A stretch of 63,968 bases of DNA, the filler included, from Circinaria calcarea (lineage: Eukaryota), in the NCBI GenBank assembly GCA_051942165.1. It is 4 parts of 4 records of this genome, joined end to end, with 100 filler letters (N's around TTAATTAATTAA, not from the genome) between each part and the next. Parts side by side here need not be neighbours in the genome. Positions count along the whole stretch, not along the records: positions 1 to 16,359 come from JAVECS010000325.1; 3 more parts are not named here. One strand, 5' to 3'. The notes under the pieces are model-generated. The model was not told where the DNA came from. It saw nothing but the letters and a program-made list of their open reading frames with translations, and did no database searches. Of this stretch, positions 1 through 63,968 are shown one piece after another. Numbering within the stretch: position 1 is the stretch's first letter; each line of letters opens with the position of its first letter. The position numbers and the translations under genes were made by a program.

Positions 1-1
1 A

Positions 2-658
2 AGTGCGAAAACAGCAGCGATCCTGCTCTCCGGTGCCGGAGGAGGTGTCGTCGGCCCTTCATCAATATACCTCACCATGGCGGACAAGCTGGCCTCCCTA
101 AAGAGGGGGATACCGGTACTGCGACTCGACTACCGTTACCCCGCTCGAAACAAATACTGCGTCCGGGACGTCGAGTCCGCGATGAATTACCTAGAGAAGA
201 GCTACGCGGTCTCGCGCTTCGTACTCGTCGGCTGGTCGTTCGGAGGCGCGCCCGTCTTCACGGTCGGAGGCAAGGACAGGAGAGTAGTCGGATGCGCGAC
301 GGTGGCCAGCCAGACCGCGGACACGGATGGCATTGGCTCTCTGGCGCCGAGGCCCGTGTTGCTCCTTCACGGAACCGGCGACCAAGTGTTGAACCCGATT
401 TGCTCCGAGAGACTGTACAAGATGTACGGGCCAGCCGGACAACGGACCATCAAGCTTTTCGAAAACGACAACCACGCTCTGACGGAAAACTCTCTCGAGG
501 CGGAAGAGCTGCTTTGCAACTTCATCATGAAGTGCGCCGGCGTAGACATTGACGCTGCGGAGCGACAAGTCATTAGCAAGCCACTGATGACGAGCAAGGA
601 CAAGGTTGGGTACATGGAACGTGGCGGGGATCTGAGAGGCGCTGAGAGTGTGGATTGA
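2..658 (+). CDS. alpha/beta-fold hydrolase, 5' end outside the window
   Basis: The frame is open from base 2 (SAKTAAILLSGAGGGVVGPSSIY...) through the listed ATG at 77. Nucleophile elbow GWSFGG, LLLHGTGD acid motif and DNH His give a Ser-Asp-His triad. No intron in the visible part. Confidence 0.85.
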   Translation, partial: SAKTAAILLSGAGGGVVGPSSIYLTMADKLASLKRGIPVLRLDYRYPARNKYCVRDVESAMNYLEKSYAVSRFVLVGWSFGGAPVFTVGGKDRRVVGCATVASQTADTDGIGSLAPRPVLLLHGTGDQVLNPICSERLYKMYGPAGQRTIKLFENDNHALTENSLEAEELLCNFIMKCAGVDIDAAERQVISKPLMTSKDKVGYMERGGDLRGAESVD

Positions 659-1709
659 TTGGAGTTGATCGAGGCATTTGTACATTTTCGATTGCAGTGA
701 TAGATAGTGCCAATCTAGAGAAATACGTACAGCTAGCCAAAAGGGTTTTCCATTTTTGCTACCGGGAAAAGCTCTCCATTCCCTTCCCGTGCAGGAACGT
801 GGAGCGGGTTTGCTTGTCCACTATATCATCAGCCATACATACATAACCCCAACTCTCCTGTACCCGTACAATAGCTCAGAACAAGTTCCGAAGGGGACAC
901 TATCCACAGTTTTCAGACAGGGCCACTACTTTTGCCCAGCCAAAGTATCATTGCGCTTACGGTATTTACATCAAAGCATTACGTTACATCCCCCCCCCCA
1001 CAAATAGCTAGGCTTAAGGTAAGGTAAAGCTCGTTATGCCCCGACGCTGTTGTTTTCTAACGTTCAAGTGACTTAAAGAAACGTCCCTGCAAAGGAGGTT
1101 GACAAACACTCTGTCTTCGCTCAACAATATCTGTGTCATGTGCTTTTATGATTTTATAGTAGCAGAACATCTCCTGATGCTTCCTGTTTTGTCTGCTATT
1201 GAAGCTATCCTGCATCTCAATGCGTTTTCATATAATCACTAGAGATGAGCTTGGTTACTCACACCGTTTTGAGACTAATCCTTTGCCATCATCGTCTTAG
1301 ATTCGGCAATAGATCGGCTCTAGCATCTCTCTATATATCACGGTTACTGGGTGGTGATAATTTTCTACCCGATATGCCAGAAGGTGTTTCGCCTCCTTCC
1401 AGCGGGAGTTCCATGTCCTCAGAGGGTCTGGAGACACCCCCAAAGTCACCATGCACCACCCAAATCATTCCTTTTAATGGTATAGGGATAGATCCTGCAG
1501 TATTAATTAACCGCAGGATCTCTAGGTGCTTCAGGACTGCAGAACCCAAGTGTCTTAATCTGCGGTGCACGGACGGTGGGCTTTATCATGTCTTGTAAAA
1601 TGGACACCAAGATCTCATCTGGGACAAGGCAAATGTGGACGCTGATGATCCAGGCATGGTAAATTATTTCACCACAATCAACTGCGACCATGAGCTCGAA
1701 GAAGGCTTG

Positions 1710-4049
1710 CTATCCGTATAATTCCCCAGTCCGGATCCGCTGGTAAGGAATATTCACCTGCGCCTGACCGTTGTACCTATAACCCGAAGTAGCTGGACCC
1801 TCCGGAACGAGACTAACCAAGTCCGTCGACAAGTCCCCGTCATCATCGTCTCGGAAAACCAACTCCAAATGATTCGGCTTCCCCTCGCCGTTCCCATCTG
1901 TGCCCGTCGCTCGAATCTCCGCAGTTCGAGAATAGGTCGTCAGGTTGCCAATCCCAGCACACGTGTTCATCAGCGTCTTTGCTGCCGGTCTCGAGTTCTG
2001 GGCCAACACCAAGACCTCCGTAAAGGTATCCCAGCATCCGGAACCGTTACGCTTCCATACGGTCCAAATAAAACTAGCCAAGGCAATGAGAGCGTGGGCG
2101 AACAGCACGGCCATAGAAAGGTAGTCCGTTGTCGCGCTTGCGAGGAATGAATAGCCCGTTATGATCACGCTCATGGTAAGGGTGGTGAAATTGCCTTCTG
2201 GCTTCTGAACGGCATTGCCTCCACGAAGTAAACTGTATCTATGATTGGAGTCCCATTGTAAGCTGGCTAGTGTCCAACTCTGCGGGTCAGGAGAATCGGT
2301 GTTGTAGAGCCGGGAACTGCCGCTTCTTGATAAGCCGTCAGCGATAACAGTGCCAATGAGGTATTCGAGGAAGGTGGTCCTATTGGTGGAGCCTGGGTTT
2401 TCAGTGTTCCACTGCTCCAATTGCGCCTGGGCACTTGACTGAGGTAAACCGGTAATAATGCCAGCTGCAGATGCAATATCTTCAAGCGTACTTGGCTGCT
2501 CCATATTGAAGTCGTTCCCGGAATCAGGGACAGGTGGTGCTAGCTTTTTCAGCCATTCGTTATCCAGTATGAGGGACTTCCCGGCCGTGTTATTTGTACT
2601 TGCAGCCCACACACCTTCACTGACTTGAAAAGTCGTGCCTCCGTCCCACCAAGCACCGATGCTACAGGTGACGATTAACCGTTTACTTTCCATTGATAAC
2701 CACGGTGCTTCGAATATCATGCCGATACTTACGTCCCCAAGGTCTTTTGACAGCCCGGTCCAACTAATCCTAAGCTTCTCTGTCCGTGACTTCTTGAAGG
2801 CGCTGACTCCAACCATTCTCATGGCTCCTTGTTCACCTGACAACACTGGAAATGCAAGTGTAGTTTGGTTTTGCTTGACCACTTGGGCTTGGCTACACAG
2901 TGGTCGTACCACCGCGTTCTTAGTATTAACGTTTGCCTTTTGGGCGATCAAGTACCTGTAGTTTGCAACACTGCTCGCTGGAGAATAAGTCTGAGAATCA
3001 ACAGCGGCGAACCATTCATCTCTCAATATTTGCTGTAGAACGATCGTCGCTGCATGGGGGCTAGTCATAAATGTTCCCCCAGGTACGAGGCCGCGCACAC
3101 TTCCCTGTAGCTTTTGATTCGGAATGCGGCCCATGGGACTTTCCACGGTGAGGCCAAATAACTGTGCAGAAATTCCTATTCTGTAGGCGCCATTGGATGC
3201 TCGAGATCTATCGAAGGAGGTCGAAAAGGGTGTGGCCTTGGTAAAATGTGCCCGCAGTGCATAATAGCCCCCACTCGGACAGACTGCGTAAAGCGTCGCG
3301 TTCGGTAAACCGCAAACGTAGCTATCTTGAGCCAGAGACATGTTGGATGGCCAGTTGTCTTCTATATTACCAGGCAGGTAGAAATCCGAGCCTCCGGCCG
3401 GCCAGTCTTGTATCCTTGGTATGAGAAGCACCGCGCAAGATGGTCCCGCTGTTGCTGCAATAATCCCGGCTATGACGAGAAATCCAAAGAATGAGACCTT
3501 CCGAACAATAGACATGCGACACTGAAAGCTGCCAATGAAATCCGGAGACCAGAAATAGCTCAACTGGCTAAAGGAGAATGCAGATGCAAGGAGCCCGAGA
3601 GGTATTCCTTCCCCAAACATCAACTCGTCCCTTACAATCTGCGTAACGACCATCGCGAGGCTTGCGACTATCAGAAGTTCTTGGATCTTAGCTGCTATTT
3701 GAAGCAGAGCGAGATTGATGTTATCATTCGAAATGAATCCGGATAGGCTTCTTCCAACGAAGAAATGATGCAGATTAAGGACTAACAAGGCGGTCGAAGT
3801 GAGAACTGGTAGGAGATGGAAACTGAATCGACAGATTTGGGCCCATTTCGAATTGACCAAGACTGGCTTGGGGACCTCCCTAGTTCGCCGAATACGTTGC
3901 CAGCATTGTTGAACGCTCAAAGTCAGAACTTCGAGACCATGAGCTCGGAGGAACGTTTTCCACAACGATAAGAAGTTGACGCCAGTGGGTATCCGTCCTG
4001 GAGGTATATTCGTCCGGTGTTTATATCTTCTGCCAGTATCTCCCACCAT
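1710..4049 (-). CDS. uncharacterised multi-pass fungal membrane protein (~780 aa)
   Basis: Long intronless ORF; first ATG at 4049 (MVGDTG; the track start at 4166 is a non-ATG codon). N-terminal hydrophobic segments include LQIAAKIQELLIVASL, followed by a large N-glycosylation-site-rich middle and a C-terminal TM (DYLSMAVLFAHALIALASFIWTVW). Confidence 0.75.
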   Translation of the reverse strand: MVGDTGRRYKHRTNIPPGRIPTGVNFLSLWKTFLRAHGLEVLTLSVQQCWQRIRRTREVPKPVLVNSKWAQICRFSFHLLPVLTSTALLVLNLHHFFVGRSLSGFISNDNINLALLQIAAKIQELLIVASLAMVVTQIVRDELMFGEGIPLGLLASAFSFSQLSYFWSPDFIGSFQCRMSIVRKVSFFGFLVIAGIIAATAGPSCAVLLIPRIQDWPAGGSDFYLPGNIEDNWPSNMSLAQDSYVCGLPNATLYAVCPSGGYYALRAHFTKATPFSTSFDRSRASNGAYRIGISAQLFGLTVESPMGRIPNQKLQGSVRGLVPGGTFMTSPHAATIVLQQILRDEWFAAVDSQTYSPASSVANYRYLIAQKANVNTKNAVVRPLCSQAQVVKQNQTTLAFPVLSGEQGAMRMVGVSAFKKSRTEKLRISWTGLSKDLGDVSIGMIFEAPWLSMESKRLIVTCSIGAWWDGGTTFQVSEGVWAASTNNTAGKSLILDNEWLKKLAPPVPDSGNDFNMEQPSTLEDIASAAGIITGLPQSSAQAQLEQWNTENPGSTNRTTFLEYLIGTVIADGLSRSGSSRLYNTDSPDPQSWTLASLQWDSNHRYSLLRGGNAVQKPEGNFTTLTMSVIITGYSFLASATTDYLSMAVLFAHALIALASFIWTVWKRNGSGCWDTFTEVLVLAQNSRPAAKTLMNTCAGIGNLTTYSRTAEIRATGTDGNGEGKPNHLELVFRDDDDGDLSTDLVSLVPEGPATSGYRYNGQAQVNIPYQRIRTGELYG

Positions 4050-4953
4050 GATATCGCATGCGAGGTATTCTATACGTCCTAAGCTCGACGTCGTAAAATC
4101 TGTGGTGCTTGGGGTCCAAGGTATATACAGAGGCAGAAAAATCAAAAAACAGGAAACTGCAAGCAAGAAACTGATTTTATCGATAGCCGAAGGTTATCTG
4201 GACAAGATATGACGAAAGATGAGGGAGTTGAATGGCTGAGTTGTAGAAAGAGTAGGGTAGCACGAGGGCGACATAAGAAACGCAGACTCCAGTCCATTGC
4301 ATCCACAGCGCTAAAAGCAGGCTGACTTTATGCACAGGTATGGCGCAGCCACATGTAGTTTCATATTTCAAAGTGCGTCGGTTTGAGTATTTTGTAAATA
4401 TACAAATGGGGATAGTAACAAAGGCTTTGACCGATGTCTGGGCCGGGCGGGGACGAGATATTGTGTGTATAGACTTTTCATTTTCCAATGAAGCCGTACC
4501 ATACACGAAGAAATTGAAGCATAATTTCGATTCCGACTGCGAATCCGAGGGAGCATGACCACGCACTCTCCGTGTTCGAATATTCTTCCTCTGATAGTCA
4601 CTCTTGCACAACTTCAACTAAGCCTTGGTCATTTCTAATACTCCATCAACAACATCATACCATGAAAGACGGCTCGAGCCTAACGAGTACAACTTCAAGT
4701 TGCTACCGGCTGCGAGGATGTAAGTAATATAGAGGAGAACGGGTATCCGCCCACGATCTGCAGACGCCAAGTATTGTATTGCTCCCCTCAAGACTCAAAT
4801 CCGAGGGAGGAAGATCGGGTGAAAGACGGTGATTGGCCTTTCTAAATCATGGGGTTAGGTGACGGTATGGTACGGAGTAAAGCTCGCCCCGACCACATCG
4901 GAGCTAACACCACGCGCTAATGATAACGGCTGAGTGTGCTTGGGATCAATCTA

Positions 4954-5100
4954 TATCCCTTAAACCGTCGCTCAAGCGGACTGAACCGTGCGTTTCTTGC
5001 ACAGACCAGAAACTGGCCTGTGCTAATACAGCTGACCAATCCAAACCTTGTATCCAAGAAACGCACGGTTCAGTCCGCTTGAGCGACTGTTTAAGGGATA
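4954..5100. mobile_element. MITE, Tc1/mariner-type (44-bp TIRs, TA target-site duplication)
   Basis: 4954-4999 TA-TCCCTTAAACCGTCGCTCAAGCGGACTGAACCGTGCGTTTCTTG is the reverse complement of 5055-5100 with one mismatch. The element is 143 bp (4956-5098), flanked by TA on both sides, with no transposase. Confidence 0.85.
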
Positions 5101-6851
5101 AGAGCCAATCAAGTTGGCTACGAATCTCAAGGTGGGCACTCATAAGTCGTTATCCGCTGCTCTAGTTGGACGTTCTCGACGGCATTCAAGTTTGTGTCAT
5201 GATTCGACCTACGGACCCGGAGATGCTCCAGCTGAGAAGGCAGACGTGGACTACCTATTGATCTTCTGCGAGGTGGGAAAAGTCTACATGTTCTGCGGTG
5301 ACTTCAGCACAGACGTCCAAGGTCAGCCTGATAAGCGCTGGACTGACACAGGCTATGTATCAGTGATGGAGAAAAAACTTTTACCGATGGGACGACAATA
5401 CCTGTGAGCGCGTCCACTCGGCTGAAGATGATGCCTGGATGGGGTTTCCAAGCATGGCTGAAAGGCCTTTTGTCCTTTATGTACGAACACTATTCAGTGT
5501 CGGCTACTTCACGAGTCGGCCGATCTTCAACTCTCGCCAGTTTGGCATCCTGAAGCTGAACTGGTGCTGGTGCGTCAACAGGATAGCGGGTTGAGGAAGG
5601 AGACGGTGTGGACACGCCGTGGGAATTCGAGGCCCGAGGAAAGTGGGCGCTAAGTAACATCAGCTGTCGGAGATATCCTTCCACACAATTACAGACGATT
5701 ATCTATCGCCATACGTTTCCAAAGTTAAGTACCCTCGCCCTTGATCAGATATTATTATAGGGCATGTTACCTTAGGCATGGCGCCTCCCTCAGTTGCATT
5801 CGCAAAAAGATCCAACGCCAGAGGGTGCAATCCAAGCTCAATATCTTGCGTGTCACGCTCGATCAAACACCAGCTGAAATATCTGTCATTTCACTTTGTC
5901 CGGTCAATCAGAATACGTCTAGGATCCCGTATCTATCAGCCCTCTTATCATGAAGCTAGGAGCCTCCACTCATCAACGCATGTGCCGATATCCACCTTTC
6001 CCCGTCTCAGAACCTAATCCTTCGATCGAAAGTTTGAAGAATGAATTTGGTAATGGATTCCGAATACTACGCAAGCACCCAAACTCCGTGGTCCGTTTAG
6101 CCAAGACGCTGGTGAAATCTGGGATACGAGCAAGGCCCCTTGGCAGACTATGTTCGGAAAGCTCAGCCGTATACTGTGGTATCCTCCAACTTCTATGTAC
6201 AACGGTCTTTGTATGCCCCATTTCCCCCGAATCCCGTTGACTGCCAGTGTGCTTAATATACTTGTCCAAGTCTCGAGAGACCTTGCCAGCGCATGGGAGA
6301 CCTTTACAGTGTCATCCGAGTTATTAAGGAGTTTGTTAAATATGCCTATTCCCAGATGTCTTTATACTGGCCACACTTCGTGTTAGCGTGCAATCCTTGT
6401 TAGTGTGTCTGCTTCTCGAGACACAACCCCTAGTTCCTAAACGCTAGCCACAGCGCTGCCAGGTACTGTACCACGTTGCAGGGTTATAAGCACAATTTTT
6501 TATTGATCGACAGGACGAGAGTTTTCTTTCCCACCTCGTGTTTGCTGTATATCTTGGCAGCGGCCTTTCTGCAGAGATTCTCCGTGATTGACGTGGGGAT
6601 GAAGTCTTTACTGTAACTAAGCCAATGGAAACAAGTTGTTACGATATCTCCCGCCTTTGGAACATGGCTACTGCTACACCGCTTATTATGTTCTCCCAAT
6701 TTAGGGGGTTTCTTTCACTCTATGCCGCTACTTCTCCCCGCATGAGCCAGAGTGCCAAGAGTATAGTGATCATTAGCATTGGAACTTAGGATATTCTAGG
6801 TTTGATGGCCTCCCCACAGCCGAAGGCCTGGGAAGGTCCTTTCTCGTGTGC

Positions 6852-6858
6852 TATATAT
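6852..6858 (+). promoter_or_regulatory. candidate TATA box of the Cys-rich peptide gene
   Basis: TATATAT about 125 bp upstream of the ATG at 6980, followed by a C/A-rich leader and a CAACC-ATG start context. Confidence 0.4.
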
Positions 6859-6979
6859 CTGGCGTCCGTCCCTCCTCTAATGCCTACCTGAACCCAAATT
6901 CCACATCCAACCCAGAGTCCAAAACAACCCTTTCACTCGAACGTTCCGACCCGAAAAAACCCTTTGAAAGTCTCCAACC

Positions 6980-7512
6980 ATGCAATTCCACCACCTCGTT
7001 CTCCTTCTCACAGCCGCCGCAGTCCAGCTAGGCTATGTGGCAGCGCAGCATTGCACTCATCAAAGTGTTCGTCACCCCCAACACTCTCGCTTGAACACAA
7101 TACGCAGTTCTTCAATACAACTCTCCTTCACCAACCTTAGTTCTCCGCCTTCGCTAACTTTCTTCTCTCTATAGTCGTCACCTCCATTGACCCAACCCCT
7201 CTCACCCCTCCCCTTTTTACAACCCAAACTAACCTCGCCCCCCTTCCTCTACCAATAGGTTGCATAGACGTCTGCGGCTGCTGGCGAGCTAGGGTACCGT
7301 CATCCATTTCCTACGTCTCATTTCCCTCCCTTTTTTCCAATTCGAATCTCTCCAGTTCCTCCCCCTTTTTCCTTTGGCACCTCACCTTTCCTTCCCGATT
7401 CTGACCCTTTGATTCAAAAAGAGAGGGTCGCTGACGTTGGAAATAGTGCTATACCGATTGCTCGAGCGGACAGTGCCTTGGAAAATGCGATTGCTTCTTA
7501 TGCAACAACTAG
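6980..7512 (+). CDS. small secreted cysteine-rich peptide (61 aa, 10 Cys), 3 exons
   Basis: Exons 6980-7064, 7259-7293 and 7447-7512 total 186 nt and give MQFHHLVLLLTAAAVQLGYVAA-QHCTHQSCIDVCGCWRARCYTDCSSGQCLGKCDCFLCNN*. Branch sites: GCTAAC 7153, ACTAAC 7228, GCTGAC ~7430. TAG acceptors end at 7174, 7258 and 7446. Confidence 0.85.
7065..7258 (+). other. putative [D2,3] spliceosomal twin intron (stwintron)
   Basis: GT (7065-66), then an internal intron GTTCGT...GCTAAC...TAG (7067-7174), then TCGT...ACTAAC...TAG (7175-7258). Excising the internal intron rebuilds the donor GTTCGT. Confidence 0.7.
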
Positions 7513-9488
7513 GAGTAAAGGGCGGGAACGAGCTTTCGGAAAGGGGTCACGAAAGGCAGAGAGGATAGGAGAGATTTGGTAGGAGAAATGGGGAGTCAGT
7601 GATGGGGAAGGCAAAACAGGGCAAAGTGATGGGATTTCGTTCGATGGGTGGGGAGATTGTATAGTCAGATGCAAAAGCGAGGTAGCGCAATCATTTAACT
7701 TCAGCCCCCCCCGCCCCCCGACTCTTCTACTCGCTTAGAAGGCTACCATCCGAAAAATACCTCGATCAGGCATTTGAAGTAGACGAGGCTCTGCCCATGA
7801 ATCCTGTAATAGCTGCGACAACCCCCTCTGATGAAGAGCCACTTTCCTCCACGATGTTAACATGAACCCATACTGAGGGGTTGCAAGAAATACTTCACGG
7901 TGGTAACTTCCCAACCAAAGTCATTACCTCCGCAATGGAACAATATGCCTCTAGCAGTACAGGGGGGGGGGAAATGGGTCAAATGGCCCATTTCGCACAA
8001 AATTGATATGTACCGAGATAATCCAACCCCCCCCCCACCAGCTTTGAAATCTAACTAACGGATTTTTTAAACCTCCCACAATTTCATCATCGAACGAACC
8101 AAAGCCAATAATAAAAATTTTTTCTTTTTTTTTTTGGGCGCTTAAAAAGCCTGGTAGATAGATATCCATGATTTTTTGCTGCTTGTTTACGATCCCGAAG
8201 CTAAGATTCTCCGTATGAAAAAATCCGGGGCTGGGAAACACGTGTTCCAATTAGCCGAAGATGAGGTGGGTACCCTTAACCAGGCTCATGATTTCTTTTT
8301 GGGGGGGGAGGTTGGATATCACTTTCGATATTACCCACGTTGCCTTGGACGTTGTTATCTCCAACTTGCGTCGGGGTCACCCCCTCCCCATTTTTTTAAC
8401 CCTTTGCCAGGTCTTGGATCTGCAAGTGATGCATCTTAGGTTCCTCGAGGTCGTTTGAGCTAGTTTCTTTAGAGCCAAAAGCCACCCGGAGATTCTCGGT
8501 GATATATCTTGAGTCAAAGCAATGTCTCCAATGAGACCAGGGAAGCTTCGACTCCGTCCTCAGCTACCCAAGCCTGTACGCAAGCAACCTTGGAACCCAA
8601 GAATGAGCGGAACATCCCCAACGGTATACAGACTGGTTGGCAAAATTCCGCTGAAAGCAGGATCACAACATACCTCCCCAACCTTATGTAAAGATAGCTC
8701 CTCCGACGATGTTCCTCGGCCTTGCCCTGCCCTCCGCTACACTCCAAAAGGGAAAAAAGTGCAAGCTTTCCGGCGGGAAGCTATACGATTCCACAATATC
8801 TTCCCTACCAACTGATTCCGAGTCAAGGGAAATCTAGAGAGAACCTTCACACTCGTTGCTCTGGAAGGAGTTTTACGAGAGGGCTAGCCCAAACAACGAC
8901 GTTGGACTCGAGTCAGCGGTTTCGCTACCGTCTTCAGAGCACTGCAGCCGATCATTCTTGACTTTGCATCTTTCTCCAGAAACAGTTCCAGCAGTTGAAA
9001 AGAGATGGACAGAGCGATGTTTACAATCAGCTTTTGCAGATCTTCATCCGGAACCGCGATTCCCGACCATGCCGCAGTTTGCGTTTATCAGTCAAACAAA
9101 ACCCATGAAAACCATATATACTAATTCATATCTCAAGATTCTTAGTGCATACAAACGGTAGTTGCAACCCACCGTCAGCATGAATAAACTCGTGCGCTGT
9201 ACTCCGTGGGGTGGCGTAAAAAGCCTGAGTCTTGGCAACATGAGCTCTAAACGAAGCTCCCTTCATAACACATGACATATAGAGTAGGTCGTACCTTGAA
9301 TAACCAAACTCAGCTGCTTCCCCCAGTTGGATTTAACTTAGCGGACCTCGACAATTGAGGCACGAGTTGGAGTTGTTCCTTGCTATCCGATGATCAAGTT
9401 TGCCTTTCGAGGGCTAGGAGCTCTCAAGTATACTACTGTTTGTAACAATAGCCATACAAGATCCCAAAGCATCTCAGAAAAGCCTTGG

Positions 9489-10274
9489 TTATTTTGTCCC
9501 TCGAGATTTTGCTCTAGCTAAACCACTTCCCCTTACTCGCCCACCTCCTTTTACCGTTCCTCCCCGGTTTGATGCACCTCCGCCTCTGCTGAGTCCCGAA
9601 CTGGGTCGAGAATTGGAAGCCGGTGTAGTATATTTTGAAGTTGTTCGGGAGGATGTTGGGGGGTGATCAATAAAGGAGGTATCCGTCGTCCTGTGAAGCG
9701 GTCAGTAAGGCGTACAGCCTTTTCGTCTTTGGAATTTACATGAATGTTGCCTCGGGGTCGAATTCAGCACGGTGATTGGCGGCAGCAGCTGTTGCCGAAG
9801 CTAGAATGCCTATTAGTTGCGGCTGAGTGGACTGGGGATGTGATACGTACTTGACTGCTCGTCGTGCTGCCTCGCCCTCTTGAACGAGTCTAATATTGGC
9901 GCCTGGGGACACTCAACCAATGCTCTCCCGTAAGGACAATCGAAATGGCAACATAAGCTTACCTCTGGAAAGTCCACGCAGAAAGCATTCATGTTCAACC
10001 CGTAGAGGAAACTGGCAAAGTTCTCGCTGAATCTCGATAGACTCTCGTGCATCAGCTGGAGATGCATGAAATTGGCTTCGAGATCCGCCATTGAATCCGA
10101 GAACTCAGCGAAGGCTGGCTCCAAAGCGTCCAAGGGGAAGTCGGATGCAGCTTGAGGACCGCCGGTACCTGAGGTCTCCCGTAACGAGGTACGAGAGCTG
10201 GGGCGCAATGGCGTTGTGGGCCGTGATGAGGGACGCGGTCGCGACGTGGACCTCTTCACATTGGTAGCTTCCAT
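9489..10274 (-). CDS. DAM1: DASH/Dam1 kinetochore complex subunit Dam1
   Basis: RPTTPLRPSSR and LEPAFAEFSDSMADLEANFMHLQLMHESLSRFSENFASFLYGLNMNAFCVDFPE-AP are typical of Pezizomycotina Dam1. Three introns; G/R-rich tail ends at TAA 9489. Confidence 0.92.
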
Positions 10275-10572
10275 GATGAAGAGCAAGTCAAACCCGAGTC
10301 AGCACAATGATAACTCAATGAAAACCTAGGAGGATAACAAGTAACTAGAGATTAAGACGCTCCCCGTATACTTTCTCTATCCTTATCGCAGTGTTTACAA
10401 ACATGGTAGGGCTGGCACACAATAAGGGTGGGGGTCAGCTCGGGCTAAGCCTATTCCAAGGCGTCATTACTGCAGGTCCGTGATCGAGCCAAAGATCACT
10501 TTGGATGCGGTGTGACCTTAATCAGCGTGTACTAATAAAGTGTCTGGAGGAAGGTTACGCTTTACATCTTAC

Positions 10573-12449
<1,877 letters not shown>

Positions 12450-12659
12450 TGCGAGATATACGGATTTCACGGCACAACTGTACAGGCCTTACTGAGTTAG
12501 AATTTTCGGAATGGACTAGTTACGGACTCTGATTGGGGGATGCATTGCATGGGGGTTTCTAGCTTCGACGTGCATGGGCATGGATGGTTATTAGTATAGC
12601 ACAAGTCCTCTAGGGCTTCTCCAGATAGTCAAGCGTGGAAGCGTGGTCTGCAAATTACA

Positions 12660-13388
12660 TCACATCTTCGCCTTCATTTCATTGAACAATGCCTTTAGCT
12701 GATCCATCTCCGTCTTCTGCTGTACCCAGCCGATTCCTAGTCCTTCGGTCTGGTTGGGTTTGGGTATCTGATATGATATTGAGTTTATTAAACAGACACG
12801 GAGATGAACAAGGGTATGACAAACCATATGGAAATGGACCTGGTGAGGTTGTATTAGCCCTAATCAGCAAGGGTGGCGTAGGTATAGTCACTAACATGAT
12901 CAACTTCCTGGTGCGCCAACCTCCCATTGTTCTGCAGGATGTTGTAGTTCTCCACCCCGGCAGCTATGGCCACCCTCTTGGCAACCGGCTGCCCACATTA
13001 CATACACCCGTCAGTCCAGGCCGTCTCTCGTAAAATACCCCAGTCAAGACAAAACGAACCAGTATCTCCGTCAATTGATCATCCGGGATATCGGTAAGCT
13101 TGGCGCCGTGGTGCTTTGGTATCACGAGCTGCCCCCCAGGTGATGAAGCGATTAGCACGGAGTCGGAAGGCCGAGAGTGGGATGGGAATTGCGTACCGCG
13201 TGGCCTTTACTGAGGGGTTGGATGTCGAGGAAGGCGAAGACGCGCTCGCTTTCGAAGAGCTTGAAGGAGGGGATGTCGCCTGCTTTTGCGGTTAGGATGG
13301 ATAGGAGAAGGGGGTTGTATAGGATTTTGGGGGGACGGGGTTGTAGTGTACCTTTGATGATTTTACAGAATATACAGGCTGCAGCCAT
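12660..13388 (-). CDS. HNT1: HIT-family adenosine 5'-monophosphoramidase (Hint)
   Basis: MAAACIFCKIIKGDIPSFKLFE, AFLDIQPLSKGHALVIPKHH, LQNNGRLAHQEVDH|VHFHM|IPKP (HIT motif). Six exons, including a 15-nt microexon at 12825-12839. Confidence 0.93.
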
Positions 13389-14726
13389 TATGCGTGGATT
13401 GGTTTGTTGATCTGGGTGTTGTGAAAGTGGGGATGAATGGAGGGAATAGCGTGGGAAGCTGGGTCCAAAAGTATTTGCAATATATACTATTATAAGAAAA
13501 TTTTTATTTACGGAGTGGTACACAATACTGCAGAATCCATTTCTTGCCTTTTACCAGAGATGGCCGTGTTGTAACCATAATACTCCATTCATCAATCTTT
13601 GGAACCCTTCTCTACAAATGTAGATTATTTCGTTTTGCTGTTCGCGTATGTTCGAATCCATCTAGTTGCATTTATTTTTGAGCGAAGAAAACTATGCACG
13701 ATATTGCCAATAAATTTCTTATTTTTGGTACCCTTTTTACCTCACGTGCTCCAACCCCCTCTACATCTACATTTTCCGAGCTTCCATAACTCTCCTCTTC
13801 TCCTCCTCACTATAGACACTAGCGCCTTGCTTCAAAGCAGTCACCAATATAGGCAGAGACTTGTCGCCAAAATCCCCCGCGTTGCGCACCCGGTCCAGAT
13901 CGTCTGCAAACTCCAAGGTTACCTTTTTCAGGTAATAACTTTCAAAGTCTTGGGAACTGGTTTCTGGCTGTGGCTACCAGAGGGCTAAGTACTTGTACTC
14001 GCTATATGCAATTGGGATTAGGATATGAACACACCTCGGAGGTTGCAGCAGGTACTTTATCTTCTACCGCGGGCGCTGGTTGCTGTTTGGGTTCTTGGAC
14101 TGCCGGTTGGACCTTTTTCGACTTCCCCTACAGAACGATAGGACGGTTAGGTTGGAGTACTTTACGAGTTTGTCTCCAGCGGGAATGGGCATACCATCGC
14201 AGGACTCGTTTGGACGTTATCTCTGGGTTCCAAGGTGGGTTCCGAATGTGAGAAATCTTGTTTAGAGACCAAAGATGCTCGAGGTTTCCACGGCCAAGTT
14301 TTTTGCGAATCTAAGACAATAGAAATTATCTTACAAGTATAGATAGATCAGAGCCTAATCAATCATGTACAAGGCTATGAACTCAGTTTAACCAAGCCGT
14401 AACAATTCCCCGTCAAATTTGTCTATGTCCCTCCCAAAGCCCTCAGTTTCGTATCCTACCCTAGTCCCTACCACCTTACTCTATTATACGTAGTAATAGC
14501 TTTTGGACACACAGCCACGATGTAAACGAATTCACCAATCAATGTGGTAGCTTCCATTCACCATGCACATGGCTCACAGTCATGCGGTCGTCAGCAGTCC
14601 GGCGACGAAAGCCAAGGGGCTGAAGAATCATCTTCAGGCACCAATTCTATGTCCTGGATCAAAGGCCACGATACTGCTCGCTCTCACAACACTGCGCAGA
14701 GGCTACACAAGCTCTCCTGAATTACA

Positions 14727-16359
14727 ATGACTACAGCTATTGAGGCTCGATCTCTGTCGTCTGTTACAGCACTGGCAGCAAATCCACCTAGATATCCGCG
14801 TAACCCTACACATACCATCCAGCAGCCATTAGTGCTCTACATTGCTCGAGTACCGGGTAGTAGAGGTAGGTTCTGCACATAGCTAAGATGGCAAACCAGC
14901 TAACAAGATTATAGATGTATTCCTTTCCACCCTCAAGCCACGCGAAAAGGTCGTCACTGCCCAAGATATTGAGAGCTCTTTATACTACTTCCATGTTGAT
15001 GCCCCTTATGATGAAGACCTCCGACAAGCTTTAAGCTCTACCGAGGTTCAGCAGGAGAAGGTCAAGTTGGATGACAACAATGAAGGGCTCAGTGAGACTG
15101 CTCGGGAAGTTCAGAGGAAGCCGCTGCCCTCAAGCCCAAGATTAGACCTGGGTGATCACCCTGAACCTCCACCTAAAATCCTTCCAAACATTCAGGGTGT
15201 CTCGCAGGAGTTGAGGGACATCTCCAATGCAAGGCGAAAGCCGGTAGGTGGTGATAACAAACGGTCGATACCCCTACCGGAATCTACATCCTCAATGCCT
15301 GCCAGGAAGCTTCTAGGACCTCGTCCCTTACATTCTCGTCAAACCTCTGTTGACGCTGCCGCTTTGGGGGTCAATACCCGGAAAGAGAACGTGACTCTGC
15401 GAAGATGGTCCGAACAACCGCCAGCGTCTACCAAAACGCTAGGGTTACCCTCGACACCGGAACTTATGCATCAGGCAACTTCATTCAATACACCTGCCAA
15501 GGACTCCTCGACTTCCGGTGAAACGAGAAGATGTTCTCGGTCCGAGGAAAGACTGGTACGAAATCGGGATCTTTCCATCACACTGATCCGCCGTGATCCC
15601 ACTTCTGGCAGTCAGTGGAACGTGGGTAAGATTAGTGGTTCGTTTAATGGAACAAGAGATGAGGAATCTCCTGCTTCATACGATGCATCACCAGGAGCAG
15701 AAAAATGCGGCTTCTTAATTGAAATCACGACGCCAGGCTATGTCAAATTTATTGGGGTGGACAACGTGCTTCCTCTCTCTACATCGAACATAACGAACGT
15801 CCCAAAAACCTCAAAACTAACAGCATGCTTTCAGCGATATCTCTTAACAAAGTCTTCAAAAGCCATATCCGAGAATCAATCTGATAATAATAGTCTTAGA
15901 CCGAGCCTCGACCTACACCGCTCCAGCACACCGTCAGTTAATTCTCTCGGAATCCAAGGGCATTCATGTCGTACGTCTCTTGAGTCAAGTCCTGCTCATA
16001 TGAAAGCGTACACGTTTCTGAGTCCCTGGAACGGCGACTGCGAGTTTACCACCGGTATAGCAGGCCGCAGTCTCAAATGTAGACATACAATTCCATCGCC
16101 AGCCACAAGTCCAGGGAAAGGCTCGACCCCTGCAGTCACGGTTAGTGAGCTGCGCTTCAACCTCCCCGGCTCCAACATATTTAGCCCTGTCTCACCGAAA
16201 AGGCCCCCGTTATCAGCTGCCTTCCGCTCCTCCAAAGAGTCCTCTTCCTTGATCGACCACGGCATTAATCGTCCGCTCAAGCCTGTTGATTTTGACGATC
16301 AGAATGATGTCGAAGATAAGGAGAGCGCAAACCAAATAGTAAAGCTGGTTGATGGATAC
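14727..16359 (+). CDS. conserved fungal hypothetical protein, 3' truncated by linker
   Basis: ATG 14727 opens ...NPPRYPRNP...PLVLYIARVPGSR|DVFLSTLKPREKVVTAQDIESSLYYFHV (intron ~14866-14913). Later blocks ITLIRRDPTSGSQWNVGKI, YTFLSPWNGDCEFTTGIAGRSLKCRH and VSELRFNLP. Runs into Ns. Confidence 0.8.
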
Positions 16360-16459
16360 NNNNNNNNNNNNNNNNNNNNNNNNNNNNNNNNNNNNNNNNN
16401 NNNTTAATTAATTAANNNNNNNNNNNNNNNNNNNNNNNNNNNNNNNNNNNNNNNNNNNN
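16360..16459. other. artificial contig linker
   Basis: N44-TTAATTAATTAA-N44, with stops in all six frames. Confidence 0.97.
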
Positions 16460-16976
16460 GCGGAATTGGGGGCGGAATTGGGGGCGGGATTCCATTCGGC
16501 TATTCCGTCCACAAGGAGTCGATAGAAAGTTCGATGCTCATGGTGTCGTGGGGTTTTGCCTTCATGTGGAAGATAAGAGTTAAAAGTAGTGGATATGAAT
16601 TGGCTAAATCTAATACTGATCTAGCCGCGCTTATCGCGGTATACTATCTACTGGTCCGTCTCCCTTTTGACCTATCTTTGAGTTACTCAAGGTAGGTAGT
16701 TATATTAGGTGAGATCAGCTCCACATTCTCTTAATCACACCTCGGTTATTCAGGAGGCTACCAGCATAGGAGATGATCACGATCGATTGCCGCTCTTAGA
16801 CCGCCAGAAACAAAAAATGGGGCCGGGTGAGAGCGGAAGAACAGAGGGACTCTATCCTTTACTACTCCCTGCATGAATTCGTTCGCCTCTATTTCAATTG
16901 TTTTCAATTCCTAGACACGAGAAGAGAAGTATTCATTACCGTTCATATCCATTCATAGTACCTAATTTCCAAAACC

Positions 16977-18376
16977 CTATATTCGGCCTAACCCCCTTAA
17001 CTTTAGATAAACGTCCGTTCCCCAACCCCAAAGACTCTGCACCGCGATCCCCCCTCCAAAATATTCCGCATATGCTCTTCCCAGTGGTAGACCATATCCC
17101 AATCCGGCCAGACTGCTTCCGTCACCACCAGCACCGGAAATGGTATTCAAGGCGTCAATGTTACCATTACCGGCCCCGTTATTTGCGTCGAGAACGTCGT
17201 CTTCAGCAAAGGTGGTGAAGCTGTAGGACCAGATGTTTGGGAGATTGGTCGGAGAGATTCCACCGCCGCGATCGCGGATGCGGATTGTAACACCGGGTAT
17301 AGAGGGATCGGGAGCATGGGACACGAAGCCGGAGGGGTTACCGTTGGAGCTGGCAGATGAGGGCAAGGGTTTTGGTATATCTGGAGAGATAACAATCGTA
17401 ACTTCAACGGGCTCCCGCTCCTTTCCACTTTCCACAGTAGCGCGGAAGGCATTCTTCAACAGCTCTGTAATGATATACTCGAGATGTGTGGGTACGTGGG
17501 CGATGGTAATCTCTGGTTGGCCGTTGATGATTAAGGTTGGTCGAACTCCGTATTTGAGCTCGCAGATTTCGGAAACGAAGGACTCGCAGTTTCTTATTAG
17601 ATCTGCAGGGCGGAGCGCCGTATCGATAACGCCAACGTAACTCGAAGATGGGCTCGAGCCTTCAGGACCTGCAGTTCCCCCATTATACGGTTGGGATGAT
17701 AGATGTAAGGCTATGTGCTGCTCTGCGATTAACCTTGTTCCGATTCTTGCTCTTAGATGCGCGTCGAGGAAACGCGTCACGTCTCCTGGACTGATGTATT
17801 TTCTGCACTCTAGAAATCCTCTTGCGAGGACAGGTATGGTATTGGCGTGGGTTTGTACCAGATCAGCCATTACCTCTGTAAACTGGATCTCATCCTCGAG
17901 AGTTGTAATCTGCCGCTCATGGTAGGGTAGGAGGGTGGAAAGGGAGTGGAGGTAGTTGTTGTATATACTAGCAATGTTCGGGTTCGAGACAACGATGAAG
18001 GGAAGATTCCGGAGAGCATGAATGCGGTGAGCAAGACGGATCGGAAGGAGAGAGAGGGTAAAGTTGGCGGAGGAGAAGAGGGCTTCGGTCGAGAGAGGCG
18101 GACGGCCATGGCTTGGGGGTCATTAGCCTATCTGAAATCTTAGCAATGGAGATGATGATAGTACCGTACAAGGTCAGATAAAGTTAGGGGATGCAGTGGC
18201 CGAGCGGCGAGTCGCGCGACAGTATCATCAGCTATATTTGCCGAGGTGGGCGGATGAGACCACTCTCGAGGCGCCGGTGATGAAGCTGACGTTGCGAGAA
18301 ATCGAGCTCGCTTTTTCAAAGGGCATAAAAGACGAATGTACTGTGATTGCAATGCTACTGGTTTGTGAGCCATCAT
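16977..18376 (-). CDS. mitochondrial alpha-ketoacid dehydrogenase kinase (PDK/BCKDK family)
   Basis: LPIRLAHRIHALRNLPF (N-terminal kinase domain), FLDAHLRARIGTRLIAEQH, ELLKNAFRA (N box), IRDRGGGI (G1) and LAGLGYGLPLGRAYAEYFGG (G2). One intron near 18113-18165; basic presequence. Confidence 0.92.
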
Positions 18377-19147
18377 AAGGCAAGACTCACAGCAGCTATT
18401 TTATATACCTATGTATGAAGTCGCTTGTTGCGGAGAAGCCCTACCCTTTACGCGGCACAGGGAAGTGTTTGCGCTAAAATAATAGTTACTTTAGCCCTAT
18501 AATGTCAACATGCTAGTCTACACGCCCAATATGGGTTTTTGCTGCATTTGCTTATGCAATCCCATATTAAATTCATATTTATATCAGCTGCCCATAGACG
18601 ATTCTTATAAGAGAAAGGTGCTTAATAACTATTCATTAAGCCTCCAGCTTACTCAACTCAGCCCAGATGTTCCTCTGCCGTTCAAATGACCGCTGTATAC
18701 CATCCACCTACTCTAGCCCTTGACGAGATGGCCTCCATAACTCCACACTGCGAGTGCTCTTATTATATAGGATCTAGACTTATTGCCCAACTGCGTTAAG
18801 GTGCATCAACTAGATGACGGGATTTATTCTTCACCCCGAATTGGAGTTGAGAACCTGGTCACACGCAAGCGGTCGCGAGCTAGAACCAAGGGAGTAGGAA
18901 ACAGTTAAACTTGGTCCCAGGTATGTAAGGCAGCGTGCTATGAAATGAATGAAATGGTGTAGACTGCTTATAGTCAGAGGAAGAGTCTTATGCTAGTCGA
19001 AGAGCGTTCATGTAAGCGATGAAGGCTTTCAGCACCGACTCTTGATGGTATGACCAATACTTATTCGATGCATGCACACTCGCCCAACGACTTCTACTCC
19101 CTTCCTCATGCCAGAGTAGTTTGACCGAGCAATCCCTATCCATAGCT

Positions 19148-21724
19148 CTACGAAACCATCCATCTATCATCATCCTCGGCAACATCATAATCCACCTCCC
19201 CTGACCCCTGCTGTCCGCTCAAGTCTGCCCTGTTATCCCCATCTGCACCCGTACCACCCATATCCATATCCACGCTTTCAACCCCTTCCTGCCTTGATGA
19301 TGGTTGGACAACGGGAAGCAAAGGCGTGTGGACCCATGCAAACTCCAGCCGGCCGATTGATGGGATCTCTTTAGGGCCGTATATGAACCTTTCGGCCACG
19401 AAGCGATCCTTGAAGGTTATGATCTGGGCATCGCGAGGAAGGGCGGGGTCGCTGGGTTCGAGTGCTTCGAATTCACCTAGGCCCTGGGAACGATGAAACG
19501 TTAGCATTCTAGATCAGTATGAGCCAGGACCAGAGTTAACTTACTAGTAAATATTGCCTCAACAGCTCGTCCTTGTCATTGTTAAACTCCACCCCGGAGA
19601 CTTTGACCTTCTTGGTCCGGTTATCCAAATTGTAGGCTCCCGCCCCTCTTGCGCCTCGGAATGTGCCTCTCCCTCGGGAGCCCGCTCTGGACGGTTCGTA
19701 AGCACCGCCTCTACCAGTACCGGCAAAGCCTTCCCAGCCACGGTAGGAGCCTCTACCTCGGCCCCTGCCTCGACCTCTGAACGATGGCGGATCGCCTACA
19801 GTAGCAGGATCAATACCTAGACTTTTTGCTTCTTCTTCCAATGCAGCCAAGGTTGCCCGGAGTATTTCCGTTTGTGCGCTTGCCTTGGGATTTGTAATTC
19901 CATTCGACTCCGTGGTAGCGTGGTCTATAGTGTTCGAGCTCTTTTGATCTGTAGGTTGTCCTTTTGCTTTCAGCTTCTCCATCAGCTTTCTCTTCTCCTC
20001 CGCTTGCTTTCGTGCTAGATCTTCCTTCTGCTTCTCCAGTTCCTGTCGTTTTGCCTCTGCCTCTTTCATCAAAGCTTTCCTTTCCTCCAACTTCCTCTGT
20101 GCAGCCAGACTTTCACGCTCGAACTTCTCTTTATCGAAGGTTGGTTCCTCAAGTTTCGTTGCTGAAATTGGCGAGCTGGCTTTAGCTAGCGATCCATTCC
20201 TTGATGGGGTAGGTATGGAGTTTGGATTGAACCAATAGACTTTGACAAACCGATTATCAAAAATAACCTTCGGGCTTTCGTAAGCACGTTTTGCAGCAGA
20301 GTAGTCGCTATATCTGACGATAGCAAGACGCTTGTACGCTTGCATCTGAACATCCTCGATAGCCCCGAATTCAGAGAAGAAGCCACGGACAGATTGTTCA
20401 TCGAAATTTTCCTCCGGAATCTGTTCCACCACGACCGTAGTAATCGATCGATCGTGATTGGGTCCGGCTTGGGAGAAATCGGCGCGATTCTTCCGCTGAG
20501 GAACATAACCACCCCGATCGCCTCGACCTTGGCCATGACCCCGACCGTTCGTGAATGCTCGCTGAGCCTCGAAAGGAGTATGACCATTGGTACTACTGGA
20601 AGTTTTCGAGAAGTCCATCAGGTTGGATTTTTTGGGGTCGTATTCTGAACATCATTAGTCGTGTATAAAGATAGAAGAAGCTATATTACATACCATCTTG
20701 TTGAGGAGGAACTACGATCTGATTGTCTCCATGATCAAACGGACATGCGTTTCCCCTGGCACAGAATCCCTTTGTGTCATAGTCCCTACACCTCGCGTTG
20801 ATTCTGTTATTAGTAGGGGGTTTGGGAGATATTTGCCAGTTTGAGTTTCTCGCTTGCGGTATTGCTGGAGGCGACTGGGGCATAGTAGGCATACCCGGAA
20901 ACCCCAGAGCCTGCATGGTTAACATGACAGCGACAGGATCATTTAGATCGAAAGGCATGCCAGAACCAGCGGGTGGTTGCATAATCTGTGAGACAGATGG
21001 AACCTGTGCTGAAGATAGCCCAGGTAGGCTCCCAGGTGGTTGAAAATCCATCCTCCCTTGAAAAGCGCCGCCTCTACCATTATTCATATGACCTCTCCGC
21101 ATTTGCTTCGTCTGACGGTCCCCCCTCCCGTAATGTGCATCATGTCCACCCTTTCCCCCTTGGATATCATTATATGATCGCTTCCGCGACGGCTGGAATC
21201 CTTCATTGTATCCGTCACCATCTCTTGCGCCTACATCGCCGTATGCGCCATTAGATCCCACAGACGCGGAAAAAGATGGCGTTGGTAGCGTAGGGAGCGG
21301 TGGGGCCAGATAACCTGGAATGTAAGATTTTGTATGTATGGCCAGGAAGACCTCATCCACAAAAGATGCGGTGTCTAAACAGGAAGAGCCATCAGCAGGA
21401 GGTCAAACCCTAGCCAGACTTGAGTTTTTGATCATTCGAGGAATGACATACTGTCCTTCAGAAAGTCGTCTAGGTTCATGATGGCATTGGTTCTGAGTTC
21501 AGGCTCTGGGGTATCTGCACGAATGAGGGCAAGGACATAGTCGGCGAGGACATCGGAGTCTGCATCGGATCTGCAACAGACGGAGACCATTAGCACATAG
21601 TCCAAGGCCAATGGCAAGCCGTCATTTGGTAGCTTGAAGCTGGTGTGGCGCTATGGACTTACATGTCCTCCAGCTTTTTAATCACCCAAGTCTTCAACTC
21701 CTTGGACTCATCATCGGTGATCAT
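19148..21724 (-). CDS. RBM26/RBM27-like RNA-binding protein (PWI + CCCH zinc finger + RRM)
   Basis: LKTWVIKKLEDI|SDADSDVLADYVLAL (PWI), CRDYDTKGFCARGNACPFDH (CCCH), VVEQIPEENFDEQSVRGFFSEFG...IFDNRFVKVYW (RRM), coiled coil and RG repeats. Four introns. Confidence 0.92.
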
Positions 21725-22585
21725 CTTTCTATCCACTGTGCTCAAGACCAATATGAAGACAGAACTGCGATTGTCACGGTATTAGCATAAGCGGAGATCG
21801 AAAAAGATTCAGTTGCTTTAAGAGACCTGGAGCAGTTGTAGAACAGATAGTGTTAGACGTATGGTATCAGCTGTTTTCCTTTCCCGCGCCGTTTATCACT
21901 TTCCAGCCTTAATGGGATCGCGGCTACTATATAGCGGCTATCTTCAACGGATCGGTATCAAATTATTCCTAGTTTGAGTAGCTCCGGATTAAGCATGCTA
22001 ACGCTATTCAGCTTAGATTAGACGGATGAATATGCGCGATTGATTCCCGCGTTCATGGTCCGGAGCACTGACATCTGTGGTTGTTGCATCAACATCTCGA
22101 GGTTCATGCCAAATGTATCTCATTCGTGTCTTTCAAGCGTATATCCATACAAGAATCAAAGTATCAATTCTATACGATGCGACATGAGCTAAATCCACCA
22201 AGAATATTAATCGAAATAGTATAACCGTTAGGTGTAACCACCCCCATCCGCAGGTACTGTAGGTGTTAATTGAAGGCCGACTTCTCTCACATTGCCAAGT
22301 CTAGGTACGCCTTATCAACTTTGATTTGGAACGAAATTGTAACTAATCCTACCGGACATGGCGCAATGTCATCGTGAACGTAGCATTCGACTCTAAGTTC
22401 AAATATCCATAGCTAAATCCACGAATCTAGACAAAACATTACCGTTCTAGCAACTACTTAGCTGAGGAGGATCCGAGGACTGTTTTAAGGTGCCGACTGC
22501 GATTACTAGATTCGGCAACGCCGGCCATTGCTGAGCCAGCACCTCTTCCAGAATTTCCTACGTTTATATAGGCGATTCGAACAAA

Positions 22586-23943
22586 CTAGCGATTGCATGC
22601 CGACACGGGGATTCCCTTTCTTACGGCTAGCCAGGTGCAGGTCTTAAGTTCGACCGTGGGGTTCGTCCATGGTTCGATTTGTTGGAATACGGTGATGTTA
22701 GCGTGTGCGGGCAGGGCGTTTAGTCCCGTGGTATCACTTTTCCGTTTAATCAGGCGACCGCTGAGTCTAGCTTGCGGAGGCCTGTAGTAAGCTCTACCCC
22801 CTCGAGCCGCTTGCAGTGGGTGCTGGACGCAGGTGTTGAGAAGTGTAGACATGGCAGCCCGAATTTGAGCCCAGGTGAGGATGATGTTATGCGTGGCGGA
22901 GATGGCGAGATAGCATGTCTCTAGGCCGGGAGTGTTAGTTGGAGAACATACAGCAAACAAAACACAGCGCGCTTACTGGAATGAAGGAATGTGACGAGTC
23001 CCGGGCCGACTTTCAGCGTATCAGATGCAGGCTGCAGTTGCTCCCATTCGATATTTGTGCAATCAGCTTCAGAAGGGCTGCCCAGTCCCATATCACATTC
23101 ATAGGCCATTTCTTGGGGAACCACTGCGCCCGCTTCCCACCATGTTCTCGAACCTCTTCGTACCATACTAATCGACTGTCCCATCCATGCGGTTGCTCTT
23201 TGACCAAAATCACCCCTAAGGTGAGCGGGAAGCTTATCACCCATAAGTGCTGACACGTAATAATCGTGAATTAGTAATGGGATTACAGGATCAGTATCTC
23301 CTGGTTTGTGCCACTGGGGCCGTGGGCCGCTGACAGTGACAGTGACAAACAAGCTCTCAGGCGCTATTGGTATCGTAATCAGCCGTTAGGATCAACGTGT
23401 ACTTCAAAGGTGCTGGTAAGTAGACCTTACTTTGATATGCAGGATTAGTTATATCCACCAGGGGATTGGTGACATAACTAAGGGTGTTTGAGAATCCGTG
23501 GGTTATAAACCCTCCCTCACCGGTATTGTACACACAATGTGCAATGATATAACCGGCCATGGAACGAAGCTGAGCCCGGTCAAAGTTAAGACGAGTGGCT
23601 GTGGTCGCAGGGCCGGCCTGCTCAATCGAAATATAGCATCCCCCTGTGAAGATGCCTGAGTCTCGATAGATGAAACTCACTCTAGCCCATTGATGCACTA
23701 ACCTTCACTAACTAGCAACGGTAAACGCGTTCCTTCATCTCCAACTCCTGCATTAGCAACATATGTATCCGTCGTAACGGAGATTTTCCGCGCGGCCAGC
23801 GAACATTCAGACACCGAGAGACCGGACCCATATGCCCCGTTGCATAAATGGAAGTCTGGAGGGACAGGTGCCCTTATAAGGTACCCTCCGGGGGCTGCCA
23901 TGTGTGCTTTCTGCTGGCTTGGAGATATCGAAACCATCTCCAA
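22586..23943 (-). CDS. lineage-specific Cys-patterned hypothetical protein, multi-exon, 5' end uncertain
   Basis: Four ORF pieces joined by GT-AG introns: CNGAYGSGLSVSECSLAA...RLPL|GCYISIE...AGYIIAHCV...GGFIT, then YECDMGLGSPSEADC...|TCYLAI...LLNTCV...GGRAYY. Further upstream exons up to ~24211 are possible. Confidence 0.65.
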
Positions 23944-26900
23944 TATCCGCAGTCATCCGTCCTTCATATAGATGGCTGATATTCAATTGCACAATACCCG
24001 CACCCACCCAAATTTGGCGGCCGCACCACGAAGCGGCTGCATAGAGAGCGCATACGCGGGATGAGATGGGATGAGCGGGATGAAAAACGAAACGCCGATC
24101 AGGTTTCAGGGTTACGCGCACATACAGACAGTCCAAATTACAGAAGAGATGCAAACCACGTTGAGGTGGCCGCCTGCGTCTCGTGGTAGTAAGAGAAGTA
24201 ATATTCACCATTCCAGGATTCGTCGTGGGAGATTTAGATGTCGGAGAGGTACTCGTTGCTTAGATGTCTGGAATAATCTTGAGACACTGCTGGGGTTAGA
24301 TTACCTCACGAGCCAAAAAACCCACTAACGGCGCCAAAGGGTACCAGTTTCATACTGCCTACGATCGCTCGTTCGAGGGGGCTAGATCTACGGTCCTCGC
24401 TACTTGTGTTCTATAATACTGTTTATGGTCCCGAAGGAAAGAAGAATGAGCTCGGGTAGCCGCGGTATTGGATCGCTGCCATGTCGGCAAGATTCTAGGG
24501 TACAACAATCTCGCCTTTGCACAGCGTTTTAAGACTTCATTCTTCTCCTGGAGCTTGGAGGTTGTTGATCCGTCAAACACTAGTCTACTGTTCTCCGTCC
24601 ATCTCCTACCATCGTCGTAATTATGATTCTTGTCGTTCGCTCTGAGAAACAATTCTCCTTTAAAGTAGATGTTACCTGAAAGGGAATTGTTGTAAGAATG
24701 ATAATGTCATCTTCGCTCTACAACGTCACCCCAACATCGTTCCCGTTTTACAGATTCATGGCTTCCACCGTGGTGTAAGGTATGAAATCTCGGCCCATTT
24801 ATGATTAGCAGATCGAATGCCGACCCTCGAAAGGGAGACGTAAAGGCTATCATAACTCACGGCGTCGACTCAACCAGAGAGTGTTACTATCCTTGCTTCG
24901 ATGATCTTTTCCCCTGCGACGTACGCATCTGTGGCGTTTGGGCTTGCTTACACTGCAAGCAATGGGGCGATAAAACATTTCTAACGAGGACTTTCCGGTA
25001 GACGAACCGCAACTGGCTCGATATCCCCACGACTTGATACACATGGTTAGTTATTTCTTTAGCTATAGGTGGAATGGAGGTTAGGATCTCGGCTATGGTG
25101 TTGGAGTCGAGGCCGCTTAAATAGTCGAGATGTTTGACGACTTGAGGGCTGCTTGGGTTTGTACGAGCTGGCAGCCGCACATCTTAGTGCAACGTTGACG
25201 GAGGTCTGGAGCCTGTGAAGCATTTTCTAGAAATGTTCCAGAGTCGAGGCCGGTGGGATCGGAATAGGGAAAACTGAGGGTATATGGAATGTACCTCGAT
25301 GGTAATGGGTAACGAGGATGTACGACTATGGTAAAATCGACCGCTCGGGAGAAGCTCTGAGTAGGAGAGCTAACATTAGGTGGCTGAACAGGTCATGCTA
25401 CATGACCTGACTTTTGATACCCGTCATTAGGGGATGACCTTTCCAGATGCCGGTAACTATACTCACTGTATGCCTCGAATTGCAAGATTTTATACTATCT
25501 AAATTCTGGAACCTCCTGGTCAGTTGTTGTATGGCAAAAAAGAGAAAGGAAGAAGTCTCTGCAGTCTCCTACAAAGTAATTGCCTAAGTGAGGTGTCATG
25601 ACACTGGTATTCATTATCGATATAAAGAGCGAGGGATAGGACATGTAAGTTAGTACACGAGGGACATTCTCGAAGGAGACAGGAAGCGCCGAAGCAAGCA
25701 CTATACTTTCAAGAAACTATGTGTTTCGTACATGAAGCAGGAATTCGAATTCACCTCGATCATAATAGCCTGCATACCCGCTTGCTAAGAATCTATACAC
25801 AACCAGAATCACAAGCCCTGCTTGTAGAAAATGAATGGACCTCGAATTATTAGAGCCACTACCCCAGGAATTGACTCACCAAACCCAATGTCCCTCAGCC
25901 TCCTACACCTGTATTGACACTCTTTATCAGCCCTTCATTACGGTGTGAGGAAGGTCATCGCATGCATCACCGCGTCCTCCGCAAACTGATATAGCTAAAA
26001 CGTCCTACTCATACATCGAGCCATCTCCATATAAGACTGATTCTCGTGTATCACCTCCATGAAAGGATCATACTACATCAACCGCCAGGATCTCGGCTCC
26101 TTCACGTCCAAAACCAAGAGTTCCACATAAAGCAATGTCAGGTTCCCTTTCGCGATTCAAGCAAGTAATCATCCTGGCCATTTCCTGCTCCCTCAAGTCG
26201 TACGCCGCCATCTTTTGGACAAGCTGCGTTGCTGACGGCTGTGAATTCAACGGGCTGGTTCGTCTGTGGTGAATACAAGCTCTGTAATCTGCACGGCTGT
26301 CTAACCTCGAGGCAAAAGGTATTGGCGATATTGTTCGCGGTGGGTTTTGTTATACATAGTCGGGTAGTTAAATTGCCTTCTGAATATAAATGTGAGGATG
26401 CTATTGATGTCCTCTATAGACGTGGTCGTTTCATAGTACAGACCCTTGAGCACGCCGCTTTCTGCAGCAGCCCAACGTACATCTCTCATCGTTTTTGATC
26501 ACGAGCTTGAGAAATCGGTCAGCGCTAAATGCCTTCTTCATAGGGCACTACGGCTCTGAGGTATGCGGAATTCAGGAGCTTTAAGATAGCTGGGTTCTTG
26601 TTGGCGATTCCGGTTATGATACATGAGGTAATCGAGCGTGGTCGATTTAGAAAGGCCGGGGAACCTAGATAAGATTATAGGATTGCAAAGCTAAAGAATA
26701 AAGAAGAAGAATTTGGGAGACCTCTCTAGAGATATATATATATTACTCTGTGCCATAATACTGACATTCATCGTGGGCATAGACGGAAGATGTGAAAGAT
26801 GCGGTTTGACTTATTTATATTCATAGGCCTTAGCTCAGCTAAAGCTGACTGAATGAAAACATAATATAAATGTATGCCGTTACTGGTCAATAGCAGACCG

Positions 26901-27792
26901 AAATCTCGGAAAGACGATACGGTAATGGTGCCTATGTCCCGTTAGTATAGCCTTCTCACAGCAGTGAAATACTATGTAAAAGATATACCTAGGTTAGAGA
27001 TGCCTTTGTCACCTCCTGATATGAGCTGTTGACACCATTCAGATAGTCGAGAGAGCTAAGCAGAATGGGGATAAGCTCTTGTAGGCGAGCAAGGCAGGCT
27101 AGTAGCATTGCTGATAGGATGCACTAAAACAAAGAACAGTATCCTTCTGATGGCTGGAGGGTAACCAGTGGTAAAGTCCATACTTCCGATTTTAGTAATT
27201 GGTATGCTAATCCCATCTCCACCGGCTGGCATCGTGTACTGAACAGCTCTACCTACTCCACCTCCCTTCGAGGGATCCCGTAGACAAATTCACTCCATCC
27301 TAGGAGTGGTTAGCAACTTCTTTGTTATCATATATCCAGGTGACTTAACACAAAGAGCAAAAGATTTAGCCTTTTCAATACAGGTTACAGATCAAGTAAA
27401 TATATATCTCTTATATAATTTCCATTATATAACACCACACCCTCCGCTCATAATTCCATAGTCCGTGTGAAGTCATCGCCGTGAACTGGAACGCATATAT
27501 AAATGCGAATACTCCGTAAGCATTGGTACACTTAGATAGGAAGCCGAGGAAGATGGTGGCAGTGTGTACTTGAAGGCAAAGATTATTTAATCCACAAAGG
27601 CGGACTATAGAATAGGCGAATTCCAAGGATCATAAATGCTGTACCGACGAGCGTCACATAGCAACGTCTCATTGGAGAGTAAATGCTGTAGTAGGCTATG
27701 GTATATAATTTGATGGAGTAAAGGCAAGACCTCTATCAGTAAGAAACATCATCTTTTCTTATACACATTAACTATTCCGGAATTTTGAATAT

Positions 27793-29276
27793 CTACAGAC
27801 GCGTAATGATAGCACCAGCATACTCATGCGTCTTGGCGTTGCCGCCTAGGTCACCCGTTAAGTACTGCAATCCCGTTAGCTATGATATTTTTCTCTTCTC
27901 TCGTAGGTTTTACCTACCTTCCCTTCGGCTAAAGTATCAAATATTGCTTTCTGTATCTTGTCCGCATGCTCAGTCAATCCCATATGTTGCAGCATCATTA
28001 TGCTACTCAACAGTAGCGCCGTTGGGTTTGCCAGTCCTTTTCCAGCAATGTCTGGCGCGGAACCGTGTACAGCCTCAAAGATGGAACATTCATCGCCGAT
28101 GTTACCCGAAGGGGTGAGGCCAAGCCCTCCAATCAATCCAGCGCACATGTCTGACAGAATATCGCCGTAAAGATTCGGCATGACCAAAACCTTGTCAGAA
28201 TACGGGGTCGGGTCCGTCACAATTTTGAGGCAGGTGTTGTCTAGTAGCTCGGCATCGAACTCGATGTGTGGGTAGTCCTTGCTGACTTCCCGTGCAATAG
28301 ATAGGAATAAACCGTCTGACATCTTCATGATGGTGGCTTTGTGTACAGCGCGAACTTTCCGTTTACCGGTCTCATCAGCATATTGAAAAGCGAACCTGAG
28401 TACACGTTCAGATGCTGCTCGTGTAATTAGTTTGATGCTTTGCACGACGCCATCAACAACGACGTGCTCGATGCCAGAATATTCCCCCTCAGTGTTCTCT
28501 CGAATCAATACGGTATCAACATTATCATAAGGCGTCTTGTAACCAGCGATGGACTTGCAAGGTCGAATGTTTGCGAATAGGTTGAAGGTTCGTCGAAGAG
28601 TTAAGTTGAGGGAGACATGACCTTTCCCAATGGGTGTCTATGCCAAATTATCAGCAAGCTTTGCATATATTTCTTGAGAGCCCTAACCATACGGCGAGGG
28701 GGCCTTTGAGTGCCACCAAATTCCTCTGTACGCTATCTATAGCCTTGTCGGGTATCACGGTTTTACCGTCCTTGAGCTGTGGAGTGACATCGACACTTTC
28801 CCACTTGATGGGTACCTATAAGCAGTCAGTATGCCTCTGTTGCCAGCTGTAAAACCATATCCTACTTTAGCAGCTGTGAAGATGTCTTTCACGGATTGCG
28901 AGATCTCCGGACCGATGCCATCTCCTTCGATCAGCGTGACCATGTATTTGCCCTACATCGCTGCTTTGTCAGCCACCAGCGATCTTTTGACTTGGCTAGT
29001 GAAGCCGAATAATGCTGCGAGAAAAGCGTTGGTGGAATTGTACATCTGAGGCTTTTTGTCCCTTGAACCTGGCAATCTGATCTCTGACGGGTGTGGCGTA
29101 GAGCCTTGTCTGTGTCTGCATAGTGAAATGTTAGAAAGAAGATCGCAGTCTTTAAAGCTCGAGTCTCGTTGGAGGGGTAGGTGTACCTTAGTCCATACTG
29201 GAAGCCATTCTTGCGGCGCCTGGATGCTTCGAAGACATTGCCGTGAAGGGGCACCAATTGAGCGTGCCAGAAGCAT
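27793..29276 (-). CDS. IDH2: NAD-dependent isocitrate dehydrogenase subunit 2, mitochondrial
   Basis: [70 protein letters not shown] and [13 protein letters not shown]. Five introns; presequence MLLARS. Confidence 0.95.
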
Positions 29277-29607
29277 ACTGAATGACCGCTAAGCGCTGAT
29301 CAAGAAGCTGGAGGAAGAGAGATGCAATGCTCACGGCCGTGGTGGAGGTCAGCCAAGGCCGGGCTGAGCAAAAGATACATGTAGATAGGCGTAGAGTAAC
29401 CGCGCGATAGACTCAAGCTTGCTGTGCCACGCATAAGGCTGTGCAGGGGATGCATATTTCCGTTCAAGCTATGGTGTCCGTGCGGCATTGGATACGCCAA
29501 TAGCTTCTCTCGTAAATCTCCGAACTAAGCTGCCTACTCATGTTCATGTATAATTGGCAGGGGCATTAGACAGTCAGCTTTAGCACTCACGGTTCACACA
29601 TCCTATT

Positions 29608-32600
29608 ATGGCCAACGATGGCCGCCTGATCCTGAACCACTACAATATATCCAACCCATTCCCTACTGAGTGGCCAGCCGAGAACGATGACAGCGATACC
29701 TCCGAACCTGACATCCCCCTCAAAGCTGCCACACAGCTTGCACACAGCAAATCAAGATCAAGATATACAGTCCTCGAGCGCAACGGTGGCGATCGGCGTA
29801 GCCTGGTACCTGGGTCAGAGAAGACCAGGGACGGAGTGGAGAACCTGGTGCAGAGGGATGAGCCCGACCCACTGGGAGCTACAGACAGTGTGGTACGGGC
29901 CCTGAGACAGAAAGGACTATCTGTGGATGACGACCAACGCTTGAGTAAGAGCAGCATCCTCATTAACACCTCTCCAGTGAACTGAAACAAACTCCCAGGG
30001 AATCGCTTTTTACTATCCTCAACCACGTTTACACCCACTCTGTACCTATCGCAGGTACACTCAGCTGCCTCAACACAGTCCTTGTTACAAGGTCTCGAAT
30101 ACCTCTCACAATCGATCGACCAGAAATCTGCCTCCCTAAAGGTGCTTGTGGAATCGAACTTCGAACGCTTCGTCCGAGCAAAGAGCACAATTGATAATGT
30201 TTACACTGAGATGAGGAATCAAGGAAACGAACCTCAAATCGAGAAACCCCGAACACATTCTCGCCATGCGAGTCGAAACAGCACACACTTCAGGAATATC
30301 AGCGGCCAGGGTCTCCCAGCTCCTGGTGTAGCTTTTCAAAAGGCTCCTCCAAACGACAAGAAGAAGCATGCTTTGACCAAAGAGAGCGAGTATGGTGTGC
30401 AGGGGATCAAGGTGCCACTGATAGAAGTCGCTGTGAAAGCAGAGGAAGTCTGGGGTCCCGCTTTGGGTGGTAGAGATCGAGAACAAAACCTCAGAATGAT
30501 ACTCGGATCGATTGAAAAGTCACAAGGTGTTTTCGAGGTTGGGGTTGCAATATCGGATTGCATAAAGCGCAAAGACTACGATAAGCTGGTGAAAGAGTAT
30601 TCAAGAGCGCGGAGGTATGCAGATGATGCCCGAAAAACTGCAGATGTAGCAATTCACAACTCTTCACCACTTACGGAACCCCAAGTACACCAAATCGTCT
30701 TGTCTGGACGTATGTGGCTCCAGGTGGAAGATCAGATTGATGCATTCAAGCGGGAGGTGTGGCGGAACCTCACCAGTTTCCAGGCGAATTTAGCAATGTC
30801 CACAGATCGGAGCCACCAAGAAGATCACATGACGCTCATTGGCGTTCTTTTAGAGTTGGGCGTAGAAGATAACCCTATTTGGGTCTGGTTATTGAGCCGA
30901 TACGATTACTTGAAAAATAAAATCAACTCAACTTTTGCACGGTCGAGAGTCGAAATTGAGGTACTCAGAAGACGGGTGGCAAACGCAGAAAAACCGAGTC
31001 CGTACCTCTCTGCGATACATCTTAAAGGCGCAACTCGACAAAGCTCGGAGGATGTGGCCAAGCAGCTTGATACAAAGCCCGTGTTAGAGCTCTGGAATCT
31101 CATATATCAGTCTTTAAGTAACCTTCTTTCGGTGCAGGGGGGGTTGCTAGGAGAAGTCATTGATTTCTGGAGTAGAGCCCAATCATTCATAGATGGCAAC
31201 GCACAGAGAGTACTTCCGACGGGGATAGATGGAAGCAGCCGAAAGCATCATCGCCTCTCAAGTGATGGAACTAGAGACCTGCAGAAGGGGGCATTAGAAC
31301 TTGTTGATCTTTTGCGGGAAAACGTTTTTTCTTTTTTCGCAGACCCTCCGATCGAGGACATCTCTAGCCTATACTCACCAGTACCCGCTGATACCCCAAA
31401 TACACCACGCTCCGCTACAATTTCTCCCTTTTCACAACCAGAACATCGCTTTCGGCTTGATCTACTGAGTCCCCCGCCGCCATCTCCGAAACGAGGTGAA
31501 TATTGGGAGGAATTCGCGTTTTGGCCTCCTTATGCCAACTCTCTCAGTGGTGTCTATTATCTTGGAAAGATTATGGACTTACTAGGAATCGCCACTATCG
31601 AGATGGCTTTTATAAGTCCGGTATCTCCTGGAAGCCCTGAACAGGAGAAGCTCAAGCACTTAGTGGGGGGCGCCCGAGAAAGGTCTTTGCGAGTTATATG
31701 TGCTGCCTGGAGCGGAGATGCCGAGAAATGCAAGATGCTGGAGGACTGGACGCGCAAATCTGACCAATCCGATCTGACGCGGATGCCTGCGCATTTCGCT
31801 GCCATCGAATCTTTTGTCCTATCAGGAATTCAGAAGATTGTATACATCAGCAATGTAGTTAACACACAAAAGAATACTACCGGTATCGTCACGCCACCTC
31901 CGAACAAGCTCGTGCAAATGATGAGGACCCAGTTTGTAACGAGCTTATACAAGGCCTTGGCGGGGATGGTAGAGAACGCAGAAAAGCCTGTAAATCTTGA
32001 TCGAGATCCTTGGACGGCTGATCAAGGTTTGAGCATTGATCAGCAAAGCCAGAGAGGATCTGTAGATCCGAACAGGGATACGATTGATACGAGTAATAGG
32101 GTATGTTATTCTTCGTTTTGGTTGGTGTATTCCCTACTAACGTGAGCTAGAACCTACGGATGTTGTTAACCTTGAGCAACCTCAAGGCCTTACAAACGGA
32201 GATCGTGCCCCAACTGGTCAGTCAATTTGAGGCCGACTTTTCTGTCAAACTTACCGACGAGTGCAAAACTATCTATGATGTCCTCGGGCAAATTGATAGG
32301 CGCCTTTTCCAGTCCTATATACGTCCAACAGAGGAGAGGCTATCCACCATTATACGCAACGGTATTTCATCTCCTAAATGGCCACCAACCACCGAGCGCC
32401 CGACGGAGGTTAGACCATACGTTTACGAAGGTTTGCTATTGCTTGTCTACATCCATACCGAAGTCTCGACCACTGCTGCGACCCTTACCCCACAGATCTT
32501 GTCGTATCTGCTTGAGCATATCGTGTCTTCACTACTCCAAGCCTTCAAAATGCGCTCAAAATACAACTTAGCTTCCATGATGCAGGCTACCCTCGATGTT

Positions 32601-32797
32601 GAATTCTTTGCCCAGACGCTAAGTCAGTATAATACCGACCGCGCCAGCGAGATTACAAGTCAGGTATACCTAGAGCTCGATCGAGGAAATGACAGCGATT
32701 TAAAGAATCGTTTGGAGGTCGAGTTGCCAGAGATGAGTGCAACGCTGAAGAGATTGAGGGAAGCCGCGCGAAATGAGTTCGCTTGCTTCAAGAAACA
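29608..32797 (+). CDS. SEC5: exocyst complex component Sec5, last codons cut by linker
   Basis: LVQRDEPDPLG, RNRFLLSSTTFTPTLYLSQVH, LKVLVESNFERFVRAKSTIDNVY and MQATLDVEFFAQTLSQY. Introns ~29945-29998 and 32101-32150. Confidence 0.93.
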
Positions 32798-32897
32798 NNN
32801 NNNNNNNNNNNNNNNNNNNNNNNNNNNNNNNNNNNNNNNNNTTAATTAATTAANNNNNNNNNNNNNNNNNNNNNNNNNNNNNNNNNNNNNNNNNNNN
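32798..32897. other. artificial contig linker
   Basis: N44-TTAATTAATTAA-N44. Confidence 0.97.
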
Positions 32898-34178
32898 AGC
32901 GTACATTTAACCTCTCTGGGTTCCCTCCCAGAACCTTTGTTAGCCACAGTTGCTTAAGCTCTTTCTCTAGCCTCGAAGGAAGGCCGGGATACATGCTACT
33001 GCCTCCGCTCAGCACAATAGCTTTGTAAAGGCTACTCCGGACGTCGATATCTGCCGCTTGTATAGTATTGAATAAGAATTCCGCAATCCCGGGCTGCTCA
33101 ACGTCCACCAGATACGGTTGAAAAAGACACTCAGGGGCTTCGAACCGCTCACTTCCCACTCTGATTACTCGGCCGTCAGGTAATGTATACGATTCAACCA
33201 GTACAGTGGTTTCTTCGCTTAGTCGCTGATCGAGTTCCAGGTCATAGCTGACATAACAGAGTTTCTCCTTGATTTGACGCACTGTCTCGAAATCTGCTGT
33301 TCGATTAAGAGCGTAGCCACGTCGTAGTAAGAGGGCAATAAGGTTTCGGGTAACGTCGCGACCTGCGACATCAAGCCGTCGAGTCAGGTTATTGAGAACG
33401 GTAGACTCGTAAACAGGGACGATATGGGTTACTCCGTCGCCAGAATCGACGACTACCCCACTGCTCAAACCTTGGAAAATCGTTAGCAGAGGCTCGGCCT
33501 CCTGACCTACATGACGAAACACACCTTGAGCATAGAGAGCTAGCACCGCTTGTATTGATACGTAGACTCCACCAAAGTTATACCTTTCAAACATGACTTC
33601 GGCCATTTGTTCCCGGTTTCTCTTGGGGTTCATAGGTGGTTCGGTAAGAAGGATTTTGCGCCCGGATGTATCAATTTTCAATTTTTCGTGGAACGTGAAG
33701 TCCCAGAGGTGCTCCATATCATCCCACCGCTTGACTATTCCATTCTCCATCTATAATTTATGCTCGTCAGCCCATACCATTCCGTATTCTAAAGCTATAT
33801 CGGCCACAGTCATCTGCCCCGAAACCTCCACATACAGGATATGTAATCTGTAACATGGATCTTGCCGCAGCTGCTTCATCACCGCACATGATATCCTTGA
33901 CCACAATATCGCCGGCTCGTTCTTCTGATCGTAGGATAGGTCGACCGACAATCGAAGGGAATTGGTGCTCTGGGAAGTTCTGTATTGAGAAGTCCGTATA
34001 AGCGTCTCTGTGGAAGGACTGCGCCAGGGTAAATGGGCCATATGGCTGCTGCTTACCTGGGCGGCATATCCAACTTTGAGGAACCCAGTTCCTCCATCGA
34101 GGACTAGAGTTCTGGGTTTAGTCAAGGCTTTTGCTGATTCCTAGATATCTTAGACGTACCTATGGGTGCCTCAGCCAT
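32898..34178 (-). CDS. ARP2: actin-related protein 2 (Arp2/3 complex), 3' truncated
   Basis: [61 protein letters not shown] and [22 protein letters not shown]. The contig ends inside an intron after ERLN. Confidence 0.96.
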
Positions 34179-36216
34179 CGTGGTGGTGTATCAATTGAGC
34201 TTCAATAAGAATCCAAGCCTCCCACCAATATACGTGGGGTGAGTATTCGTATACACAATAAGGCTGAGACCGGAACTTTGTCCGCCGTCATCCGACAGGT
34301 ATTTATGCTAGCGGAGAATCCCTAATCTCTACGACCACCCTTCTTTCAACGATATAAAGAAGTGCCCCCAACCAGACCGCGGCTAGAAGCACCGGTCTTC
34401 ATGAATCACAATAGATCTTCTGGTTGTATTCACAGTGATAGCATGTCGGCTTTCACCCTTGATTGGACCATTGAGACAGGCATTGGGATGCGCCAGTAAT
34501 CGTAGGTTCACCATGAAAAAGTGTTGTTTCTTCTTTTATGTTCTCCAACCGGGGGATTCACTTGGGATATAGAGTTCATTGTTCAGTAACTGCTTTGCTT
34601 AAGAATTACTTCTGGATAAGCAAGTAGTGGAGCTTTCGACTGCCGTCTGTTCATAATCGGAGCCTCAACTAGGAAAAAGCCTTCGCTTTAATCGTGTAAA
34701 TAGCAGAGGCTGCTGAATGTTGGTATTCAAGGAGATTGAATGGAGACTCAAGGTGGTGATCTCTTTCATTTGATATTCATTCTCATTATCTGCAGACATT
34801 TTCAATAGCTGCACCTCAAAAACTGCTGAGTGTTTCACTCTGTCCAATAAGCCAATTAGTTTGATGTCTAACCACTTCACAACTCATCAACTTCTTACCA
34901 TCAGATCTCCACTGTAACATCTACTTCAACGATCACCTTCACAACTACCCTCCCATCTTTCCCATACCCACCCTCCAGCTCTCCAGCTCTTCAATGGCCC
35001 CTACTCAGAGCCACTATTTCACCACCGCCTCTTCAATTCTGCTTCAGCTCCTCCATCTTCAAAGTCTGATACCCATCATCAAACACAAGTGGAAACCTTA
35101 GCACTAATCAATCACTTTTCCTAACCCACACCCCTTCAGAACTAGCGGGCTTTTCAAAGCTTGATTGGCTCTTTGTCTTTCAGCATTCTCAGAGAATGCA
35201 GAGGCCTTAGTAATACTCCGCCTGTTGATATATGATACCGCCATCTCCTTATTTATATTTCTGCTCTCCCTTTCCCGCGCATCCTCTTAATCCACCCACC
35301 TGACCCAATCCCGCCCCTTTCCATCTCATATTGTAGAAACTAAGGTCGAGCAGAGAGAACAACGAGGTTGAGTTATGTGGTACGAGGAAGGAGATACTGT
35401 TTGCTGCACGGTAGGTAATGACGGTGAGGGTTTGAAAATTATAGGATAAGAGTTGATGAACGGGGTTGACGAGTGAAATGCGATGATGCGACATGCTACG
35501 ACGGTAGGAAGTGGAGATGATGCAGGTGTAACATGCATTTCGTGGATGTAAGTCTAATGGTTGCAAAGCATCGTATGGAAGATTGCTAATCCTCTCAGGA
35601 GCTAGGGTTTACTCCATCTCATTTACGGAATCACATGCCGAACGCCATACATACAAGCCTTGGCCCCAAAAACCCTAACCGCCCTCAACTATATAATGAT
35701 TATACGGACCTCTTTTCTCACAAGCCTGGGTGGGGTACCCCCTCGTGGCCCACTTCGGAGGGCCTCTGTTTCTACCAAATCCGGCCTAACCCCTTAAGCG
35801 AACTTCGACAAATCGAGAAAAATTGGTAATAACTTAATGAGGACGGAAACATGAAAGCTTCATCAACAAGCGGGCGTTCGAATCCCCCATCCGAAGTAAA
35901 CCAGACCCCTTGTTGGGTTGAGTTTCGTAGCAAGCCATTCGACTTCGAATCATTCGAATCGGGTGGCTTGTGAGCTTTTGCCATTTTTTTTGTTGGATTT
36001 GCCAGTTGCACGGGTTTGATTTGGCGGATTTGTTGATTTCGTTTCTCGGTTAGGGCATTTAGGACTTTTTCACGACTGTATTCTGCAAATGCATTTTCGA
36101 TTGGAACATTTGGGAAATAACGCTTTACTCTTTATCTAATCTCTTGTTCTATTTCTAGTCTATCTGTTTATATATTGCAAGTTATACCATGCTATATACA
36201 GAAAGGGGTAGAAGGC

Positions 36217-37667
<1,451 letters not shown>

Positions 37668-38354
37668 GATTGGGAAAGCTATATGCTTATGTCTTGAGCT
37701 TAGATTGATGTGATATCTGTTCAATATGGAGTTTCGAAAAGAAGCGTCAAATAACAAATGGAGGTGTCCAAGGAAATCTCAATGGCATTATATATCGTGT
37801 GTTCGGTGTAGCCGGAGAAATCTCCGCAAAACTTTTCTCTGCTTCTTCGAAGACGTCATGCTGGTAGTTTAATAAATGTAGTGGTCGGATAAAAGGCAGT
37901 TCCTGAATAATTGGGCCTTTTATTTGCTTGTTCTCTGGCTTAGGTAAAAATTACTAATTGCTCTTTGGATAAACGTTCATGCTCGCAGTTTCCAATGGAG
38001 GGGTCCTCCCTCCGATAGGGGCGGAAATATCTGATAGTCTAATGTAGTCCGCTGGACCTAATTTCCCCGCCTTTTGATTTGTGCTCTCCTTAAACTATCA
38101 GCCGATCATCATCGCTCACTTCTAGGAAAACCAACGGCTATAGAAAACAACGGGCTTAACCAAAGATGGAAGCCCCTCATCGTCTGCAGTATTGGACCGA
38201 TTGTGCAACTTGCGGGGATCTCGGAGAGAACCTTCTACGTATCTCCTCACCAGGTAATTATTCTAGAATACCCCGCCCATGATGCAGCGCATACATAACC
38301 AGCCTTTGTTGGCTGTGGTCTGGTCACTACAGCCTCCGGCGACAAACTGACACT

Positions 38355-40139
38355 ATGGCACTCGCTTCTCTGGTTAGAATTGTGGCGATCATAGTGCTAT
38401 CTTCTGCGCGGATACAGGCTCAAAGTTATAATGGGCTGGCGGTAACTCCCGCTATGGGATGGGTCTGTGCTGTGTGTTAAAAGACTAGAAGAATACAAGA
38501 CTGATATGTATAGAATAACTGGAATGCATTCGCCTGTGATGTTAGCGAGGATCTCCTTCTTGGAACTGCGGAAAAGATAGTTGATTACGGGCTGCACGAT
38601 CTTGGCTACAATTATGTTATCCTGGACGACTGCTGGTCTGTCGGACGGACTTCGAATGGCACCCTCCAACCCAACATGACGAGGTTCCCTAACGGCATTG
38701 GCCATGTTGCGAACCAACTCCACAGTATGGGCCTGAAGTTTGGCATGTACTCGTCAGCCGGGCTCTACACCTGTGCCAGATATGCTGCATCATTGGGAAA
38801 AGAGGTACAGGATGCGCAGACTTTCGCAGATTGGGGGGTTGATTATCTGAAGTGTGGGTAGAGATGAAAATGGAAAACCCGATGGAGCATGGAATTAACG
38901 CATACAGACGACAACTGCTTTAACGAGGGACAAGCAGGAACGTCGTTGATCACCTACAATCGGTACAATGCCATGTCGAAAGCCTTGAATCAGACAGGCA
39001 GGCCTATTCTTTACTCCATGTGTAACTGGGGCGAGGACAAACCTTGGAACTGGGCTCAGACGATAGCGAATTCCTGGCGAATGTCTGGGGATATCTACGA
39101 TTCGTTTGACCGACCCGAGTAGGTTGAGGCATCAGGCTCCATCTACTGCAAGGTCATTAAAACACTGATACTTGCGGCAATAGCGAACGATGCCCCTGTA
39201 GCGGAGACCAAGGTTACGACTGCGCTCTTCCAGGCTCCCATTGTTCCGTGATGAACATTCTTAACAAGATGGCAGCTATCCAGAGCAAATCCCAAAGTGG
39301 CGCTACCAATGATATGGATATGCTTGAAGTTGGGAATGGAGGGTGAGCGTGGTTGGACCGCGGACTATAGAAATGGTACATGCTGATACCAACTCAAGGA
39401 TGACGGATGATGAATACAAGCTGCATTTCTCCATGTGGTGAGACTGATACCGCGCCCGCAAGAACTATTATTTAATCAATAGGAAACTAATCCGTCGACC
39501 CACCCACATAGGGCATTCATGGTCTCCCCCCTAATAATGGGCACCGACATCCGAAAAATGAGCCCGGAAACCCTCTCCATCTACTCCAACCCCGCCATCA
39601 TCGCCCTAAACCAAGATCCCGCAGTCTCGGCCGGGATCCGGGTCTGGCGCTACTACGTCGACGATATCGATCAATACGGCCAAGGCGAAATCTCCCTCTG
39701 GAGGCGAACTCTCTCCAACGGCGATGTAGCCGTCGCTTTGGTCAACGCAGGCAACGAGACGCGAGAAATGAACGCCACACTGGGCGATATCTTTCTCGAC
39801 TCCGGCTCGACGCGGTCGCCGCGCGCGATGGAGACGTGGGATGTATATGACCTGTGGGCGAACCGGATGGACGATGCCACCGCAAGCTCGATTATCACTG
39901 GCAACGCGACTGTCAACGGTACGGTAATGGAGACTAGGAATAGTACGACGAAGTACAATAGTACGGCCATGAGCTATGCGGATGGGTTGGCCATGAATCA
40001 TCCGGCGCTGTTTGGTAGGAAGACGGGGACGATTGTGCCAATGGGGACGCTGAGAGCGACGGTTCCGAGGCATGGGATTGGGCTGTTTCGGATTCGGTCG
40101 CAGGGTGGAGCGGGGGCAAGGAAGAGGGATGAGCTGTGA
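38355..40139 (+). CDS. secreted alpha-galactosidase, glycoside hydrolase family 27
   Basis: Signal peptide, then NGLAVTPAMGW|NNWN, LDDCWS, DYLK|YDNC, WRMSGDI, NDMDMLEVGNG and SPLIMGTD. About five introns; C-terminus ends in RDEL. Confidence 0.94.
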
Positions 40140-40531
40140 GGGGAGAGATATGTGCTATGGGGTGTATGTGCGTGTCAGAATGAAGTTAGAGTGGGTAGAG
40201 AGGTGGAAGATTAAATGTATTTAGGGATCAGTGGATTAATTCTAAAACAAATTATTACGGTTGCGCTTGGTGTATAGTATAACAAAAGGCCCGGCCCTGT
40301 GTAAGTAGAAATAATCGCTAGGGGGGTCTTTGATGATTCTCCATTTCGCATCGTTTTGAAAATGATATCTTCGGCCGTTGTGCAGGTAGGATACGAGGCT
40401 CGGGTGTAGGTACCCAGCCGTCTTCAATGATACTGGTGAAGATAGAAGCTCTGCTTCGAAGTCACATGTGCCATAAGTTTGAAGGACCGCTCATGAAAAA
40501 GAGTCCTTCTTTCATCAGAATGCCGCCGTTC

Positions 40532-41466
40532 TTAGGTAGATGTAACGGGAGGAGGCCTCTCGAGAATAGCTTCCAGCTTCGCCTCCTCGCTCATCTCTAC
40601 CTCCTCTCCTTCTACCCGCCGAGGATCCGGCAGTCCGCTCACTTTCTCACTCACCCTCGCCATGAGCACCTTCATCTTCTCCAATTCCCTCTGCAGCTCC
40701 CCGTCCTCCGTCACCAAGTTAGGTTGGATATTCACCAGTGGATCCTTGAAGGGCTCGAGTAAGTGCTGGAACTGTTTGTACTGTGCCGATTTCCGCTCTT
40801 GGGCTTGGCGTTTCTCGGCGAGGGCGGTGAGGCGAGCGTGCAGCTTTTTGTATCTATATGGGGGGAAGGGGATTTAGGAAGTCGTTCGCTGGAGGAGCAA
40901 AAAGGGAAAATGGGGAAGTTGCGAACCTGGCGGATTCGGCGAATGCTTCCAGCTGGCTGTCCTCTTGGGATATATCCTGAGGCCATTCGTCCGGGAGACT
41001 TGCGATTACACTGGTATAACATTTAGTTTCCCTGTGCCGGGTTGGGGAAACCTTTTTGTAGCTTAGGCTAGGTTAAAGCGTACTCGGCATCCCTTAGATC
41101 CACCTCGCGACCTACGAGCCCATCTTCGGCTGCTCCGGTGTGCACATCCGGCTCTCCTGATACCCAGTATAGCCGATCGATCTGCTCGGCAACGTGGCGG
41201 ATCGTCTGGGAGGAATAGACTGTGCGGTTGTGGTGGCGGACGATGCTGTTTACTGGGGCATGTTTGGTTATATCTAAGCCAGAGGGGGAGGATGTTGATG
41301 GCATACATTTGTGGATGACTTCCTGGACCGTTTTCTCCTTGAGCTCGCCTTGCTGCGCGGCCGGGGCGTTGTTGCGCCAATTCCTGGGCGGTTCGAGAGG
41401 AGCATTGAGGATGCGGATTTGGTTGTTGAGGAAAGCTTTCTTGAGATCGATAATCGTGTCACCCAT
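40532..41466 (-). CDS. fta4: kinetochore Sim4-complex subunit Fta4
   Basis: TIIDLKKAFLNNQIRILNAPLEP, HNRTVYSSQTIRHVAEQIDRLYW, IASLPDEW and NIQPNLVTEDGELQRELEKMKVLMARV. Three introns. Confidence 0.88.
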
Positions 41467-41536
41467 AGTGTTATAGGTTTCAATTGGCTATCGAATTTTG
41501 GATAGCAATATCAAATTGGATGGGTGAAGATGCGCG

Positions 41537-41569
41537 ACGCGTTGGGGTTGTGAGAGATCGACTGTTTAT
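41537..41569. promoter_or_regulatory. candidate MCB (ACGCGT) and forkhead-like (TGTTTAT) sites upstream of fta4
   Basis: CGCGACGCGT at 41533-41542 and TGTTTAT at 41563-41569, 70-100 bp upstream of the fta4 ATG. Confidence 0.35.
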
Positions 41570-41897
41570 TTGGCAGCCATTTTTAGTCTCCATCATCTTC
41601 GTCAATGCTACATTTCATGATAGCTACACCAATGTATCTTGCACTTCGTTGGATCGTCATGGTTCTGATTTTGCTCCTGGTATCACGACCAATGCAGCCT
41701 TATTCCGTAAATCCCGGACGTTGGTTTTATCGGACTTTAGAGCACGGAGATTAGAATGTGGGGTCAAACGTCTCCTCTGTTAATCCCACCATAGCTTCGT
41801 TGATACTAGGTCGTTGTAATACCTTCCATTAGCTGTAGGTACTGCCTAAATTCTCATTTTCAGTAACGGTTCCTTTCATTGAATTGACTCATAGATC

Positions 41898-43056
41898 ATG
41901 CCTTTACTTTTTCAGAATCCAAAACCGAGGGTACGAGGATATCTTTCCAGAGACTCCACGATATGTGAAGATCTACTAACTGCTCTAAAAGGTAATTCTT
42001 GGTCTCATGACCTTTGGACCTGATGAGTCCGCTGGAGCACGCATAACTTCGCTTGATGAGTACAACAAGTGCTTAGACTATTTCCAAAAAGAAGGCTACA
42101 ATGAGGTTGATACTGCCCGTGTATACATTAACGGAAAGCAAGAAGCATTTTCCGCCGAGGCACATTGGAAAGAGCGAGGATTGATGTTGGCTACAAAATG
42201 GTACCCTTTCGAACCTGGAGCACATAAGCCAGCTGTCGTTAGGGAGATGTTGACCAAGTCACTGGCGGAACTTAAGACGGATTGCGTGGATATTTTCTAT
42301 CTCCATGCTGCAGATCGATCGGTACCTTTTGCGGAGACGCTTGAGGCCGTGAACGAGCTGCATAAGGAAGGAAAGTTTGTTCAACTGGGGTTGAGCAATT
42401 TTACTGCTTTTGAGGTAGCCGAGGTTGTCATTACATGTAAGGAGAGAGGCTGGGTTCGACCTACGATATACCAGGGAATGTATAACGCCATCAGTAAGTG
42501 TTTGACTCGACATTGAGATATCGGAGGCTAACACAGTTTTTAAGCTCGATCGCTTGAGCAAGAACTGATACCTGCTTGCCATCGATACGGCATGGATGTG
42601 GTAGTCTACAACCCCCTTGCAGGAGGTTTGTTCTCGGGCAAGTATAAAAGTGTAGATTTGCCTCAGGAAGGACGATATAGCGACACGGCTAAGTCGGGCG
42701 AGTTGTACCGAAAGCGGTACTTCAAGGACGCAACATTCGATGCCTTACGTCTTATCGAGTCAGTCGCGGAGAAGCACAACCTAACTCTCTTGGAGATAGC
42801 ATTGAGGTGGTGTGTCCATCACTCGGCACTCAACATGACCAATGGGGGAAGGGACGGCGTGATCATTGGTGTTAGCAGTTTCGCGCAGCTTGAAAGTAAC
42901 CTGAGGGATCTGGAGAAGGGTCCGCTTCCGGAGGAAGTTGTCAAGGTCTTAGACGAGGCATGGCTCATCACCAAGCCGACGACACCAAACTATTGGCATC
43001 TAGATCTAAAGTATACGTACGATACGCAAGAGGCTTTATTCAAGCCCAAGAAATAA
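41898..43056 (+). CDS. aldo-keto reductase, aflatoxin B1 aldehyde reductase (AKR7)-like
   Basis: MPLLFQNPKPR|VILGLMTFGP, EVDTARVY, LATKWYP, DIFYLHAADRSVPF, LGLSNF, PTIYQGMYN and YNPLAGG. Two introns. Confidence 0.93.
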
Positions 43057-43535
43057 ATGTAAGATGGAAGAATAGAAAAAAATAGACGGGAGATGTTAGC
43101 TGTTACAAGACCTTGAAAGGAACTGCCTTTCGATTTGAGAGGGGTGACCATGTATATATATGAATAGAATACTCATCTGCCCACCAGCCTAAAATACAAA
43201 ACGACGTATTGAACCCTAATTCCAAAGAGGCATAGCCTAGATTAATTCTGTAGAGACAACTTTATCCCTGGTCTGAGTGTATTCTAATTGTCGACCATCA
43301 TTCAACACAGTTGCAGCGAGCTCTTGCTACCATGTCTCCTCGAGATACCTTTGAGATTTGCCCCGACTGCCAGGCGTTGGTTGCTGACTTCTACGGCGGA
43401 ACCACAACTCACCTTTGTGTCTCGGAAGTACCGGCGAGAATGTCCCGCGTTCACCGTAACCTGTTCTGACATGGCGTCTTTTAGTTGCAAGGGTCATTGT
43501 TTAATTCGAGGTCCGATACCGATTTGTGCCGCGAC

Positions 43536-44617
43536 ATGAGCTACCCCAAGCAGCCCGATCCATTCAGCCATTTACAACCGCTCCATCTTGCCAACGGTTA
43601 CGACGACGAGGGCAAAGAGGCCAACTTGAAAGACGTCAACGTTATCTTCCCAACCTCCCTTAACGAGATGTCTACCAATCAAAATTTGAGCAACGGCAAT
43701 GCGCAGCGTCAAGCTCCCACTGCCATGTCCCAGCAGCAGGTCAACAACAACGGTACCACCAATGGAGTCGGCGGGGCGATGAATGGCATGGGAGTGGTAA
43801 TTCCCACCCCGGCCGGTCAGCAGATGGACGTCAACCTTGTCTTTCAGAAGTTGGTGGAATTGAGTGAGGTGCTCAAAGATAATCGCGAAAAGACACAGGG
43901 AATCATCGCTGGCGCCGAAGAACTTGCCGTAAGTGTCTCCTCTAGGGCAAACTTAAGTAGAGGATAGACATCCACCCTAAAACATAGACATATACTGAAG
44001 ATTTTGCTGATTGGGCCCTTGATAAGAAACGCGCCGCTGCCAAAGGAGCTAGTCCGTCCCTTCAGGAAGCTGATCAAGAGATTGCCGGTGCGTCCTTCTC
44101 TGCATCTCAGTGTCCTTCAAGTTACGTATTGGCTAATCCAGGGCGACAAATAGCTGCCCGTATCGCTGACCTGACCCTCCAACTTAGCCGTGAGAAACAG
44201 AAGACCCGCATCCTCCTCCGCGAACAGCGTGAGAACACCAAGCTTATTGGCGAGTACGAGACTGAGGTTGGCAACATTGTGGAGATGATTCGCAACTACT
44301 CCTACAGCGTCAATATGGAAAAGGTCCGAATCTCTCGTAACTACAACCAGCTATTGCAGGACGAAAAGGACCAACACCTGGTTACGCGCTTGGAGAAGGA
44401 TGACTGGCACGCCAAATTCATGCGAAGTGTTGAAATGCTTAGAACAGCATACCGGCTTAGGTGCGAGGAGGACGAAATTCCAACCATGATCGTTGCAGGA
44501 CTGCAAAACGAAGTGAGGAGCTACAGAAACGCCTTGGGAATGGAGCCAGAGAAGTTCGAAGATGAGTTCGGCTATCCGATCCTGAAGGATCTGAAAAACG
44601 GCGCCGGAGAACCCTAG
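43536..44617 (+). CDS. conserved fungal coiled-coil protein, possibly the SIKE-like STRIPAK subunit (SCI1/SipB type)
   Basis: N/Q/G-rich N-terminus, then PTPAGQQMDVNLVFQKLVELSEVLKDNREKTQGII and a coiled-coil C-terminal exon. Introns ~43929-44026 and ~44088-44153. The CDS is solid; the family identity is from recall only. Confidence 0.7.
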
Positions 44618-45306
44618 GTGTCTTTTGCCATAACATACGACTTACGAGCTCCACCATGGCGTTCAGGTAGATACCCAGGAGGCGGAGGGCCTAAGGCTTT
44701 GCCTAGTGTTGGTGCCATCTTCCGGCAGACCTACTCGAGATCAGTATCTGGATTTGTTGGTAGCTAGCCAGGCGATGACTTGACCGAAATGGAACTGTGT
44801 CTTGCATGTTAACCTCGAGGGCAGCGATTGAACCCGCTGCTCATGGATCGAGGCAACTAATATGCATGATTCCTCTTGTTATACAATCCAGCTACTAAGG
44901 CGGCCCAACGGAAGAGCCAGCAGCATAAACCCCTATGTACTTCTGACCACGCCATCCCACCACGAAGGGGAAACCCTGTCTGCCATGCCGGATATTAACC
45001 TGTACATTTATACGTTTATACGGTCATATAAGGCGGACCTAGATCGGCTTGGTCTCTCGATATACATAAATCAGGAATAGGTGGACGTCGTACACTGGCT
45101 TAAAGAGGTGCCCCTGTCAATATAGTTCAGAACTTTTTACACTTTATAGTTATACAGTCATTGACTGGCAGAGGGAGAGATTAGAAGAGGAGAAACATTG
45201 AAGACGAGATATAAAGGAGCATCATTCACTATATATGTACTCTCGTCCGACCTTTTATAGTTCAGAAAAGAGAACACCCGGGTTATTCTTACTCCAATTG
45301 TTGATC

Positions 45307-46000
45307 TCACAGCACAGTCTTCTTACAAACAGCAGGCCTAACCATAAAAACCTCGGTATGCTTCCCATCTAAGAATGTCCTCGAACTCCTCTCCTCCCAG
45401 CCAAAGCGCCTATACACCGGCACCGCTACCGGCGACGCCTCGACGTACGCTTCCAGTCCCATCTGGTCCGCCTGCTCAAGTCCCCATCGGATGAGCATCC
45501 CCGCAGCGCCCTGCCCTTGGTACTCCGGTAACGTCGCAAGCAGTTCCAGGTCTACATAACATTGTTAGTCTTGCCATACTTTATGATTAACCTGTTCATG
45601 TCGCATTTGGAAGAATTCATTGATGCATACAGAAATGAGGCCTCCAGCCCATAAGTTCCCTCCTCGCCGCCACCATTACCCGAAAGCTCTCTTCACACAG
45701 CTCTATATCCCCGTCCTTCGGCCACTCCGGCATCTTATCATGCGTGTTACTGCCCTCCGCTTCTTCGATTGGCATACTCCATCCAGCGAATGCTATAATC
45801 TTGTCTTCTCTTACGATTTTCAAGATGCGAAAATGGGCATCATTGGTAAGACCATCATGGAGATTTTCCTCCCGCCAGGTCCGGACGGCAGGAGTACGTG
45901 GGAAGCGATTCAGGGAGAGTAGGTTCTGGAAGGCCGCGAAGTAGATGCTTACTAGCTGGGGAATGTCGGATTGAGAGGCTGGGAGCAGGGTAAGGGACAT
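45307..46000 (-). CDS. GNAT-family N-acetyltransferase
   Basis: Intron ~45552-45630 joins RPHF|YLELLATLPEYQGQGAAGMLIRWGLEQAD (acetyl-CoA motif A) to AYVEASPVAVPVYRRFGW. Confidence 0.92.
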
Positions 46001-46489
46001 GTTGGATTCCTCGATAGGGAAAAAGGGTAAAAGAGTGAAATGATATGGTGTTCTTCATCAATTTAGCATTTTGTGCCAGGAGCAAGATGCTCAGTAACCT
46101 TCCCTAGGGGTGTATATTGTGTGATTGGTATGGCAGCACAAGTGAGTCACAACCAGAAGCATGGTAAGCGGTTCCTATTAATTCCTTTGATCGTTGTATA
46201 TATCATCCTGGGACATACTGTGGTTCATGTTTCGCACAAAATGGCACTTCCTTTCTTCTCTAGTACTAAGTACCTGCTTGGGAGTTTGCACTTATTGTGG
46301 TTTTAATCTGCTCCTGGTGTGAGACGTTGTCACGACTAATACCCCCCCCATTGAGGGGGTTTTCCGGCCTCTGTCTAGTGCTTACCAGAGAGGTTCTCTT
46401 GATACTTCACAAATAGGTAGGGGGCCCTGTTATAAGCCTCGAAGCGGTCGTTCGCCTTAATATCGATACCTTCCTTCACGACATGCATT

Positions 46490-47620
46490 GGACTATTGAC
46501 GGTGCGCGGTTGGATCCCTGGAGTACATTCCGCTTCAAGTGGTTTTCCTCCGCAACTGAAAGCGTCATGACTGTTCTTCTAGCCAAGACCTAGTACGGCG
46601 TTTCTACTTTCTATGCACCAATGCGCTGAGTAGCAACAGATGGCGAGGTAGTTCTAGTTGGTATCCAGATCCAAGAGCATGAGAAATAAGCTGGGAACTC
46701 GTACCGTGCCGACTGCCGAACTGGAGCTGAAAGGGATGCGGGATCATTCGTTAGGTAGAGAAGGTAAAGGCATCAAAGAGATATCTGCTGTTTAATTATC
46801 ACGCGCGTTCATAATGATGTTATTGCTATTAGTTTTTGGAGCCGAGGACTCGCCATCGCTCGCGCTTTCGCCCGAGTTCGCAGGTCCGGAGGAAAGCTTT
46901 TCTGATCCAAATTCTAGCCATGTTCGAACATTGGCTAAGGAAGGTATTGAAAATTGGGTGAATATGCACCTCATCATCGTTGTTGTCATGTCACTGGGGA
47001 TTTCAGCAAAACCCGAAAAGTAGTGTGCACCAGCCTTCTCATCCGCTCGTTCCCAGGGATAGGGAGGATGTTCGACTACTTCGCCTCCTTACACCATTGA
47101 CTAAAGCGCAGACAGCTCTCTTCGCAATAGCTGGCCTATGCGTCTACACGGAGTGCCTCGGTGGCATTGGATACTTGGAGAATGACGATCAGGCCTTCAA
47201 CGTCGCAAGACTCTTTCACCCACCCTTCTTATTCTTGGGTGTATGGCAGAAGTTTACCAGGAAAGGGCGGAGGGAAGAGTTGAGGTGGGATGGACAGAGG
47301 AATAAGAGGGTCCCAGGCTGGCCGGTGTGCAAATTCTTGCTCATCATGAATGCCATACGAGAAGGGGATGAGATTTCTGTAGGAGTTGGAAGACGATGGA
47401 TGCTAAAGGAGGAAGCCAAAAAGATAAAGGGGGGAAAAAAAGGCAAACTTGGGAAGGAAATGGGCTTGGCCCCCGGAAGTGGTGACATGGGAGGATGAAG
47501 CAAGATGGGAGAGGAGGCTAGTGTTTGAGAACGAAGGTGTTGGTAAAGTTAAACTTCGAGCAAAGAGTGCAGCAAGGTTACGGTCACATTGATCCTGGAG
47601 CCCCGACCCCAAAATCGGTT
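46490..47620 (+). pseudogene. AidB-like acyl-CoA dehydrogenase pseudogene
   Basis: FKWFSSATE, KLGTRTVPTAELELKGMR, LLRLLTPLTKA and ECLGGIGYLEND...NVARLF are recognisable. They are broken by stops (TAG 46591, TGA 46627) and frameshifts. Boundaries approximate. Confidence 0.8.
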
Positions 47621-47757
47621 TGCGTGTAAGAGACTACTTAGATCTATATAGGAGTAGACCAGTGTTCCGGGGGACTAAGAAGGTACCCTACATTGCGATT
47701 CATTAGAGAGACAACAGTCGTTTTGGTCGAATATTAATGCTGAGGCATCCCGTCGCC

Positions 47758-48430
47758 AGTAAGGTTACGACTTTAATGGTAGACTTTTAGTGCCTTGGTG
47801 ACAATGATGGTATAGACCGCGACAGACATGGTAGACCTCGCCTAATAGTCTGTGTTTTAATACCAAGTGGCAATACAATTTTATATGCAAACATGATAGA
47901 ATTCCACAATGCTCCATCTTTATTCATCCTACACATCATGGATTGTCCAAAAGTCGATCAGAAATTCCTATCGCTCAAAGCCTCTGAGGCTGGCATGCTT
48001 ACATATGCCATGCAGGAGAATTTTGTTCTTTCTATATTGACTTCGAATATTTGCGACCGTGCAATATCGAAGATCTCCTGGAAACGCCCGATATTTAATC
48101 TCCGGAACATAGAAATAGACCTGGCAAGCAGGCCAAAAAGCGGAAGGAACAAGGAGATAGGTGGAATCCATTGGGCCCTGTGGCACGCCCGAAATGTTTG
48201 TTATGTTATGAAATAGGTCATAGTGTGATTACCTGTACTGATAGAAATCGCGACATATTTTCATTCTAGAAATAGAGTATTGTGGAATTCTATCATGTTT
48301 ATATATAAAATTGTATTGTCACTTGGTATTAAGACACAGACTATCAGGCGAGGTCTATCATGTCTGTCGCGGTCTACCATCATTATCGCCAAGGCACTAA
48401 AAGTCTACTATTAAAGTCGTAACCTCTACT
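47758..48430. mobile_element. non-autonomous DNA transposon/MITE with ~160-bp terminal inverted repeats
   Basis: 47758-47921 is the reverse complement of 48268-48430, with 13 substitutions (all transitions) and 2 small indels. AT-rich interior with no transposase. TSD not clear, possibly TA. Confidence 0.85.
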
Positions 48431-48794
48431 CAATCCATTTTTACTCCGTACATATACGTGCTTGTACACCACTCTTCTCTACACGGTATAAGTGACACCA
48501 AAGACAATCGATAATGCGGTCACTTGCGCTTCGCTACCAGCTTCAAAGTCGACATGGTAGTAGACGGGGTTCTCAATTAGGATACCGAGCCTTTGTAGGG
48601 GTACGAGAAAATCGGTCAGCTTCCTAGACAGTTAAAGCGAGGCTGCGGCCAGCCCCGTTGGGCGATTGCAGCGCCACCCGATGTGTTTGCGTCAAGCTTT
48701 AACAGCCATGTGACTGTGACCGGGGGCGAGTATCCACGCAAGCTCTCTCGTCCCCGGACTCCATTTTCCCTCCACAGTTTGGATTATACTCGCC

Positions 48795-49172
48795 ATGTCG
48801 CAGTCGTTGGACAACTTAGGTGAAGGGGAACAGGCTACCAACAATGCGCAGGTTTGGAGCATGCACAGCATCAATGATCTCGTGAGGAATTATCTATTAG
48901 AGCACCATGCTGGTTTCTGCGAGTTGACGGACCTCAAGGAGAAGGTAGGTGCTGAAATAAACAAAGCTACTTGGTGGCCAACTGATGCACATTCAGGGAT
49001 GGTCCAATCCAAATGGCGATGAGTATTTCAAGCAACAGCGCCAGCGAGCAGACAAGGCAGACGAAAAAGCATGTCAGCATTTCTTCTCTTTGATGTCAAA
49101 CATTGGAAGCGACATGAGCCGAGCTACAGGTGCTTACGAGCTCGGTGTTTGGAAGCCAAAGGTCTTGGACCT
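48795..49172 (+). CDS. FtsJ-like SAM-dependent methyltransferase, 5' fragment
   Basis: Exons 48795-48944 and 48997-49172 give YLLEHHAGFCELTDLKEK|GWSNPNGDEYFKQQRQRAD...FFSLMSNIG...KVLD. This N-terminus normally precedes the LDLCxAPGG SAM motif in a fungal FtsJ-domain family. Cut by the linker. Confidence 0.65.
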
Positions 49173-49272
49173 NNNNNNNNNNNNNNNNNNNNNNNNNNNN
49201 NNNNNNNNNNNNNNNNTTAATTAATTAANNNNNNNNNNNNNNNNNNNNNNNNNNNNNNNNNNNNNNNNNNNN
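49173..49272. other. artificial contig linker
   Basis: N44-TTAATTAATTAA-N44. Confidence 0.97.
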
Positions 49273-49496
49273 GGCATGGGGGTGGGGTTCAAGGCCAAGG
49301 AGAGAGTGCAGAAACTGGTAAGTGTGTTTTATTTGACAAGGTTCGTGCAGGGGAGGAAGAGGTTGGGAATGACTACGCTGACTTGAGGCTGCGGGACGTG
49401 TAGGCACCGAATCGGCTTAACTCGGAGAGTCTGGTGGATCTGCTGTTTGTTTTTGGGTACTCGGAGGAGGAGATTGAGGAGCTGGTAAGGGAATGA
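49273..49496 (+). CDS. SER2: phosphoserine phosphatase, C-terminal fragment
   Basis: Exons 49273-49317 and 49404-49496 (intron GTAAGT...GCTGAC...TAG) give GMGVGFKAKERVQKL|APNRLNSESLVDLLFVFGYSEEEIEELVRE*, matching the SerB/Ser2 tail pattern. Not in the ORF track. Confidence 0.75.
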
Positions 49497-49936
49497 GACT
49501 TCCTGAAGACGGATGAATCGTGGAGGAAAGGCGAGTGGTACATGCTGTGAAGTATGGATAAACCAAAAACATCAGGCGCTTAATAGCATATTGCCAATTG
49601 TATCATCTAAACGCTTGGGAGCAGTAGTCTACAAACTGACCTAGGCGGGGGCGGAGGCACAGTTTCATCACCACCAACAAGGCAAGACATGCCTAACAGA
49701 GAGAAGAGACTCCAATCTCTCGAGCTGGAATCTAAGATGAAGAGCCATAAACAGATCGTAAGATACAAGTTGGAGGTTTGCTGCATCCCGTATACGAAAG
49801 CCATGATGCATAGGCATTATCTCAAGAGAGGACGATAAGTATGCTGTACTCTGATGAAGACAAAATGTATAACCAAAGTTGCACCAGCACAGAGACGAAA
49901 ATCACAACCCTCTCTATGCATCAAACAATCCTCGCC

Positions 49937-51396
49937 TCAATCGATGCTGATCTCAAATTCAAATTCCGCATTCTCCGCTACCTCGTCAAAAGCCTTGGCT
50001 CTGGTCAACTCAGCACTATTCTTCGTATCCCGAAGAACCTTTCTACCCTTCCTTATCTTAACTTCCTCCTTGCCGTCTTTCTTCACACCCTTGTCATTCG
50101 ACGGCGAGAATTGAGGAAGAATATCTTGATCGTAGTAACTTGGGCATCTTCCTCTCTTCGGACCTCTTCCCTTACGATGACGCTCAATGACCGGGCTCAA
50201 TTCGGCAAGAACATCAGCACTCTCATCTTCGCAGATCGTAAAACTAGACGACCCGGGCACTTTATGTTTTTGTTTGATTAACTCAGCTACCTTGGCTTTC
50301 TTGCGTTTCGGTGACAGGTGGAGAAGCCCTTGTGGGGGACAAGGCATTGGAGAGAGAGAAGTATAGCCAGGCCGTGCCAGACCCGACGAACTGTCCGAGA
50401 TATTACTCGACGATTGGTCAGAGGCTTGAGGGTTTACTGGAGTCATTGATTGGTGACCAATGGTACCCGCCAATGGAGAAGCGACGTTGCTCCAAGTCTT
50501 TGCAGCTTTTGACGGTGGTATGTTTTCCTTATTGCTGACTAGTCTAGACAAACTAAGTTTGCTGTAGGGAGTATCTGGGGAGCGATCTAGCTTCGCCGAT
50601 GTCCGACCCCATGGAGACCCACCTGCGACCAGAAGGCGGGGAGTACCGATTGTCTGATTTGTAGACTCCTTGAATGCAGGATGGTTCGTATGGGGCGGTG
50701 ATAGCTCAAGGACTTTATCTAACCATGAGTCTACGTGATAGTTGTTCACCGTGTCCTTTCCAGCACCTCGAACGGGTAATACAAGTGGAACACCATGGGT
50801 TGAATGGCAATCATCATCCTGTGGATCAGGGGTCAAGGACTGTGGTAACATTAACCTCCCATTGGAGCTTCGAGAGGGCGGCTTAACCGGCGAGGTGAAG
50901 CCGCTACTGAGAGGTTCTTTCGCCATATTGTCGATGGGGGTTGGATGGTTGGATGTTGAGTAGAAAGGCAAAGGCGTGGGAAAAGTTTGCTCAAACGGTA
51001 CATCCGGCGGGGTTGATGCACATGCAGATGAACGTGAGTAAGGCGAACCCCCATCTTCATGACGGTTGTCACCGTCAGCTCCGCGAACGCTGTTGCCAAA
51101 AGGCAATGGACACCGTGACCGTGTAGTGTTTGCTGAGATTCGACGAGATGGGGTCGACGAGCGGATCTCAGCAGCAGCTTCCTCGAATATCTGAGCCATT
51201 TTTACTCGATGGCTTGGTGTAGCTTTGACGCGCGAAAGGTCTGGAGTGGCTTGTCTCCTCTTGCCGCTGTTGGGGCACGCTTTGTGCGGTGTGGTAGGAA
51301 GACCAGTAAGTGACCTGGCAGGCGTCTTGGGATCAATGGAAGTATGGCTCGTAACGAAAGGTAATCGAGGATATGTAGTGCTTGAGTTGAGAGGAA
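49937..51396 (-). CDS. low-complexity S/P/T-rich hypothetical protein, 5' end uncertain
   Basis: 420-aa ORF whose frame stays open upstream of the ATG at 51199 to an AG acceptor near 51397. Contains SNKEN, an NLS-like PKRKKAK and ELSPVIERHRKGRGP. Confidence 0.65.
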
Positions 51397-52357
51397 CTAT
51401 TCATCCGAGTCAATTAGTTCTGATTCTTCTTGCCTTCTTCGCGCGAGATCGTAGCACACGGCAGATGCGAAACAGAAACATCGACTTACATGGACTGTCC
51501 AACGTGTCGTCTTTCCTTGATTCTCGATCCAGACTATTATGCAACATAATGCACTTGAACAATTAGCCTGGCGCCCAATCATCCTTCCGAATTGTCGTCC
51601 TTACCCCGGGGGAAACGGTCTTTGATCCAGTGAACAATGTAATGGTAAAGCCTTATGGAGGATGCGACAGGATAATCAAGCTGATCGGAAGGCTGTAGGT
51701 GAACAGTTTGGAGGTAAGATGGAATGCGATAGAACGGACGGTGGATGTAGTGGAATCATACGACAAGCAGGTTGCAACCTGGAGAGGGATGTTGACTGAA
51801 AAAAATAAACGTAACGAATCCATCATTAGCCCCGCAAGACAAGTAGAAAGTGAAGGCTCAGCTGGAAGGAACATGGCCAGGGAAGGTGCGACTTTGCGAT
51901 GGAGCATATCAGATTTCATGTGCATATATTCATGGAACCAGCCGCGATGGTAGACGCTGGATGATGTGTATCCCCATCCATCTAACAAATAGTTGGGGAA
52001 ACTCGGACCATGATAATCATCATTTTGGTACATTGGCATCATCGTAGAGTGAAGGCAAAGGAAGAAGTCCACGATGAGGTAGCCTACTTCATGGCATGGA
52101 AACACGTTAGAATAGCGTCCACTACGTCGATAGCGAAACGCATGTCACAGGAAGCATGGTCAGGAGCGTATTCGAGCTGGATCGAGTCTTCGTATGCTGC
52201 TCAGCTAAGCTGAGCTAATGAAGATGTTGCAAGCAGTCTCTGCCGCTCGCGGCCCCCCTCCACGTACCAACACCATCTGTCTTCTATATTGATTAGCACC
52301 CTCATCATCAAGAACGGAGGTAGGATTGGGTACACACCAGCTTGAGTTTTTGCGTAC

Positions 52358-52918
52358 TCACGAGGTGAGCCCGCAGACTCTTGAAAAGGCCAGCGCCCTT
52401 GGCTGGACATTTAGATTTGTTGCCTGCTGTTCAGTGTTTCCCCAATCCATGATTTCACGTTCCAGCTCTGGCCAATTCGAAAACGTCATCTTGCCCGCAT
52501 CTCGTAGCCTCTGGCAGGCTTTCTTCACATATATACGGCAGCTGTTCCCCGGCGTGTTGATCAATGTGTCCTCGGCTTGAATCAGCCTTTGTACCTCCGT
52601 GAAATCAGCTGGAGACACATCGATAACACGCATGAGGCCGATCAAGAACCCCGACTTGAACACTCCGGAAGTTTTCCCATGGTCAGTAATCCAAGTCGAT
52701 CCGGAGCCCATATTCCTGATGTGGAATTTGAATCCGCCCGTGTCATCATGCTCATGCAAATAGAGCCCCCAATGGAAAGTATCAGGCTCGAATTTGTTGA
52801 CGAAGAGGACTACGTAGAGGCCGTTTGCGATTAAGCCTGACGGTGCTGGTTTTTGCGGAACAGGCGTAGACTTTGTCCCTTTCGAGGGACCGGGTTGCAT
52901 ATTCGAAGTCGTCGCCAT
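52358..52918 (-). CDS. uncharacterised fungal protein with FHWGLY and NSCRIYV motifs
   Basis: Intronless ORF from ATG 52918: GLYVVLF...FHWGLYLH...GGFKFHI and later NSCRIYVKKAC. Confidence 0.8.
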   Translation of the reverse strand: MATTSNMQPGPSKGTKSTPVPQKPAPSGLIANGLYVVLFVNKFEPDTFHWGLYLHEHDDTGGFKFHIRNMGSGSTWITDHGKTSGVFKSGFLIGLMRVIDVSPADFTEVQRLIQAEDTLINTPGNSCRIYVKKACQRLRDAGKMTFSNWPELEREIMDWGNTEQQATNLNVQPRALAFSRVCGLTS

Positions 52919-53530
52919 GATAGAGTAATCCAAACTGATGTGATGGGTGATAGGTTTGATCAGTGCGTTATTCAAATATGACAACAATATTTGTGTGCTA
53001 TGTAGTAGAATGGGGATGAGAACGGGCACTGCCTGGGCTTTAAGTCATTTCATTCGGCTTCACTTGTAATTCACCAGCAAGCAACACTAAACAAAACCAC
53101 TTATCCGAGGAAAGATTTACCGCTACCGATAAGGTGAAACTGAAAGACGAGTTACTGGACATTCGGGTAGAATGATACACAAGTATCATGGAAGGTTTGG
53201 CCGACACAGGCAAGGAAATGATGCTGAAGGCTGGTCCGCGTTCATTTGCTAGGGGCTAGATGGTAAGGTGTATCTGATTGACTGCGTACTTGGCGCATGC
53301 TTTGATTTGCGAAGAGAATATATTCAGCCTAACAGCAAGATGGAAAGCGCTTACACTCGCAGCTCCCTCTCCACAGTAGGATCGTTACAGTTGTGAAATC
53401 CAACGCCATGGCCGGCTGGCGAACGATACTACAGTAGAACCAGTCCCAAGGTATCTAAGGAAATTTCTGGCACGTACTCTTTCAATTCATCACCTTGACT
53501 ACCGCCAGGATCACATCTTGTCCAGGTAAC

Positions 53531-54517
53531 TTACCAAGCCATGGATTCTGACGTCAAATACAAAACAGCCAAATCTCCGTCCCTTTCTCCATGATACCTA
53601 CCTTCACTTAATCCATCCACAATTTCAAACCACCACATACCCGGCTTTGCGAAACGCCAGGCCGTAGTGTATTCCCAGTATTCTGGATACCAACCGCTTG
53701 CCTCCCAATCAATGATTGCTGTTACGTGTCCGTCTTCCGAAACGAGAATGTTCCACGGAAAGAGATCCCCATGGGTAAAGACAATTTTATGGGGCGCGGC
53801 GTGGACTAAACTTGTCTTCGCTAGCTTTTCCTCATAGTTTGAAAACGATTTAACGTAAGAATGTCGGGCTGGTTGCATGAGTAGCTTGTTAAAGTCCTCC
53901 TCGTTTTTGCATGGCCCGATATTGTGTGACGGAACCCTAACACTGCGAATGCTTGTTCCTGCCACAGAGCAAATTCCCTTTCCCCCATACCAAGGATTGG
54001 TCCAGCCCCGCATTGTGTCGACGTAGATTTTCAGCTCAGCTATGATAGTGGACTTTTCCTCCGGACTAAACCATTGCCACAATTCCTCGAAGAGTTCTTG
54101 CCCCGGCATTCGGGTCATCATGATCGAGATACCCCCAAGAGTAGTATCCGCATGTTCTCCATAACAGATGACTTTAGGAGCCGGTAACCCTGCTGCTCGG
54201 GCAGCTTGTGTAGCAAGGGCCTCTTCAATGCGAACCTTCTCTGATCGCTTAATAAGTACGCCAAACGGAAGTGGGTATATGCCGGTCTCTCGAGTTGAAC
54301 CAGCCCATTTGGAATACCAAAGTGAGAACTTGATTAGGACTTTGTGAACGTATCCCCAGAAGCGGCGGATAAGCCATGGAGTTGGTCGAGGAATGTCCAG
54401 GATAGAGGAACGCAATGGTTTAGGCCTGATAGGGTACCTCCAGGCAAAGTTGGGACGTAGGATTTGGTAGCACCAAGCAAGGTCTACACGTAGGAAATCC
54501 ACCGTCAGGCCGAACAT
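53531..54517 (-). CDS. aminoglycoside-phosphotransferase/choline-kinase-like protein
   Basis: LPAPKVICY, IMMTRMPG, Brenner motif VFTHGDLFPWNILV and IIDWEASGWYPEYWEY. Intronless. Confidence 0.9.
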   Translation of the reverse strand: MFGLTVDFLRVDLAWCYQILRPNFAWRYPIRPKPLRSSILDIPRPTPWLIRRFWGYVHKVLIKFSLWYSKWAGSTRETGIYPLPFGVLIKRSEKVRIEEALATQAARAAGLPAPKVICYGEHADTTLGGISIMMTRMPGQELFEELWQWFSPEEKSTIIAELKIYVDTMRGWTNPWYGGKGICSVAGTSIRSVRVPSHNIGPCKNEEDFNKLLMQPARHSYVKSFSNYEEKLAKTSLVHAAPHKIVFTHGDLFPWNILVSEDGHVTAIIDWEASGWYPEYWEYTTAWRFAKPGMWWFEIVDGLSEGRYHGERDGDLAVLYLTSESMAW

Positions 54518-56244
54518 CGCGATGTCGTCGGGGTGTCCGACAGCAACAACTAACTTCCAACGGTTAGCCTGTAGTTCTCAACCAGAAGCTCATTTGTAAG
54601 GTGACACGAACGAATGGGAGGTCAGGTCATGCAGGATGGCGTGTTCTCGAATTTTGGTTGGCGTGGGGGAGGACAAGGGGCAGACCAGGGTGGGGATGAT
54701 GGATGGTGGCCAAATTTGACGTGGTCAGGATGCAGGTTCAAGAACACGCGATGCACGTGACCATCTCAGCTTGAAACACTCTCTACTCATCTTCTCTCTT
54801 AGCCTCCTCCTGAATCTGAGGGAAGCATATTGCGGGATAGGGATGAGGTTATCAAACATCCGTGAGAATGTCTCGGCCTGTGGGGCACACAGCGGTTGGT
54901 GAGATAGAATACGTGTCACAGGTGTACTGACTGACAGATGAGTGTTCCATCAGCATCAACACAGCTTACCTGTAATTAGAGCTCCGCCCACAACGCGTTA
55001 CTCTTTGAGTGCTGTAGAGGGGCGTAAGGCGGTTGACAGTGGGTATGTAGGTAGTCGATAGATTGTTTCGCTCGTTTCCTCTGAGCTGCCTTCAATTTGG
55101 TGACTACGCTACCGTCCAATCATCGTTGAGTCCGGTACGGAGTACGGAGTACGAGTACGGTTACTCATATCTACTAAAGTACCAGTAGCTCGGAAGATAT
55201 TTCCTCTCCCGCCGCCCAAACACTGATTGATCGCTTCTTCCCCTTCACCGTCGCTTGCGCACCTACGACAGCAGCTCTGTTCATCCATCACTCTCGTTGA
55301 CTTCTAAAATTTTATTTCACCTGCTAATATTCCTCGTTCGCTGAGCTCGAAGCTCTTCGACGTCACATACCAACCCGAGTCCTTTGACAGGGCAGAAAGC
55401 TCCCACCCCGTCGCATTACTGAGTACCATCCACTGGGAAGCAGAACCGCTCAAGCTTCGAGGACTTGATACACCACTGTGACTGGGCCATCTCCCTGCTC
55501 TCCTCCACAGTCGTGGACCTTCAAACCCTGTGCCTTATGCTGAGGGAGTGACTTGGATCGGACTTGTCGCTCATTTAGCTGCACTGTTGGTATTTGTACA
55601 GCCATTCTTCTGTAATCTTTGGTACGCATCTAAACTCCACGAAGCTACCCATTCTCTCCTCTTTATGCCATCTCATTTTGCAATGCCGTCAGTTACTCCA
55701 TGTGAAGCATGAGTCGCCAGCATATGTCAGATGGTGGATAGCGTGAACCCACTCAATTATCCTTCAACAACAACTCGCCGCTCTCCAGTGAAGTCGGCCA
55801 GCTGACATATCTCGATAGGTCTACCCACTGGATAAGATTTGTTTTACAACAGCAGACAACAACTGGACTGGATCGACTATTCGACATACATCAAGGTCAT
55901 TTTGTACGGTCACCCTTTGGCCATTGAATAATCCTCCATCGTTCGCGGTCTCTCGAAATTCACTTGCGCTTCATTCGCCTTAGCCCTAGTCCGATCACCC
56001 TGTCGCTTCACACTGATTGCAATGGAGTATCCTTTATGAGCTCATTAAGACCACAGTTGAATCATATCATCCGTTTTAAAGGTTAGTATCCTTGCGCAGC
56101 TTGGACTCCCAGTGCTAGGTTGGTTGAGCAGGCTCGCAACCTTGATTCGACTATACTTGATGTATACGCCCGAAATGTCCATTTAGCCTTGGATATTTTA
56201 TAACGACGTCTCGCGACTGGGAAGTGCCCTTCTCAACTGGACAG

Positions 56245-59171
56245 ATGAGCCAGGATCCTCATGGGCCAGGTCGGTCCCAAAATGAGTCTTCGGGTGCACA
56301 GGATGGATTGGTACGGAGCGCGGGCGGTTCTGTGAAACGCGCAAGACAGCAGGTTAAAGCTGGAGTTCCACAAGAGCAGTCTCAAAGGGTTCATGATCCT
56401 ACTGTCGGCCGTCCAGCTTCACCTGGGGCTAGGGCGCCACTTCAACAATTGGGTCAAGGCGATTATGTTCAGGAACCTTCGCAAGGATACGCGCAAGGAT
56501 TAATTTTACCTGAGGACTTAGACTCGGGTTTGCGCGAAAACGGACTGCTTGTCTCGAGATCATCTCCCTCTCCGATGCCCCAGTGGCCTTTACGTGAGGA
56601 AGACGAAAGCTCACGACGTCGCAACAATAGTCCTACAAACGAACGCCCAAAAGCTAAAGGGCCGCCACCACAGAGACCGCCAAGGCCTAATTATGTACCT
56701 TCGATACTTGATAGTTCGAAAATGCAGGGCAAGGTCCCGTTACACAATCAACGAGGACCACTGTATACACAAAAGCCTCAAACCGCATCTCAGCAACAAC
56801 AGTATCACTGGGAAAAGAGTCAGTCGCTCTCGCCTGGGCAGGAACTTGGTACTCCGGGGACAATGGGTACTGGCACCTCTAGCAGCTCAAGTAGGCCATC
56901 CACATCTTCTTCGGTGGGTTCGATACCTGAGTTCCCAACTCCTAGTATCCCGTCGCTACTGCCTTCCCAACAGACCCGGCGGAGCGCGAACCTTGGTCCC
57001 CCACCTACTTCGAGAAGGGGCGCATCCTCGTACTATTCTCAATCTTCATACGTCACTCCAATCCCTGAAGAACTGCCAGAGCATCCCAATTCTCAAAACC
57101 CACACGAGCCGTATGCCTCGAGTCATCTTATGCCTACTAGTTGGGGCGATGGGCCGCCAGAATACTACTTAGGTGAAACTACAGGTGAGGAGGCAGAAGA
57201 GGTTCTAGGAGGCGAGGGTGGACGCGAGTGTAGGGGAGGTGATCATGACGAGTCTACTGGATTAGTACGGAAAGCCAGTCTGGGTAAGCGACACAAACCA
57301 TCCTTGACGACGATCAGAAGCAGCGATGGATCAGATAGAGAGGAGGCGAATCGTACGCTCAATAATCATCAACTCAAGAGGGTTGACGCCGAGAAGCCCA
57401 GCTTGGTTAGTCGAGCAGCACTGGCTGCCGGGTCTACTGGGGGAGGCTTTGCTGTGGGTGTGGGTTCGTCCAAGAATGAGCATGTGGTCCCTGAGAAGGA
57501 CGTCTTTGAGGGAGGAACTGGTTTCCTTGATAGCCCTTCATCCTCCAATGGGTCGGCCTTCAAGAATTCCATGTTGGATTTTCCATCTGGTGCTTCAGAC
57601 CTTAGACCTGGATCGCCGGTCACAGCTGCCGTGGATGACAAGGTTAAGGAAATTATGGGGAGTCTGAAACGAGGAGGAGCATTAGAGAGCGGAACACCTT
57701 CACCAGTAACTTCCCCGTCGCTTCTGACTGGCGACAAGTTATTCAAGCGACCACCTCATCTTAACATCGAAGCTGCCAAAAATGCAGATGCAAGGGCTAG
57801 TCTGACCAGTCTTCCGGAGCTAATCAGGCGTGCAACAAAACTAGCTTCAAACCTAGACAGAGGAAGAACAGCCAGTAGGCTAGGAATGCGAGATATGCTA
57901 GGTCCAGGTGATATGGGAGAGAAAGGCTTATCTTGTATGTCCTCCGCAATTCTCTTAGGTTGTTTCGGAAGATACTGACCGTTGTAGCCAACGGTCGACC
58001 TCATTCGGGGTCGATAACGCACATACTTGCCTCGTTTCCTCCTCCGGGACTTTCTACACCTACGCCTACCAGCGACCGTCCTGCCTCCCGTTGGCCCTCT
58101 CCTTTCGCCACCTCAAATCCTGCCATGGGTCAACCTTCTTCTGTTGCTGGCGACACGATGGAGTTCAACGAGAAGAAGCGAAGCCGCAAATGCTGCGGCA
58201 TGTCGATTTGGTGCTTCATCCTTCTTCTGATCATCCTTGTCTTCCTTGTCACCGCTGCCGTGGTTATTCCTATAACTTTGATTGTCCTTCCACGTCAGCG
58301 TACCGCCCGCCTCAATGCAGCTGCCGCAGCTGGTCTCACAAACTGCCAAATTACAATTCCCTGTGCTAATGGTGGGACAAGCATTGTTACCGCGAATGCA
58401 TGTAGCTGTATCTGTGCCAATGGATTTACAGGTGCTACCTGTAACCAGATTGCTGACGCTGGTTGTATAACAACCGACATCGAACCAAATGACCAATCTA
58501 CGAGTCGCCTTACCAACGTCACACTTGGAAGCAGCATCCCCCGCCTCCTTTCTGCGGCTCAATCCAATTTCAGCATTCCACTAAACTCATCTCGCATACT
58601 GTCCATGTTCAGCGTCACAAATCTCAGCTGTACATCCGAAAACGCACTCGTAACCTTCAACGGCCAATCCCAACGTCGCGGCCTATCCTTTCCTCAGATC
58701 AATCTCGATCCTTTCTTTAGCATGTCTCACCAGGCATCTCCCACTATATTTCCTCGTCAAGACGCTCCTACCTCTCAGTCTTCCATGGTGGCCGATAATT
58801 ACCCGGCCTCCACGATAGGCGTCTACACTTCCAACGGTCTCATACTCGCCGGCTCTACCAGCGTTACGCCCACCGTGGCTACTCCGGTCCCTACCGCTAC
58901 TACCACTACCACTTCCTCTGCTTCTTCCGTTGCGACGAACCAGCCCATCTCCAAGGAGGATCTCGACTTCGCCCGCGTTGCGGTATTGTACATCTTTCAA
59001 CTGACCAAATTGGACGAAGCGGTCCTTGCCCAGGAGAAGTTACAGGCTTTCTTCGTCGGAGGCGGTTTCAATGGGAGCACACTCAACGTGGGTGCAGATA
59101 GGAGTGTCGATTTCGGGACAAGAACTGTCAGTTTGGGCAACGGGACCGTGGTCGGTGCCCAGGTTGGTTGA
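56245..59171 (+). CDS. single-pass membrane protein with disordered N-terminus and extracellular EGF-like domain
   Basis: Two ORFs joined by an intron at ~57935-57987. SLTSLPELIRRATKLASNLDRGRTASRLG, then CCG plus a TM helix, then CQITIPCANGGTS...CSCICANGFTGATC (EGF-like) and a S/T-rich stalk. Confidence 0.85.
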
Positions 59172-59421
59172 GGTTGGGAAATTTATTCCGATTGTACATA
59201 TTAGTTCTAGCGGGAAGAGGTGGATGATGTGATGCGGGATGATGAGTGTACAGATGTCTCATGCGATACCAATTTTATTTCTCCATACCCTTTTATTTGC
59301 ATCTCGCCGGACTTTTTGGATGGTCCTTTTTGGCGATATTAGCATAGCATTGCTCTTGGCTTGGCATAGGGCGTCTTTCTTCCCTGTTGGGGGGGGGGGG
59401 GGTTTGGGTCGTCTAGACTCT

Positions 59422-59448
59422 TGCCTGCCTGCCTGCCTGCCTGCCTGC
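59422..59448 (+). repeat. (TGCC)6 microsatellite
   Basis: Perfect tetranucleotide run; a G14 tract lies just upstream at 59389-59402. Confidence 0.9.
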
Positions 59449-59844
59449 TCATCTGTGTTTGTCCAGACTCCGAGGCTGATTGATGGGCGGGGAGAGGAGG
59501 TCGGGCACTGGTAAATATTATACAGTAATCTAGGAGGATCTTTTTGTCAGATCGGAAGATTTAGTGCATTTTGCATAAGCGGGACTTTTGGCATATATCA
59601 ATGATCTTGTCCGACTTGAGTATACGTACCAAAAGAGGGAACGACAAGTTGATACCAAAAACGCTGCCGAATCCTTTCGCAATCTCATCGATTTACGAGA
59701 TGCTGTACAAGAATCCTGCCCTGTTCTCCTCATGATACAACGCCACGGCCACGGCCACGTCCATGTCCGCGCTCAGAAAGCAATGGTCAAAAAAATGCAC
59801 AAATTTCCTTACCCAAATATCATCCCTCCCTCTCCGGTTTACCT

Positions 59845-61725
59845 CTATCCTTCCTTTCCCTTACTCCCCAACCCCTCCACCCTCAGCAGCCTTCTCACCT
59901 CCTTGGCCTTCTCCTCCACCGCCCTTTGCTCCCTCTCCCACCTGCCCTCTCCTTCTCCTCCTTCCCCCTCTCCTTTTCCTTTCCCCCCTTTTTCTTCCTG
60001 CGCTCCGTCCTTCCAATTCCAAAACCAACCACGACTACTCTGCTTTTCCTCTGTCGTCTTCTCTCCCCTGGCGGCCTTTTCTTCTTCCCGCCGCCGGAGT
60101 ATGGCGACCATCTTCGCCCAGTTCTCCATGCCCATTTCTAGGCATTCGGCACATCGTTGGCGGGCAGCTAGAGATGTAACTGGGGGAGAAGAGGCGGAGG
60201 AGAGTTCGCGGAGAGTCGATTCTGCACGGGAGACGGAGGAGCGCGTCCAGGAGAGGCCGACGAGGTTGGAGGGTTCGGTAGACGGGGAGGAGTTGTGGGA
60301 ATAAGAGGAAGGTTTGCGTATGGGTGCTAGAGAGGAGGATGCGAACAGGATCTCGCCTATGTGCGCCATTGTGGCCGCTTCTTCACAGGGGGTACCAGCA
60401 GTACGGGTTGCCGGTAGATCGCCGTTTGGAGGGGGAGGGGGGTAAGCTGGTGGTGTGAGGGTTGAGCGGATAAAGGAAAGGCCGGCTGTGAAAATTGAGG
60501 TTGAACCATTGATATCTGAGGTGGAAGGATCAGGTGGTGGAGCTGGTGGTAAAGGTAAGTTCTGCTGCGCACGGAGAGCTGAGAGGAAGATGGGAAGGGC
60601 CGTTGAGAAGTTGTTGTTTTGGGCGTGATGGGAGGCTAGGGAGATTGTAGCTAGAAGGAGATTTGGAGTAATGTAGGTTGCGTCTTCGTTGATGATGCCA
60701 GTTTGAGTGTCGACCACATTATTTACGCCTGTCGGGAGGGCGCCCATAGCTATGTCTAACCCCCAATTGTACATGTCTTCGGCGCTAGATGGTAGGCCCT
60801 TGAAGTCAAGCCAGTCTGCATATGCGAGTGCAGCATCTAAGCGTTGCCGAGTGGTAAAACCCCGAGTAGTAAGGATTTTCAAATAGTAGGTCGCGGGTGA
60901 TTCAAAGGCCGGTTCGCAGTTCTCTTCTCGAGGTGCGGACTCAGCACCGAAGGGTACGGGCCTGGGTCGAGGATTGGACGGGCCGATGACAACTTCTGGT
61001 GGAAATGCGATGTTCCGAGTGGTATCACGAACCCATGTGTCAAGGTGCTCTGCTGCACGTGCAGCACCCATGAGGCACTCGTGATAGCCTCGTCGCCACG
61101 GTTCTGATTTCGAGGATATGTCTAAACCGGTTTTTCCAACCCCTTCGACGTAGATATCACCCTCTTCTTCCAATTGGGGTAGCAACCCTTCTCCGTCAAC
61201 AGTAACATCCTCGAGCCGCTGGATTATTTCCTTGTACGAATTCCCAACGTTGGCCCAATCGATGAGACCGGTACCATTTGGATCGGAAACCTCTCTATCT
61301 CGAGTAGTACGGTAGTACCATCGTGAGACCCACGACCATTCCCGCGGAGAAGGGTATTTGCGTTCCAGACGCTCATTCTCGATACCAAACTGTACGATGG
61401 TTATAAGCCCGATGGCAGTCCAGAAGTAGAGTGTATATTTAATCGCTAGCTTAACCTGGTCCTTGAAGTACTGCTTTCGTTCCGTGGTGAGGAGCCGGAG
61501 TATTTGGGTTTGAAAGCGGTTACGAGTAAGGGCTCGTGGAGGGCGTAGTGCGGATGGAGTGTGGAGGAATGGCAATTGGGGCCGGGGAGAGGCGGGGGAG
61601 ATGAGAAGAAGCTGGGAGTTGTGAGTGAAGAGACGGGAGGGACATGGCTGCTTGGGGATGGTATAGGCTCGAGGCAGGTAGTCGAGAAATATCCTTCGCC
61701 GCAACGATATTCGTGGCGGGAACAT
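59845..61725 (-). CDS. conserved fungal hypothetical protein, probably mitochondrial membrane
   Basis: Intronless 626-aa ORF from ATG 61725 (the track start is TTG). Arg-rich presequence, one TM (YTLYFWTAIGLITIVQFGI), YPSPREWSW, DISSKSEPWRRGY and a helical C-terminal part. Confidence 0.8.
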   Translation of the reverse strand: MFPPRISLRRRIFLDYLPRAYTIPKQPCPSRLFTHNSQLLLISPASPRPQLPFLHTPSALRPPRALTRNRFQTQILRLLTTERKQYFKDQVKLAIKYTLYFWTAIGLITIVQFGIENERLERKYPSPREWSWVSRWYYRTTRDREVSDPNGTGLIDWANVGNSYKEIIQRLEDVTVDGEGLLPQLEEEGDIYVEGVGKTGLDISSKSEPWRRGYHECLMGAARAAEHLDTWVRDTTRNIAFPPEVVIGPSNPRPRPVPFGAESAPREENCEPAFESPATYYLKILTTRGFTTRQRLDAALAYADWLDFKGLPSSAEDMYNWGLDIAMGALPTGVNNVVDTQTGIINEDATYITPNLLLATISLASHHAQNNNFSTALPIFLSALRAQQNLPLPPAPPPDPSTSDINGSTSIFTAGLSFIRSTLTPPAYPPPPPNGDLPATRTAGTPCEEAATMAHIGEILFASSSLAPIRKPSSYSHNSSPSTEPSNLVGLSWTRSSVSRAESTLRELSSASSPPVTSLAARQRCAECLEMGMENWAKMVAILRRREEEKAARGEKTTEEKQSSRGWFWNWKDGAQEEKGGKGKGEGEGGEGEGRWEREQRAVEEKAKEVRRLLRVEGLGSKGKEG

Positions 61726-62209
61726 GGTGGATTGCAATGCGGCGGCATTCAAACCAGAGCCACTTTAAGAGCCAAACGCCTGATAGTACCTCGGACCTAT
61801 GGTCTCGCCGGAGCCGTGCAGCCCTAATTCAGCCTTATCTGACAGCTCTACCGCTTTCCTGCATACCACAGTAAACGCTCAATCCCATAGCACCCGCGCT
61901 TTGAAACCTCTGATTTACTGTGGATTAAGAGGTAAGTCGTCTGCTTCTTGAGACCTCAACTTGACTCTAATCGTCGGACCTTGTCTTGAGGGGTTTCTTT
62001 GGAGTTAGCCAATGCCAAAATCAAATACCATAGTGTTGTATCCTTTTTTGGTGTGACTATTTCTTTCTTATGGGTTTCTGGTCCTGAATTCAACTGTTGT
62101 TATCTTTAGTGTCAGCCCTAAGCTATTTTGACTTCCATATCTCCTTAATCCATAGCTACCGTCCAAGCTAAAGTAAATCTGACCGGACCTATTATAGAAT
62201 ACGTCTATC

Positions 62210-62917
62210 ATGGCAGACGTTCTCACCCAGCCAGCTACACTCCCTGATGGTCTTTCAGAAAGCAGAGAGACCCTCGTTCGCTCCCTGGACGACATTCTCG
62301 GGCACTATCTTTCACTCCTTGACCAATATCAAAGACTACAGCAGAAGCTGACGAGGCATCTTTCAGAGGTCAGGGCCATTTTTCATTCATGAAATGTTTC
62401 TCACTGACGCTTCCTTAGGGTTTCTTCTCCCTAGCCCAAGCCAACTTTACTTCCCCAAACCGTATCCATTACGGACAAGATTTCTATGATGATCGCATGC
62501 AAGCTTCAGTGCCTATGTAAGCAGACTGTTCTGTCGAAGTCATGAAGGGATCCCTAAAGATAGGGCCTTAGCTCTTGTAACACATCGAAACCTTACTTTG
62601 CTGTCGCCGAAAAGACATCACCATCCTCAGGAAAGCCCTCAGATACGCAGCCACAAAGCAATCTAGAAGTTACAATTCCCACGGACGATTCCACCGTACA
62701 AGAGAAATCATCAATGAATCCTGAAGTCTCTAAAACACCTAGTGACCCCTTGAACTGGTTCGGCATCCTCGTACCACAAGCATTGAGAACCGCCCAATCT
62801 CATTTCAGTGCTGCTGTCATGGATGAAGTTGCACAGCTAGTAAATATCAGACAGGAAATGGTCGAAGTTGAGGCTGAAGTACGGAGGTTGAGGGGGACCA
62901 TCAATGATTCCCTTTAG
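62210..62917 (+). CDS. VMA22: V-ATPase assembly factor Vma22/CCDC115
   Basis: LDDILGHYLSLLDQYQ...LSE|GFFSLAQANF...YGQDFYDDRMQA and DPLNWFGILVPQALRTAQSHF. Two introns. Confidence 0.88.
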
Positions 62918-63366
62918 TAGACCTTGTACAATAATTCAACCTGTGATCGATAGTCAAATATTAACGAGAACTCGCAACGAGATCTTTTTGTAATCGGCTC
63001 AGAAGGTGCCTCGGCATAACATCTCTCCACTTCAATTGGAGCTCTAAAGATATCTTAACTTTTAGAATCAGTCTTTAAAGGCTTCTGCTAGGTCGTTTTG
63101 AGCGCGAACAGGATATATATCACTTACATTATATGTCTTGAGATCTGTAACGGCGCCTACGCTCAAGCACTGATTGACATGACCGTGACTTGCGTTTCGT
63201 AACTTTGAATCAAAGTACCAAACCACAATAAGATGTAATCATTTTACAAAGGCCCTCTACAGGTTATCTCACGCTTGTATAGGATATCGCCATTTGTGCT
63301 TAGTATTTTCGACGCTGCTAGCCTATCAACAGATCCTATTCATGATCGAAGGTCTCCATCCACCCA

Positions 63367-63930
63367 TCACTCACCTTCTTCCGCAGATCGTACCACGGCG
63401 TCTACGGTGTACGCAAGGGCATCTAGCACCGCCGCCACAGGGGGCTTAACCCCGGCGCATTCCGCCACAACAAGCTTTCCCAACTGCCACAGACTCTCCG
63501 CAGCCACCACCATCTTAATGGTTTTCTCATGAAGGCGGGTGCCTCCATATTTGCTAGGAGACGACAGATCTGTGCCGGGGAACCCAGTCGTAGTGAAACC
63601 CATGCCTAAGGTTGCACGGGCTTTGCGCGGGATGCCCTCGCAACCTGCCGCGTTCGAGGATCTGTCGGTTTCAAGCAACCACTTCGATGCAGCGATAGTC
63701 TTACTGTCTATGGGCAGCTGGGCGTCGAGGAGTTTCTTGACATAGTGGTACGCGGTGTAAGTTGCGAGCAAAAGTTCCAATAAGTGTTCCGAGGCATTAT
63801 TGAAAATGTTTCGAAGGCTAGGTAATGCGCTGTCATGGCCTTTCGTGCCACGAAGCGTGAGTCCAGAGGTCGCATTTTCATTGACTCCAAGATTACCGAG
63901 GACAGGTTCTGCAAGTTGGGTCAAGGAAAC
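63367..63930 (-). CDS. internal or 3' exon of an unidentified gene starting beyond the window
   Basis: Open ~185-codon frame preceded by a pyrimidine tract and CAG acceptor near 63931, with a GTGAGT donor-like site near 63374. No recognised motif. Confidence 0.4.
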   Translation of the reverse strand, partial: VSLTQLAEPVLGNLGVNENATSGLTLRGTKGHDSALPSLRNIFNNASEHLLELLLATYTAYHYVKKLLDAQLPIDSKTIAASKWLLETDRSSNAAGCEGIPRKARATLGMGFTTTGFPGTDLSSPSKYGGTRLHEKTIKMVVAAESLWQLGKLVVAECAGVKPPVAAVLDALAYTVDAVVRSAEEGE

Positions 63931-63968
63931 CTGCGATCGAGAAGAAGGAAATCGACGCGAGGACCCGA

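Follow-up and report, generated by a model that had tools for sequence, protein, structure and literature searches.

Spliceosomal twin introns (stwintrons) are established in the Pezizomycotina. They reveal a pairing of fungal splice sites that runs across the intron and follows a set order, and they serve as models for the birth and loss of introns. Nearly all known stwintrons are of the [D1,2] type, and other types are rarely met according to the authors in the field (PMC12403724). The [D1,2] stwintrons of the Hypoxylaceae and Xylariaceae include propagating "sister" stwintrons, as described in PMC9024468 and PMC12403724. The [D2,3] type has been reported for the biotin gene bioDA in the Sordariomycetes and Botryosphaeriales, where an internal U2 intron splits the external donor between bases 2 and 3 and two ordered splicing reactions are required; in its authors' reading, a host intron was there first, and the internal intron appeared in it or was inserted into it later (PMC5639578). 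For a reticulon-like gene of Lipomyces, nested [D4,5], [D6,7], and [D7,8] arrangements have been reported together with RT-PCR of the intermediates; duplication of the host donor was proposed as the source of the internal donor, and one-step and two-step removal were described as coexisting (PMC7138796).

Here we describe a candidate [D2,3] stwintron from Circinaria calcarea (GCA_051942165.1), located at positions 7065-7258 of the stretch of DNA that we analyzed (63,968 nucleotides in total, called the window below). Stepwise removal is also a feature of recursive splicing in the long introns of animals, in which the upstream exon is ligated to an AG/GT ratchet point and a 5' splice site is regenerated. 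The route proposed for 7065-7258 would likewise be stepwise, with the first ligation regenerating a 5' splice site. Unlike in recursive splicing, however, a complete inner intron would leave first, and the upstream exon would keep two intronic bases until the second step.

The locus appears to be a gene of a filamentous ascomycete for a putative secreted cysteine-rich peptide, and it is presumably expressed. Its features are the following.

6853..6860, plus strand: TATA-like element about 120 nt 5' of the start codon, read from the sequence and putative in its role.
6980..7512, plus strand: predicted three-exon gene; its product, read from translations, has a signal-peptide-like N terminus and then ten cysteines.
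6980..7064, plus strand: exon 1, with the ATG, a hydrophobic N terminus that resembles a signal peptide in its sequence, and the first cysteine; it ends in codon phase 1.
7065..7066, plus strand: GT, candidate bases 1 and 2 of the split external donor, from the sequence and the motif model.
7067..7174, plus strand: candidate internal intron of 108 nt, with donor GTTCGT (7067-7072), branch element GCTAAC (7153-7158), and acceptor TAG (7172-7174).
7175..7258, plus strand: remainder of the candidate external intron, with donor tail TCGT (7175-7178), branch element ACTAAC (7228-7233), and acceptor TAG (7256-7258).
7259..7293, plus strand: exon 2, 35 nt, with three cysteine codons.
7294..7446, plus strand: intron 2, 153 nt, phase 0, with donor GTACCG, branch element GCTGAC (7431-7436), and acceptor TAG (7444-7446).
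7447..7512, plus strand: exon 3, 21 codons including six for cysteine, followed by the stop codon TAG.

The start codon of the gene lies in a good context. When 7064 is joined to 7259 and 7293 to 7447, the spliced product has 61 residues and ten cysteines, every one encoded by TGC; in the translation, the ten are held within about 38 residues. The spacing C-x4-C-x3-C-x-C is present twice, once across the junction of exons 1 and 2 and once inside exon 3, and the first of the two is obtained only with complete removal of 7065-7258. For intron 2, the only in-frame alternative donor lies within exon 2 (GTCTGC at 7270), and its use would lose two cysteines and break the repeated spacing.

The first intervening sequence of the gene (7065-7258) is 194 nt long. 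A preliminary description of this DNA had proposed that a complete intron lies inside another one's donor here, and all of the coordinates and motifs that it gave are present and exact to the base. The internal donor has G at position 1, T at position 2, and G at position 5; it is followed by a branch element that fits DYTRAY and, at a normal distance, by an acceptor that fits HAG, with a 13-nt spacer between branch element and acceptor that contains no AG. The internal intron separates base 2 of the external donor from base 3, and its removal makes a canonical donor: once the 108 nt are gone, GT (7065-66) and TCGT (7175-78) together read GTTCGT, so that the external and internal donors are identical, and the external intron measures 86 nt. 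The external intron has a branch element and an acceptor of its own, with no AG between ACTAAC at 7228 and the TAG ending at 7258; its spacer of 22 nt falls within the limit of 25 nt used here and compares with 4 to 20 nt in the published model.

By translation, excision of 7065-7258 keeps the frame into the cysteine-rich exons, whereas splicing 7067 directly to 7258 leads to a stop codon, as does a model with a 2-nt microexon; all of this bears out the preliminary description. Its further statement, that the frame survives removal of 7065-7174 alone with the gain of a Pro/Thr-rich stretch, was also correct. We enumerated the chains of up to three introns that preserve an open reading frame. 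Among the 284 chains were two in-frame alternatives beyond those described earlier, namely, removal of 7067-7140 and use of the exon 2 donor at 7270. A route of the [A2,3] type by way of the GT at 7174 was rejected, as it gives a frameshift or a stop.

The proposed mechanism would begin with U1 and U6 picking GTTCGT at 7067 over the overlapping GTGTTC at 7065, a far poorer match. By intron definition, the donor at 7067 would pair with the nearest branch site (GCTAAC at 7153) and acceptor (TAG at 7174), releasing the inner intron of 108 nt. Ligation would bring the GT at 7065-66 beside the TCGT at 7175-78 and so produce a second GTTCGT donor, which together with ACTAAC at 7228 and the TAG at 7258 would allow removal of the remaining 86 nt. 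In the end state, 7064 would be joined to 7259 in frame. The two steps would presumably follow one another in this order.

Comparison with the described systems places the candidate nearest in type to bioDA, which was published as a [D2,3] stwintron (PMC5639578), in agreement with the earlier statement that the type is a known one. As described in that report, bioDA shares with 7065-7258 the split between bases 2 and 3 and the interpretation as an internal intron in an older host intron. The bioDA stwintron, however, is found in a conserved enzyme gene, was shown experimentally, and is reported as conserved class-wide (PMC5639578), whereas 7065-7258 is predicted from its sequence in an orphan gene for a cysteine-rich peptide. 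Unlike bioDA, 7065-7258 has two identical donors (GTTCGT) and a paralogue of its host intron, intron 2, in the same gene. The Lipomyces structures resemble it in the nesting close to the host intron's 5' end, and the two units of 7065-7258 are 13/14 identical over their first 14 nt. The Lipomyces structures retain an outer donor that is intact or almost intact, whereas the uninterrupted 5' end of 7065-7258, GTGTTC, appears to be an implausible donor; the split positions also differ. With the [D1,2] stwintrons of the Hypoxylaceae and Xylariaceae, the candidate shares the donor-disrupted class and the same motif logic. Unlike the "sister" stwintrons among them, it is split at another position, has no similar copies in the window, and lacks terminal symmetry and a stable fold (no unusual RNA fold or terminal symmetry was found in the intervening sequence; z = -0.69). 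We regard 7065-7258 as a plausible, well-formed prediction of an already published type rather than a demonstrated case; its possible contribution is a split type that is seldom met, in a secreted-peptide gene that is an orphan, with a trace from which the origin of the nesting can be read.

Next, we assessed how often such nested signals are expected by chance. The published [D1,2] search model, with its 24 donor hexamers, the branch element DYTRAY, and the acceptor HAG as given in PMC9024468, was recast for [D2,3], and the limit on the distance from branch element to acceptor was raised from the published 4 to 20 nt to 25 nt. With both strands of the window scanned, the [D2,3] model gave a single match, at 7065, and the [D1,2] model gave no match in the window. 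In random windows of the same size from a second-order Markov model (n = 100), there were on average 0.33 [D2,3] matches, with at least one match in 28 of the 100. Because 0.33 matches are expected per window by chance, the [D2,3] motif alone is neither rare nor significant at the scale of the window. At the scale of the intron, the full nested model was matched by about 5 in 1,000,000 random introns drawn from the intron's own composition with the real 3' end. When the real first 8 nt were given, an internal branch element, an acceptor, and a donor tail occurred together in 0.3% of 200,000 trials if the interior was shuffled and in 0.8% if it came from a first-order Markov model.

Since the same bases are excised whether 7065-7258 is removed in one step or in two, the two routes are told apart by the donor they employ. 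For removal in one step, that donor is GTGTTC at 7065, which has neither G at +5 nor T at +6; the overlapping GTTCGT at 7067 has both. The authors of the stwintron model accepted 24 hexamers, each accounting for more than 0.6% of genuine donors; GTTCGT is on the list as given there, and GTGTTC is absent from it (PMC9024468). We then counted donors in a table of Neurospora crassa introns (PMC4408805, supplement 6), which consists of two sheets of 15,946 rows each and holds every intron once per sheet. Over both sheets, the string GTGTTC occurs 2 times (1 intron) and GTTCGT 512 times (about 256 introns). The same table has 24 occurrences of GTACCG (about 12 of approximately 15,900 introns), 20 of GTCTGC, and 6,165 of GTAAGT.

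For comparison within the window, we used 10 reference introns anchored by the continuity of Pfam domains across adjacent open reading frames. They lie in the genes for Sec5, an old-yellow-enzyme-type reductase, an aldo-keto reductase, an RRM/zinc-finger protein, an actin-related protein, a CRAL-TRIO protein (two introns), an alpha-galactosidase, and an NAD-isocitrate dehydrogenase (two introns). All 10 carry G at +5, with donors of the form GT[A/G]NG and lengths of 49 to 135 nt, a count to be read knowing that the choice among frame-compatible GT-AG pairs relied on Pfam coordinates and conserved motifs and was not blind to the splice consensus. Sets of introns derived from pairs of open reading frames and from path enumeration were too ambiguous and were left out; the additional junctions between such pairs were not counted, because picking among them would lean on the splice consensus itself. 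The one-step donor GTGTTC resembles none of the 10; this comparison and the Neurospora counts are proxies, drawn from other introns and from another species. The T at +3 of GTTCGT, for its part, occurs in none of the 10 reference introns. The alpha-galactosidase intron (38852-38907) also opens with a pair of overlapping donors, GTGT, and a conserved motif of the protein is kept only if the downstream GT at 38854 (GTGGGT) is used; it is a plain example of the choice of register by G at +5 in this genome.

Taken together, we consider a [D2,3] donor-disrupted stwintron at 7065-7258 plausible and the best-supported reading, with a probability of roughly 0.5. The interpretation given in the preliminary description was partly supported: the architecture fits it, and three independent points favor removal in two steps, namely, the rarity of the one-step donor, the G at +5 in all 10 reference introns, and the homology between the external unit and intron 2 set out below. 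A plain long intron, removed in a single step that pairs the weak donor GTGTTC with the distal acceptor and containing unused internal signals that are relics or chance matches, would yield the same product. Intron 2 needs GTACCG, which also has no G at +5, so that poor donors may be tolerated in this gene and the case against a one-step GTGTTC is the weaker for it; in addition, fungal spliceosomes are reported to be promiscuous, with more than 200 GTNNNN variants used in Neurospora (PMC4408805), and a nested intervening sequence of Lipomyces starkeyi is described as removed both ways (PMC7138796). We nevertheless judge single-step removal distinctly unlikely: its donor is that of 1 among approximately 15,900 Neurospora introns compared with about 256 for the overlapping hexamer, the reference introns have G at +5 without exception, and the splicing machinery would have to bypass a perfect proximal branch site and acceptor. 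An intron of 194 nt would also be longer than any of the reference introns, and even with the first 8 nt given, the nested signals would have to be explained by a coincidence seen in fewer than 1% of trials (0.3 to 0.8%).

The main mRNA might instead retain part of 7065-7258 as coding sequence, either with 7065-7174 removed (a Pro/Thr-rich spacer of 28 residues) or with 7067-7140 removed (an insert of 40 residues). Both routes are in frame up to the stop codon at 7510-7512, and the latter employs the good donor GTTCGT, but its acceptor, the TAG at 7140, lacks a branch element at a workable distance, and the former requires GTGTTC. Both would disrupt the C-x4-C spacing, which exon 3 shows a second time. 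Moreover, 7175-7245 is homologous to intron 2 and not to any coding sequence, and the open reading frame across it has no relative among 1.84 billion representative proteins, bar one low-complexity match. Partial retention as the main outcome therefore seems to us very unlikely. A different kind of explanation is that the locus is nonfunctional or mis-modeled, for example, an untranscribed or decaying lineage-specific open reading frame, possibly inactivated by the 108-nt insertion, in which case no splicing route matters. It would fit with the failure to find a homologue and with the departure of all three intron units from the window's 10 canonical introns, next to which they are long, rich in C/T, and atypical in their donors; the in-frame donor at 7270 would be in keeping with a mis-modeled exon 2. 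On the other hand, a TATA-like element precedes a start codon that lies in good context and opens a signal-peptide-like N terminus, the three exons are in frame with ten cysteine codons that are all TGC, an exact repeat of the cysteine spacing spans splice junctions, and perfect branch elements and TAG acceptors are present in all of the intron units. On balance, we hold a nonfunctional or wrongly modeled locus to be unlikely.

We also looked into the relation among the three intron units, for which a 5' module is shared as follows.

7067..7080, plus strand: copy 1 of the module, at the start of the internal intron; copy 2 consists of GT plus 7175-7186 and is 13/14 identical to it.
7294-7308, plus strand: a looser copy 3, at the start of intron 2, from a comparison of the three 5' ends.

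The external unit (7175-7245) aligns with intron 2 (7296-7367) with 56 of 85 columns identical, and MAFFT gives the same alignment. The local score of this comparison was reached by none of 1,000 dinucleotide-preserving shuffles (z = 3.8). The homology begins at the 5' ends of both and covers the first ~75 nt of intron 2; the sequence from 7175 onward therefore behaves as an older intron's body, the GT of which is now placed 108 nt upstream. This is the picture expected if the external unit is a preexisting host intron that received 108 nt. Between the inner and outer units, past the 4 nt that the model demands, the next 8 nt match at 7 of 8 positions (p ~ 0.004 by composition). Self-duplication of the whole intron was considered and rejected (the interiors of the inner and outer units are dissimilar, z ~ 0), and the rest of the window contained no further copy of the 5' module.

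These observations suggest that the structure arose when a segment of 108 nt, in which the host's first 14 nt were present as a copy, was inserted after base 2 of an older intron. Such a scenario fits both the proposal made for bioDA of an internal intron within a host intron (PMC5639578) and the donor duplication proposed for Lipomyces (PMC7138796), as those reports present them. The homology between the external unit and intron 2, together with the repeated C-x4-C-x3-C-x-C spacing, suggests further that the gene grew by duplicating a unit made up of an intron and a cysteine motif. In the fullest version of this history, which we offer as speculative and rather doubtful, the inner unit, the outer unit, and intron 2 would all be paralogues with a common 5' module (GT, T or AC, CGTCA...CCA), the gene would have grown by duplication of that intron-plus-cysteine-motif unit, and the stwintron would have formed when the host intron's 5' end was copied and, with new 3' signals, placed after donor base 2, a rare case other than [D1,2] caught near its birth by endogenous duplication. 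If true, it would be a natural test case for the birth of nested introns, and of new introns in general, without mobile elements.

If the [D2,3] reading is right, it would supply a second, independent case of this type and widen a picture dominated by [D1,2], in a young, fast-evolving gene for a secreted peptide, with a host intron that can still be recognized and a donor module present in duplicate. The gene would also make a compact minigene (<600 bp) for testing ordered splicing. For annotation, nested introns lead gene finders to miss small secreted proteins or to place them in the wrong frame.

Searches for relatives of the peptide were made with unspliced pieces of the gene. For the 64-residue read-through of exon 1, there was no candidate among proteins of 35 to 112 residues, and the 87-residue open reading frame at 7141-7401 gave a single low-complexity match, and nothing else, in the search of 1.84 billion representative proteins. 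Pfam gave nothing for the exon 1 peptide, the exon 3 peptide, or the 39-residue stretch at 7177-7293 that ends with exon 2. Matches by tblastn/blastn at 30689, 32646, and 46569 were rejected as paralogues, being chance matches within other genes. No relative of the peptide and, in the window, no paralogue was thus found with these queries, and the earlier reference to a gene family was not borne out, a result that is weak because the queries were unspliced pieces.

The surroundings of the gene in the window were described as well. The neighboring gene at 1713-4193 (minus strand) is long, has a single exon, and belongs to Pfam family PF28351. Close relatives of its product (77 to 84% identity) occur in only three assemblies, which suggests a sparsely sampled lineage; the named relatives are at 30 to 38% identity and come mostly from lichen-forming Lecanoromycetes. 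By way of this product, 30 distant metagenome loci were reached (29 to 41% identity), and no orthologue of the peptide gene was found in them. Some of the 30 contain a cluster of weak matches; one such locus was inspected and rejected as an orthologue. In the 3' flank of the peptide gene, at 7690-8040 and 8120-8300, there are several long homopolymers, made up of C, of T, or of 8 to 10 G.

Elsewhere in the window, the NAD-isocitrate dehydrogenase (IDH2) is about 90% identical to IDH2 of Leotiomycetes, Eurotiomycetes, and Dothideomycetes (among proteins of at least 444 residues). Two runs of N around a short AT-rich island at 32797-32893, flanked on one side by the end of the Sec5 gene and on the other by the 3' part of an actin-related gene on the opposite strand, look masked or withheld. 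At 22589-25392 on the minus strand, six or seven open reading frames of 90 to 150 codons follow one another in changing frames and have no Pfam match; they probably form a multi-exon gene, in which two junctions have canonical short introns (GTAAGC at 22976 and GTAAGG at 23430) and the others are ambiguous.

What the first reader, a model, noticed from the sequence alone, without database searches (positions are those of the whole stretch)
6980..7512. Hidden secreted 39-aa peptide with 10 cysteines and a duplicated C-x4-C-x3-C-x-C motif
Seen: a 22-aa signal peptide ending VAA, then QHCTHQSCIDVCGCWRARCYTDCSSGQCLGKCDCFLCNN. Spacing is C-x4-C-x3-C-x-C-x4-C-x3-C-x4-C-x3-C-x-C-x2-C, so one module occurs twice. 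Established: plectasin-type defensins (6 Cys), PAF/AFP (6-8 Cys) and hydrophobins (8 Cys with CC pairs) have different patterns. Inference: a possibly undescribed 5-disulfide mini-protein (antimicrobial, effector or extracellular metal binder), with an N-terminal Gln that could cyclise to pyroglutamate. It sits in a gene-poor stretch near a MITE and decayed ORFs.
Basis: partly seen in the sequence, partly recalled or inferred. Interest (0 to 1): 0.75.

Follow-up and report, generated by a model that had tools for sequence, protein, structure and literature searches.

The report
Ten-cysteine secreted peptide, nested twin intron
A probably lichen-forming fungus carries a small gene for a secreted 39-residue peptide with ten cysteines and no relative found here; its first intron appears to be one intron nested inside the start signal of another, so the message must be cut in two ordered steps.

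Summary
The gene model holds: exons 6980-7064, 7259-7293 and 7447-7512 give a 61-aa precursor with a signal peptide and a 39-aa, 10-Cys mature part, spaced as reported. Comparable chance models reach at most 4 Cys; all ten Cys codons are TGC. No homologue was found, but only single exon frames could be searched, there was no RNA run to test splicing, and the fold could not be predicted. It fits a rare [D2,3] stwintron: removing 7067-7174 rebuilds the donor GTTCGT for the outer intron ending at 7258. The outer intron resembles intron 2 (2 of 2000 shuffles, 0 of 6026 genome tiles), and both lie inside a C-x4-C-x3-C unit. The peptide is near neutral, so it is most likely a five-disulfide, target-binding secreted effector-like peptide. 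A defensin-derived core is possible but statistically unsupported. Orphan secreted peptides are common in lichen fungi, so interest is moderate.

The parts
6852..6858 (+). TATA-like element, about 125 nt before the ATG
   Evidence: sequence; function inferred
6980..7064 (+). Exon 1 coding part: 22-aa signal peptide (6980-7045) and the first mature residues, with Cys3; ends in phase 1
   Evidence: hydropathy peak 2.7 over 9 residues
7065..7258 (+). Intervening sequence 1 (194 nt), predicted [D2,3] stwintron
   Evidence: only match of the full nested architecture in the window, 0.1 expected per simulated window
7067..7174 (+). Internal intron, 108 nt: donor GTTCGT, branch GCTAAC 7153-7158, acceptor TAG 7172-7174
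   Evidence: GTTCGT enriched as a donor in this genome, 6 against 1.8 expected
7175..7258 (+). 3' part of the external intron (86 nt with the GT at 7065-7066): rebuilt donor GTTCGT, branch ACTAAC 7228-7233, acceptor TAG 7256-7258
   Evidence: its first 75 nt resemble intron 2
7259..7293 (+). Exon 2, 35 nt: Cys8, Cys12, Cys14
7294..7446 (+). Intron 2, 153 nt, phase 0: weak donor GTACCG, branch GCTGAC 7430-7435, acceptor TAG 7444-7446
   Evidence: donor not enriched, 2 against 1.9
7447..7512 (+). Exon 3 coding part: 21 aa with six Cys, then the stop codon
4954..5100 (.). MITE with 46-nt terminal inverted repeats, 1.9 kb upstream; context only
   Evidence: 76 matches in the genome, both strands counted

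Best explanation
A real, lineage-specific three-exon gene of a probably lichen-forming ascomycete. Shown in sequence: promoter-like element, signal peptide, three branch-site/acceptor pairs, open spliced frame. Inferred: the spliceosome first removes 7067-7174, which rebuilds a GTTCGT donor, then removes the outer intron, and removes intron 2. The precursor enters the ER, loses 22 residues and forms five disulfides (about 4.3 kDa, perhaps with N-terminal pyroglutamate). The peptide is exported as a compact, protease-resistant body of short C-x3-C helices. Being near neutral, with exposed Trp, Tyr, Phe, Arg and Lys, it most likely binds a specific protein or wall target of the algal partner or of thallus microbes, as an effector-like or signalling peptide, and does not lyse membranes. 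The gene grew by tandem duplication of an intron-bearing C-x4-C-x3-C unit, and the first intron copy later gained an inner intron.
For: Gene. Stwintron: one match in the window at exactly the 194 nt that the frame requires; GTTCGT behaves as a donor here (6 vs 1.8, P 0.01) and GTGTTC does not (2 vs 2.2); removing only the inner intron gives a 56-aa product with 1 Cys; the type is defined in PMC5639578 and PMC7138796. Duplication: outer intron against intron 2 scores 46, reached by 2 of 2000 dinucleotide shuffles, 0 of 6026 genome tiles and 0 of 107 pyrimidine-rich tiles; a 2-gap Cys unit three times occurs in 1.2% of random placements. Charge -0.2 at pH 7, GRAVY -0.22. Lineage: most named Dam1 hits are lichen-forming fungi. 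Lichen SSPs are mostly genus- or species-specific and induced early in symbiosis (PMC9232553); secreted-protein genes lie near transposons in Peltigera (bioRxiv 2026.06.16.732702).
Against: No transcript, homologue or structure supports any step. The intron 2 donor GTACCG is not enriched. A looser [D2,3] pattern is at chance genome-wide (96 matches, control 108), and crude donor counts did not separate GTTCGT, GTGTTC and GTACCG from their controls. The donor test rests on 336 anchors and small counts. Inner and outer introns share only their first 10 nt (764 of 2000 shuffles reach the score). Exons show no DNA similarity to each other. A 101-aa model using the good donor at 7067 with an AG at 7140 is also open, though it has no consensus branch site. 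The function is inferred from class, not from any match.
Confidence: 0.5

Rival explanations
1. An extended fungal defensin-like peptide (CS-alpha-beta core at Cys14/19/23/28/32/34, or from Cys3/8/12 to Cys28/32/34, plus two extra disulfides) acting as an antimicrobial or ion-channel blocker.
For: The framework order C..C-x3-C..C..C-x-C with Gly two before the fourth Cys can be drawn in 5 ways (framework from PMC5234102). All 6 PDB sequences matched by exon 3 at E up to 10 are scorpion potassium-channel toxins; the best aligns without gaps over 20 residues, including G-K-C. A fungal defensin with channel-blocking activity exists (licosin, PMC13199095).
Against: Best E-value 1.0; no Pfam family; the two-row profile finds nothing in the PDB. 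The order appears in 46% of random 10-Cys placements and the Gly has P 0.29. In the toxin register the final C-x-C is absent; in the complete register the last loop is only 3 residues. Not cationic; the neutral or anionic fDLP tested in PMC5234102 was inactive.
Confidence: 0.2
2. A non-functional or unexpressed relic: a once-real gene whose splicing has decayed.
For: Single copy, no homologue; weak donor at 7294 and poor literal donor at 7065; a MITE lies 1.9 kb upstream.
Against: Intact frame with an even Cys count, three consensus branch/acceptor pairs, TATA-like element, good start context, 10 of 10 TGC codons.
Confidence: 0.13
3. An extracellular metal binder using Cys thiols and His2/His5, a secreted metallothionein-like peptide.
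For: 10 Cys and 2 His in 39 residues with C-x-C and C-x2-C motifs; the only paper matching any of five spacing strings is on fungal metallothioneins.
Against: That paper's consensus differs (C-x4-C-x-C-x3-C-x-C-x4-C-x-C) and its text never mentions a signal peptide or secretion. ER passage oxidises Cys, and aromatic residues are atypical of metallothioneins (own knowledge).
Confidence: 0.08
4. Same peptide, but intervening sequence 1 is removed in one step from the non-consensus donor GTGTTC, or a longer isoform (89 or 101 aa) with a Pro-rich spacer is the real product.
For: These frames are open; one-step mis-splicing of stwintrons is reported (PMC12403724 abstract).
Against: It needs a donor that is not enriched and the skipping of a nearer good donor, branch site and acceptor, against intron definition (PMC7138796); it leaves the rebuilt GTTCGT unexplained.
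Confidence: 0.15

Closest known systems
[D2,3] stwintrons of Pezizomycotina, e.g. in the biotin gene bioDA (PMC5639578)
   Same: An inner U2 intron splits the outer donor between nucleotides 2 and 3; two ordered splicing steps restore the frame.
   Different: Here it sits in an orphan peptide gene; the inner and rebuilt outer donors share their first 10 nt; the outer intron resembles the next intron of the same gene and lies 2 nt off its phase. Not shown in RNA.
Fungal defensin-like peptides, especially the Zytrisins and lambda-Zytrisins of Zymoseptoria (PMC5234102) and the families in PMC4165938
   Same: Signal peptide directly followed by a Cys-rich peptide of about 40 aa, two introns, non-cationic character, C-x3-C and C-x-C motifs, Gly-x-Cys.
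   Different: Ten Cys instead of six (or eight); intron positions differ (not at the signal-peptide end, not in the fourth Cys codon); very short loops; no sequence match; single copy.
Scorpion CS-alpha-beta potassium-channel toxins (TcoKIK, PDB 7lgl; alpha-KTx 3 and 4)
   Same: Exon 3 aligns without gaps as C-x3-C-x8-C-x4-C with G-K-C.
   Different: E-value 1.0; the terminal C-x-C of that register is absent; two more Cys lie inside the aligned stretch.
Lineage-specific small secreted proteins of lichen-forming fungi (PMC9232553)
   Same: Small, secreted, no homologue found, near a transposon.
   Different: Far smaller than most and split into exons of 85, 35 and 66 nt, so likely to be missed by annotation; expression unknown.
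Plant alpha-hairpinins and other C-x3-C helical peptides (recalled, no call)
   Same: Repeated C-x3-C motifs that staple short helices.
   Different: Three such motifs with only 4-6 residues between them and four more Cys; no test was possible.

Membership tests
[D2,3] stwintron | Internal intron with its own donor, branch site and acceptor | tested here: met
   7067-7174: GTTCGT, GCTAAC, TAG; donor enriched 6 vs 1.8
[D2,3] stwintron | Its excision rebuilds a usable donor split between nucleotides 2 and 3 | tested here: met
   GT at 7065-7066 plus TCGT at 7175-7178 gives the same hexamer GTTCGT; 0.3% of 4-mers would give it, 3-8% would give a consensus-like donor
[D2,3] stwintron | External intron has its own branch site and acceptor, and the two-step product restores the frame | tested here: met
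   ACTAAC 7228, TAG 7258; the 194-nt removal gives the 61-aa frame, while the other paths give 39-76 aa with 1-4 Cys
[D2,3] stwintron | Splicing intermediate seen in RNA | not testable with these tools
   no RNA holder listed
CS-alpha-beta fungal defensin-like peptide | Order C..C-x3-C..C..C-x-C | tested here: inconclusive
   present but also in 46% of random placements
CS-alpha-beta fungal defensin-like peptide | Gly two residues before the fourth Cys | tested here: inconclusive
   Gly26 before Cys28; chance 0.29
CS-alpha-beta fungal defensin-like peptide | Six or eight Cys (three to four disulfides) | tested here: not met
   ten Cys; three to four pairs per PMC13199095
CS-alpha-beta fungal defensin-like peptide | Sequence or profile match to a defensin or toxin family | tested here: not met
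   0 Pfam families for 3 exon frames; PDB best E 1.0, none for the profile; the spliced peptide itself was not scanned
CS-alpha-beta fungal defensin-like peptide | Helix-strand fold with disulfides 1-4, 2-5, 3-6 | not testable with these tools
   the fold predictor takes only frames that the DNA gives letter for letter, so the spliced peptide was not folded
Cationic antimicrobial peptide | Net positive charge | tested here: not met
   -0.2 at pH 7, +2.1 at pH 5; 3 Lys/Arg, 3 Asp, 2 His
Fungal metallothionein | HeptaCys spacing of PMC12508003; cytosolic, no signal peptide | tested here: not met
   spacing differs; signal peptide present
Hydrophobin | Eight Cys with two adjacent CC pairs (recalled definition) | tested here: not met
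   ten Cys, no CC pair

The most novel reading that the evidence does not exclude
A new five-disulfide peptide scaffold, built by duplicating an intron-bearing C-x4-C-x3-C unit, that the fungus uses on its algal partner or thallus microbes. Its gene also preserves a [D2,3] stwintron made from a copy of its own intron, two nucleotides off the phase of the sister intron. That would be a snapshot of how a stwintron arises and how an intron can shift by two bases; the published stwintron route explains only one-base shifts (PMC5587772).
Probability: 0.2. Interest if true: 0.72.

Novelty: new variant of a known kind. Interest (0 to 1): 0.45.

Why it matters
If confirmed, it adds a compact disulfide-rich scaffold from a group whose symbiosis effectors are almost uncharacterised, and it is small enough to synthesise and test. 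It also shows why such genes are missed: exons of 35-85 nt and a first intron that standard gene finders cannot parse. [D2,3] stwintrons are rarely met (PMC12403724), and one whose outer intron has a recognisable sister in the same gene makes the origin of the nesting testable by comparing related species.

Tried and rejected
RNA: no RNA holder listed, so no reads were laid; this is no evidence either way. Protein homologues: word-index searches with the exon 1 frame (35-112 aa searched) and with an alignment of the exon 2 frame and exon 3 (11-74 aa) found no candidate; the profile search of 1.84 billion representatives gave 2 hits, both long tandem-repeat proteins without the Cys spacing; the Atlas gave no usable hit for residues 1-29. 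All used exon frames, partly with intron read-through, so sensitivity was low. Paralogues in the own genome: DNA and protein searches found only the locus; Cys-spacing patterns gave 92, 2, 4 and 17 matches. I inspected 3 of the 92 by hand, the rest from the listing as repeats; 1 of 1, 3 of 3 and 12 of 16 non-self matches of the other three; all were antisense, repeat or unrelated frames, one a ferredoxin motif. Phage tblastn gave 2 records at E 10. Genome-wide counts of donor and [D2,3] patterns did not exceed controls. An [A2,3]-type path using the GT at 7174 was rejected: it removes 193 nt and breaks the frame. A micro-exon after 7174 gave no 9- or 10-Cys frame. Literature: five spacing strings matched 1 paper, on metallothioneins; three further searches gave 1, 0 and 3 unrelated papers. 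The library lacks most subscription journals, and I opened no supplements, which may list such peptides. Earlier notes of this scan had nothing on this place, sequence or motif.

Full report
Observation. The region holds an ATG at 6980 in the context CCAACC-ATG, a TATA-like element at 6852-6858, pyrimidine-rich intervening stretches and a purine-rich stretch after the stop. Joining 6980-7064, 7259-7293 and 7447-7512 gives 61 aa. The signal peptide was judged from hydropathy (peak 2.7) and the V-A-A end; SignalP was not available.

Is it chance? A loose search for signal-like starts with up to two introns and 50-90 aa gave 8 models in the window and 44 in 400 kb of the same genome; this locus has 10 Cys and no other more than 4. 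The filter was set after seeing the locus, and its best model here was an 89-aa variant. All ten Cys codons are TGC, against 33 of 72 in 14 long ORFs of the window. I put the gene at about 85% real. Of 66 open splice models 16 have ten Cys, so the Cys count is robust but the linker after Cys3 depends on the splice reading.

Lineage. The neighbouring genes include Dam1 and a CRAL/TRIO protein. Among the 120 Dam1 hits listed, most named ones come from lichen-forming fungi such as Lignoscripta, Lasallia, Umbilicaria and Xylographa (their class, Lecanoromycetes, is from my own knowledge). I take the organism to be a lichen-forming ascomycete.

The first intron is nested. The 194 nt after it hold two branch sites (7153, 7228) and two branch-linked acceptors (7174, 7258), and a better donor, GTTCGT, starts two bases in. 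Removing 7067-7174 (108 nt) joins GT to TCGT and rebuilds GTTCGT; the 86-nt outer intron then ends at 7258. This is the [D2,3] stwintron as defined in PMC5639578 (part 1 of 6 read) and PMC7138796 (part 1 of 5 read). A pattern for the whole architecture matches once in the window, here, at exactly 194 nt, against 0.1 per simulated window over 30 simulations. In 463 kb of the genome (336 branch-acceptor anchors) GTTCGT is enriched upstream of anchors (6 against 1.8) and GTGTTC is not (2 against 2.2). Removing only the inner intron gives 56 aa with one Cys; the path through the GT at 7174 breaks the frame. Against: counts are small; a looser half-pattern is at chance across the genome (96 against 108); crude donor counts did not exceed controls; no RNA could be examined. 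Given a real gene, I put the stwintron at about 75%. The authors of PMC12403724 (passages) say types other than [D1,2] were rarely met. Earlier notes of this scan list 83 stwintron findings in at least 17 genomes, so nesting as such is not rare in these data.

How the gene was built. The first 75 nt of the outer intron align with the first 75 nt of intron 2: score 46, reached by 2 of 2000 dinucleotide shuffles, 0 of 6026 genome tiles and 0 of the 107 pyrimidine-rich ones (with only the first 60 nt, 1 tile reaches it). Both introns lie at the same place in a C-x4-C-x3-C unit: intron 2 directly before the Cys19 codon, the stwintron two bases before the Cys8 codon. This suggests a duplication with an 11-residue period (inference). 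The inner intron shares only its first 10 nt with the outer one; an 8-nt direct repeat opens both halves. Whether the inner intron came from a copy of the intron or from donor duplication, the route proposed in PMC7138796, cannot be told from one genome. The published stwintron route for intron shifts covers one base only (PMC5587772, passages); the two-base offset here is a lead, not a result. The weak donor GTACCG of intron 2 (2 against 1.9) remains the softest point of the model.

Relatives. None was found, in the own genome, in protein collections, in Pfam or by Cys patterns in metagenome, prokaryote and viral contigs, which returned microsatellites and antisense frames. Every search used single exon frames or patterns and no fungal genome collection was at hand, so this does not show that the family is absent.

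What it resembles. Exon 3 matched 6 PDB sequences at E up to 10, all scorpion potassium-channel toxins; the best, at E 1.0, aligns without gaps through G-K-C but lacks the final C-x-C of that register. The defensin framework of PMC5234102 (parts 1-3 of 4 read) can be drawn in five ways with Gly26 before Cys28, but the order appears in 46% of random placements and the Gly has P 0.29. Membership is therefore not shown, and the Cys count is off. The fDLP tables of PMC4165938 (part 1 of 3 read) give sizes of 33-60 aa but no spacing to compare. The metallothionein spacing in PMC12508003 (one passage) differs. Hydrophobin and alpha-hairpinin definitions are recalled.

Mechanism. Shown: anatomy, charge (-0.2 at pH 7), mass (about 4.3 kDa), no CC pair. 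Inferred: ER entry, five disulfides, possible pyroglutamate, short stapled helices. A neutral, rigid peptide of this size is more likely to bind a target than to lyse membranes. Lichen fungi carry 107-207 small secreted proteins, mostly genus- or species-specific and induced early in symbiosis (PMC9232553, passages), and in Peltigera secreted-protein genes lie near transposons (bioRxiv 2026.06.16.732702, passages); a MITE with dozens of copies lies 1.9 kb upstream here. I favour an effector-like or signalling role toward the photobiont or thallus microbes (overall 0.5), then a defensin-like antimicrobial or channel blocker (0.2; precedent in PMC13199095, passages), a different splice route or isoform (0.15), a relic (0.13) and a metal binder (0.08); the splice rival overlaps with the others.

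Verdict. A probably real orphan peptide gene of a common class, with a Cys framework that five literature searches did not find in print and a rare predicted intron arrangement. No supplements were opened and most subscription journals are outside the library. New variant of a known kind; interest 0.45.

Noticed in passing
window 4954-5100: MITE of 147 nt with 46-nt terminal inverted repeats, 98% complementary; 76 matches in the genome counting both strands, other copies 70-93% identical.
   Followed up: partly
window 1710-4193 (-): Single long ORF (827 aa stop to stop) with several hydrophobic segments and no Pfam family at E 0.01.
   Followed up: no
window 8021-8317 and 7960-8040: A 16-nt inverted repeat pair 265 nt apart, rich in C and G runs, in the stretch downstream of the peptide gene; possibly a second small element.
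   Followed up: no
window 14887-16359 (+): Long Ser/Pro-rich ORF without a Pfam family, running into the contig end.
   Followed up: no
window 9813-13550: Dam1, a CRAL/TRIO gene and a HIT-like gene lie next to the peptide's gene-poor stretch; useful anchors for a synteny search (HIT name from recall).
   Followed up: partly
L286 and L315 (viral contigs): Two real-looking Cys-rich viral ORFs of 214 and at least 285 aa carry a C-x3-C-x2-G-x-C-x3-C-x-C-x2-C stretch like exon 3; no other similarity seen.
   Followed up: no
L033 (G000:C2779:1-600): Frames that look like a decayed Helitron helicase (recognised from recall) near a chance Cys-pattern match.
   Followed up: no
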